A stretch of 60,415 nt of DNA, the filler included, from Dugesia japonica (Eukaryota): the NCBI GenBank assembly GCA_001938525.1. It is 6 parts of 6 records of this genome, joined end to end, with 100 filler letters (N's around TTAATTAATTAA, not from the genome) between each part and the next. Parts side by side here need not be neighbours in the genome. Positions count along the whole stretch, not along the records: positions 51,173 to 60,415 come from MQRL01633481.1; 5 more parts are not named here. One strand, 5' to 3'. The notes under the pieces are model-generated. The model did not search any database and was not told the origin of the DNA. It saw only the letters and a list, made by a program, of their open reading frames with translations. Numbering within the stretch: position 1 is the first letter of the stretch; each line of letters begins with the position of its first letter. Below, one piece after another: positions 1 to 60,415 of this stretch. Position numbers and translations under genes: made by a program.

Positions 1-869
1 ACATCAATGGATTTAGAAATTTGGCAAACCGGAATGGATTGTATTAGACAGAGGTAAAGTCTTCGAAGGGAGTCCGATCAAGGGTTTGGTTGATAAATTT
101 AATATTGAGTAAATTTTTACTTCACCATATAATCATAAATCGAACTGTTTAGCAGAGCGAGCAATTAGGGAGAACCAAAATATCGCTGTAAATTTTTCAA
201 ATAATCGGCAAACTGGATTGAACTGGGATGAAATTATACCAAAAATTAAATATTATATTAGTTTAACAAAACAAGAGTCAACCGGATTTTCTCTAACGAA
301 AATAATATTTTGAAGGAAGATAAATATTCATGGCAAAGATTTGTACGTAAAGTTGGATCAAGAATAAGTATCGTCAAAGGTACAGGGTAATCTTGAGATT
401 TCAGCGGAAAGAATGAAAAGTCAATATGCTGAGAAGAAGGTGCACAGAGGGTTTGAAATGGAACAAGAAGTGTTGCTAAAAATAGATCCACAAAATAGAC
501 GAAAGGATGGCAATTTATATGAAGGTCCTGTAAAGATTGTTGCTTTCCGACGGAATATCAAGTAAAGCTAGAGTATCTATATGGAAAAAAATACAGAAGA
601 ATTCAATGGCTAAAATAGTGCCACAGTTCTTACAGAAAAGGGAGAGTAACAATAAGATAATATTGTTGTTTAAATACTCAAAAAAGTATTTTGTAATAAA
701 TTTTTGAAAAGCGTATTATTATGTAATGAGTCAAGATAGTATTGTAACTAATCAAAAGATTGATTTTGCTGATTGATGATTAAGTATTTAAAAAAAAGAA
801 ACCAACGAAAGACCAAGTAGCATGCAAATAAGTAGAAGGATAATCAGATAATAGAAATATACTGAAACA
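1..869 (+). mobile_element. Ty3/gypsy LTR retrotransposon 3' remnant (degenerate integrase core, PPT, probable 3' LTR)
   Basis: Broken plus-strand frames give integrase motifs (KFGKPE..I..DRGKVFE; TSPYNHKSN.LAERAI; YEGP). The purine tract GAAAAGGGAGA at ~635-645 is followed by GTAACA; a candidate LTR end ...TGAAACA lies at ~869. Confidence 0.7.
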
Positions 870-1449
870 GTTAAATTATTTTAAATATTATTTAAATGTC
901 ATATCAAGTCTTACTCACCATCCCTCAAGCTTATTATCTTCTTTTATTTCTAAATTTTACTCTGTAAAGATTATGATCCAATAATAATTTGAGAAAAGTA
1001 TGGGTAAATAATGGTAAGAAATCACAGAAATGCAAAAATTCAAATTCATGATATCAAAGTGGGATATGATTCATTACAAATATTATATATCGTGAAAACA
1101 CAAATTTTATTATATAATAAGTAGGTAGGTAAGATTAAATTACCCACAACACAGACATGAACCTCCTTTACCACAATNNNNNNNNNNNNNNNNNNNNNNN
1201 NNNNNNNNNNNNNNNNNNNNNNNNNNNTTACTCACCATCCCTCAAGCTTATTATCTTCTTTTATTTCTAAATTTTACTCTGTAAAGATTATGATCCAATA
1301 AAAATTTGAGAAAAGTATGGGTAAATAATGGTAAGAAATCACAGAAATGCAAAAATTCAAATTCATGATATCAAGGTGGGATATGATTCATTACAAGGCG
1401 TCACAAAAGTGTAGCTAATATGAAAAAATATGAAAGCATCAAAATTAAC

Positions 1450-2232
1450 TATAAGTTACACAGAGAGGTTACGCTTGATGCTCTTGTCACTTTTCAAAAA
1501 ATTCCTAAGAGGGCCTAACCCACCTTCATCAAAATCCAACCAAAACTCGCTACACCACACTTTTAAACCGAAATACCATAACTCTCTACTGTAACCAACA
1601 GTAAAATTTCTATAAATAGTTATCTATAACGTTTTATACAGATTTACAGGACTTATTTAAATTAATCATCAAAACCTAAAAAAATTTAAAATATAAAAAA
1701 AGTTTATTAAAAGATAAAAAGAAAATAAAAGAAAAATAAAAATAATTTAATTTCCTGCCAAAAAATAATTGAAATTCCCGCTAATTTTACTGATTAAATA
1801 AAACAAAACAGTTGTCTGTGAATGAGTGGGTATGCGTGGATATGAAATAAGTATTATATATCGTGAAAACACACATTTTATTATATAATAAGTAGGTAGG
1901 TAAGATTAAATTACCCACAACACAGACATGAACCTCCTTTACCACAATAACAAAAATAATTTAAAATTCCTGTTGAATTTACTTACGTCTTAGTTAAAAC
2001 AATACATGGTTGATATGAGCTCAAAAGGACAAATCAATCATCCTCCCTTAACTACCATCCCCTCCCCAGCACTCTAAGTAATCAAACAACACTCTAAAAA
2101 ATCAAAAAGCAAAAAATCAATAATCAATCAAACTCGAAAATCAATAAAAGCGCGATAATCACCAACACAGATAACCAAAATAGATTAGTTTTTTCTAGGG
2201 GACCTGTTCTCGTGCGCTTCCATCTACCAACT
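1450..2232. mobile_element. Right end of a long-TIR (Polinton/Maverick-like) element, related to the family at 33.2-38.7 kb
   Basis: C/A-skewed arm with degenerate E2F-type units (TTTCCTGCCAAAA, ATTCCCGC) at ~1750-1785. It ends ...CATCTACCAACT, whose reverse complement AGTTGGTAGATGG resembles the terminus AGTAGGTAGATAG at 36468. Confidence 0.4.
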
Positions 2233-3129
2233 TGGATAGAGAAATTAAAATTGTTTATACATTGTCAGAACGTATATTATCGATATATTTAATTTTAATG
2301 CGTAAAATGTTTTAATTTTTTAAAAAAAATTCTCAATTAGATTTTAAAAATGTGTCACTCATTAAAACAAAAAATTTTTTTTGAACCTGAAAACATTTAT
2401 TAATATTGGCAGCCTTTATATATGTTGTCGAGGTTAGTGGAGTGTGATGTCATTCCTATTATTTATATATTTTCATAAAAATGAAGAAGATGCAGAAAAA
2501 CATCATATAACATGGAAAATATTAGGAACAGGTTAAATTTTTGCTTTTCAACGTAAGAAACATAAACACAATTTGATCATATGTAATAAACCTAAAATAT
2601 GTATGGTTTGAAATAATTATAAAAATTCAAATAAATATAAATAAATTAAATTTAATAAGTGAAAAAAATAAGAATTTATTAATATATAAAAAACTTCTAA
2701 ATTTTAAAAATTATTATATTTTTTATAATTTTTATAATTTAAATTTATTTTTATTAATTAAACATTTAATATTTATATAAATGAATAAATAAAAAATTAA
2801 ATGAAACATAAATGAATAAATAAAAAATTAAATGAAACATAAATTCTAAATAAATTGTAAATAATAAAATAAAAAAAATATAAAATTTCATAATATAATT
2901 TGTTTAATATATTTCCTTTTTTAATTGAATAAAATTTATATAATTAATGATTATTATAATTTAATAAATTTTTGTAAGTTTAAAGAAATTTAAAAATAAA
3001 ATACAATTTAATAATTAAATATTTAAAAAAACTTTCAATTTAAATATAATTTTAAGAATAATTTAAAATAAAATTTTAATTTGAATATAATCTAATTTAT
3101 ATTAATTATTTGATTTAAATCAAAAAAAC

Positions 3130-3575
3130 AAAATGAAAGTGAAGTCTTCAAACACTTTCAACAAAAACATAGAATTTCACAAGAACAACATCACATACCA
3201 TTGAAAACCCTAGGAGCAGGCTATATTTCTACACTACATAGAAAAAAAAACAAAGAAATACTTATCAAAGAAGACAAACCTAAAATAAATATAATTTACA
3301 ATAATTAAAATAAATAATTAAATTTAAAATAAGAACTAAATTTACCAATTAAAATTTAATAAAGATGAATTACTTAAAAAATTAATACTATTATAAACAT
3401 AAATGTTGAATAAATTAAAAAAGTGAATTCCTGACGAATACAAAGTCGAAATATCGAATCAATCTCAAAAAACAAAAAAAATATTTTTGATCGAAGCTTT
3501 TATTTAAATGAATTCTAAAAAAACGATCAATGGTTACGTTCAACAATTATTCTTGCAATGATTCCAAATGTAAAA
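3130..3575 (+). mobile_element. Penelope-like element 3' remnant (GIY-YIG C-terminus and 3' tail with hammerhead)
   Basis: NESEVFKHFQQKH...LKTLGAGY...HRK, then after a frameshift LIKEDKPKINI, matches the C-terminal half of PLE GIY-YIG endonucleases. It is followed by the ~160-nt hammerhead-bearing repeat at 3421-3575. Confidence 0.7.
3425..3460 (+). ncRNA. Minimal type I hammerhead ribozyme motif, slightly degenerate
   Basis: GAATTC-CTGACGA-ATACAAAGTC-GAAA-TATC-GAATC. The core is intact, helix II has one mismatch and helix I has 4 bp. Confidence 0.65.
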
Positions 3576-4655
3576 AATAGAAACAATTTTATAATTTTTT
3601 AATATCGATTAAATCTATCAAAAAGTCAAATTTCTAAAAGTGATATTTCAGAATATCACTTTCTGAAGTCATATTTCTGACAATTGTTGAAAATTAGAAT
3701 ATCTATAAAACAACAATTTACTTTAATTGAACCAGATAGTTTATATAGGATTACATCTTATCATAAAAAAGATTTTACGTACGCACTCACAACAAGTGCC
3801 CCTAAAAGGAGACTTAGCATTCATTATTTCTAAAACAAATGAATAGCTATAAATGAATAAATACATTAAATTGAACATGCAATATCATATTAAGCGGTTA
3901 TAACTTCAATTTAATATAATTGGGGTCAGGAGTAAAAAAATAATAAAATAAACTAAAATAAAACAATTGTATTGACTCGATATTTATGTTCATCATCTCA
4001 TTCCAAATATAAGTTTACTTGAAAAAATGTGTCTACTATCTTAAATTCCAAATGCTATGTTGTGTTTGGAGAACTATGATGGTTTGTTGTTCTTTGAATT
4101 TATTCTAGGTTGACGTGGAGTTACGACCGATCTTTTCTCTGAAAAATGATATACCTTAGATACATTTCTTTAGTCAACCGTGAAAAGTAACAAAGAAGCA
4201 AAGAGTAACAAACTACAACTCGTCTGAAAAATAAAATATCTTGATTACAATCGAACCTCTACATTATTAGCACTTTCTGATTACTATTTAATTAGGTTCA
4301 TTATTAATTTTTACGAACTTGGTTCTTCGAGAATATATAACAGGCTTAAATTGGAATATGAGACCTAAATAGATAATACTTTGAGTATTAATTAGTTTTG
4401 TATTTTTTTAATTTTTCATTAAAGTGTCCATGAGAACCTTATGATAAAATAATTAGTTTTTAGGAAAATAAAATATTAGAATTATATTTATTATTATAAT
4501 AATTGAAAGTAAACAAATATTAAAAATTGTTTGCACTAAACAATGTTTTCTAAAAAACAGAAATATTAGAGTACAATAACAATGAAAATGTCTTTATAAG
4601 TAAATATTGCACAATGTGTTTAATAAATTCTAAACTATAGTAAATATTCTTTAAT

Positions 4656-5375
4656 CTAATTCGTTATGTATAAAGTTATTGACATTTCTTGTTTTCTTCT
4701 CTTTAGACAAAATAGTTTTTGTAATAACTGTAAATAAGCACCTTGGAATTGTTTATTTGTTAAAGCGTATAAAAATGGATTTGCAGAACTACTTAAATGT
4801 GCAACTATTGTAATTGAAATATAAGTAACTTGACTAGATGGGTTGAATATATCAACTACTGCTACAATACCAGCAGGTATCCAACACATGACAAATACAA
4901 AAAATAATAAAAACAACATTCGTGCTAATTTCATTGATTTAGTTTTAGAAGTGCGATTCTTTTCAGACATTTGTGAAACTTTATTACTCACTTGTCTCCA
5001 ATGTATATATATTCTCAAATAACAATAAGTTGTTATTACAACCGGTAACCAAAGAAGAAAACGAGTCATAAAATAACCAGTTATTCCACCAAATGTACAA
5101 CTTAAGGTATCACGATCAAATCTCAGATTATTCCATTCGAAAAAATTGCCACTTTGTAAAAGAATGGATACAATCCAAATTAATAAACAATAAAAATAAC
5201 AGTCTTCTCGTAAAACATTTCCGATAATAACCATTTTTGACAATATAAACGTATCGATTTACTCCAACAGTTGCAATAGTTAATACTGAACAAATGCATG
5301 AAGTGCCACACATAACCATAGTAAATTGACAAAGTCCGAATCTTGTAAAGAAAAATAATTCTCCTTCTAGTATTC
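4656..5375 (-). CDS. Terminal exon (TM3-TM7) of a class A GPCR, melatonin-receptor/Tre1-moody-like (NRY motif); frameshift near 5200-5205
   Basis: Acceptor ttttttaag|GA precedes 5375. Translation runs GILEGELFFFTRFGLCQFTMVMCGTSCICSVLTIATVGVNRYVYIV, changes frame to CYFYCLLIWIVSILL...SCTF...CWIP...NPFLYALTNKQF, and stops at 4656. The TM1-TM2 exon was not found in this contig. Confidence 0.85.
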
Positions 5376-6949
5376 CTTAAAAAAATATTTGTATCTTGAA
5401 ATTATCAAAGAATTTTTTTCTTATACAAGTATTTTAGAATTAATCAGAAAAATGTATTTAATATGAAAAAAATTATTTTAACTCTAAAACATTTACTAAA
5501 ATATCTAAACGTCTTTAAGATTTCATTTTCTTTTCTATTATATTCCAAGACTATTATCGTTTATTAGTTAAATAATAATAGGCTTAAACATATTTATTAT
5601 GTTTATTAAAAATATATTTGGCAAATATAAAACTTTCGAGTTTAAAATAGGTTCAAAATAAAACGATAAAATCCAATTATTTAACTTTTTATTAAATATT
5701 AACATTTAAAAATGTTTGTAAATAAATACTTTTACATAGCTTTACAATTGAATTTCAAATTTACATTTAAAAATTTAAACAAATAAACATTAATTTTAAT
5801 AAAAACCTTATTGCTTTTAATTTTAAAAATATTTAAAAATATATAATTATCTAACAGACACCATGCATTATGTTTGGTGCTTNNNNNNNNNNNNNNNNNN
5901 NNNNNNNNNNNNNNNNNNNNNNNNNNNNNNNNTGTATCTTGAAATTATCAAAGAATTTTTTTCTTATACAAGTATTTTAGAATTAATCAGAAAAATGTAT
6001 TTAATAGGAAAAAAATTATTTGAACTCTAAAAAATTAACTAAAATATCTAAAAGTCTTTAAGATTTCCTTTTCTATTCTATTATATTCCAAGACTATTAT
6101 CGTTTATTAGTTATCTAATTATCTAACAGACACCATGCATTATGTTTGGTATTTTTCCAACAATAAATTCAAATTCAAAATATTTAGTTGTTAATTGATA
6201 ACTGATCTGACTCCACTTATAAAGTAAAGGTCCATCTTGGNNNNNNNNNNNNNNNNNNNNNNNNAATGAAGTTTTGATATCAATAAAATATTCTCAAATA
6301 ACACAATATCTTTGACTAAAATTTATAAATCTAATTTCGAAATACGCTATATCTTTTCTTCTGCAAAATGTTGAAAACCTTTACAAAGCTTCAACTCTTA
6401 TAAATACTTACACACATAACTTACACAAAAAGAAAACCAATGAGATATATCAACAAATAAAAGTTGTCAAGACTTTATTTATGTTAACTAATGAAAATAT
6501 TTCAGATATGCTGATTTCCCATTGATCACACATCAACTTTCAATTTTTCATTATAAAGGAGGATGTTGGGGATTGAGTCTTAACATTTTATAAAAAACCT
6601 ATATTTTATTAAAATGGTCAACAACTCTTGTTATACCTTATTCACTATGTTTTATTTATTTTAATTAATTATTTTATTTTAATTTAACAATTTAATGTTG
6701 ACTTTGAATTTTAATATGATGAACTATTTGTTAGGTAAATCTTCAATTGGTAATTGGTTATTCAAATCAGAACTAATATTTTTAGACATTATTTATTTTT
6801 GTACTTCAACTCTAAATTTAATTAGAGAAATGATAAAAATCTTTATTCAGAATTAACCCAATTTCTATTGGCTCAAAATCATTAAATAATAATTATTTCC
6901 TCATATCCCTTTCTAAAAAACTTTCTAAGTTTTCCACATTTCTTTCTAA

Positions 6950-9060
6950 TCGCTGCCATTTTCTCCTTGTACCGCGTACAGAAATAATAAACAGCCAATA
7001 ACTCTTTTCGTGTAATGCAATATCCCTTTCNNNNNNNNNNNNNNNNNNNNNNNNNNNNNNNNNNNNNNNNNNNNNNNNNNCTTCTTTCTTTATCTCTCTG
7101 TGGCAATACTGCTTCAATTGTATCAAAACTGGCATCTGTATCTAAAATGAATTCCCTGTTTATGTCTGGAAAACACAATATTGGTGCAGTCATTAGAGAT
7201 TTCTTCAGACCCTCAAAAGTATTATTTATTTCATCTGTCCATTCTAATTTCTTGTTGCTTTATCCGCTACACAATTGTTCTAATATTCTTGATTTGCTTG
7301 CGTAGTTTTCTATAAATTTCCTGTAATAATTTCAAATTCCTAAATAACTTCACAGCTTCTTCACACAATTAGGTATGCCAAATGTTCTTATTGCTACTAT
7401 TTTAGACGGATCAGTTTTAACACCATCTCTGCTAATTATGTGTCCAAGAAATTTGATTTCGTTTTGTAGAAACTGACACTTTTCTGGAATTATTCTTAAA
7501 CCAGCTTTCATTATTTCCCTTAATACTCTGTCAATTACTTCATAGTGTTGATCTTTGACTCCATCTAACTTGTCCAGCATTTCATCGACATTAAGCATCG
7601 GAAAGGCTTGTTTTTTCGTTACTGCATTCAATTGTCTGAAATCCAAACATATTCATATGTCTTTCGTTTCCTTTTTCTAAACAAAGATCAGTAAAGTATC
7701 CCATGGAGAGTTGCATTTTTGGATAATATTATTATCGAAAGGGTTTTGGATAGCTTCTTCAATTTTAGATTCTAAGTTCATTAGTTGCCTATACGGTTTT
7801 ACATTGATTGGTTCACCACTTGTGATTATTTTGTGTCTTGTTAGATGTGTGCGTCCTAGATCCCAATTATCTGTCATAAAAGAATCTTCTTTACTTTCAA
7901 TTATTTTCAATAACTGTTGATCCTCTTTAATCTTCAAGATATTTAAATCTCTTGCTAATCGCTCTCTTTTTTTTAATTTGTCTACCAAATTACGCTTCAA
8001 TATTACAATTGTAATTTTCTTCTTTATCATCCGTTTTGTTGGTAACATTTTACATAAGCTAATATCTAAAAATTTTCTGCATATCTATTCATTCTATCAG
8101 ATCTGGCGTTACTCTTTCATTTTAACTTTTCCAACAATTTCAAGTGTACTATTATTTGCACAACGCAATCTTTCATCACTCATTTTTAACTGCATTTCTC
8201 GTAATTTATTAAAACAACTCAAACTCATCATGTTAATTTGACCTCCTTTATCTAATAGACATTCTACATTTTTCCTTGAATTGATACCGTAACACTTGAT
8301 CTGCCTTGCAATTTATGGTATGAAATATTTGTTTTCTGTTTTGCTTTAATTGTTTCAACCCATTCTACTTTTCTTTCATCCGCAAACTTTTCCCTCTTTA
8401 AGGACCTGTATACTTTTTCTGTAACTTTTCCTATATCATCCCACTTTTCGACTCCTTGAGGATAATTACTCACTTCANNNNNNNNTGGATGGCTCCAACC
8501 AACTCCTCTACTGGTGGAGCCCTGCCTTTTGGGTACTGCATTTCTGAATCACTTTCATACAGTTCCTCATATTCATCGTTTGTACTGACATCTTCTTCTT
8601 CAATCTCATGTACTCAATTATATTGGTTTTTTGCCCTTTCTGCAGTCATAAATTTCTTATTTGTTATTTTCGGTTTCAAATTTGTGCAGAACTCTACTGC
8701 TCTATGTCCACCATTACCACTTCATTTACACATCACTTCATGACAAAAACGTCTAATATGTNNNNNNNNNNNNNNNNNNNNNNNNNNNNNNNNNNNNNNN
8801 NNNNNNNNNNNGAACTCTACTGCTCTATGTCCACCATTACCACTTCATTTACACATCACTTCATGACAAAAACGTCTAATATGTCCAACCTTTCCCCATC
8901 CAAAACATTTTGTTGGTTTTTTATTTGGACTATCGCGACTTATATGTCTTACTTTATGACAAGTTCAGCACACTACCACTTCTTTCGTTGGACAATTTGC
9001 TTTATTATGACCGATCTTATGACATAACCAACATCAATATTTTGTTTTTCCTTTCTTTGA
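6950..9060 (-). mobile_element. Degenerate Ty3/gypsy gag-pro-RT-RNaseH remnant
   Basis: CCHC knuckle region ~8690-8990 and Y-P-K-G-R-A-P-P-V-E-E-L-V-G-A gag end. RT motifs H.I.T.GEPINVKPYR, SPW, DFRQLNAVT and KCQFLQNEIKFLGH; RNase H motifs FILDTDAS and YCITRKELLAV. Many stops and frameshifts. Confidence 0.9.
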
Positions 9061-9359
9061 TCCACATGTATATTCACAAACAAAACATGTATATTCACAA
9101 ATAAAAATATAAAATTTTGAATAAATGAATACTTGATCTTACATTTTAAGATGAAGATTGAATATTATAGTAAAATTTTTAAATAATTTAAAATAAATTT
9201 TAAAAAATTTAAAAATATGATCAACAATTAAAACACGGGATTTTAATTTGTTTGAATAAACAAATAATGATGTTATATTTTGGTTTATGAATAAAGTTTA
9301 TTTTTATTAATGACTTATAATCCTAAACAACAAATCTGTGCAGTATTTTAGATAACGTA

Positions 9360-10177
9360 ATCGATTCTAAATAGTAAATTGGGGAAGCAATGCCATTAAC
9401 CAGGAGTGTGATACGCTACTACTTAGAAATTAGGTTGAGTTAACGATTGAGAAGGACACTGCAATTAGTTATTGAGATAAAATTATTTCTCAACCAATGT
9501 GATTAAAATTACGCAAGCCGAATTGCATAGGGTTATAAGAAAGCACCGTTACCAATGTAATATTAAAACAGTGGTAATAGGAATACTCTTGAGCATCGTA
9601 GAAAATGTAAAAATCAAAAGTGTGTTTTGATTTTGAAATCTTGTGCAGTATATTTAATAATTATTAGTAGATTGTGATGTGTGGAGCTTTTTTGATAAAG
9701 GCATTAAATCCTAAAATTAATGTTCAGTTGACGGATTCAAAATCGCTCTAAAAATTATCTTATTGATTTTTTTTATTAGGATTGCTTAATTGAAATTATA
9801 TAATTATTTTAACTTTGTAAAATGTTTGTTTTAATTTGTTTAATTGGCTGATAATGACGGATATTTCGTTGGAATTGATTTTAAAAATGGTGTTCAATTA
9901 TTTATTTACAAAAAATACCATTATTTTTTGAGATTTTAAATCGTAGTTATTCACTTACGTTACCTGTTTTTAAGAGATATATGAAAATAATAATTAAAAA
10001 ATATGGTTTTAAATATGAGTGATATTAAATTAACTCATGATGAAATTAAAATTCTACGTTATGGACAAAGGCATAGTATAAAAAAAGGATCAATCAAGTT
10101 TTATTTAAGTCTAAAATTGAATCAATTTTCAATTTTATTTCAAAAAAGCTTGAAAATTTTAATTCTAATATTAAAAA
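9360..10177 (+). mobile_element. Penelope-like element: GIY-YIG end and 3' tail (pseudo-LTR) followed by the start of an RT ORF
   Basis: FEILCS...AFLIKALNPKINVQ at ~9630-9730, then a decayed hammerhead (CTGATAA...GGAA, 9848-9874). VLNMSDIKLTHDEIKILRYG at 10003 matches the PLE pre-RT motif V.NLS...L...E..LL..G. This is the partial-tandem PLE layout. Confidence 0.7.
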
Positions 10178-10277
10178 NNNNNNNNNNNNNNNNNNNNNNN
10201 NNNNNNNNNNNNNNNNNNNNNTTAATTAATTAANNNNNNNNNNNNNNNNNNNNNNNNNNNNNNNNNNNNNNNNNNNN
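10178..10277. other. Artificial contig-join spacer N-TTAATTAATTAA-N (12-mer at 10222-10233)
   Basis: An identical 12-mer with stops in all six frames sits inside N runs here and at 22091, 31436, 40282 and 51117. Confidence 0.95.
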
Positions 10278-10700
10278 TGTCACATTCTTTTATTTCCTGA
10301 AATATCTAGTCTACTTTATCCTTTTTCTAGACTTAATTTTAAGCTTCATCCCATTATCATCGCAACTGTTCGTTATTAATTTCTTAGCTTAAATTTTCTT
10401 ATTCCAATTGTGGGAAATTATCTTATCTACCATTTCCTCAATCCTTTTATATATATATATATATACTGACATGCTCTACTTTCCTTATGTAAATTAGAGC
10501 TTCTTCTATGTCTTTAATCATTGAAGATGGCTTTAAGAAAGTCTTTCTTAATCTTTCTTCAAATCCTAGTGCTTCATCTTCGTTTTCATAAATTTCTCAA
10601 AGTTCTTTATCAAGAAAACCAATAAGTTTCTACACCTTGTCATTATTCCGAAAAATTTTATAAATTTTATAATATTCTTAATAAACATTTCAACATCGTA
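10278..10700 (-). mobile_element. Ty3/gypsy gag N-terminal remnant
   Basis: EIYENEDEALGFEERLRKTFLKPSSMIKD is homologous to the gag start at 50709-50984 (EIYKNEDEALRFEERFRKAF). Confidence 0.75.
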
Positions 10701-11504
10701 TAATATAATATAATTGTAACATATAATTTATTAAAACAAATTATTCAAGAAAATATATTTTATTAAATTATTTAAATTAAATTCATTTAAAATAAAACAA
10801 TTAAAATTTTATAAATAATTTCCAAATTTTAAATTAAATTTTACATATACATTGCAGAAAATCTCAAATTATACATTTGTATAAAAAGTTTTACATTAAG
10901 TATTTATATCTAAAATTCTTTCAATTTATTTAGAAAATTTAAATTAGAAATTTCAACAATGAGATTTTTTAAATTTACATTTAAAATTTTAATTTTATAA
11001 TATATCATTTTAAATTTAAAAACATTAAAAAATTTAGGCTTTTAAAAATACCTAATAAATACTTTTATGATCAATCACGCATTATTAATATAATAATTTA
11101 ATTTTAATAAATGCAATTGTTCCTTTATCGATTGACAATATGCATCAACAAGTTTATTCAGCCGTTATTATAAAAGCGAATCTAATNNNNNNNNNNNNNN
11201 NNNNNNNNNNNNNNNNNNNNNNNNNNNNNNNAGAAATTTGTTGTTAAATGTTGTTTCCAAGGAAACAGTTATAATGAATCATAACTCCTTGGAAACATTT
11301 CGAAATTTTCTTAGATTTTAGAATTTTTTCGCAAGTATTAAAAGCGTACGAATATTGAAAATATTAAAAATACATAAATCAAATATATCAAAAATAATTT
11401 TATTTTACAGTTGAGTATTGTAATTCAAAGTATCATAAAACCATTTTTGAAAAAAAAATAACATTTTCTTTAAAAACCTATACAACTTACAAATTTTATC
11501 ATTT

Positions 11505-11531
11505 ATTGTTATTATTATTATTATTATTATA

Positions 11532-11576
<45 letters not shown>

Positions 11577-11626
11577 NNNNNNNNNNNNNNNNNNNNNNNN
11601 NNNNNNNNNNNNNNNNNNNNNNNNNN

Positions 11627-11690
<64 letters not shown>
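11505..11690. repeat. (ATT)n microsatellite spanning a gap
   Basis: Direct reading of the sequence. Confidence 0.95.
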
Positions 11691-12612
11691 TAAATTATAA
11701 ATTGTTTATTTAAACTTTTGAGATTGCTATTTTGTATAATAAATTATATAAATATTGCTTTTTGTAAATAAATACATATTAGTGATAAAATAACAAATTA
11801 AAATGCTAAATTTGATTTTACTCAATATGTAAAATATTATTTTAGAGTTTAAAATCAACGAATTTTTTTTTAATATTAAACCTTAGACATGTAATGATGC
11901 TGTATTTGCGTTCACTGGTATTTGTGTCGAATTTCAAATAGGCATGTAGAGTAGGTTGCTATTTTTATTAAGTTTATTACACTAGCTTTAATTATAAAAC
12001 TTTACTGTGATTTCTTGTGTGTGTATTCCGTTCCATAAATAAAAAAGCGACACAAAACACTTTTCCTATTAAAATTATTCAGTGAAATTAAAAAAAAGAA
12101 AAGTAGACTGCATTCAACTATAAATGTTAGAAATTGATTTTGAAAAAACTTGTTGATGAAAGTTCTTTTTACATAATTATTTTAAAAAATTAATTATTAA
12201 CTCGTCAACGCAAAAAAAGCGTTTTAATTTTCATCTATTTCTTTTATTATTGATTTCTGTTACGAATCTTGATAAATATATATATATATATACGTGTGTG
12301 TGTGTCAATGTGTTTTAATGTAAAATTTGACTATAGCAAACACACCAACTTTACCAAACCGTGTTATCTCGGACAACAAAAAGAACGCTTATGTTTGTCT
12401 GTATTTGTAATTAAAATTAAAAATAAAATCTTCCACGAGTTAACTCGGTTTACTACATTAAGTGGTTAAATAGTTCTTTATTTAAATAAAATTGAAGTAA
12501 ATTAGAATATAAATAATGGTCTTCAACTTTGTCCTTTTCTTTGAGATTATTGGCGACTCAAATAATTCTATAAATGAAAATATGTGACACAGCCATACAT
12601 AGAATGCCTTAC

Positions 12613-12952
12613 CTTGCAAATTTGTATAGCGCAGGCGCGCACCCAGGAGGGAACTCATGGGCTTGAGCCCCCCACCTACCTATAAAAATATGTGCTACAC
12701 AATGGACGAAAATCGATTAAACGGGTTGGCTTTGTCACCTTTTCTATCTAAAATGAATATAAAATATTTTAATCATGTATTATATATTAAAAATATTTAA
12801 ATTGAACTCGACTCTTATTATTATTGTTGTTTTCTTTTATTTGAGCCCACTCCAAGCGAAAAACCTGGGTGTACGCCTGGTATAGCGCAATGTCATATCA
12901 ATGTAATGGGAAAATATTTTTAATGCTTCTGCTTGACTAAGAAGATATATAT
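12613..12952 (-). other. Candidate 84-nt phase-1/phase-1 exon interrupted by the MITE
   Basis: With the MITE and one TSD removed, the sequence reads ttttatcag|AT ATA TAT...TTG CAA G|gtaagg, an open frame IYLLSQAEALKIFSHYIDMTLRYTNLQ with strong splice sites. No family was recognised. Confidence 0.35.
12632..12879. mobile_element. hAT-type MITE, 248 bp, 16-bp TIRs, 8-bp TSD
   Basis: TIRs CAGGCGCGCACCCAGG and CCTGGGTGTACGCCTG match at 14/16. The TSD GTATAGCG is perfect at 12624-12631 and 12880-12887. Confidence 0.9.
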
Positions 12953-13898
12953 CTGATAAAAAAATGAGCAGGTTTTTAATAATGGATGACTAACGCGCAT
13001 CTATAGATGACAACAAATGAGAACAAATTTCTTTCTACGTGAAAAAAGTTTATGTCCTAACGCTAACGAAAACTATATATATGTATATAATTTTAAACAT
13101 AAACCCATGCACAAATTTATACATGTAGTTCTTGACTTCCGTGATTAATTCTATTAAAGTTTTCATGATTCATAAAAATAGACGAACCGAATGAAACTTA
13201 AAATCATGCAAATTTGTAAATAATGTCTTTTTTCAAAAGAAAAATTAGCAATAAATGAACTTACATTTATTTGAGAAAATGCATTATAATCTCTACGAAT
13301 ATGCATTTCAATAGAAGTTACTTCTTAAAATATTGGTTCAGTGTTGACTGTTTTTTTTTACTCTTTCTTTTCTTTGTAAATAGTAATTACAATCAATAGT
13401 GAAAAAGCATTATTTATTGTTTTTAAATTTTTTCAAATCGTTTTGGATCACGATCTGAAATTTACAAATCAACAACTCCATTGGAAATTATATTTACATA
13501 TTTACCTATTTTAGTTTCAATTGCTTTGACTATTCATTTACTTTTTGTTTTTATATTAAAAGATTTTCATGTTCCATAAAGAATTTGTATTCATTTCTGT
13601 AGAGTAATTGCTGATTTAATTGATAAAATCCACTTCTTTAAGATTTGCGTTTTATTTCAGGTATTTTTGGCTAAATCACTAATAACACTGTCACATACAA
13701 GTAACATACTATACTGAAATAGATAGATAAGAGCGCACTGGAGCAAAGCACCTCCTCGCCAGCCAATCAGATCTAGATTAGCGCTTATAAAACAAATGTG
13801 TTGTTTCAGAAATTTATATGGTACACACAGTTTATTGTGTAATTGATTTGTGCCAATGATGTAATAAATAAAATACTATGCGATAATTATATAATCAT

Positions 13899-16216
13899 TA
13901 GGGCCCACATTTTACCACAGCAAAATTTTTATTAAATTCCGCAGCACACTGCAGATGACGTAATGTGCTAGTTTACGCAATAAATTATTATTAATAATTT
14001 CACATTTAAATATAATTAAATGCAAAAAAACTCAAGTCAATTTAAATGGAAAAAATTTTGCAATAATTATTTATTAAAGTAAATTGCATTGTAGGCTCTT
14101 AGGTTTTGCTGTGACAGAAAATACCTTAATGGCGACACTACCGATCCATATTTCGAGAATGAACGGTCAATATCAACAGAAGAGATCGGCAACGCTATTT
14201 ATAGTTTAGCAAGATTTACTAAGTGAGGCAATCTGTGCTCTAAAACACGCCAAAATCATTGATATTAGCATGGATGACTTCACGAGTTGCTATATCTAAA
14301 TAAGCTTGCCATTCATCCGCTACATCTATCATTTCCGGAACTAATTGTACATATTCTGCAAAATTCTTTGATAAGAGTGGTAGTTGTCCTGGATCAAATA
14401 TTCTAACAAATCTAAATAAATTTATTGTTGGCTGTTTGGTTTTATACACATATTATGTAAGTTTAGTAGCAGCATTGTGCATTGCATCTTCACAGCTGCT
14501 GGTTGCAAGGGGAAATTTTCGGTAATTCAGAAAAGACAGTCAGACACTTGGTTGAAAACATCGACAGCCATGAATGACTTTGTCTCAAAAGAAGTTAGAT
14601 AGCTCAAAATTGGCTGCCAGTGAACACATACAAATTCAAGTTCAGCTCTCAGCTCTTTCAATGTATCAGTGCTTTGCAGCAACGCTGACAGCTTATTTAA
14701 CTGTATTGTAGCTTCACTGTGTTTGATTTCAGTAGCAACGAATGATATATAAAGGTCAAAGTATTAAGCGTGTTACTTCACGGCCTCGAACCAAGAGTAA
14801 TCTTGTGATTACTGGAATCAGTGGCATCATTGCCTTTTCGACATTCATTTGTCGCTGATTATGAAGATATCTAGCACGGCGTCTTGGTGCTTCGCCGATG
14901 ATGGCCTTGACAGCAGCAGCCATCATATCAGAAATTTCAAGTGCTTCACAAAACTTTTCTCCAACTAATGACAAAATATGGGGCCAACATGTTATATAAA
15001 TGGCATTTGGCAATATTCCTCGCAAATGGTGCTGAAAACATTTTTCTATATAAGCTGCATTATCCGTGACAAATTCAACAACATCATTGAAGTTCACATT
15101 CACCTCAATTATAGTTCGAATAACTACCTGTGCTATGCTGTTACTGTTCATTTCTGTTAAGAAATCTGTATTAACTAACATTGCTATGCATTCTTCTGGT
15201 TTAAGAGCATTGGGTGGTTTAAAAAGCATCAACAACATCAGTTGTTTCATCAGCTTTATTCGCCACTTTCTGTACGGCTAATTTTGATATTATATTATCG
15301 TGATTTTGTTTGTATATTCTTGGAACATATAATTCCCTAAGCTTATTTGCTTGCGCTATTCTATCAATGCCCTTTACGTTATTCTGTATGAAACTACGCA
15401 ATATAGGGTTTTCTAGTTGTTGTACATACAATATTGGCTGTCATAAATGCTTCAACCAATTCCATAACTAAAATATCTTTAACAGCAGTTGCATGGCTTT
15501 ATCTTTCAATAAATATTGTGATAGTACTTTGTCGTTTGGTGTTTGTAGATTCATTCATGTGATCGTGCTGTCTTTTGTTTGCACGCCCTCTATGCTTTTT
15601 TGTCCCCAGATGATCAGTGATAGTCAGACGTCTAATATAATCAACTTATTTATTGCAGNTCTTACACCACAGTAAACCATCATCGGTGTAGAATTTATCC
15701 TGTCCAAATTCTTTAACTCGCTGGACCGGACCAATATTCACTGCAGTTTTATTGAGTTGCTTGTTCATTGCCATACTGAAGAATTAATATTAAAAATGTA
15801 TAATAATTTATTTTAACAATTATACCGTAAACAATTTCAACAATTAACCACTTTTAATATATATTATATTTCAAAATTAGAAGTTTATTAAATCAGAAAC
15901 TTTCAAAAATTTACAAAATATTACAAAATATAAATTGAATATTATTAAAAAATTACTTTCATGAAATATTGATAACAATGAGACTTACATAATTAATAAT
16001 TACAACTAGAAATTGATATTTAATGATTAAATAGAAATTTCAGAACTAAAACTAAAACAATATTTTAATTTTTATATGATCAGTGATCACTAAATTTATT
16101 ACACGAATTACATAATTAAAAGGTTGAATTACACAATTCCGCAGCGTGGTTGTAAAATCAGCAAATTCCGCGGCGTGGTGCGAATTTCTGAGCGCCGCGG
16201 TAAATCGTAGGCCGTA
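13899..16216 (-). mobile_element. Full-length but degenerate hAT DNA transposon with a CGGBP1-like transposase
   Basis: TIRs TAGGGCCCACATTTTACCAC and (reverse complement) TACGGCCTACGATTTACCGC; 8-bp TSD ATAATCAT/GTAATCAT. The ATG at 15774 starts ...RVKEFGQDKFYTDDGLLWCK.CN..VDYIRR..ITDHLGTKKH (CGGBP1-type zinc finger). Later motifs: DETTD, FVTDNAAY, ITCWPH.L.LV and PISSVDIDRSFS. Confidence 0.9.
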
Positions 16217-16359
16217 GTAATCATTGCTTTATTATCAGATATTCATTTTTCCGTTGAAATTAGTGAAATTAATAATTTTTCTTTAAATTGACAGATATTT
16301 TTTAATATTTTGTTTAAATTTAGAAAAATCAAATTTTTAATTCAAATTTAACTTTTAGG

Positions 16360-18180
16360 TTCATTAGTTGCCTGTACAGTTTTACATTTACTACTTGTGA
16401 TTATTTTGTGTTTTGTTAGATGTGTGCGTCTTACATCCTTTTTATCTGCCATTAAAACATCTTTATTTCCTGCTATTTTCACTAACCGTTGATCCTATTT
16501 AATCATAAGAGTATTTAAGGCTCTTGTCAATCACTCATCCTTTTTAATTTGTTTTCCAAATTTTACTTCAATACTACAAATGTAATTTTAAAATTTTCAT
16601 CCATTTTACTTTATACTTTTTACATAAGCTGGTATCCAAAGGTCTTCCACATATCTTTTCCGCCAATTTGATCTGGTGTAACTGTTTCTGAAACCACGAA
16701 AGTAACCTCTTCGTAAACTTTATCAATTGTCACTTTAGTTCTAATTTTTCAAACAATCGCAAGTGTATAGGCGTAAGCACAATTCAATCTATCGTCACTC
16801 ATTTTTAATGTATTTCTCGTAATTTGTTAAGAAAATTCAAACTCAACCTTGATTCAAACCAATGTGTAAACTTTATTTCTTTAAATTGATACTGTAACAC
16901 TTTGTCTGCCTTGAAATTTTTTGTACAAAATATTTTTTCTCCATTCTGCTTTAATTGTTCCAAGCCATTTTATTTTTCAATCATCCCCAAAGTTTTCCCT
17001 TTTTAAAAACCTGAATTCTTTTTCTTAAACTTTCCCAATATCATTCTACTTTTCGACTTCTTGATGATCCTTTACCAAATCCTTTACTTAGTCTTGTCTT
17101 TTGAGTATTGCATTTCTGAATAACTTTTATATACTTCATCATACCTATTTACATTACTGTATTGACATGTATTTGAAATCCAAAAGTCACAAATTGTTTA
17201 GTTGTTCTTTTCATTTTCAAACTGGTGTACCACTCNTCTGTCATACACCTACCATTTCTATATCGTTTGCATCTCACCTTTTGAGATAATATTTTAATGC
17301 AAACCACCTTTCCACAACCAAAGCATTTTGTTGGTTCTTTTATCTGAACAAGCTTGACTTATTTGTTCTTTTTATGACAACAATTTGCTTTAGTGTGAGC
17401 AATCTTATGGCATAAACAGCATTTGATATTTTGTTGTTTTTCCTTTGATTTACGTGTTTCTGATAATTTCGACTAATAACTCTGGCGTAATATCTAAATG
17501 CATCAACTTGATCTCCGTTTTTCTCTATTCGATTTATTAACATCACTGTTTCTTCAATTTCTTCAATATTTTGTCGTTTCTGAAAAAATCAATTCTTCAA
17601 ATTATCTTTTATCTGAAAAATATACTAGAATATATGCTATCAATTTTTTCTCTGTAAAATCTTTATTTATAAATAATCTTTTCACTACTTCCTTTACATT
17701 CTTAAAATAAATTTAAATTTCCTCATTTCCACGCCTGTAGTTAATCAAATTTTGGAAATCTTTAACAAAATATTTTTCTTTCTCAAATGTCAAACATAAA
17801 AGAGCCTGAAAGCCTTCAAAGTTGTTCAACGTCTCCACATATTCTTCCAATGGTAATTAAACAAGCAAGAAATAAATCTTTCCTGTTGTTTCTTCTGTGT
17901 AATGCATCCGGCAAACCCAGCTTAATGCGAAGACAGTCGCGATCAAAGGTCAGCATAGACCTTTATTATGTCCATCATCATGCAACTGGATTGGAATAGC
18001 GCCAAGTCTCGTTCCTTTTACTTTGTGTTTCGATTTCGTAAATTCGTGATCTTCTACTGTAGCTCTGCGATCTTGTTCTGCAATTATTTCGTAAGGAGCA
18101 CCACACTTTCTTCAGTTCTGCCATTGATATGGTATCTTTAGTTGTTAAGTTAGACATTAAAATATGATGACACATTATCA
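16360..18180 (-). mobile_element. Highly degenerate Ty3/gypsy 5' remnant (possible LTR/PBS, gag, protease, start of RT)
   Basis: Similar to 7780-8460 (GRTHLT.HKIITS, G.QSVTVSI). Gag knuckle CFGCGK.G is at ~17300; a TGGCGCT PBS-like sequence lies on the minus strand at ~18000. Confidence 0.7.
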
Positions 18181-19572
18181 ATAATCTCATGTTGTCGTGT
18201 TATTATTTAATCATAAGTCAATATTAAAGAATATTAATTTATTAGAAATGTATATTAAAGACTTTTCGACCGGACTAAGACAAAGTTAAAGACAACAGTG
18301 CGAAAAGTAAAACATTAAGCTAAAATGTGATGATCACATAACACGCAAGTAGTTTCACACATCTCTCACCGATTTAGTAAATTCGTAATACAGAGGAATG
18401 AGAATCAGTTTTGTAGAACCGTTTCCATTCTTGCTGTCAATCTTTCTGTTTGTTTCTGGAACTCCTCGACTTCTTTCTAGACTGATCTCATATAACTGGT
18501 TAAATGATTCTGCTGTCTCGGGAGCTCTGTTGTTTGAATGACGAAGTTCACTAGTTCTCCCTCTCTATCTCAATCCTTAGAATTTATGCTTCAGTGGTCT
18601 ACGTGTCGTGGATCTTCTTCTGTGCCTCGAGTAAATCTCGTAGTGTTCAAATTAAGCAAGCTTTCTAATGAATTCGATCCTGAGCGATTCACCACGGCTC
18701 AGAATCCGTTAAGTCGAGTCCTAAAGAGTTCCACAGATTTGGCATTTGATAGGTAGGATTAGAGTTAAACGACCAACATACCTCTTAAAAAATTTCTCAG
18801 CGCCCGCACGTATTATTTTTTTTGACATCTGCATATAACAATGGTTAATCATTGTTAGACGAATCTGGAACATTCATCTTTGAATTTGAAAAATTAACAC
18901 TTTTCATTCCAAGATTTATTCGAACACAAAAACACCAACTACAAATTAATTTTTTAAAACAAATTTTAAAACAACCTAAACATTTTTATTTAATTCTGAC
19001 AAAAGGTAATTAAAAAATTCAGACAATAAATTTTAGAAAATTATCATTTTTTAAAATTTTATAATTAAACCCATAATATTTTTATTTAAATTTTTGAAAA
19101 ATTTTATTCAAAAAATTTTTTAATACAAATTAAATTATTTAAAAGTTTATTTGAAAATTATTCCAAAAATTATTTATTTAAATTTTAAAATTAATGCAAA
19201 TTTATAAAGAACTAACTCATTAATTTAAAATTAATTATTAATACTTAATGACGAATAAAGTGGNNNNNNNNNNNNNNNNNNNNNNNNNNNNNNNNNNNNN
19301 NNNNNNNNNNNNNNNNNNNNNNNNNNNNNNNNNNNNNNNNNNNNNNNNNNNNNNNNNNNNNNNNNNNNNNNNNNNNNNNNNNNNNNNNNNNNNNNNNNNN
19401 NNNNNNNNNNNNNNNNNNNNNNNNNNNNNNNNNNNNNNNNNNNNNNNNNNNNNNNNNNNNNNNNNNNNNNNNNNNNNNNNNNNNNNNNNNNNNNNNNNNN
19501 NNNNNNNNNNNNNNNNNNNNNNNNNNNNTGTATTTAAAAAAAATAATTTCCTATAATTTGAATAATTTCAAT

Positions 19573-19713
19573 TCAAGGTAAAACAAGAATATCATCATCA
19601 TCTGGATCCAGGTCATTAATAGTTAAATTATTATTGTTACTGTTCGAAGATAATGTGAATCTTTGATATCTCAGATTTTCAGTTTTAGGTCTGCACACAT
19701 AATCAACGCAATT
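19573..19713 (-). CDS. Candidate terminal exon: cytoplasmic tail of a sorting-receptor-like membrane protein (CD-M6PR-like)
   Basis: ttatctttag|NCVDYVCRPKTENLRYQRFTLSSNSNNNNLTINDLDPDDDDILVLP* (141 nt including the stop). It resembles the CDFVCR...acidic-cluster dileucine tail and has a YxxF motif. No upstream exon was found. Confidence 0.4.
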   Translation of the reverse strand, partial: NCVDYVCRPKTENLRYQRFTLSSNSNNNNLTINDLDPDDDDILVLP

Positions 19714-20549
19714 CTAAAGATAATAGAAACCATTGAATAAAATTAACCTTTGATGTATAGATAGATGAGTATTAATTTTACAAAGAAAATATTCATCACG
19801 TGATGATAAACATGTATTTGACGAGATTTAATAAAATTATTATCATATTTATTGATAGATTATTAAGAAAATAGATTAAAACCAAAATTCTCAATTAATT
19901 AATCACGTTCAATGGCAAAATTAAAAATAAAATTATTCTTTTTACAATTCTATATATTTTTCATAATCATTCTAAATAATCTGTTAACTGTTTTTCTGAA
20001 ATGAAATATTTACATATATAATTTTATATATATATATATAATTATTATCCGTATTTATAATCACATGAATTAACAATTCCAATAATTTATTATAAATTAC
20101 AAGCATTTTGTATTTGATATTGTATTCTATTTAATATCGGAAATGAGTTGATCTGATATGTAAAAACTTAAATAAGAATTATGAATAAAATTGATAAATT
20201 TATATATTTTCAAAAATAAGAAAATAAACTAAGGCTTATATCAAAAAAATATTTTCTTAAATCTCAAAGTCATTTTTGATCTTAGTTTATTTTCTTAATT
20301 TTGAAAATAATTAATTTTATCATTCAGAAATCAATGGTTAAAAATTTTTAAAAAAGTGGATAATTAACCAAATGGTAAATTTCACAATAAACAAAAAAAA
20401 AGCAGATGGAGTCCAAGAATAAACAAATATAGGCAAGCTTCTGAAATTTAAGACTCAATTTAGGATTTTTTTCTATTTGAATTCTTTGATTCAAGTGTCA
20501 ATTTATTCTGTAATTACAATGTTTCATCTTATATTTTTCCATTTAATAT

Positions 20550-20705
20550 ATTCTAAATTCATTAAAATAAAAGCTTTGATCAAAATTTTATTATTATAAA
20601 AAACTAAAAAAAAAATTTTGATCGGTTTTATTTTAATGAATTCTAAAAAACGATCAATGGTTAAATCCAAAAATTATTATCGCAATAACTCTTGTAATTG
20701 TAAAA
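20550..20705. repeat. Inverted, hammerhead-less copies of the ~160-nt PLE tail repeat
   Basis: AATTCATTAAAATAAAAGCTTTGATCAAAATTT (minus copy) is followed by TTTTGATCGG...GAATTCTAAAAAACGATCAATGGTT...TCGCAATAA (plus copy). Confidence 0.75.
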
Positions 20706-22047
20706 TATTCTGAATTTCTTATATATTTCAAATATTTTTTTCAATTAAAATGTTTTTCATTCTATTTTTTCAATAAAAAAAAATATAAAATAATTCTACT
20801 TTTTCTATTGGATCGGATTGATATAATATTTAACAGAAAACTTTTTAATATTCCACTAAAAACCATATAATAACCATTCATTAAAATTAATATTTTCATA
20901 GATAATTTTTAATCATCAATTAATAATATACGTCATTTGATATTCGATAATCCAATGAATTGAGATAACTGTTCGTTTTCAATTTTATTGAATTTGTGAT
21001 TAACGAAATACAAATCTATTTTTAAGCATATCAATTCCAATTAATTAATGATGAAAAACTTATTTACGTTTGATATCACATGATATTAAAAAAATAATTA
21101 ATTATTTACCACTTTTAAAAAGCCATTCGTTATAAACTCATACAACTTAGTTATTCATTCAGTTATTTATTAATCAATAACAGAGTAGATGATAAATACG
21201 ATTGTTAACGAAGAACGATTAATTGAATGCATATTAATTAAATCCATCATGTGTGCTAAACATCCACATTGTATTAATAGTGACTAAATATTCAATATTT
21301 CAATTTCATTACTCAAGGTTGAATGGTAATTTCAATAATATTTTTATTAATTCTAATCACTCGAGTTCAATAATTTATTTACTAAAATCTAGTTAATATC
21401 AAAAGTTATAAAATTAATCGATAAATTATAGAATATTCTTTCTCGATAACTGTTGAAGATCTATAAATGAGATATTTCAATTTTTTTTTAAATTCGTGAT
21501 AATTTTTTTGTAATTTTAATTACAAGCAGCTGCTTATTATTTATTAAATACTAACTGAAATACCCGAGATATTTATCGAAAGTGAAAAAATAAAGTCTTA
21601 ACTGAATATCTTAACAATTTGAAATTTTTTTTATTTATTTTAAATGTTTTCATCATNNNNNNNNNNNNNNNNNNNNNNNNNNNNNNNNNNNNNNNNNNNN
21701 NNNNNNNNNNNNNNNNNNNNNNNNNNNNNNNNNNNNNNNNNNNNNNNNNNNNNNNNNNNNNNNNNNNNNNNNNNNNNNNNNNNNNNNNNNNNNNNNNNNN
21801 NNNNNNNNNNNNNNNNNNNNNNNNNNNNNNNNNNNNNNNNNNNNATTGATTAAAAGACAACTAAAGGTGCATTTCGTGTTGATTTCTCCATTATTTCTCC
21901 ACTCTTCAAAGTTTTTTATGCAGCAAATCAAAAAATACCGAAATCTCATTTAATATGTAAGAGACGCACATGTAAATATTATTACATAGACTGCAGTCCA
22001 ACGAAAATGAATATAGAAAAAACTTATTTATAGTATCAGAAATTATN

Positions 22048-22146
22048 NNNNNNNNNNNNNNNNNNNNNNNNNNNNNNNNNNNNNNNNNNNTTAATTAATT
22101 AANNNNNNNNNNNNNNNNNNNNNNNNNNNNNNNNNNNNNNNNNNNN
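22048..22146. other. Artificial contig-join spacer
   Basis: TTAATTAATTAA at 22091-22102 inside an N run. Confidence 0.95.
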
Positions 22147-22899
22147 TGCTATCAATTCTCACAATAATTGTAATTTGAATTTGAATTTGGTTAGTATTTA
22201 AGCTTTTATCAATAGAAAAAATTGAACAATCATTCTTGATGAAGACTGTCAAAGTATTGAACAATCTAATAAAATAGAAAAATATTATTTTGACGTTCCC
22301 AGTTTGAAAAACTTTATTTCATTTTAAACAGTATTTCAAGTACACATAGAAAGAACTTGTAAATCGATAGAGCCAGTAACAACGTTTTATAGAAAGAAGA
22401 ATGTATTAAATAAATGTAAAAAGTTTAATATTAATTAACACAAATATTAAAATGTTTTTTTTACTTGTTAATCATTTATCTGCATTTATTTTATTATTTT
22501 TTTAGAAAATAATATAATATTATATTCACCGGTAGATTAAATCAATAAAAATAAATTATTAATGTTAGAAAATAATATTAAAAAATATAAAAATGAAATA
22601 TGATTAAGGTTAAGAAAGATATACGTACATTATTAATTATTGTTAAATTTAGTTGTGTGGAGTTAAATACACGACTATGTTTGAAATGGTTACATGACAA
22701 TTTGACACATGAAAAATCGACAACCGACAAATCAACACACGGAAAAATCGGCACAAAGACAAATCGACACATAACTTTTATAATTTATAAATTTTTAAAA
22801 TTTTTCATTATTTTTAATAACTTTTACTGGTAATAAGTCATTTGGTATAATTTTTAATAATAAATNTTTTTGGCTATAATTTTCATTTTGTCAGAGTTC

Positions 22900-23600
22900 G
22901 ATTAGGAAGATAAATAATTTTGCCAACACTAAAAAATAATATTTGAGTGGCTGCCGGCTTGGTAACAATCGATCCATTTAGTAGACTATGTCGAACAACG
23001 TCACGAAATTCTGATTTGTAAAAATCATAACATTCTTTCAAATTTTCTCGCCTTTGTTGGTTTTATTTTCTTCATTCACTAATCTTTGAAAAACCAAATA
23101 TTTTACTTTTGTGATGCACGCTAGCGTCATCAGCTCCATGTGCAGTTACATTGTTCCAAATTAATCCGTTCTCATTTAATACTCGACAGAGTTGATTGTT
23201 AATCAATCTTGAATCTTCGGAAGCATCTTCATAGAAATCTAATATTTTAAAACTTAAACCATTCTTTAGATAATAAAATTGAATGGCTACATGAAATATT
23301 TTTTTGCTAATCTGCATTGTAATTACACTTCCTTCTCTTTGTTGTGGAACCACTTTCTATATTTTAAACAAAACAGGGAAACAGCGCAAGTTTTTCACGT
23401 TTTATTGTTTTCTGTAATTTTTGACATTGAAAAAATATTTTACAAACTCTATCATTTTTTATCGAACATCTATGGAATACTCTTTGCGCATTTTAAAAGT
23501 TCTCTGAACGTAAAAAAATCCGAATTTCAAATCTTGATTAAAAAAAATACGAAACTTCTTTTTGAAGATTCTTGCTCGCACTGACGTGGAAAATAGGCCT
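22900..23600 (-). pseudogene. hAT-like DDE transposase fragment (cargo 1)
   Basis: KKIFHVAIQFY...GLSFKILDFYEDASEDS..I...L..VLNENGL.WNNVTAHGADDASV, and later ILRDVVRHSLLNGSIVTK (corresponding to the ..TRWL region). Confidence 0.7.
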
Positions 23601-23960
23601 AACTTCATTTTACTATTCATCCCTTGTTTGCTTATTGGGAACTAATGTACGATTTCTAATATTTAATAGATGATATTATTTGACATTTAAAAAATGGTTG
23701 TGATTTAATGAATTTGAAATTTTAAAATGTTTAGAGATTAACGTTATTCGTTAACAATGAGATTATTGATAATATGTAATAATAAATAAATACAAAATAC
23801 ATTTTTAACAACTAAATACACCGAAATATAATTATTTTTATATTCTAGTAAACATTAAAAGCAAGACTTGAAAATAAGGAATAAAATAAATAAATTTTNT
23901 ATACCAGAAGTAAGTAAGTTGAAATTAGTATGATTTGATAAATTTAATTTATGTACATAA

Positions 23961-25510
23961 ATGTTAAGTTACCAAAACAATAATTATAGTTATTTTAATA
24001 TTTATATTATTTTACCATTAACCCATTCCCAAATATCAAAATGGTTTGATTTCAAAAATGTTTGGGATCATTATGAAAAAAAATTAAATACAGATACAGC
24101 AACATGTAAGATCTGTAAAAAAGAATTGCAACGCAAAGCATCTTCTACATCGGTCTTGCACAGACATTTACAAATAATACATAATATGAAACGAAAGGTT
24201 GAAACTTTGGTAGATGATAGTGGAAAAACATAACGAATAAAAAATTTAAATAATTAATTCAATGCTAAATCAAACAAAAATTATAGTTCCCTTGGAGACA
24301 TTGTTGCAGAAATAGTCGCTAAAGACGGTTATACAATAAGTTCAATATGCAAAANNNNNNNNNNNNNNNNNNNNNNNNNNNNNNNNNNNNNNNNNNNNNN
24401 NNNNNNNNNNNNNNNNNNNNNNNNNNNNNNNNNNNNNNNNNNNNNNNNNNNNNNNNNNNNNNNNNNNNNNNNNNNNNNNNNNNNNNNNNNNNNNNNNNNN
24501 NNNNNNNNNNNNNNNNNNNNNNNNNNNNNNNNNNNNNNNNNNNNNNNNNNNNNNNNNNNNNNNNNNNNNNNNNNNNNNNNNNNNNNNNNNNNNNNNNNNN
24601 NNNNNNNNNNNNNNNNNNNNNNNNNNNNNNNNNNNNNNNNNNNNNNNNNNNNNNNNNNNNNNNNTTAATTGAATTCAATTTAAAATCAAATACGGATATT
24701 GTTTTTGTTACTTCTGATGGAGCAACTGTTATTGTTAAATTTTGAAAGCTGGTTCCTTGGTTGCAACAGCTGTGTTATAACCACGCTATTCATTTACCTG
24801 TAATGTAATTTAGTATTCACGAACAAGTCGAAATAAGTAAATTTCAATCCAACTCGTTTTATGATGAGTNNNNNNNNNNNNNNNNNNNNNNNNNNNNNNN
24901 NNNNNNNNNNNNNNNNNNNGGTAATGGATCTTGTATACGATTATGATAAAAAAAATAAAAGATAATCTAATAATAAAGATTAATAAAATGAAGTAAGAAA
25001 ACAGAAAATTCAATTTATTCATTGACGAATGGACTAGTTTGCGTAACACACGTTTTACGAATTTACAGTTATATTACAATTAACCTGAAAAATCTGATAA
25101 TTTAGGATTGATACGAATTAATGGCTCTTGCCCAGCAGGAAAAAACTGTTGAACTAGTTGAATCAAAGTTAATTGAATTCAATTTAAAATCAAATACGGA
25201 TATTGTTTTTGTTACTTCTGACGGAGCAACTGTTATGGTTACATTTTGAAAGCTGGTTCCTTGTTTGCAACAGCTGTGTTATAACCACACTATCCATTTA
25301 GCTGTAATGTAATTTAGTAATCACGAACAAGTCGAAATAAGTAAATTTCAATCCAACTCGTTTTATGATGAGTGCGTTGGTGACGATTAAGAGGAAAATT
25401 ATAATTTAGATACAGTCAATACGGATAGTGAGTATGAATGTATCCCAGACAATAATTATATTATGGAAGGTCAAATTGCTTCGGTAGTAAAAAATATTAG
25501 GAAAATTGTA
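23961..25510 (+). pseudogene. BED-finger hAT (hATm-like) transposase fragment (cargo 2)
   Basis: BED finger VWDHYEKK..TDTATCKICKKELQRKASSTSVLHRHLQIIH. Further motifs FNLFIDEWTS, NLGLIRINGSCPA, DIVFVTSDGATVM and QQLCYNH.IHLAV. Contains stops and frameshifts. Confidence 0.85.
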
Positions 25511-26261
25511 TAGTATATAGTCAATTGAGTGATTTTGACAGTGATTTTTACATTTTGAATTTTAATAGTAATGGTTAATTTGGGGTATGAGAGAAGTCTA
25601 CTACAGCATAATATTGGTGAATTAGGTATGAGAGGGTATGTTTTTTAATTTTAAATACAAATAATTCTTACTGTATAAAATTCAATAATTTCTCAAGTTA
25701 ATCAATATCCCTAAATGTCACAACGAAATTTCAAAAAAACAACGCAGCACAAAATTATTTCCAGGATAAATTAATTTATTTCTATGTTTAGTAATTATTT
25801 TATTATAATTTATTAATTAATATTATTATTATTTTTATTTTTCTTTTTTTAACTAGAGGGAATAATTTCCAAGGGGAAAATATCTCTGCACTAAATTTTA
25901 CCAAACAAATTCATTATTAAAAGTTATACCATAAAATTCAGTATTAAAAATTATACCAAAAAATTTATTATTAAAAATTATACCAAAAAATTTATTATTA
26001 AAAATTATACCAAAAAATTCATTATTAAAAATTATACCAAATGACTTATTACCAGTAAAAGTTATTAAAAATAATGAAAATTTTTAAAAATTTATAAATT
26101 ATAAAAACTGTGTCGATTTGTCGTGTGTCGATTTTGTCTGGTCACCGTTTGAAATTCTGAAGATTTAATAAAATCTGAATAAGTGAAAGTATAATTCATA
26201 AAATTTTCAATAAAAAATGAAAAACAATTATTATAGGAAAAGAAAGAGAAAAGACGTATTA

Positions 26262-26400
26262 CTGTTGTGTTCAGAAAATATTGAGACTTTTAAATATTTA
26301 ATAATCCAAATTCTTTTTATCTTCTTCAAAGTCATCCCTTCCCATTACAACACACATTTTCAAACGTTGAATCCAATTGTCTATTCACTTTGTTTTCAAT
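26262..26400 (-). mobile_element. Mariner 3'-end remnant
   Basis: The minus frame NWIQRLKMCVVMGRDDFEE matches the mariner C-terminal W..R...C....G.YFE motif. Confidence 0.5.
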
Positions 26401-27004
26401 TTTTATGAGAACCTTCTTTGATTTTAGTCTTGGTTTATTTGCAGCATTAACATATCAAACTTGTTAAATCAAGTATCGTCTCCAGTAATAATACTTATTT
26501 TCCAATAGATTCTTTGTTAGATATTACTACTGAAATGAATCCTGAAGATATATTAAGAGAAGAATGAAGCAGGGATAAAGAACATAATATAACAAACCCA
26601 AGACAAAGGGGTGATAATGAGACTAAGAATAATGATAAAAGTCTCAGTGTGGAAACGCAAATACATGATTTGAATTTAGATTTGCAGTTAATAAATTTAG
26701 GAGAGCAAGTTGATTGATTAAAAAATAGTTCACAAAAAATGTTGATTCTTTCTCAGTACTCCATTATATATCTGAAAATATTTTAGAAGCTAGAGACTCT
26801 GCAAAACAGACACTTAAGAAGCAAGCTTGAAAATGTTATGCCAGTCGAAAAAACATTTTCTAATTGCACAAGTTGGATAAAGAGTTCGCATAATGATTTC
26901 TGGCGTAAATAGAGGTAAATCAGATAGCTAGCGGATATCGCCAAATAGTATCCGTGATATGTTATATCCGTTAAAATGTTATAGACGTTGTGATTATATC
27001 TTAT

Positions 27005-27220
27005 AATCCAAAAATTAATGTTCAAAGGGTTTTTCTAAATTTTTATTGAATATCTTTATTTAATTTGAATTTTAATGAGGCTGTTACATAATTGATTGCA
27101 TAATTTGGAACTTTAGTAAGTAAACTCTTTTCATAGTTTAAAAAACAGTATGCTTGAAGATCACAGATATGCCCTCAAAACGTAATGCTATTAATAAATA
27201 TTTATTTAAATGACGTGTTT
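27005..27220 (+). mobile_element. PLE 3' tail (second family) with a decayed hammerhead
   Basis: Aligns with 40830-41045 (PKINVQ, TTGCATAATTGATTGCATAAT, TGCTTGAAGATCACAGATATGCCCTCAAAACG). Confidence 0.65.
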
Positions 27221-28914
27221 TTGTGTTTAATAATTTTGTTTTATATAATACTAACGACAACATAAAATCATGTCAAATCAAACATGCCTAATTTATATTA
27301 TATTTTCTGTATAAAATAAATTTCATTTTTATTAAAAATAANNNNNNNNNNNNNNNNNNNNNNNNNNNNNNNNATTTATTTACAATATCAATTTCTCATT
27401 CTTTCGTTTATCATTTCATCATTATTTGAATAATTTTTTTTTAATTTCTAATTTATTTATGAATTATTTTTTTAGAAATTATTTTTCTAACATTTATAAA
27501 ATTTTCTTTTCACGTGATTCTTTACGTGAGACTATTTTTTTTAATTGATTTACTTTTCTTCGTCTTTTGAAATATTAATACACCGACAATTTTGTTTGAA
27601 TTGATTAATTTCGAAGTAATATTCGTGATTTTTAACTTCAAGGCAATGTTTCNNNNNNNNNNNNNNTGAATACTAATTTTTTCGACTATTCTACTAATTT
27701 CTTCCTTAAGAGAATTTCTATTGTTTTTACTATAGAAAAATATGATCTAATTAAAAATGAAATTGTTAATTTTATTTTAAATACTAACAAAAATTTCAAA
27801 AAAAAGCATTTCTTTGTAAATGTTAAACTTTTTTAATCGAATTAATCAAAACATTAAAATGTCAAATGTTACCAAATAATGAGTTAAAATCGTACGATTG
27901 AATCAAAATTTGCGTTTTAATTATTTGTTAAGATAAATATTGCTTTGTGTGCGACATTAACTGCGAATATTCGTGAATATCAAAATATATAACGATGTGT
28001 GTTCTAGATAGAAATTTATAAATAATCAGTATTCGATAAATACGATNNNNNNNNNNNNNNNNNNNNNNNNNNNNNNNNNNNNNNNNNNNNNNNNNNNNNN
28101 NNNNNNNNNNNNNNNNNNNNNNNNNNNNNNNNNNNNNNNNNNNNNNNNNNNNNNNNNNNNNNNNNNNNNNNNNNNNNNNNNNNNNNNNNNNNNNNNNNNN
28201 NNNNNNNNNNNNNNNNNNNNNNNNAAAAAAATGATTCAAATAAAATGTTCAAGTTTAAAATATTTTGATTGTTAAAAATGATTAATTTGTTACTCATATT
28301 CATTAGCATAAAAACACTAATGAATAATAAAAATCATAGTTTGGTTTTAAGTGTGAAAAAAACCAGTCATTCGATTATTATATAAATTGTTTATATATCT
28401 TATTCATTTAAAATAAAAGCGCCTATCAAANNNNNNNNNNNNNNNNNNNNNNNNNNNNNNNNNNNNNNNNNNNNNNNNNNGTGAATATCAAAATATATAA
28501 CGATGTGTGTTCTAGATAGAAATTTATAAATAATCAGTATTCGATAAATACGATTTATGGTAAGGGTGTGTATAGAGTTACAAACTGTGTCTGTTTTAGC
28601 AACATTTTTCCAGTTTTACTAGTAATTTGACGAGAAATTATTCTTTAATATTAAAACTTAAAATCGGTTTGTTAATTATTGCGTAAAATTCACTTTGTGA
28701 ATATCGGAACGCGTTCACAACCATAAAAGTTNAAAAAAATGATTCAAATAAAATGTTCAAGTTTAAAATATTTTGATTGTTAAAAATGATTAATTTGTTA
28801 CTCATATTCATTAGCATAAAAACACTAATGAATAATAAAAATCATAGTTTGGTTTTAAGTGTGAAAAAAACCAGTCATTCGATTATTATATAAATTGTTT
28901 ATATATCTTATTCA

Positions 28915-29195
28915 TTTAAAATAAAAGCGCCTATCAAAGTTTATTTTTGTTTTTTTTATTGATATTTGATAACAATTCGGGATTTCGATTTAGTCTTCTT
29001 TTTAAGATTTTAAGATTTAGTCTTCTTCAGGAATTGACTTTAAAAAGTCAATTCCTGAAGAAGACTAAGTCGAAATCCCGAATTCTTATCAAATATCAAT
29101 AAAAAAAAATTTTTGATCGACGCTTTTAGTTTAAATGAATTCTGAAAAACGATCAATGGTTAAGTCCAACATTTATTCTCGCAATAATTTCAATT
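28915..29195. repeat. Head-to-head palindromic pair of the hammerhead-bearing PLE repeat
   Basis: Centre GAATTGACTTT-AA-AAAGTCAATTC at ~29041. The plus copy reads CAATTC-CTGAAGA-AGACTAAGTC-GAAA-TCCC-GAATTC; the minus copy has an insertion in helix II. Both copies carry TCCC instead of TATC. Confidence 0.9.
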
Positions 29196-29818
29196 ATATA
29201 TCTTGTGTGTGTATGTGTGTGTGTAATAATATAATTGTTAAATAAAATCTTGTGACCGTTTTTAGGCAATTCTTTATGCGAGTAGTTGTTAAATCTTTGC
29301 AACCCTAAATGTACAACCTGTGGTCATAGCCTATAAGTTTTTTGGTTGTAGAAAATTTTGTTGACATACTTGAGTATTTGATTGCCGAAAATAGTAAATG
29401 AATCGCTTTGGCTTTTCATTTTTGCTTATTGCTAAGAAAAGATAGTTTGATCTCAAAAGATAGACATTTTGTAAAATCAAACAAACTTAATTAAAATTTT
29501 AAATAATTAAACTTAGCGTGTATGTTAATAAAATATTAATAATAAATATTATATTTAACTAAGATCAAACAATTTTTTTTATCAAATTAACTTCATTAAA
29601 ACTTTATTTCCAAATATCTAAGCGTTTTAAATTCCGAATTTGATTTTAAGGATTTCCAAACAATAAGATTTATATTTAATTTTAGAAAGATTAAACGGTA
29701 GTACAATACTACCCTGATATTTGCCAGATAAACTCTACTGGTGAGACTATGTGCACCACACCAGAAAAATGGAAAGCAATACAATCTGGACTTTATTTAT
29801 TAAACAAACTTACTNATC

Positions 29819-30240
29819 TGTTACGGGGACTATATAATCATCATTGATCTATAGCAATAAATAAAATACCAACTATAGACACAATTAAAAAAATTATTTA
29901 TAGTTGTAAAATCTTTCTAACAACTTTACAAAAAAATATTCGGATTTATTTAAAAATATTTATTAATTAACTAAATTAAATTGAATAATTATTAATAACT
30001 AATTTAATGATATAATTTTTTTTAATATTTATGTTTCTAAATTCATTTTGTAACACAGTGTCAGAAGCAGAATTAAGTAATTTTAGAAAACATTTGTTGC
30101 GGAAGTTGAACTAGTAATTAATGACAAAGAATTGATTTTATTATTTAAACAAGGTGAAAAATATATTTCCAAAGATTATCATTGGAATTAAGTCAATAAA
30201 AACACGCAGATTACAAATTGTAATAGAGGATGACTGCATA
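29819..30240 (+). mobile_element. LTR (29819-30055), tRNA-Leu-like PBS and gag start remnant
   Basis: The termini TGTTAC...GTAACA are inverted. They are immediately followed by CAGTGTCAGAAGCAGAAT, which resembles the tRNA-Leu PBS TGGTGTCAGAAGTGGGAT. Confidence 0.55.
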
Positions 30241-30244
30241 TATA

Positions 30245-31180
30245 TACGATTGGAACGAAAGTCTTGTCCAATAGAAAATAATATTTATTTAACCAATAAA
30301 GACAACATGTAAATTGAGAAATATATGCAAAACATCACTATGAAGAAATTTTTTGTTTAAATGTTTTATTAAATTAAATAATTGTTTCAGATCATTTAAA
30401 AAAAGTATTATTTTGTGACATATCATAGAGTTTAACAGAAGCGACTTAAAAAAGCGGACCTATTTTTTGTGGAAAGATGGAATGAATGCGCCTGCAATTG
30501 AGAAGAATATTAATTCCGTGCTTGGCACGGGTACTGTGTCTGCAAGAAACTGCCAGCAAACAATTGCAAAATTCATTTTTAGTGATTTTGTCGTTGATGA
30601 TGAAGAGAGAAGTGGGCGACCATTGGTTAAAGATGATGAAGAAGATCGAATCAAAGAGGTTCTGATGTACGAAAAATATGCTATGTCTCGTAATATGGCA
30701 GAAGAGCTGTCGTTGCCTCACACAACAATACTTCGACACTTGCACAAAATGGGAAAACAATACTTAGCAAACAGATGGCTGCCACATTTTTTGCAAATGA
30801 AAATAAAGCCAACAGTGAAAGAATTTGTGGCGAATTGTTGGCTATGCACCAACGAAACGACTTTCTATCCCAACTCATAACGGTGGATGAGGTGTGAGTA
30901 TATTGAGACAATCCAATCGATCTTATCACGACCGATCTCTGTACAGTCCGTTGATCAACCAACAACATCAATTCGTCGATGTTTGACAGCACAAAAGCAC
31001 TTTTCAACTATTTTTTGGGACGTGAAAGAAATTCTCCTGTGTGATGTACTTTCTCAAGGAAAAAATTAAACGCAGAAATTTACTGCACTCAGTTGGACAA
31101 ACTCGTAGATGCGATTCGACAAAAGAGACGCCGGCTGAGTGGAAACAGTTTTAAAAATTTCCATTTTCTCCAGAAAAACT
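30245..31180 (+). mobile_element. Mariner transposon, degenerate and 3'-truncated
   Basis: HTH region ...DDEERSGRP, RWLPH (WVPHEL-like), ITVDE, TIFWDVKEILL and NAEIYC.QLDKL..AIRQKR. It starts in a TA run at ~30245. Confidence 0.9.
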
Positions 31181-31391
31181 TTGAGATTTTTAGAGACAAA
31201 ACTTTATTTATTTCATTCATAATAAAATTTGACGATTTTAGGTTATGACGATAATGATCAAGGAAATATTTTCTATTAAATAGACATGGTAATTTCAAGT
31301 TTTGAGAAGAAAAAAGCATTTCGAAAAATTTTTATTTTTGAAAAATGATCCCCATTGAATTTTCTATAGATTGATGTAAAAATATCCATAT

Positions 31392-31491
31392 NNNNNNNNN
31401 NNNNNNNNNNNNNNNNNNNNNNNNNNNNNNNNNNNTTAATTAATTAANNNNNNNNNNNNNNNNNNNNNNNNNNNNNNNNNNNNNNNNNNNN
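31392..31491. other. Artificial contig-join spacer
   Basis: TTAATTAATTAA at 31436-31447 inside an N run. Confidence 0.95.
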
Positions 31492-31542
31492 ACAAAAATT
31501 CAATCCAATGAATTAAATTACAGGATTTGTTTTACTGAATAT

Positions 31543-32574
31543 TTGAATTCAATTTTTAAAGATGTAATGTTGACATTGTATAAAAATTGCAGCCAATTAA
31601 ACATTGAAATTATAGATAAAGCAAAATCTGTATTTATTGAACAAAGAATTTCTTCTTTGATAATAAAACATATTGATGTTATGTGTGTTGTAAAAAAANN
31701 NNNNNNNNNNNNNNNNNNNNNNNNNNNNNNNNNNNNNNNNNNNNNNNNNNNNNNNNNNNNNNNNNNNNNNNNNNNNNNNNNNNNNNNNNNNNNNNNNNNN
31801 NNNNNNNNNNNNNNNNNNNNNNNNNNNNNNNNNNNNNNNAAAATTTGTACCACTTGTATGGAGATGTTTTTCATAATTTATGGAAGTTGTCCTTTTCATA
31901 ACGAAGAATTAACGACTTTACAAATCATTGAAACTGATCAATTGACAAAGCTCAAATTTAAAACCACGATTGATTATTTCAAATCTAATAATATCAATAT
32001 TTTTGATGGTTTAATGAGAAAATGTATAAAAATATCTAGTTTATTAATTGGTACATTAATAGAATTACCTAATTATAAAGATTTGATAAAAATGATAATA
32101 CAAATGAATCCGTTAAAAATTAAACCTGATGATGTCAAAAAACATGCTGAAATAATGAAATTATATCAAAATTTCAATTCGATTATTTCAAAATTTGATC
32201 TAATAGAATCATTTGAGAAATGTCTTCATTCATATATTGAAGCAATAGTTTCATTAGATTACTGTTCAAAATTTCATAAATATCAAGAAATGACTGATGA
32301 TAATTTTGATCAAATTCCAATTATAGAACTGAGCGATAATTTTAATAATTTAATGACAAGTTTGAGTAATATTATAGACTATATAAATATCTCGATTTTG
32401 TTTTCACGCCGAAGTATTACGAAATTTTGTGACTATCGCCTTTTACAGTTAACAATATTAAACCATTTTCGGATTTCAAAAGAAAGTTTAGAAAATATAT
32501 TTGAGTATTCTGATTCTATGGGTAAACTAATTCTACCTTTAGAATTCTATAAGTATCAGGATTTGATGAAATAA
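31543..32574 (+). CDS. Uncharacterised long ORF, 5'-incomplete and gapped, with a possible RING-like Cys/His cluster
   Basis: About 240 uninterrupted codons follow the gap in very AT-rich DNA, including KICTTCM-x8-SCPFH. An AATAAA lies ~40 nt after the stop. Confidence 0.6.
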   Translation: MNSIFKDVMLTLYKNCSQLNIEIIDKAKSVFIEQRISSLIIKHIDVMCVVKKXXXXXXXXXXXXXXXXXXXXXXXXXXXXXXXXXXXXXXXXXXXXXXXKICTTCMEMFFIIYGSCPFHNEELTTLQIIETDQLTKLKFKTTIDYFKSNNINIFDGLMRKCIKISSLLIGTLIELPNYKDLIKMIIQMNPLKIKPDDVKKHAEIMKLYQNFNSIISKFDLIESFEKCLHSYIEAIVSLDYCSKFHKYQEMTDDNFDQIPIIELSDNFNNLMTSLSNIIDYINISILFSRRSITKFCDYRLLQLTILNHFRISKESLENIFEYSDSMGKLILPLEFYKYQDLMK

Positions 32575-33764
32575 AGATTACTATTTTGAGGAGAGTGTTA
32601 AAGATTTTATTAAATAAAATGTTTAAACTTGTGAATTTATCTACATTCTTATTGAATATATTAAATTTATGTGTACATAAGTGTAATAAGTATCATTATT
32701 TAAGTGTTGTAATTTTTATTTCGAGTGTTATATTATTTTCAGTTAATATATTCGATTGAGTGAAATAGATGTGTAATGGATAATATTGTCAATGTTTCAG
32801 ATGAATACATTTATCAAGTTCAGCATAATGTGAACTGCAACAGAAAATACGATCTACATATATCAACAACTTATCTGATTATTATTTAGTAAAACTTAAT
32901 TCAAATTTTTATTTAAATTAAAAAATAGTTTCTTTTTATATCGGCTTTAATTTGATTACCTTTAAAAACCCATCTCAAACTTAAAGAAGACCCTTCAAAA
33001 CAAAAATGTATTTGACTTAAAACGTTATTCCAAATCCATTAAAGCAATCAAACTACATTCAAGCTGCGCCATGATAAACAAAGGCTGGCTTTTAAGCCAG
33101 AATATCCTCCCCAATAGGTTTTGCTTTGAATTGTTTAGCGAATTGTTGTAAAAACAATAACAAAAAAGAAGACGCTAAGAGAAGTGGGCGCAAGGAACAT
33201 CGGAAAGTATTAGGAACTCTTTAAATTTATTAATCCACAGTAGATTCGCTGTCGAGCACGGGCACAGGCGTATGAGTTATCGTGTGTGGTTTTTGTTTAA
33301 GTTGTAGGTTTTTATGTTGTTGATGGAATTTGTTAGTTGATGATTTGTTGGAGAAATAATGTGATGGGGAAGATGCAGGTTGTCGAATGTTATTTGATTT
33401 TTTATTTTAAAGGCTTGATTTTGATTGGTTTAATTTGTAAGTAGTATAAGTGTGTTAAAAAAATATTTCGTGAGGTGGAAGTTGGTTTGTGTGGAAATAG
33501 AATTAATTATCAGATTTTATAAGATTTATTTGAAATTTTTCTGTTGGTTGGTTATAAATTCATGTTGACGTCATAAATTTTTGAAATATTTAATTTGGTA
33601 AAAAATGAATTATATTGCTTAATTTGATGAATTTAATGAAAGTAATGTCATTTTTGAGTTTTNGATGTATTTTTGGTTATTTTTTCGATATTTTGATCAG
33701 GGAAGTGTTGTTTTGTAAGATTTTCGACCGAGGAAGAGGAAAGTCTTGATATTTTTAAAAACTT

Positions 33765-33890
33765 TTTTGGAGGGAAATTTAAATATTTTTGTGGCGGGAA
33801 ATTCTAAAAAATTATTTTTGGCGGGAAATTCCAAAAAAATATTTTGATGGGAAATTCAAAAAAATATTTTTGGTAGGAAATTTAAAAATA
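33765..33890 (+). promoter_or_regulatory. Tandem array of E2F/CDE-CHR-like motifs (~25-bp period)
   Basis: Five units of consensus TTTTGGCGGGAAATTCAAA. CRE TGACGTCA at 33566-33573. Confidence 0.55.
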
Positions 33891-35444
33891 ATATTTTGGT
33901 TGTAAATATTTCATTGCAATTGGGGGAATCTTTTTATTACAATTAAATTAAATTAAATTTAATTCAATTACTTTTTTATGTAAGAGATAGGGTAGTCCTG
34001 ATATTTTGAATACAGTCTCTATTTTTGCATAAGATGGGGCATCTTGATTTTTTTAAGATATTAATACAAGATATTAAGCAATCTTGATATTTTTTATAAT
34101 ATTTAAGCATGTTATGAGCAGACTTGATATTTTTTAAGATATTTATGCATGTTATGGGCAGACTTGCATCTGAGTTGCATCCGAGTGACATACCTATTAC
34201 ATTGACTTTTAAAAATTCTCAGACTTGTGATTTTCAGTGTATGTGTGTTGCACCTGTAATCTTCTCAGTTGCATTTATGAAAATATATCTATCAAAAATA
34301 ATCAGAGGGGAGTCTTTGTGATATTTTCATTATAAAATATTACTTTAATAAAATATTCAAATAAAAACGTTCAAATAGGGAAGTCTTTGTGATATGTGCA
34401 TGATAAAATATAACTTGTATTAAAGTATTCAAATCAAAAAGTTCAAAGAGGGGAGTCTTTGTGATATTTACATGAATTAAAATATTCAAATTATAACCTT
34501 TCATTACAAAATGATAAAAAACATAGAACTTTATTCATAAACATATTATTAGTGCTAATTTTCTATAAAAAATATCATAACTGATTCAATGTTTAATAGA
34601 AAATCTCTTTAGTTTTAAAATGTTTAATAAAAAATCTCATTAGTGATGTAATTTTCCATTAAAAAANNNNNNNNNNNNNNNNNNNNNNNNNNNNNNNNNN
34701 NNNNNNNNNNNNNNNNNNNNNNNNNNNNNNNNNNNNNNNNNNNNNNNNNNNNNATAAAAAATGTATTACTAGTGACAATATTTCTATAATAAAACATATT
34801 GACGATGTAGGTTTTCTATAATAAACACATATTTGTAGTGACAATTTTCCATACAAAATGATAAAAACAGAATGTTTTTTTTAAAAAAACATATAACCTT
34901 TTCAGAAAAACATATTAGCTCTGAACTTTTCTATACAAAATGATAAAAAAACATAGACATTTTTCTATGCAAAATGATAGAAAACATTGAAATGTTTCAT
35001 GTATATAGCTAATTAACTTATATAAAAAAGACTTATAGGTAAATATTTTGCTATCTTTAGTGTTTATGAGTGTATAAGATTCAAGAATGAAGAGGCTTAA
35101 AGAAGAAAGAGGGTCTATTTTAGTGATTTTATTTACATAACATCCGTTTAATATATGGTTTTGTGTGTATTAGGTACATAGTAACCATGTTTTATAGGGT
35201 TTATTAGTATATTATTTACATGTTAACCGTGTAATATAAGTTTTATGAGTTTTATATTTGTATAGCAACCTTGTAATATTTACATAGCAACCATGAAATA
35301 TTCGGTTTATCTGTGTATTATTTTCTTAGGTACCATGTAATATTTACATAAAAACCGTTAAATATATAGTTTTTGTGTGTATTATTTACATATTAAACGT
35401 GTATTATAGGTTTTATGAGTCTATTATTTACAAAAATATTATTT

Positions 35445-35515
35445 TTTGAATTTCCTGCCAAAAATAATTTTTTTGAATTTCCCGCCAAAAAAATATTTAA
35501 ATTTCCCGCCAAAAC
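35445..35515 (-). promoter_or_regulatory. E2F/CDE-CHR-like array in the opposite arm
   Basis: Three units TT(G/A)AATTTCC(C/T)GCCAAAA. CRE at 35706-35713. Confidence 0.55.
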
Positions 35516-36491
35516 CATTTGTGAAAATATCAAGACTCCCTTCTTCCTCGGTCGAAAATCTTACAAAACAACACTTCCCTGATCAAAATATCGAAAAAAT
35601 AACCAAAAATACATCNNNNNNNNNNNNNNNNNNNNNNNNNNNNNNNNNNNNNNNNNNNNNNNNNNNNNNNNNNNNNNNNNNNNNNNNNNNNNNNNNNNNN
35701 NNNNATGACGTCAACATGAATTTATAACCAACCAACAGAAAAATTTCAAATAAATCTTGTAAAATCCGATAATTAATTCTCTTTCCACACTTACACGACT
35801 TACAAAATAAACCAATAAAAATTAATCCCTCAAAATAAAAAATCAAAGAACATTCGACAACCAAAATATTTACCATCACATTATTTTTCCAACAAGCCAT
35901 CAACCAACAAATTCCTTTAACAACATAAAACCTCCAACTCAAACAAAAACCACCCATGATAACTCATACACCTGAGCCCGAGTGCCACTACCCTTGAAGT
36001 GAAAGCCATCTATTCAAAATCATAAGTTCTTTAGACAATATATAGACCAAACATTTGTCAAACAACAAATAAATCTTTAAAATCCCAAAAAATTTATCTC
36101 CAAGATATCCAGCTACTCCTCCTCGTTTTTTCGAGTCTTTTACTCATACACACAACCACACAAACACAACTTGACCACTTTAACAACCGAAACACACAGA
36201 AAATTTAAAATTTAAAAATACACACACACACACCTTCAGGATTAAAAAAAAGTTATCAGATCAAAAAAAGATTTGATCTGATCAAAAATTTTGATTCCAA
36301 AAATCTTAGAAAATAAACGATCACAAAAATCATGGTTAAAAAACGCAGGTCAAGCGTAATGTGTTTCCGAGCCCCCCCCCGGGGGGAGCTTGATAACTGC
36401 TTAAAAGTAATTGTGTCCGAATTTTGTCTCATTGCAAAATTTTGCCTGTTTGCGACTATCTACCTACTAGTATTATTAATCAAATTTGGAA

Positions 36492-38665
36492 AGTAGGGGG
36501 ATAGTAACGCATCGCGCCACTTTGATTTGAAGGACAAACCCCTTCTCCCCACCATTGGGGCTCGAAAAAACATTACAATTGTCTTGACTTTTTTTGTCGT
36601 TTAATTTTTGGCTTGTTTTTTCTTCAAAGATTTTTAGGATCAAAATTTTTTTGGTCGGATAATTTTTTATTGATCCTGTGCTTGTGTGAGAGTATTTTTA
36701 AATTTTAAAATTTCTGTGTGTTTGGGTTGCTAATGTGGTTTTTAAAAAGTATGTTGAGTTTGTGTGTGTGGTTGTATGTGTGTGTAAAAGAAGTTTTTGG
36801 ATTCGAGTTGTAGCTGGAGATCTTGGAAATANNNNNNNNNNNNNNNNNNNNNNNNNNNNNNNNNNNNNNNNNNNNNNNNNNNNNNNNNNNNNNNNNNNTT
36901 ATGAGTTTGGATAGATAGTTTGTCCTACAACTATGGTAGCGCATGGGGACAGTCGTATGAGTTATCATGTGGTGTTTTTTGAGTAGTTGTAGGTTTGTAG
37001 TGGGTTGATTGAAAGTTTTGGTTGATAGTTTGTTGGAAAGATAATGTGATGGAGAAAACTTTGTATGTCAAATGTCCTTTGATTTTTATTTTAAGGGTTA
37101 CTATTTAATTGGTTGATTTTTGTAAGTAAACATTTTTCGGGCGGGAGAGAGTGGTATGTGTTGAAAGACAATTAATCATCGGATATTTTGATAATTATTT
37201 GAAATTTGTCTATTGAGTATGTGTGACGTCATAATTTTTTGAAATATTTATTTTCATTAAAAATGTTGTATTTCGCTTAATTTGATGAATAGGATGAAAG
37301 TAATGTTATTTTTGTAAAATGATGTATTTTTGAGAATTTTTGACTAGGAAGAGTGGATTTTCATATTTTTCGAACGGTGAAGAGGGGAATCTTGTTATTT
37401 TTTGGCGGGAAATTCAAAAAAATTTGGCATAAAATTCAAAAAAAATCTTTTTGACGGGAAATTCAAAATAAAATCTTTTTGGCGAGAAATTCAAAAAAAT
37501 TATTTTTGGAAGGAAATTCGAAAAAAAATATTTTTGTTGGAAATTCAAATTTTTTTATTTTAATGGGGGGAAATCTTTTTAATATAATTGAATTTAATTA
37601 AATTAAATTTTATTTATTTAAATTAAATTTTATTTAATTAAATTAAATTATTTTGCAAAGGACGAGGGCAGTCTTGATATTTTGTAAGATATTATTACAA
37701 GATATCGGTTAGTCTTCATATTTTGCAAGGTACGAGGGCAGTCTAGATATTTTGTAAGATATTATTACAAGATATTTATGCATGGTATGGGAAGTCTGAA
37801 TTTTTTTTGTAAGAGATTGAACAGTCTTGATTGAAGTATTATTGATTATTTCTTTATATTTTAATTTAGATGGGCCAGTCTTGATATTTTTGTAAGAGAT
37901 TGAGGCATTATTGATTTAAAAAAAAAATTTTTGCCTTAGATGGGACAGTCTTGTTATTTTGAATGGAATGGACAGTCTAAAATTCATAAACATAATTTTC
38001 AGTGTATGTGTTACATCTGAGTTGCATACCTATTGTATTTATAAAAAATTTATTAAAAAATCAATAAAAATTCAAAATGGCGTCTATGTTGAGTTTTAAA
38101 AAATCTAAATGGCGACTATCTTGAGTTTTAAAAATTCTCAGGCATGTGATTTTTAGTGTATGTGTGTTGCATCTGAATTGCATACCTATTGCATTTATAA
38201 ATAATTTATTAAAAAATCAATAAAAATTCAAAATGGTGGCTATGTTGAGTTTAAAAAATCAAAATGGGGTTATGTTAAGTTTCTTTTTTGGTGGAAAATT
38301 TATAGGCATGTGACTTTCTGTGTATGTGTGTTGCATTCTTGTGGTATTTGACTTGCATACCTATTGCATTATTAAAAGAAAATCAATAAAAATTCCCAGA
38401 CACTTGTTGCTGTATTGCATTCATATTGCATTCAGTATTAAAACATTGAAGTGGTCTTGATAGTTTTTGATATTATTGCAAGATATTGGACAGTCTAAAA
38501 TATATCTATCAAAAAAGTTGAAAGAGGGGAGTCTTTGTAATATTTTCATGATAAAATATATCAAAAAATTCATAGAGGGGGTCTTTGGGATATTTACATG
38601 ATAAAACGTTTAAAAGAAAAGTTCAAAGATGGGAGTCTTTGTGATTTCTTCATGATAAAATATTT
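36492..38665. mobile_element. Left end of related long-TIR element 2 (starts AGTAGGGGGATAGT)
   Basis: 36545-37560 is a diverged inverted copy of 35440-36390. 36900-38660 is collinear with 33250-34500 (AGTCTTGATATTTT and GAGGGGAGTCTTTGTGATATTT repeats). Confidence 0.6.
37398..37550 (+). promoter_or_regulatory. E2F/CDE-CHR-like array in element 2
   Basis: About six units including a perfect TTTTGGCGGGAAATTCAAA. CRE at 37224-37231; YY1-like AAATGGCG at ~38075 and ~38107. Confidence 0.55.
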
Positions 38666-39963
38666 AGATCCATAGTTTGCCAAATCATGCAGGTTATTCA
38701 TCATTTTCCAATATACTTTTATATTCACTACTAGTCGAGTTTCTCGTGTTACTCTCAATAAATCCTTGATAGCGTGGAACGTGGCAGATTCTTCAGTTAT
38801 TGGTTTCGTATAATTCATCCGGATATCACGTATTGTCGGAGTCCCTTCCGGAAATTCAACGGTTTTCATGGTAATTATTGGTAGATTATCGATATTCTGT
38901 ATTTTCTGATTTTCCTTTACTTGTTCCTTAATACCCGTCAATACCTAGGACACATATAATTCTGTTATCTCTTCCATTCGTTTCTCCAGGTCTGGTGATT
39001 GTGCTGTCCTTGGCTCCTCTTCTACATCTAACTCGCATATTTCTCCGGGCATTGCATGGCATCTGAAGATATATTTGTCCTCGTCATCTGTCTCGACCAA
39101 TTTGCCGCTTATGAATAGAGGTACCATGTTTAATCCCTGTTCTTGCCACTTATTGGTAATGGCATCCATCAAATCCATCATGGTTATTCCTTGCGGCTTT
39201 AATCGGCTATACTTATTCATTTCTTGTTCATTTTTACCTATATTCAAGTATAATTTATAGCCTTGCATTTTTGTAGTGGCCAATATTTCTTCGGCATGCT
39301 TCTGTCTAATCGTGAGCCATTGATCCTCAATTTCTTCGGTTATTTCTAACCCATCATATATGCCGTAGATTCTATTCATTACCATCCAAAAAGTTTCTCG
39401 AGGTAACTTTCCCTTCTCTATCTGTACTCTGTTAACTATTTCCTCCACTTTACGCATTGCTTCTACTTCCCTTAACGTCATCCGTCGCATCCTTTTCATG
39501 TTGCATTTACCCTCTCTTCTCTCTAACTGTTGTTTGAGGAAATCGTTACACGTCATCAATAACTGCTTCCTTTATTACTTTGTTAATTTATCTTTCTTTC
39601 CCAATACAGTGGAATGTATCTTTATTTTAATAAGTTCTACTTCTTGTTTATATAAATATTCCATTTCTCCCATTATTTCTAGGGCCGATCTTCCGGTTTT
39701 TGTTACCCATATGTCATAGTCGATACCAGGATGTTTACAATTTCAATTTCTTCTCCTGGTTTTACTCCAAAGTCGTATATATGGCGTTTTCTGGCATTAA
39801 AATTTACTATTGCACTTGGAGTACATACGCATTTATCGGTTATGCATGAATAGTCTGCTTGATTAAGCGCCGATTTCAGATCTTCTACCATTAATCCCGT
39901 GAGTGTCAGTTTCATATTTCCTTCTGGGTTATACAACCATACTTGGTAATCTGATACTCCCAT
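38665..39963 (-). pseudogene. Orphan ~430-codon degenerate ORF, probably of transposon or viral origin
   Basis: ORFs 39703-39963, 38945-39559 and 38594-38941 join into one reading frame with one frameshift (~39738) and three in-frame stops. The region is GC-richer than its flanks and is cut off by repeat sequence at ~38665. Confidence 0.7.
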
Positions 39964-40237
39964 GTTGGATATTACCCAATCATAACGTACTGATAACTAT
40001 TCTGTCCAATTGCTTTCAANATAAGTGACTAGTTTTATAACTTCCAATAACTCTACCAGTCGATTGGTCAACTTTAGGTACACTTCCCTGCTAATTGTAT
40101 AATGGAGTTTCTGAGCGGCTACAAGTATCTCATCAATTCGAGCTAACAATAACCGTGATGCTTAGTAGATAGATAGTGGCGGTCAACCTCTGCACACATG
40201 CAGTACCTCCCCCCCCGTGTGTAAAAATTTATTACAT
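39964..40237 (-). promoter_or_regulatory. Putative Pol II promoter/leader of the orphan ORF
   Basis: On the minus strand: a G8 tract and CACAC...GTGTG inverted repeat near 40190-40222, CCAAT at ~40062-40066, TATAAAA at ~40033-40039 and the Kozak-like context CCAACATGG. Confidence 0.4.
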
Positions 40238-40337
40238 NNNNNNNNNNNNNNNNNNNNNNNNNNNNNNNNNNNNNNNNNNNNTTAATTAATTAANNNNNNN
40301 NNNNNNNNNNNNNNNNNNNNNNNNNNNNNNNNNNNNN
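40238..40337. other. Artificial contig-join spacer
   Basis: TTAATTAATTAA at 40282-40293 inside an N run. Confidence 0.95.
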
Positions 40338-40646
40338 TTTTGATTTTCTTGCGTAGTTTTCTATAAATTTCCTGTAATAATTACAAATTCCCAAGAAACC
40401 TCGTAACTTCTCCACGCAGTTAGGTTTGCCAAAGGTTCTTATAGCTTCTATTTTAGACGGATCAGTTCTAACACCATCCCTGCTAATTATGTGTCCAAGA
40501 AACTTGATTTCACTTTGAAGAAACTGACATTTTTCAGGATTAATTCTTAGACCAGCCTTCATTATTTCCGTCAATACTCTTTCACTTACTTCAAAGTGTT
40601 GGTCTTTATTGTTCGTAAATATTAGTATGTCATCAAGATAAACCAT
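40338..40646 (-). mobile_element. Ty3/gypsy RT fragment
   Basis: MVYLDDILIF...KCQFLQSEIKFLGH...FLGICNYYRKFI; same family as 7290-7550. Confidence 0.95.
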
Positions 40647-41045
40647 GACTTTCCGTCATCTCTGTAAAAGGATTCAAGAACATAGTCGGTTAGGTAGTCA
40701 CAGTAATATTGCTTAACACAATATTCAATGTAAATGTCTTATAAATATTAATAATTTCAAAATTCTGTGCAGACATTTTAAAAATTATTGGGAAAGAATC
40801 ATGTGCGAAGCACTGATGATCAGATCATCTGATCCAAAAATTAATGTTCAAACTGGTGTCAATAAATCTTTATTGAATGTCTTTAATTAATTGGAATTTT
40901 ATTGAGACCATTGCATAATTGATTGCATAATGCGGAACTTAAGTATTTATACTCTATTCTTCATTTTAAACAGTTTGCCTGAAGATGACAGATATACTTT
41001 CGAAACTTGTTGTGTTAAATAAGTATTTATTTAAATGGCGTGTTA
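40645..41045 (+). mobile_element. 5'-truncated PLE (GIY-YIG C-half, 3' tail, hammerhead-like motif at 40976-41012)
   Basis: MTFRHLCKRIQEHSRLGSHSNIA*HNIQC...NFKILC...ERIMCEALMIRSSDPKINVQ, stop at 40890. Downstream lies TGC-CTGAAGA-TGACAGATATACTTTC-GAAA. Confidence 0.85.
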
Positions 41046-42001
41046 AATTATTTATATATACATTGTTATTATTCTTTAACTTTTTGAAAAATTATATTAT
41101 TCATAATAAATGAAGGAATTTATCATAAATTTGGATATGATGACCCTAACAGGATGAAATTAATAAAATATAGATCTAAAAAAATATAGCTAGAATGAGA
41201 TTTTTAAAAATTTGAGATCGAATTTAAAATGGTTATGTAAAAAGATTTAAAATTATAAAAAAAATTAGAATTATGAATCTTCCCCGTGAAACTTGTAAAT
41301 ACAAAGCTTCGATGTAGAAACAACTTTGATATGAAGTAGTGGAAGATAAATATCTCGAAAGAAATGGATATATTAGAATAGTAAAAAAAAAATTAACAAA
41401 ACTAAATTTCAGAAAATAGAATAAAATATCGAAATCCTAAAATGAAACAAATAAAGTAATTTAAAAAAAACAAATCAAAAAAAATAAACTAAATAAAAAA
41501 GATTCTAGTGTATTAAGATAATAGGAGATCAGGATGAGACCAATGATAAAATGTTTAAAACGTCATATATCTTCCGAGGAGAGAAATATGTTATTTTTAT
41601 GGTAAAAAGCCGCCATATCTTAAACAAACCGCGGTCTCATTGAAAACGATTATTGAAAATATATTTTATTTCTGTGTATGGAGTTGTTCCTTAATAAAGT
41701 TATTATCTGTTATTTTTTATATTCTATTTTTTCACAAATGTTACTTAAATATTGACAAAGACGTTAATAGCAGTATTGTACAGCTGGAATTATAGTTAGA
41801 GTCTGTAAGCAAAAGACTAAACAATTATTCGGAATTTTGAAACAGTATTTAATTTAATTTTCTTGATTTTTTTCCACGTAACATTTTACATTTTTAATAA
41901 CTCCCTTTTTATGGTGGAGCAATTATAATTGGATATGCTAAAAAATATTGAATATATTGAAAATTATTTATTAAATCCTCAGAAATTATAATAAATAAAT
42001 T

Positions 42002-43330
42002 CTACCTTCAAACCATAAAAAAGTAGATTTGTTATTTTACAGTAAATAAGAAAGAAAAGTTATATTTTCAATATATATATACAACATGATACAACAATAA
42101 TTGAAGTAACTTATGATTAATATTGACAGCAGCTCCTTTTGAAGCAATAATTTGGTTAATGGTCCGAGACTTAGTGCTGAAGAGAGAAGTAAGTATTTTT
42201 TCTTCCGTAGAACAAAATGTTGTTTGCAGTACAGTCAACAATGCATCCAGGTCATTGCACATACATTTTTAGTTTCGTTTATTCAAAGAAGGAAACAAGT
42301 TGAGATAATTAATGCTTAATTCTAGAGATTAAGCCAGCTAGTTCGTAACAGTGATGGTTGGAATTAAACTTTCTCCAAAATCATTAAACTTTTGTACGTT
42401 GTTTTTACCAACGTGTGGACGAACATTATTCATATGAATAAAAACGTTTTCGCACCAGTGCATCTTGTTTAAGATTGCATGCATGATTTTATTATACATC
42501 ACCTTGTCAAAGATGGCAAAAGTCATTGTGCAATCGACTTTGTGAAAATCAGTTTTTGTGTGTTGTTTTGAAGATCGCCGGTCTAATTGGTCTTCTTGAA
42601 TACTCCAAATGACGATTAGATCGTTGAAAGAATCGTTCCAGAATTTGGTTTGGCAACAGCAGTTATTATCATAACTTTAGAGATATTAGCCTTGCTTATT
42701 AAGGATATTTTCTTTCTTGGACTATTCTCATGATATCTTTCATGACTGAAGGAATAAAATTCAAATCATTTTTCATCAATATCCACATAATTATCCCATG
42801 TATTATATTGTCGGCACCACTTAAACCTTTTAATCTTTTGATCATCTGTTAAAATTGGACATGTTATTCTAGGTACGAATTTGAATTCTTAATATTTAAT
42901 TATTCTTTGGATAATAATTGTTTGAATGGATGTATCTTTTGAAATGTCACAGATGCTATTAGAGCAACTCTTAGGAATGGCATTTGTTACTGCTGCTACC
43001 CGTTCTAGTTTGCAACATAAGGTCTGCCAGAGCCTTGTTTTCTTGCGAGTGTACGACGTTTAAATATTTCTAACATAGTTCTTATTGATACTAAATGCCT
43101 GGTATAATTCTTGATCGTTGAGTATTCTGGTTCCACCTTTCCCATCTTAAAAAGTCATATCTCATAATTTAAAAATAAAATCATTTTTTCTTCTTTTGAT
43201 AGAGTTGACATTTTAAAAGTCTTCTTAAAATTAAACAAAAGTAGCTAGTTATAACAAAATTTAAATAATTTGATGAACTTTGATATATTGATAAAATTAG
43301 AAAATCCACTTTTTTATGGTTTGGAGGTAG
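42002..43330 (-). mobile_element. Full-length degenerate Tc1/mariner element of the plant-like DD39D type
   Basis: 29-bp TIRs CTACCT(T/C)CAAACCATAAAAAAGT(A/G)GATTT with TA at the right flank. Transposase relics: VDIDEK*F, ISKVM...AVAKP, and VFIHMNNVRPH...F...ITVTN (corresponding to IFIQQDNARPH...QPPNSPD). Confidence 0.8.
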
Positions 43331-43566
43331 TAATATTTTAAATCATTAATTTTTTTAATTTATAGATCGTTGAAACTATTATTGTTTAATTTAATAAGCT
43401 GGCAGAATGAATTTATGAAAATATTTAAAATTACAATTGGTTTTAGGAGATAAAAACAAGTTAGCGAGAGAGAGAGAGAGAGTCTGAGTGCAGTCGGTAA
43501 ATTTATTTTAGCAAGACAATCTAAATCGTGAAATTATGCATTAAATTTCTATTTTGTATATATTAG

Positions 43567-44386
43567 CTCTTTCCCGCCCGTATTTTTCTTTGAAAAAAGA
43601 AAATATTTATTTATTAATAGTAAATATCAATTAAAAGTGTTTTAAAGTGTTAAAATCTTTGAAACAATCAATAATGCATAAACAAACATTACAATCTGAA
43701 CATTCAAATCGTGAATTTTTTATTGGCATTCGAAAATGTGTCTTTCATAATTTGTACGATGTTTTCTATTTTGTAGAGCCTTGATAAATAAGAAATAGTA
43801 TTGTTGGTGAAATTAATGTATTGAAGAATTGATAGATAACACTGGCTTGTAAATAACTGAGCTATCATCGAGGTTGAATCATAAATATTAAGCACACCAA
43901 TAATCTAAAATGCGTTTTTTTCGGGTAATTGCCATTAAAATAGAAGTTACAAATAATAATTATAGCTCTATGCTAAATTATGCTTTTTTGCTACTTGATA
44001 CAAATTAGTTGATAAAATATCGTATACCTTGAATGTATTAATTGATTTATGAATATTCTTGAAATATAAATTAATTTGGCTGAAAATAATCATTTTGCTA
44101 GTTATTCACTAATGATGATTATGGTGATTAAGATAATTCTTGATCGGAATCACTTTCTTCATAATATTTTTTTCATCAATATCAGTTTCTGATCCATATT
44201 CAGAAAATGTATTTGTTATGATTTCTGAAAAACCATCTAATTTGTTGATAAAAAAATTTGAAACTTTAAGGTAAGATTTATATATCAACTTTATTGTATT
44301 TCTTCAAAAGAAATATTAGTATTTTTAATGTAAAAATGTAAAAAAAATGTGCATTGCTTGTATTAAGGCGCGAACCTCGGAAAGGG
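43567..44386 (-). mobile_element. Internally deleted piggyBac-type element
   Basis: The right end reads GGAAAGGG|TTAA and the left end TTAG|CTCTTTCCC. The relic ILMAITRK...DYW...STSMIAQLFT...ILQYINFTNN...RLYKIENI matches the piggyBac transposase N-terminal core. Confidence 0.7.
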
Positions 44387-45431
44387 TTAAATAACAATGT
44401 CGTTTTTTTAATGTAAATATAAATAAATAACTGAAAAATAAATTGAAAATGAATGTAAATAATTAAGCAAGATATTTTCTAATATAGTTACTTTTCTCTA
44501 AATCCCAAATGGTAAAGTTTATCTTTCACAGAGATCAATCATTTTAAAATGTATTGACCTAAAAATGATGTATACATATAATAAAATTAATAATAAAATT
44601 AATAATTTTTGAATAAATTTTTTTGAAAACAACAATAAAATAAATGTTGCTAATAAATTATATAAAAAAAATTGAAATCCAATTAGGAATTCGAGATACA
44701 TTGAATACCCATCAGAAAATTGACAAAATTTCTATTCTGTAATTCATCAAGGGAAGGTTAATCGAGAATTCTATTTGGGAATTTAACTGCCTCGATATTG
44801 ATTGATTTATTAAGGGAAACGTTTTAAGAAATTAGTCAAATAATGTGTCAGATAAAAAATTAAAATCTTATATACATGTTAAAATAATTATAGGCTTTTT
44901 TTAAATTTCATTTGATTAATGTTTCAGATTGGGATTCATTTTTGCTGAAGGTTTTCCTCAGAAAAAAATTATTGGCAAGTATTTTTGTAATTTCTACAAT
45001 TTTACTTTTAAATAAACCGAATAATTATAAAACGAAGTAAATACATAAGGGTTTTAATACGATAATCCTGGTACTACCGACAAAGGTTTATCTGTACTCA
45101 TTAAATATGACCTATGTGTAATCATTCTTTTATAAGTAATGTAATAAAATAACATCAATTTCGTTGAAAAGATGTTTCCACGTTTCCCCAAAATTTCTTT
45201 ACTCAAGAAACAGAAAATTAAATATTAAAATTTGGATATAGACCTATGTTTAACCGGTTGCAACAGTTTAGAGAAATGCCAAGTTTCTCCCGTAAAATAT
45301 TTACTATAATATATAATAATTATAACTAAATATTTTGACTGGTCAATATGTTAAAACAATTGATATGGTTATATTGATAATGATATAAATTATATGGTTA
45401 TAAATTATATAATATGTGGTTATGGTTCTAC

Positions 45432-45617
45432 CTGACTCATGAACAATATTGATATGCTTTTCCATCTGCTAGTTTCCGGAAGATTTCGCCATTGCGGAAC
45501 AATTAAACGAAATAAAATATGTTCCAATAGTAAAACAAGAAGTGAAACTAGGAATCCAATTCCCATAAATAGGAAACAGCCACTAACATTTTCTATTCCA
45601 TAACCTTTATTTGTATT
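45432..45617 (-). CDS. Exon (M4 helix and proximal tail) of an NMDA-type glutamate receptor subunit, GluN3-like
   Basis: tttttag|NTNKGYGIENVSGCFLFMGIGFLVSLLVLLLEHILFRLIVPQWRNLPETSRWKSISILFMSQ|gtag, 186 nt, phase 0/0. It matches the GluN3 pattern GI..FSG.F..L.IG......EHI..RL..P...SQ. Confidence 0.88.
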
Positions 45618-45799
45618 CTAAAAAATAAATAATAAAATATAAAAAATATAAATAATGAACTTTGACAAAATATTTTAATAAGAAACGCAATAAATGGGGA
45701 AAAATATCAAATGAATTAAAGTTTTAAAAATATAATTAATAAATCGCTTTACTTGGTATATTTTTATTATTGTTATTATAAATATATTTATAAAAACAA

Positions 45800-46060
45800 C
45801 TCTTTTAAAATAAAAACTTCGATCAAAATTTTTGTTTTTTTTATTGATATTTGATAACAATTCGATATTTCGACCTTGTCTTCGTCAGGAATTGACATTT
45901 TTGACTTCATGACGGAGACAAGGTCGAAATATCGAATTTTTATCAAATATCAATAAAAAAACAAAAATTTTGATCGAAGCTTTTATTTTAAATTAATTCT
46001 GTAAAACGATCAATGGTTCTGTCCAGCAATTATTCTCGCAATAATTGCAATTGTAAAATA
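45800..46060. repeat. Head-to-head palindromic pair of the hammerhead-bearing PLE repeat (intronic)
   Basis: The minus arm ~45803-45897 and the plus arm ~45906-46060 are about 90 bp of near-perfect inverted sequence. Confidence 0.9.
45858..45894 (-). ncRNA. Intact minimal type I hammerhead ribozyme motif
   Basis: Minus strand CAATTC-CTGACGA-A-GAC-AAG-GTC-GAAA-TA-TC^GAATTG: a 6-bp helix I, a 3-bp helix II, a palindromic AUAU helix III and an AUC cleavage triplet. Confidence 0.8.
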
Positions 46061-46390
46061 ATAAATTCTGTTAATAAATTTAGTAACCATAATGATTAAG
46101 GTGGATAAATGCAGAAATCATCAAAACTACTACAAGTACGAAATTGTTTTCTTCAACAAATCAATCAATAGCATTAAATCACAAACTATCAATTTAGCAA
46201 ATGGAATAGGAAAACTTATTATAACAATAATAGTTCACTCAACATTTCAAATAATTAAAGTTAACAATTACTATTTTTTTTGAAAAAAAATAAAATAAAA
46301 AGAAAATATATTATAAAACAACCATCATTTTCAAATTCGAATTATTGATATCTCATATGTAAACAAATTGTTCTATTAAATAAAAATTAC

Positions 46391-46501
46391 ATTGGACTGC
46401 ATTGTCAAGCTGCATTTTGGTATTCCTTTTATGTAAGATTTTGTTAATAAATCCATGAAACCCATCGTTTGATATTGAAGAAGCAACTGAGATATTTCTT
46501 T
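46391..46501 (-). CDS. Exon (end of the S2 ligand-binding lobe) of the same GluN3-like receptor
   Basis: tctcttag|KEISQLLLQYQTMGFMDLLTKSYIKGIPKCSLTMQSN|gtaatt, 111 nt, phase 0/0. It matches the GluN3 pattern ISELI.QY...GFMD.L...W....C and splices in frame to 45617. Confidence 0.85.
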
Positions 46502-46634
46502 CTAAGAGATAAAATATTAAAAGTTTTCTAAATTATATTTTATCAATCCCAGAAAATTTAAAAAACAGAAAATTAATTTAAATAAATATTTAAAATAAAA
46601 AGTATGAAAGTCTAAAGGCTAACTTAAATTTAAA

Positions 46635-46654
46635 TTAATAATACCAATAATACC

Positions 46655-46717
<63 letters not shown>

Positions 46718-46835
46718 NNNNNNNNNNNNNNNNNNNNNNNNNNNNNNNNNNNNNNNNNNNNNNNNNNNNNNNNNNNNNNNNNNNNNNNNNNNNNNNNNNN
46801 NNNNNNNNNNNNNNNNNNNNNNNNNNNNNNNNNNN

Positions 46836-46898
<63 letters not shown>
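46635..46898. repeat. (AAT)n microsatellite with gap
   Basis: Direct reading of the sequence. Confidence 0.95.
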
Positions 46899-46899
<1 letters not shown>

Positions 46900-47424
46900 T
46901 TTATAGAAAAAACCAAAAGTAGAAAATTATCAGCATGAGACTGTAATGAGATATCGTATACAATTGCATGGAAATAAGTCAATAAATAACACTACAATAA
47001 TGATAAATCAATATTATTTATATATTAATCTATATTTTTCCAACTATTTCAGCAATTTATATCTAGAATAATATTTAATCTCTTTTTGTTTTTTTGAAAT
47101 CTTTGAATGAAATCTTGACATATTTATGTCATCACTGATTTCGCTGAAATTAATAAAGGAGCTGTCAAAACATCCGACTTTTTATGAGTCTTAATTAATA
47201 AGAATCTCTAAGCAAACTTTGTGATAAACGAGATTAAGTAATTTTTGTGCAAACTAATAAATAAGTTATTCTGTTCCAATAATTTGTTACAATATGCAAT
47301 CAATAATCAAAGAAAACAACATAAAACTAACTAAACTAAAACTAACAACATGAAATTGATTTTGACTTTCTGTAAATATTTATAGATTTTAAGAAAATAA
47401 TTATTGAGAAGTTAAAGTTTTTAT

Positions 47425-47426
<2 letters not shown>

Positions 47427-47480
<54 letters not shown>

Positions 47481-47496
47481 TTATCTATCTATCTAN
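47427..47496. repeat. (ATCT)n microsatellite
   Basis: Direct reading of the sequence; it runs into a gap. Confidence 0.95.
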
Positions 47497-48026
47497 NNNN
47501 NNNNNNNNNNNNNNNNNNNNNNNNNNNNNNNNNNNNNNNNNNNNNNNNNNNNNNNNNNNNNNNNNNNNNNNNNNNNNNNNNNNNNNNNNNNNNNNNNNNN
47601 NNNNNNNNNNNNNNNNNNNNNNNNNNNNNNNNNNNNNNNNNNNNNNNNNNNNNNNNNNNNNNNNNNNNNNNNNNNNNNNNNNNNNNNNNNNNNNNNNNNN
47701 NNNNNNNNNNNNNNNNNNNNNNNNNNNNNNNNNNNNNNNNNNNNNNNNNNNNNNNNNNNNNNNNNNNNNNNNNNNNNNNNNNNNNNNNNNNNNNNNNNNN
47801 NNNNNNNNNNNNNNNNNNNNNNNNNNNNNNNNNNNNNNNNNNNNNNNNNNNNNNNNNNNNNNNNNNNNNNNNNNNNNNNNNATTTCCGTTTTAGATATAA
47901 AATTTTTAAAATTTGTTTTAAACGACAAATTTATATTCTGTGTTTTGTGGTCTTTTGTTGAAATAAATTTTGGAAATGAAACGAGCTATACCTTTAAATT
48001 CAACGATGAGTGTAACAGACTCATCT

Positions 48027-48027
<1 letters not shown>

Positions 48028-48090
<63 letters not shown>

Positions 48091-48223
48091 NNNNNNNNNN
48101 NNNNNNNNNNNNNNNNNNNNNNNNNNNNNNNNNNNNNNNNNNNNNNNNNNNNNNNNNNNNNNNNNNNNNNNNNNNNNNNNNNNNNNNNNNNNNNNNNNNN
48201 NNNNNNNNNNNNNNNNNNNNNNN

Positions 48224-48260
<37 letters not shown>
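48028..48260. repeat. (AAT)n microsatellite with gap
   Basis: Direct reading of the sequence. Confidence 0.95.
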
Positions 48261-48261
<1 letters not shown>

Positions 48262-48539
48262 TAGTTAAATTCAAAGTCTCACAAGTCTTTTATTAAAACG
48301 AAAAATGACAAAGAACAATTCACAGTATTCAAACAAATAATCTGAGACCTTTTAATAAAATATATTTTTAAAAAATATCGATTTTCTTTTTTTAAAAATA
48401 TTTTATTTATGATAATTTTATAAAACCATTTTTTTTAATTTTATAATTTCCTATAATGAAAAATATCGATCTTGATTTTAAAACATTTTAATATTATAAA
48501 ACAATTTTTAAAAATTTATACTTTTTTTATACTTTCGTA

Positions 48540-50990
48540 ATAAATGACATTTTTCTGGATTAATTCTCAATCCTGATTCTTGAATTCTTTTAAAAACTTG
48601 GTCTAAAATTCTATCGTGCTACTCTAGATTTTCTGAAAATATCAATATATCATCCATGTATACCATCGTTCCTCTCAATTTTCCAAATACTTTTCTCATT
48701 AATTCTTGAAACGTTCCAGGTGCTGCAGTTATACCATAATGCGTTCTTGTGAAATAATACTGTCCATTTTTCGAAGAAAATTCTATTTTCTGTTGTGAAT
48801 CTTTTTGTAACGGAACTTGAAAATATGCATTACTCAAATCAATAGTACTGAAATATCTTGCACCACTGAAATTCTCTAGTATTTCCTCTGTATTGGGCAT
48901 CGGAAATACCTGTCTTTCTGTAATTGCATTCAGTTTTCTAAAATCAAGACATAATCTCACATAATCTTTCTTTTCTTTTTCCAAACACATATTAATGGAG
49001 TGTTCCATTGCAAATTACACTTTCTAATAATGCCATTGTCAAACAAATTCTTGATAGCTTCATCAATCTTATTTTCTAAATGCATTGGTTGTCTCCATGG
49101 TTTTGCATATATTGGTTCTCCATCAGTGATTATTTAATATTCTGCCATTGTTATTCTGCCGATATCCCAGTTGTCTGCCATGAATATTCCTTTATAAATC
49201 ATTATAATTTTCTCTAAATTCTCATTTGGCTTGTTAATCAATATTTTTATTGCTCTCTGTACTCTCTCTTCATCCATTGTATAACATCCATACTTTGCTT
49301 CTATATTACAAAGATACATTTCATTATCCTAACATTTAGTTACTCTCAACAGTTTCTGTAATTCTATTCATCCAATTAGATCTGGGTGTATCTGTTTCAC
49401 CACAGTGAATTTAACGGTTTTGCTTTTATTCTCAAATTTTACTTCTACCTTTATCGTTCCGACGATTTCAAACGAACTATTATTGGCACATCTTAAATTG
49501 TCTTCACCTTTTAATATATTGACTTCTCACAATCTTTTTAATATTCTCAAGCTCCTCATATTAACTCTTGCTCCAGTGTCTAACAAGCAATCAACTTTTA
49601 CGTCTTGTATTTCAACCGTTATACTTGGTCTACCTTGCACCTTGTTATAACTTATTTCTTGTCGCTTTATCTCTTCTATCGTCAGAATTTCACAATCAAC
49701 TTCTTCATTTATTCCATTGATAGTCTCAGGTTGGCTTCTAGTCCATTCTTTCTTTACAAACTTGTAAGCTTTTTCTTTTACATCATTGTAACCATCTATT
49801 CGTTTATCTTCGTTTCTTTTATTTATATCATTATTTATACTACTTTAACTATAATTAACAATACTAAAGTTTTTTGTGATACTTAATTCAACGCTCCGAC
49901 AATTTCAACTTCGGTCGGAGCTTGGCCATTTGGGTATTCATCTTTATAATTATTTGACCCTTCATTACAAAAGTGACCTTTTTCTTTTCTGCATGCACAA
50001 TCTTTCCCATTTTCCACAATTGAATTAATGTGACTTTCATTCATCTTTGTATAAATATTCGTATTATTTGAATAATATCTTTGTTTGCCATTTTCGAATT
50101 CTTTTCTGGCCTGCTCACTTTTGTTTTGATAACTAAACTGCCTGTTCATATTTGTGTAACAGTCCTTTGCATAAAGGCCTTTCTTTTTACATCTTGAGCA
50201 ACTAACTTTGGTACAGTCTCTTTTCAAATGTTGTTTAGATCCACAAGCATAGCACTTTTGTTTTCTTTCTTGACAATTTCTGCTTACATGACCTTTTTTG
50301 TTACAGGTCCAGCACATGATTTCTCACCTTTCTTTGCTTTTGTTCTGTTGCATTTCTTCATTAGGATTCGTATTGAAATTTCTTTGTTCTGAGCTTTTGC
50401 GAATGGCATATCTGTAGTTACGAACTACATTTATTTCTTCAGTTTATACTTCGTCTTTTATGTCTTCCCACTCTGTTATTGCTTTAAATACATCCTCTAC
50501 TTTTCTATTTTTCCTGATTTGATTTTATATTTATTCTTTCTGTCATTGCAACTATTTATTATTAGCTTTTTGTTAAATCCTCTTTGTTCCATTTATGAGC
50601 CATGAACGTTTCTACCAATCATTCAATTTTCTTCTTATAGATATTTATATGCTCTCCACTCCTTCAATTATTTAGAATTTTCTACATATCTTTAATCATT
50701 GTTGATAGTCAAAAGAAAGCCTTTCTAAATCTTTCTTCAAATCTCAATGCTTCGTCTTCATTTTTATAGATTTCCAGTAAATCTTTATCTATGAACCCAA
50801 TTGAAACCAAATTCCGATGGCCTTTCTTTATTCCGTATAGATCACAAAATGTCGTTGTCTTATAAATAAAGTTTTCGACATCATCGCCCATTTTAAAAAT
50901 TCCAGGGTGCATTGCTTCTTTTACCAAATCCAATGATGCTTTGGTCGACATATTAGTTAATTTCAAAGTCTCACAAGTCTCCATACATTT
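48540..50990 (-). mobile_element. Ty3/gypsy gag-protease-RT remnant
   Basis: Gag starts at 50984 and has three CCHC-type knuckles (CWTCNKKGHVSRNC, CYACGSKQHLKRDC, CSRCKKKGLYAKDC). Protease CLLDTGA is at ~49580; RT motifs RLCLDFRKLN, FSTIDL..AY.Q, APGTFQ and YMDD follow. Confidence 0.95.
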
Positions 50991-51072
50991 TTATTGATTA
51001 TTACAAGTGTTGGGCTGAAACAGGCCTGTTGATAACATAAAATTTAAACAAAGGTAAACTAGGGAAGAGAGA

Positions 51073-51172
51073 NNNNNNNNNNNNNNNNNNNNNNNNNNNN
51101 NNNNNNNNNNNNNNNNTTAATTAATTAANNNNNNNNNNNNNNNNNNNNNNNNNNNNNNNNNNNNNNNNNNNN
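51073..51172. other. Artificial contig-join spacer
   Basis: TTAATTAATTAA at 51117-51128 inside an N run. Confidence 0.95.
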
Positions 51173-51389
51173 TTATTCTTTTATTGATTTGCCACAAAAA
51201 ATTCCCCGAATCAACCTGTCTATTTAATTTACCTCACAATTACCAACCAATATTTTGTCAATTGTCTACGAAGTTAATGAATTTAGAAATTGTTTATTAT
51301 ATCCATTTGCTTGCAGTAACTTTAATAAATGTTCAATGCTTTTTATGGATTTTGAATAAGTTGGAGACAACGAACAGGAACGAAATACT

Positions 51390-51640
51390 AAACCCCTTTA
51401 TCATGTTCGTTTTATAAGCAGGATCACAAAAACTATTTGGGGTAACATACAAGTCAGTATCACTTTTCTCTCTGTAGTTTTCAGTCTCACAATGTGTTAA
51501 TTTTCTTTCTATTAAAATATCCAAAAAAGGAAAAATACCATTTCTTTCCTCTTCTACAGTAAATCTAATATTAGGATGTAACAAATTCATAAAACTCTAG
51601 AAAAGCAAAACATGTTCACGATTACCAAAAATAAGGTAAG
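51390..51640 (-). mobile_element. Penelope-like RT C-terminal fragment
   Basis: MNLLHPNIRFTVEEERNGIFPFLDILI...YREKSDTDLY...S....YK is the PLE RT motif 6-7/thumb signature. Confidence 0.85.
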
Positions 51641-52140
51641 CTAATATGAATTGTATCTCTTATAGTTCGAAATTGATTTTCAATTATTCGATTACTTCAA
51701 TAGTGATATGGACTAAAGTATTGAATTTCACAATTAAATTCCTTATAAAATTGTTGGAATACATTTGATTCAAATGATTTTCTACTATCTGTATGTATTA
51801 TTCTTGGTGCACTATATTTCAAAATCCAATTATTTTTAAATATTTTATCAATGGTTTTTTCATCTTGATCTGAAACTGCATTGAGAGATATAAATTTACT
51901 AACTTTATCAATTAAAGCTAAAATGTATAAAGTCTTTCTTTAAAGGACCACAAAAATCAAAATGAATGATTTCAAAGATTTTATCAACTGGAATACTAAT
52001 AATTTTTTTTTGTTTTAATTATCTGTCTTTTTCTTAATTGAGAATTTTTACAACTTTGAGTAACCGTTTTTACAATTTCTTCTAGACCTTCCATATAGTT
52101 TTCTCTTATATGAGCTACCATTTTTTGAAATCCTACATTG

Positions 52141-52302
52141 AAAAGTCAATTCCTGAAGAAGACAAAGTCGAAATATCGAATTGTTATCAAAAACCAAAAA
52201 AAACACAAAAACTTTCATTGAAGCTTTTTTTAAATGAATTCTGAAAAACGATCAATGGTTATGTCCAACAATTATTCTCGCAATAATTGTAATTGTAAAA
52301 TA
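52141..52302 (+). mobile_element. ~160-nt hammerhead-bearing PLE repeat inserted in the gypsy integrase
   Basis: It interrupts HKSL.|NVGFQKM of the integrase Zn finger. The full unit runs AAAAGTCAATTC...CTCGCAATAATTGTAATTGTAAAATA. Confidence 0.9.
52147..52183 (+). ncRNA. Intact minimal type I hammerhead ribozyme motif
   Basis: CAATTC-CTGAAGA-A-GAC-AAA-GTC-GAAA-TA-TC^GAATTG; predicted cleavage after C52177. Confidence 0.8.
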
Positions 52303-53869
52303 ATGACTTGTGCTCATTTCTTACAAATAATTGTCTGCATTCTAAAGGAATCCAAATTTTATTATTATTTTTCATTATGATACCATTTGAAAACTTAAAT
52401 TTTGAATTCATTTCACCATTTTAAGTTACCTTTTATAATATTAATTTCTTCAGAGTTTTCTTGCCATTTATTACCGTTTGTTTTAAGCTCAATTGCTAAA
52501 ATTTTTGTTTTCATTTTCGCCTTTTTCGCATTTTCATCATCCATTTGACATTGAATACATGTTTTACAATTATTCTTTGACATTAAGTCAGCATTTAAAT
52601 GACATTCTCCTTTTCTGTAGTCCATAATCATATCCAAACTACTTAAACGATTGATCCATGCCGGGAATTGTAAAGTAATCGGTTTTTATGCATTAATCAT
52701 AAAAGTTATGGCTTTGTGGTCAGTTCGAACTTTAAATCTATTCCAGTATAAATAGTGTTTATAATATTCCATGAAATAATAAATTGATAGAAGCTCTTTT
52801 CTGGTTATTCAATAAACTAATTCATGTTTACTCATTGCTTTTGATCCATAAGTTATAACCCGTTCATTGTCTTGTTCATCTAACTGTGATAATACATCAT
52901 CAAATGCGTCAAAGCTAGCATCTGTATCTAGTATGAATTCTTTGAAAAAATCTTGATAAATAAGTATAGGAGCCTTCATTAATTCTTGTTTTAAAGCACA
53001 AAACTTTGTTTACATTGATCTGACCAAATTAGTTTATTTATATTGTTTCCACATAAACTTTCTAATATCCTCGGTTGTTTTGAATAATATTTAATAAATT
53101 TTCTGTAATAATTTGGCATTCGGTTGAAGCAAAATTGACCAAGCTTTGTAGAAAATCCCGTTTTGTATTTTGAACTTTCCTCTAATTCTACCTGGTAATA
53201 TGCATTAATCAAATCTATCGTTGTAAAATATTTTAATCTATTCAAAATGTCAAGCATTTATCCTATATTTGGTATTGGGAACAATGGTTTCTCCGTTATA
53301 TTATTCATAAATCTAAAATCTAAAAAATTCTAATGTCTTTTGTCTTTTTCTTTCAAACACACACTAATGGACAATTCCACTCAGAATCATATCGTTTAAT
53401 TATACCTTTTCTTCCCTTTCTAAACTAGCCTTGTTAATTTGTTAATAGGTTGTCGCCTAGAATTTACTACAACTGGACCACCGTGGGTAACACTTTCATG
53501 TTTTAATAGTGTTGACTTACCTATATCCCATTTATCTTTTAAAAAAATTTCTCAAAATCGTTCAATTATATCACTAATATTTTTATTTACTTTATTTTTA
53601 AAGTTCATAGTTTTTATTTCCAATATTTCTTTATAAATATAATTTAGCATTTTTAATTTTATATTAAATTTAGATAACAAATCAATTCCCGCAATAAGAC
53701 TAGGCGAAATATTATCTACAACATAAAACTTATTATATTCTGTTTGATTATTAAGTGTAATTTTTTATAAAATACTTTCTATTATTTTTAGTTGACTTTC
53801 ATTAGCACAAGTAACATAAATATATTCACTTTTAATTGTAGTATTATTTAATTTTAACAATATAGCAAC

Positions 53870-55900
53870 CACACCAAGCTCAAACTTAGTAACAGATTTG
53901 TTATGCCCGAAACTTTTCAAGTTAAACAACAATCTGGAAAGATTCTTAGGAATGTCGGTCGATTCTTCAAAGCGGCCAAAATTCCCTTCATCCATTCACA
54001 AAAACTGGCAGATAAACTGCTTAGCCATAATCTGTCAAAAGAGTCGTTAATAGCAACACTCCTGATAAGCGCAATGGCATAGAAGAAAGCAAAGAAAGAG
54101 ATTCTGATGAAAAAAGTTTCTAATCCGGAAGAAATAAGTAATTATTAGAGACGTTTCAAGGATCGCCAAAAAGACAGAATGAATAACCGTGATGCGTAGC
54201 TACAAGAAGGCATTAAACACGAAACCAAAAAGAACAGTACCAAAGATGCAAGAATCAACGTTCAAAGAGCCAAATACCAGTAGGAAGTTCAGAACAGAGA
54301 AATTAGAATGTTGAAATTGTCACAAATTGGGATACATAAGCAGGGAGTGCCCAGAAAAAAGCCTCGTACATGCTACGCAAGTGTAGGGCACATAAAAAGA
54401 CAGAGCAACAAGATAAAGTGCGAGAAATGCAACAAGAACGATCATAAAAACCAAAAACTGTTTCACAAAGAGGGAGTACAAGAGATGGAACGAATATCCT
54501 TAAGAATTTAAGAGAACTAATTATATAGGCGAAGATTCACTCTACGAACAGACCATAAGGAGATTACGTTTATGTTAACTACAAAGAAACCTATATCGGC
54601 ACAATTTCAAAATTGAATCAACTACTTAAGTAGATTAGACATTGACTTATATTATCGGAAAGACGACAAACATAGCAAAGAAAATTTTCTCTGAAGGCAG
54701 GAATGTATCACATTAGTACAGTGCTTGATGACACACGAAGATCCTATAGGAAGCAAATCAAAAACAATACGTTTGAATACAATAACGGAGACATCGGAAT
54801 GAAAAAAAGAGATAATGAATAGATATGAATATTACGAGAACAGATCACATATGGGAAACAAGAGAGATTCCAATGGATAGACGGCCAGATATTAACACAA
54901 AACGGAAAGATTTGGATACCAACAGATAAAAAATCAGATATTATCAGAGAAAAGCACCAGTTGTTAGCACACGTAGGAACAGAATATGATGACAAATATA
55001 TTAGGGAACAGTATGAGATGACTAGGTTATAGAGAAGTGTAAAGGAAATTGTGGATAGATGCGAATCATGCCAGCGAGTGAAGGTGATAACAACTAAACT
55101 AAAGAAGAAACTTTAAAATCTGAGTTGGCAAGGCCGTTTCAGAGATATATATTAATATAGCTAGACCATGGCCAGAAACGTTCCAAAAAAAGAATTATAT
55201 CGTGAACGTTATCGATCAGAATAGTAAATATATATCATTGACAGCTCCAGCAAAACAAGATGAAGAGTCAATAACTTGTGTATTGAAAGATAACAGAATA
55301 TTAAAGGTAGGAGCTTCGAGATATATTCATACAAATTGTCGTAAAGTATTTAAATAATAAAGAATAAAGAAATTAGCAGATGAGATGAATATTAAGCTTT
55401 TTTTTCAAGTCCTTATTACCACAATACGAATGGACAAGTAAAAAGACGATTTCGGAATATTGGAGACTGAATTTGGGCATTAATATCAGAGAGAAACACA
55501 AATAATTGAGCCGAAATTCTACCAGAGACTAAATTTGCGATGAAAGCGACAGTACAGAAAACAACAGTTAAAAGCCCGGCGGAAAGAGTGTTTGGTAAAA
55601 ATATCAGCAGTTAAAGGTGGTTCCCATCTCGACAACTAGAGTTCGAGAAAGTAAACCAGAACATTCGCTATTGGAGATGCAGTGGTTATCAAGTAGGAAA
55701 CAAGAAATAAGGATCAGTATCGTTTTGTAAGTTGATTCATAATAGTAAACAAGATACATGACCGAAGATATCTGGTTCGAGATGCTCTGGGTCGGATAAT
55801 GGAAACAAATTTTGAAAAGATCAGAAGACTTCTTAAAGAAGGGGAATGTGAGAATGATATTTGAATTGTTTCATTTCAAATTTATTTATAAAATTTTTGA
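53870..55900 (+). mobile_element. Ty3/gypsy element of a second family: gag and integrase, PPT, start of 3' LTR; protease/RT absent
   Basis: Gag knuckles CWNCHK.GH, CYA..GH and CEKCNK.DH. Integrase H..LAHVG...C..CQ.VK, SPYYHNTNGQV. The PPT AAAGAAGGGGAA at 55835-55846 is followed by TGTGAG. Confidence 0.88.
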
Positions 55901-56557
55901 AATTTAAAATCTTTCGAAAAAATAATTAAAGTAATTATTGCGCATATTTGTTTAAATAATAAAACTTTCCTGATTTACTTTTTCAATTTATAGTAACTTT
56001 GTATTAAATATATGTTTGATGAGGAGTGTTTTTCTTGCTAATAATNNNNNNNNNNNNNNNNNNNNNNNNNNNNNNNNNNNNNNNNNNNNNNNNNNNNNNN
56101 NNNNNNNNNNNNNNNNNNNNNNNNNNNNNNNNAACAACAATTACATGAATAGGTGTCATTATTGATGTGTTTAATTTAGCATTTTTCATTGACATAAAAT
56201 AATTGACGTAATTGTTCAAATGGAGAGAATCGACATAAATATAAACATTTAAAATATTTTATTTTAAAATTAATTTTTTTTTGAATAAAACCCATAATAT
56301 TACTTATAAAAATATAAAATAATAATTATACGTATAGTTCTTTCTAAATAAATATGTAAAAAAAATAAATTTATTTTATTTATTTATGAAATGGAAAATT
56401 AGTTTTGTAAAGAGTTTCAATTTTATTGAAGAAAATTGAAAATAATTATTGATTTTAGTTTACGAATTTATANNNNNNNNNNNNNNNNNNNNNNNNNNNN
56501 NNNNNNNNNNNNNNNNNNNNNNNNNNNNNNNNNNNNNNNAAAAAAAAATTAGTTTAC

Positions 56558-57029
56558 CTAATATTGATAAACTTCTTTCATAGATGTCTGAATTTAATAT
56601 TTCAACGGCTCCAAAACTTGTAAAATATGTCGCCCATAAATTTGAATCAACTTTAAACATTCCAAAAAACAAATAAATCTCATCTTTGACAACATCCGCT
56701 AAACAATCTAAAGAACTACCAAATCCATTGATTTTTACGGATTTTCTATTTGTCCAACCATTCTCATCATTGGATTTCTTTTTAAAACTTTGCCATCCTT
56801 TTAATACGTCGATTATTTCACATTGAGCTGAATAAAATTTAATAGCTTTTGTTGTGGGCTCGAATTTTTTTAAAACTTTGATTATTAAAACTATTTCAGC
56901 CCGTTCAATTCTTTCTTCTACAGACATTTGTGACCAGTGATTATTTAACATTTCAATACAACAGTAAGTTAAATGAAGGGAAATTATTAATTTCAAAATT
57001 ATAGCAATTATGACTGGAATTGAATGCAT
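56558..57029 (-). CDS. First coding exon of a secreted protein with an agrin N-terminal (NtA) domain
   Basis: The ATG at 57029 starts a hydrophobic signal peptide (MHSIPVIIAIILKLIISLHLTYC). SVEERIERAEIVL..KV, YSA.C.I..VLKG, V.INGFG...DC.ADV and YLFF fit NtA. A phase-1 donor TTAG|gtaaac follows 56558. Confidence 0.85.
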
Positions 57030-57780
57030 AATTTTCTTTTTATTTGTATTAAAAATGATAAAGTGGCAGATCTTACACAGTCTATATATGGATTCAATTG
57101 ACCGCAACGGTATTGGCGCCAATAAGGTGATTACAGCAGTTTACTGATGTCGCCTTCAATTGCTTACGTCAATAGACGAACCATTGAGGGACATGCATCA
57201 ATGCGTTGTGAATCAGGTTTAATTTTTGTGGTCTTTTGTCGCAGAACACTTGGATGATCATTCATATAATTACGTTTAATAAACAGAAATATACTATGAT
57301 GGTTACCGTCTCATTATTAACACATCACTTTGATAAAATTATCAATTTTAAATTTTATAATGCTAATAAATAAATAAATACTATATTAGATTAACCACTA
57401 ATTTGATCCGTATATTATATTTCTTGATGTATATTTAAAAAAAATTTTTAACTGTCAATTTACATTGAATAATATTTAAATTTAATATTAAATGATATAA
57501 ATATTAAGTTGTTTTAACTCTATTTAGTTATCTAACAACGCAAGGTCAAATTTCATTTAAAAAAAAATTGAAATAATTATAATAAACTAAATCTACACAC
57601 AAACATTATTATATTCTATACACAAACTATTGTAACATGTTTAATGTGTATATGGAAATTTGTTTAGAAAATATATTAGTAAAATTAAAATTATTGTATT
57701 TTAATGGTGGATATAAATGATAATAATAATTTTAAAAATTAATATTTCTTAATTTCTCATTAGAAATATAAACAGAAATA

Positions 57781-57885
57781 AAAAAGTCAATTCCTCACCA
57801 AGACAAAGTCAAAAATTAAAATTATTTTCAGAAACAAATAAGATAAAGCAATCATGATCGAAGCTTTTATTTTAATGAATTCAGA
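57781..57885 (+). repeat. Decayed copy of the hammerhead-bearing repeat
   Basis: AAAAAGTCAATTCCTCACCAAGACAAAGTCAAAAA...GATCGAAGCTTTTATTTTAATGAATTC; the catalytic core is mutated. Confidence 0.75.
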
Positions 57886-58329
57886 AATATTAATCTATTT
57901 ATTTCAATAAAAGAAATACTATAGTTTTACAATAAAAGCATAATCCAAACATTATTTCATAACAATAATAATAATAACAATCTGAATAAAATATCCTACA
58001 TTTCAAGAATAAACTTCTACAAATTGTCAGCAACAAAATAATCTTATCACTTTCATAAAAAATAAAATATATAAAAGCAAGTCAATTTAACGTTATATAT
58101 TATTTTTTTCGACCCAGTTCGACAGCTTATCTCGATTAATAATTGATATAAATGGTTTTTTATTATGGGTGTGCATTAATCTTTAGGGATAAGAAAGGGA
58201 TGGTTTAATAAGTACTATTATATAACATCTCACAACATTTTTTCCATCCTCTCGTCAAATAATCAATATATAAATATCATTTTTAATGTATCATTTTAAA
58301 AGTACTAAAAATATTTTTTAGTTTTAAAA

Positions 58330-58770
58330 TATAAAATGTCTATATTTATCACAACAAAACACCATTTGCTGGAAGCTATGCTTTTTTGCAATCATTTGAA
58401 AAAACGTCCTGGCGAATGTAAAGAAATACTGTCAAAAGCCTCTGGAGATTGTAGAACTTGCTACTACTTGCGTTTAGTTTGTTGTAAAACATTTACTGCG
58501 CATAGTTTAAATCTTATTGGATTTGCTGAAATCGTACGAAAATCTATTATAGATCTGATCATCAACATTTGTAGTTTCTCGTTTTCTTTCATTTTCAGTT
58601 TTACATTCATAGCTACCAGTTTCTTTGAAATCTTTAAGACATTTAGAGGCTGCAGATTGTGATTTACTAATTCTCTTTGTCATTTCTCTCCCAGTTAATC
58701 TGCAATCGTCATATGCTGGAGTTGATTCTTTTTGAAAGTTTATAAACTCTTGATGCTGATTTCATCCCTA
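58330..58770 (-). mobile_element. Tc1-like transposase N-terminal (HTH) remnant
   Basis: LTGREMTKRISKSQSAASKCLKDFKETGSYECK..NERKRETTNVDDQI fits the Tc1 paired-like HTH/GRPRKT region. Confidence 0.6.
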
Positions 58771-60415
58771 TTTCCAGTTAATTAGAATTCTAATTCTAAA
58801 ACAAATATTTTAAAAAACAAATTTTGTTAATATTTTCTAATACAAAGATCAAAATGATGTTCTTCTTTTTCTGAAAATTAATTCAATATTTTTAAAACTG
58901 ATATTATTTTTTTCTTTACTCTTTATCAAAAGTGTTTGAGTAGAAATCGCACTATGAAAAACATTTCTCCAGAGATAATGAATTAAGATTTGGAAAAAGA
59001 ATCATTACTAAATTTAAATAGAAAAATACAGTTATACAAGTTTGTGAACTAAAATTTGTGTCGTGAGTAAACAAACATCCCCTAAAGAGTAGTTTTACAT
59101 TTTTGTTAGCCATTATATTTTCTATTATTATAATTTTCTTTTTTATAATTTTTTCAAAATTAATATACATATTTAAAATGTTTTTAACATCAATATAAAG
59201 TAAACAATTCATCAGTTGATAATCATGTCTATAATATCACATAATATTTGGATAATTTTATGAAGTAATAGAAATAGTAAAATTTGAAGCATCTGTTAAG
59301 GATGTATTATATTTATATATGTTGGGATTTTACCCTTGTTGGGTTGCATTCTTGTATGATTTAAATTTAGGAGGGTCAAACTTTATATAAAATTAAGTCT
59401 AGGGTAATTGACCTGGTAAAACCCCGCGATGAATTTGAATCTGGTGTCCCCAAAAATCCAGATCTTCGGGATGAAGCCGTTGACTCGTAGCTCGAGTACA
59501 GACTCGCACCCCTTTATTTCGGGTTCTTTTCACACTATACTCGCCCGATTTAAATCCTACTTATTAATCATTAATTTATTAGATTTCCGTTTAACACCTG
59601 TTTCGATGAANNNNNNNNNNNNNNNNNNNNNNNNNNNNNNNNNNNNNNNNNNNNNNNNNNTTGAGTCTTAATTAATTATAAATTTTCGTTTTCAAAATTA
59701 AACATATTTAGTTGGGTTCAGTTACTCATTACGTATAGTTGAACACTCCATACTCTAAGATTTAAAATTATCAAGAACGCAAGTTTGTAACAAGTTGAAA
59801 AATGTATTCAATTATCAAATCACCACTTGCTATAAATTAAGTTAACAAATAGGACAATTAATAAAACTAACGTGGTCTGGATCTCGATCCGGAGCAAGCA
59901 CGAAGTTTGAATTATCATTTCCTTGATAGATATTACTGATTAAATGGATCCACCATAATTTTCCATATTCGGTTCAAGTCGGAAATCGTTGCATTCGTGC
60001 TTGAATCACAAGAATATTTACTTTAAGTAATCTCCGTTTAATTACCGTATTTTTCGTGAAAAGATAGATTGACTGAATGAAAATTACATCGGTATTTATA
60101 CTGGTTTTTTCTTCACACCCCCATTACTTTTATTGGTTATTTAGAATCGTACGACTTTCTTGACGTTTTCATTGGCTTGAANNNNNNNNNNNNNNNNNNN
60201 NNNNNNNNNNNNNNNNNNNNNNNNNNTCTATTGGTCAACCTTCAAACCCCTGTATCTTTTTTCTGAGACTTCTACCGACATTTTAACTTAGATTCTCAAA
60301 ATCTCCGATTTTTTCTTGATCAGAATCTTTTTAATTGCTAATTCTCACCATGGGAAGTCGTTGTTTTTGCCATTTTTCATGAAATAATTATTTTTCTTTT
60401 AAAAATAATTTATTT

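What the first reader, a model, noticed from the sequence alone, without database searches (positions are those of the whole stretch)
52141..52302. Dispersed ~160-nt repeat family built around a minimal hammerhead ribozyme
Seen: the same unit occurs at 3421, 20550 (tail only), 28915-29195 (two copies), 45800-46060 (two copies), 52141 and 57781, in five of six unrelated contigs. Its 5' end folds as CAAUUC-CUGA(A/C)GA-A-GAC-loop-GUC-GAAA-UA-UC^GAAUUG. Variation among the better copies falls at tolerated positions (N7 A/C; loop AAA/AAG/UAA). Established: such minimal type I hammerheads with a palindromic helix III are typical of Penelope-like elements and are thought to act as dimers. Seen: only the 3421 copy retains upstream GIY-YIG sequence, whereas several others start at the same AAAAGTCAATTC point, and the 52141 copy is a clean insertion into a gypsy integrase. 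Inference: this may be a non-autonomous ribozyme-defined SINE/retrozyme-like element mobilised by a PLE, at very high copy number.
Basis: partly seen in the sequence, partly recalled or inferred. Interest (0 to 1): 0.8.

Follow-up and report, generated by a model that had tools for sequence, protein, structure and literature searches.

The report
Solo Penelope-type hammerhead repeat unit
A 151-base insert carrying a textbook minimal hammerhead ribozyme motif sits inside a decayed retrotransposon gene; it is most likely an ordinary short retrocopy made by a Penelope-like element, a kind already described in many animal genomes.

Summary
The motif is real. At 52147-52183 (+) every invariant hammerhead position is present, with the extra base after A9 and the palindromic one-pair helix III typical of Penelope-like-element (PLE) ribozymes. 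A descriptor scan finds it once in the piece and never in 3000 simulated pieces.

It heads a 151-nt insert (52141-52291, not 52302). The insert is flanked by a 4-bp direct repeat and splits the integrase zinc-finger domain of a decayed LTR retroelement.

A second copy starts at the same base (57782). Its core is dead (G5, G8 and G12 changed), and similarity is secure for only about 110 nt.

A PLE reverse-transcriptase fragment lies 500 nt away. Two PLE relatives fetched from public contigs carry the same style of ribozyme just after their reading frame.

The predicted cut site lies 37 nt inside the unit, so the unit's ends are not set by the ribozyme. They fit an internal reverse-transcription start, as shown for an anole PLE.

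I could not test copy number, tandem copies or a self-propagating SINE/retrozyme-like lineage, because no copy outside the piece could be reached. Solo PLE hammerheads and PLE-derived non-autonomous units are already published. This is a new member of a known kind, of modest interest.

The parts
52141..52291 (+). Repeat unit, copy 1: a complete 151-nt insertion (hammerhead motif, an A/C-rich stretch, a conserved ATG region, a terminal hairpin)
   Evidence: Bounded on both sides by integrase-coding flanks and a 4-bp direct repeat. Aligned to copy 2.
52147..52183 (+). Minimal type I hammerhead motif: helix I 6 bp, CUGAAGA, bulged A, helix II 3 bp with loop AAA, GAAA, helix III of one pair with palindromic AUAU, C17 at 52177. 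Predicted cut between 52177 and 52178.
   Evidence: Sequence. Only descriptor hit in the piece, 0 in 3000 simulations. Energies. No Rfam hit.
52137..52140 (.). Left copy of the 4-bp direct repeat ATTG (putative target-site duplication)
   Evidence: The phase offset between the two flanking frames equals 155 nt mod 3, that is the unit plus one repeat copy (ORF frames).
52292..52295 (.). Right copy of the 4-bp direct repeat ATTG
52268..52290 (+). 9-bp hairpin with a 5-nt loop at the very 3' end of the unit; candidate reverse-transcription start structure
   Evidence: z = -3.6; 2 of 200 shuffles fold as well. Not clearly kept in copy 2.
57782..57890 (+). Repeat unit, copy 2: the securely alignable part. 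It may run to about 57930, where AATAA recurs as at 57777-57781. The hammerhead core is destroyed.
51700..53257 (-). Decayed LTR-retroelement pol remnant (RT, RNase H, integrase zinc finger, integrase core) that hosts copy 1. It has at least three frame changes besides the nested insertion, and most of the RT and integrase-core profiles are not detectable.
   Evidence: Pfam: RVT_1, RT_RNaseH_2 and RT_RNaseH; zf-H2C2, Integrase_H2C2 and rve; ORF frames.
51251..51641 (-). 5'-truncated Penelope-like-element RT/thumb fragment with at least one frameshift. Its 3' part is cut off by the edge of the piece.
   Evidence: phmmer gave 582 hits. Relatives carry RVT_1 plus GIY-YIG. tblastn matches P0005 residues 204-333.

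Best explanation
The 151-nt unit is a short retrocopy of the hammerhead-bearing end segment of a Penelope-like element (PLE), made and inserted by PLE reverse transcriptase and GIY-YIG endonuclease.

Inferred steps:
- The enzyme nicked an AT-rich target containing ATT.
- It began cDNA synthesis at an internal site of the element RNA about 114 nt downstream of the ribozyme cut site, at a terminal hairpin.
- It copied up to an RNA 5' end lying 37 nt upstream of the cut site.
- Repair left a 4-bp duplication.

On this reading the unit's ends are set by the reverse transcriptase and the template's 5' end, not by ribozyme cleavage. The hammerhead is carried along as cargo. As a solo genomic copy with a 3-bp helix II, a one-pair helix III and no partner nearby, it is most likely inert. 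Copy 2 shows neutral decay of the core.

Shown: the motif, the insertion bounds, the direct repeat, PLE presence, and the same ribozyme style in PLE relatives.

Inferred: which enzyme made it, the start site, the template, and the inactivity.
For: - All invariant hammerhead positions are present, together with the PLE-specific traits listed in PMC4209133: an extra base between A9 and G10.1, the G10.1-C11.1 pair, and a palindromic helix III.
- The motif is unique in the piece and absent from 3000 simulations.
- It is a clean insertion with an ATTG repeat in an integrase zinc finger.
- A PLE RT fragment lies 500 nt away.
- PLE relatives L006 and L011 carry the same style of ribozyme 77-110 nt after their ORF stop. 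Their helix II differs in sequence but stays paired. The five chance core matches from metagenomes fail the descriptor.
- The anole PLE starts reverse transcription internally, 85-92 nt past its hammerhead cut site, at a stem-loop, after cutting at ATT. Its insertion does not need ribozyme activity (PMC11167929).
- Here the cut-site-to-end distance is 114 nt, and the unit ends in a 9-bp hairpin.
- Copy 2 begins at the same base but has G5, G8 and G12 changed.
Against: - No PLE reading frame adjoins either copy in this piece, and the parent element was not found.
- The tails of the nearest PLE relatives resemble each other, not this unit.
- Rfam models do not recognise the motif.
- There are only two copies, and the 3' end of copy 2 is not alignable above background.
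- The orientation rests on the motif alone.
- Nearest-neighbour energies favour neither the monomer fold (-5.3 against an MFE of -6.7 kcal/mol) nor the double hammerhead (-6.2 against -15.3). That fits inactivity, but it also weakens the case that this is a working ribozyme.
- A 4-bp repeat is weak on its own.
Confidence: 0.6

Rival explanations
1. One reading: a self-propagating non-autonomous family (retrozyme- or SINE-like). Unit-length RNA, possibly from tandem copies, is cut by dimeric hammerheads and circularised. PLE enzymes then copy it, and a single lap around the circle gives discrete ends.
For: - Both short copies in the piece start at exactly the same base.
- Both are about 150 nt if the AATAA repeat marks the end of copy 2.
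- The unit size is close to published metazoan retrozymes of 170-400 nt. PLE-derived non-autonomous units are documented.
- The palindromic helix III fits action as a dimer.
Against: - Both copies here are solo and 5.6 kb apart, with no tandem arrangement.
- There is no pol III A/B box and no tRNA-like head.
- The 3' boundary of copy 2 is not shown.
- One of the two cores is dead.
- Copy number and subfamily structure could not be examined, because no other copy could be reached.
Confidence: 0.25
2. The element lies on the minus strand. The shared AAAAGTC end is then the common 3' end of an ordinary 5'-truncated retroposon, and the hammerhead motif is antisense or fortuitous.
For: The two copies share one end precisely and lose similarity towards the other. 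That is the usual pattern of 5' truncation when read on the minus strand. A direct repeat does not give orientation.
Against: - A complete hammerhead with all the PLE-specific traits is very unlikely by chance.
- PLE relatives carry the motif in sense, downstream of the reading frame.
- The minus-strand end has no poly(A) or other known 3' signature.
Confidence: 0.08
3. A chance hammerhead-like string in an unrelated AT-rich repeat.
For: - A 20-base core pattern alone occurred five times by chance in bacterial coding sequence in the metagenome scan.
- There is no Rfam hit.
- The fold is not favoured thermodynamically.
Against: - Those five chance hits all fail the full descriptor, while this site and two PLE relatives pass it.
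- The motif sits at the head of a repeated, repeat-flanked insert in a piece that holds PLE remains.
Confidence: 0.03

Closest known systems
Minimal hammerheads of Penelope-like elements (Cervera & de la Pena 2014, PMC4209133; dimer-acting small variants of Lunse et al. 2017, cited in PMC6765202)
   Same: Type I topology; CUGANGA and GAAA boxes; an unpaired base between A9 and G10.1; the G10.1-C11.1 pair; a one-pair helix III with a palindromic loop; occurrence mostly as single, scattered copies attributed to truncated PLEs.
   Different: Helix II here is only 3 bp with a 3-nt loop, whereas 6-8 bp is usual in the published families and 5-6 bp in relatives L006 and L011. Helix I is a full 6 bp. 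No PLE frame is attached in this piece.
Anole Poseidon PLE (PAc) terminal architecture (Frangieh et al. 2024, PMC11167929)
   Same: A hammerhead followed by about 100 nt up to an internal reverse-transcription start in a stem-loop; a target containing ATT; a ribozyme not needed for insertion and inactive without protein.
   Different: No sequence similarity was tested or claimed. The distance from cut site to end is 114 nt against 85-92 nt. The start-site role of the 52268-52290 hairpin is inference only.
Metazoan non-LTR retrozymes (Cervera & de la Pena 2020, PMC7229834; Li, Clavereau & Pollet 2026 preprint)
   Same: Short non-coding units with a type I hammerhead, thought to depend on PLEs. 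Dispersed monomers are reported alongside arrays.
   Different: The defining tandem arrangement and circular RNA are not seen or not testable here. The published invertebrate examples have efficient canonical ribozymes with loop-loop contacts, and this one is minimal.
Schistosome Sm-alpha/Sj-alpha SINE-like elements with hammerheads (cited in PMC6765202)
   Same: A short interspersed unit carrying a hammerhead.
   Different: Those elements carry a pol III promoter. No A/B box or tRNA-like head is present here.

Membership tests
Hammerhead ribozyme, minimal type I (PLE style) | Invariant core: C3 U4 G5 A6 N7 G8 A9, G12 A13 A14, A15.1-U16.1, H17 | tested here: met
   52153-52159, 52170-52173, 52176 and C52177; descriptor hit. 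Not met in copy 2, where G5, G8 and G12 are changed.
Hammerhead ribozyme, minimal type I (PLE style) | Helices I and II pair, with G10.1-C11.1 closing helix II and the open ends in helix I | tested here: met
   Helix I 6 bp, helix II 3 bp. The fold is 1.4 kcal/mol above the MFE, with a pair probability of about 0.05.
Hammerhead ribozyme, minimal type I (PLE style) | Unpaired base between A9 and G10.1, and a palindromic helix III/loop 3 (PMC4209133) | tested here: met
   A52160; AUAU at 52173-52176.
Hammerhead ribozyme, minimal type I (PLE style) | Recognised by the curated Rfam hammerhead covariance models | tested here: not met
   No hammerhead family at E<=1 on the piece or at E<=10 on 52100-52330. 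The PLE relative L006 is missed as well, so the models do not cover this minimal form.
Hammerhead ribozyme, minimal type I (PLE style) | Core and pairings kept across copies (conservation, compensatory change) | tested here: inconclusive
   Only two copies are available. Ribozyme identity of 76% is no higher than in neighbouring segments. Helix II differs but stays paired between this unit, L006 and L011, though these are different families.
Hammerhead ribozyme, minimal type I (PLE style) | Self-cleavage at H17 | not testable with these tools
   No RNA data or assay available.
Penelope-like element terminal segment | Lies downstream of, and in sense with, an RT plus GIY-YIG reading frame | tested here: not met
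   tblastn with 75 PLE relatives finds no PLE coding remnant upstream of either copy. The only PLE fragment (51251-51641) is on the other strand. The feature is met in relatives L006 and L011.
Penelope-like element terminal segment | PLEs present in the same genome | tested here: met
Penelope-like element terminal segment | Short target duplication at an AT-rich site | tested here: met
   ATTG at 52137-52140 and 52292-52295. Four bases is weak on its own.
Metazoan non-LTR retrozyme | Head-to-tail tandem repeats, each with a hammerhead | tested here: not met
   The two copies are solo and 5641 nt apart. The rest of the genome was not available.
Metazoan non-LTR retrozyme | Unit-length linear and circular RNAs | not testable with these tools
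   No expression data.
SINE (pol III-driven, Sm-alpha-like) | Internal A and B boxes or a tRNA/5S/7SL-derived head | tested here: not met
   No match within either copy at up to 2 mismatches, and no tRNA found.

The most novel reading that the evidence does not exclude
The short units could form an independent lineage: a 150-nt 'SINE of PLEs' that spreads as single units. Its discrete 5' end would lie upstream of the ribozyme rather than at the cut site. The hammerhead plus the downstream hairpin would then be the recognition module that recruits PLE reverse transcriptase, so the ribozyme fold would be kept for binding rather than for cleavage.
Probability: 0.2. Interest if true: 0.55.

Novelty: new member of a known kind. 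Interest (0 to 1): 0.25.

Why it matters
What PLE hammerheads are for is still open. They are dispensable for insertion in vitro and absent from the most successful PLE clades (PMC11167929, PMC8557442). A family of short units with sharply defined ends that do not coincide with the cut site would give a clean data set for one question: does selection act on the ribozyme core, and therefore on cleavage, or only on the fold and the downstream start site, and therefore on enzyme recognition? As it stands this is one intact and one dead copy of a known kind of element. Its practical value is for repeat annotation of this AT-rich genome.

Tried and rejected
- **Rfam:** cmscan at E<=1 on the piece and at E<=10 on the unit and on L006 gave only chance hits and no hammerhead.
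- **Pattern scans for more copies:** viral contigs gave 0 hits twice. The JGI metagenome scan gave 5 hits, all chance matches in GC-rich bacterial coding DNA. Prokaryote genomes gave 0.
- **Reaching the source genome by identity:** three window ORFs are not on record, so copy number and end distributions could not be measured.
- **Word search with the 194-aa ORF at 56541-57122:** no relatives, so the organism stays unidentified.
- **Supplementary files** of the two key PLE papers are not held. The Lunse et al. paper is not held.
- **Full-text search** for the core string found only unrelated papers.
- **L010,** from a eukaryote chromosome, is a distant PLE relative in a genome of different composition and carries no such unit.
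- **SINE head:** rejected, with no A/B box or tRNA.
- **Terminal hairpin as a conserved feature:** copy 2 shows only a weak, different hairpin, so this remains a lead.
- **Start codon reading:** the ATG at 52234 may be the parent element's start codon, as in the anole PLE. This could not be tested, because copy 2 is decayed and PLE N-termini are not conserved.

Full report
**Scope.** Only 51173-60415 was available. It is AT-rich (28% G+C), shows no CpG depletion (o/e 0.95) and holds four internal N runs, which were left alone.

**The observation.**
- Numbered as a hammerhead:
  - helix I is 52147-52152 paired with 52178-52183 (6 bp);
  - C3-A9 is CUGAAGA at 52153-52159;
  - an extra A sits at 52160;
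  - helix II is GAC/GUC at 52161-63 and 52167-69, with loop AAA;
  - G12-A14 and A15.1 are 52170-52173;
  - UA follows, then U16.1 at 52176 and C17 at 52177.
- I wrote a general descriptor: CUGANGA, an optional bulge, helix II of at least 3 bp closed by G-C, GAAA, a palindromic helix III, H17, and helix I of at least 4 bp.
- It hits this site and no other on either strand. It hit nothing in 3000 first-order Markov simulations of the piece.
- Five chance matches to the bare 20-base core in bacterial coding DNA from metagenomes all fail the full descriptor.
- Rfam's hammerhead models do not see the motif, even at E<=10. They also miss the equivalent motif of a true PLE relative, so this negative reflects model coverage.

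**The unit and its bounds.**
- On the minus strand the surroundings are a decayed LTR-retroelement pol, with RVT_1, RNase H, an integrase zinc finger and an rve core in the right order.
- The flank to the left of the insert matches Integrase_H2C2 from profile position 22 of 59 and zf-H2C2 from position 7 of 39, so the domain is cut at the edge of the insert.
- ATTG occurs at 52137-52140 and again at 52292-52295. The phase offset between the two flanking frames equals 155 nt (unit plus one repeat) modulo 3.
- The insert is therefore 52141-52291, 151 nt.
- The pol remnant shows at least three frame changes besides this insertion, and most of the RT and rve profiles are undetectable. I did not follow the frame path across breaks.

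**The second copy.**
- It starts at the same base (57782).
- Identity to copy 1 is 100% over the first 6 nt, 76% over the ribozyme, 63% and 74% over the next two segments up to 52250, and 46% over the last 41 nt. Unrelated flanks give 35-41%.
- Its core is dead: G5, G8 and G12 are changed, and two helix I pairs are lost.
- AATAA recurs at 57777-57781 and 57931-57935. That would make this copy 149 nt, but in such AT-rich sequence this is only a hint.
- A shared 5' boundary is therefore established. A shared 3' boundary is not.

**Link to Penelope-like elements.**
- A minus-strand fragment at 51251-51641 is a PLE RT/thumb remnant.
  - phmmer against 1.8 billion representatives gave 582 hits.
  - The longer ones carry RVT_1 and GIY-YIG.
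  - tblastn places the fragment on residues 204-333 of a 505-aa relative.
  - It has at least one frameshift, is 5'-truncated, and is cut by the edge of the piece.
- Contigs encoding two relatives have a hammerhead of the same style: bulged base, G-C-closed helix II of 5-6 bp, and GAAA followed by a palindromic AU run. It lies 77 and 110 nt after the ORF stop (L006, L011).
- Helix II differs in sequence among the three but stays paired.
- The tails of L006 and L011 resemble each other, not this unit. The unit's parent family is therefore a different, unseen PLE.
- No PLE coding remnant lies upstream of either copy.

**Mechanism.**
- The predicted cut lies 37 nt inside the unit, so cleavage defines neither end.
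- For the anole PLE, reverse transcription starts internally in a stem-loop 85-92 nt past the hammerhead cut site, after nicking at an ATT motif. Ribozyme mutants do not affect insertion, and the ribozyme cleaves only with protein present (PMC11167929).
- Here the cut-to-end distance is 114 nt. The unit ends in a 9-bp hairpin (z = -3.6). The duplicated target contains ATT.
- I therefore read the unit as a PLE-made retrocopy. Its 3' end is the internal start site, and its 5' end is the template's 5' end, or a favoured stop.
- An ATG at 52234, in the best-conserved stretch after the ribozyme, opens a frame that runs to the end of the unit. This would fit a leader-plus-ORF-start arrangement, but I could not test it.
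- Nearest-neighbour energies do not favour the ribozyme fold. The monomer is at -5.3 against an MFE of -6.7 kcal/mol, and the double hammerhead at -6.2 against -15.3.
- With a 3-bp helix II, no loop contacts and no partner within 5.6 kb, the solo copy is most likely inert.

**Rivals.**
- A self-propagating retrozyme- or SINE-like lineage remains possible. The identical 5' start of both short copies speaks for a discrete unit. Tandem structure is absent here, and copy number and subfamilies could not be examined.
- There is no pol III box or tRNA-like head.
- A minus-strand reading, in which the shared end is a common 3' end, fits the similarity gradient but not the complete sense-strand motif.
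- Chance is very unlikely.

**Novelty.** Scattered single PLE hammerheads 'probably related to truncated PLEs' were reported in 2014. Metazoan retrozymes followed in 2020, and their derivation from PLE terminal repeats in 2026. This is a new member of a known kind.

Noticed in passing
window 51251-51641 (-): A 5'-truncated Penelope-like-element RT/thumb fragment abuts the integrase core remnant of the same decayed LTR retroelement. That element therefore took two PLE-type insertions. The fragment's 3' tail lies beyond the edge of the piece.
   Followed up: yes
window 56541-57122 (-): A stop-free stretch of 194 codons running into an N run has a sub-threshold Agrin NtA hit (E 1e-4) and no relatives in the word-based protein search. 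Its nature is unknown.
   Followed up: partly
window 54173-55672 (+): This block has higher G+C (33-36%) and a strong A-over-T skew (up to +0.39) but no long ORF. There is a sub-threshold zinc-finger hit at 54308-54511. It is possibly another decayed element.
   Followed up: no
L011 1-70 versus 2232-2300: The contig of a PLE relative begins with an inverted copy of its own 3' untranslated region, and that copy stops at the first bases of the hammerhead core. This matches the inverted partial copies described for PLEs, though a contig-end artefact is possible.
   Followed up: partly
L006 2127-2239 and L011 2325-2400: The roughly 70 nt downstream of the hammerhead are recognisably alike in two PLE relatives from different samples. 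This suggests a conserved post-ribozyme segment, the region where the anole PLE starts reverse transcription.
   Followed up: no
window 52215-52258 (+): There is a weak Rfam match to the K10 transport/localisation element (20 bits against a gathering score of 43, E 0.076). It lies over an AU-rich hairpin around the conserved ATG and is most likely chance.
   Followed up: no
window 57805-57820 versus 52169-52178: Both CpG sites of the intact ribozyme (C11.1-G12 and C17-G1.1) are lost in copy 2, although the piece as a whole shows no CpG depletion (o/e 0.95).
   Followed up: no
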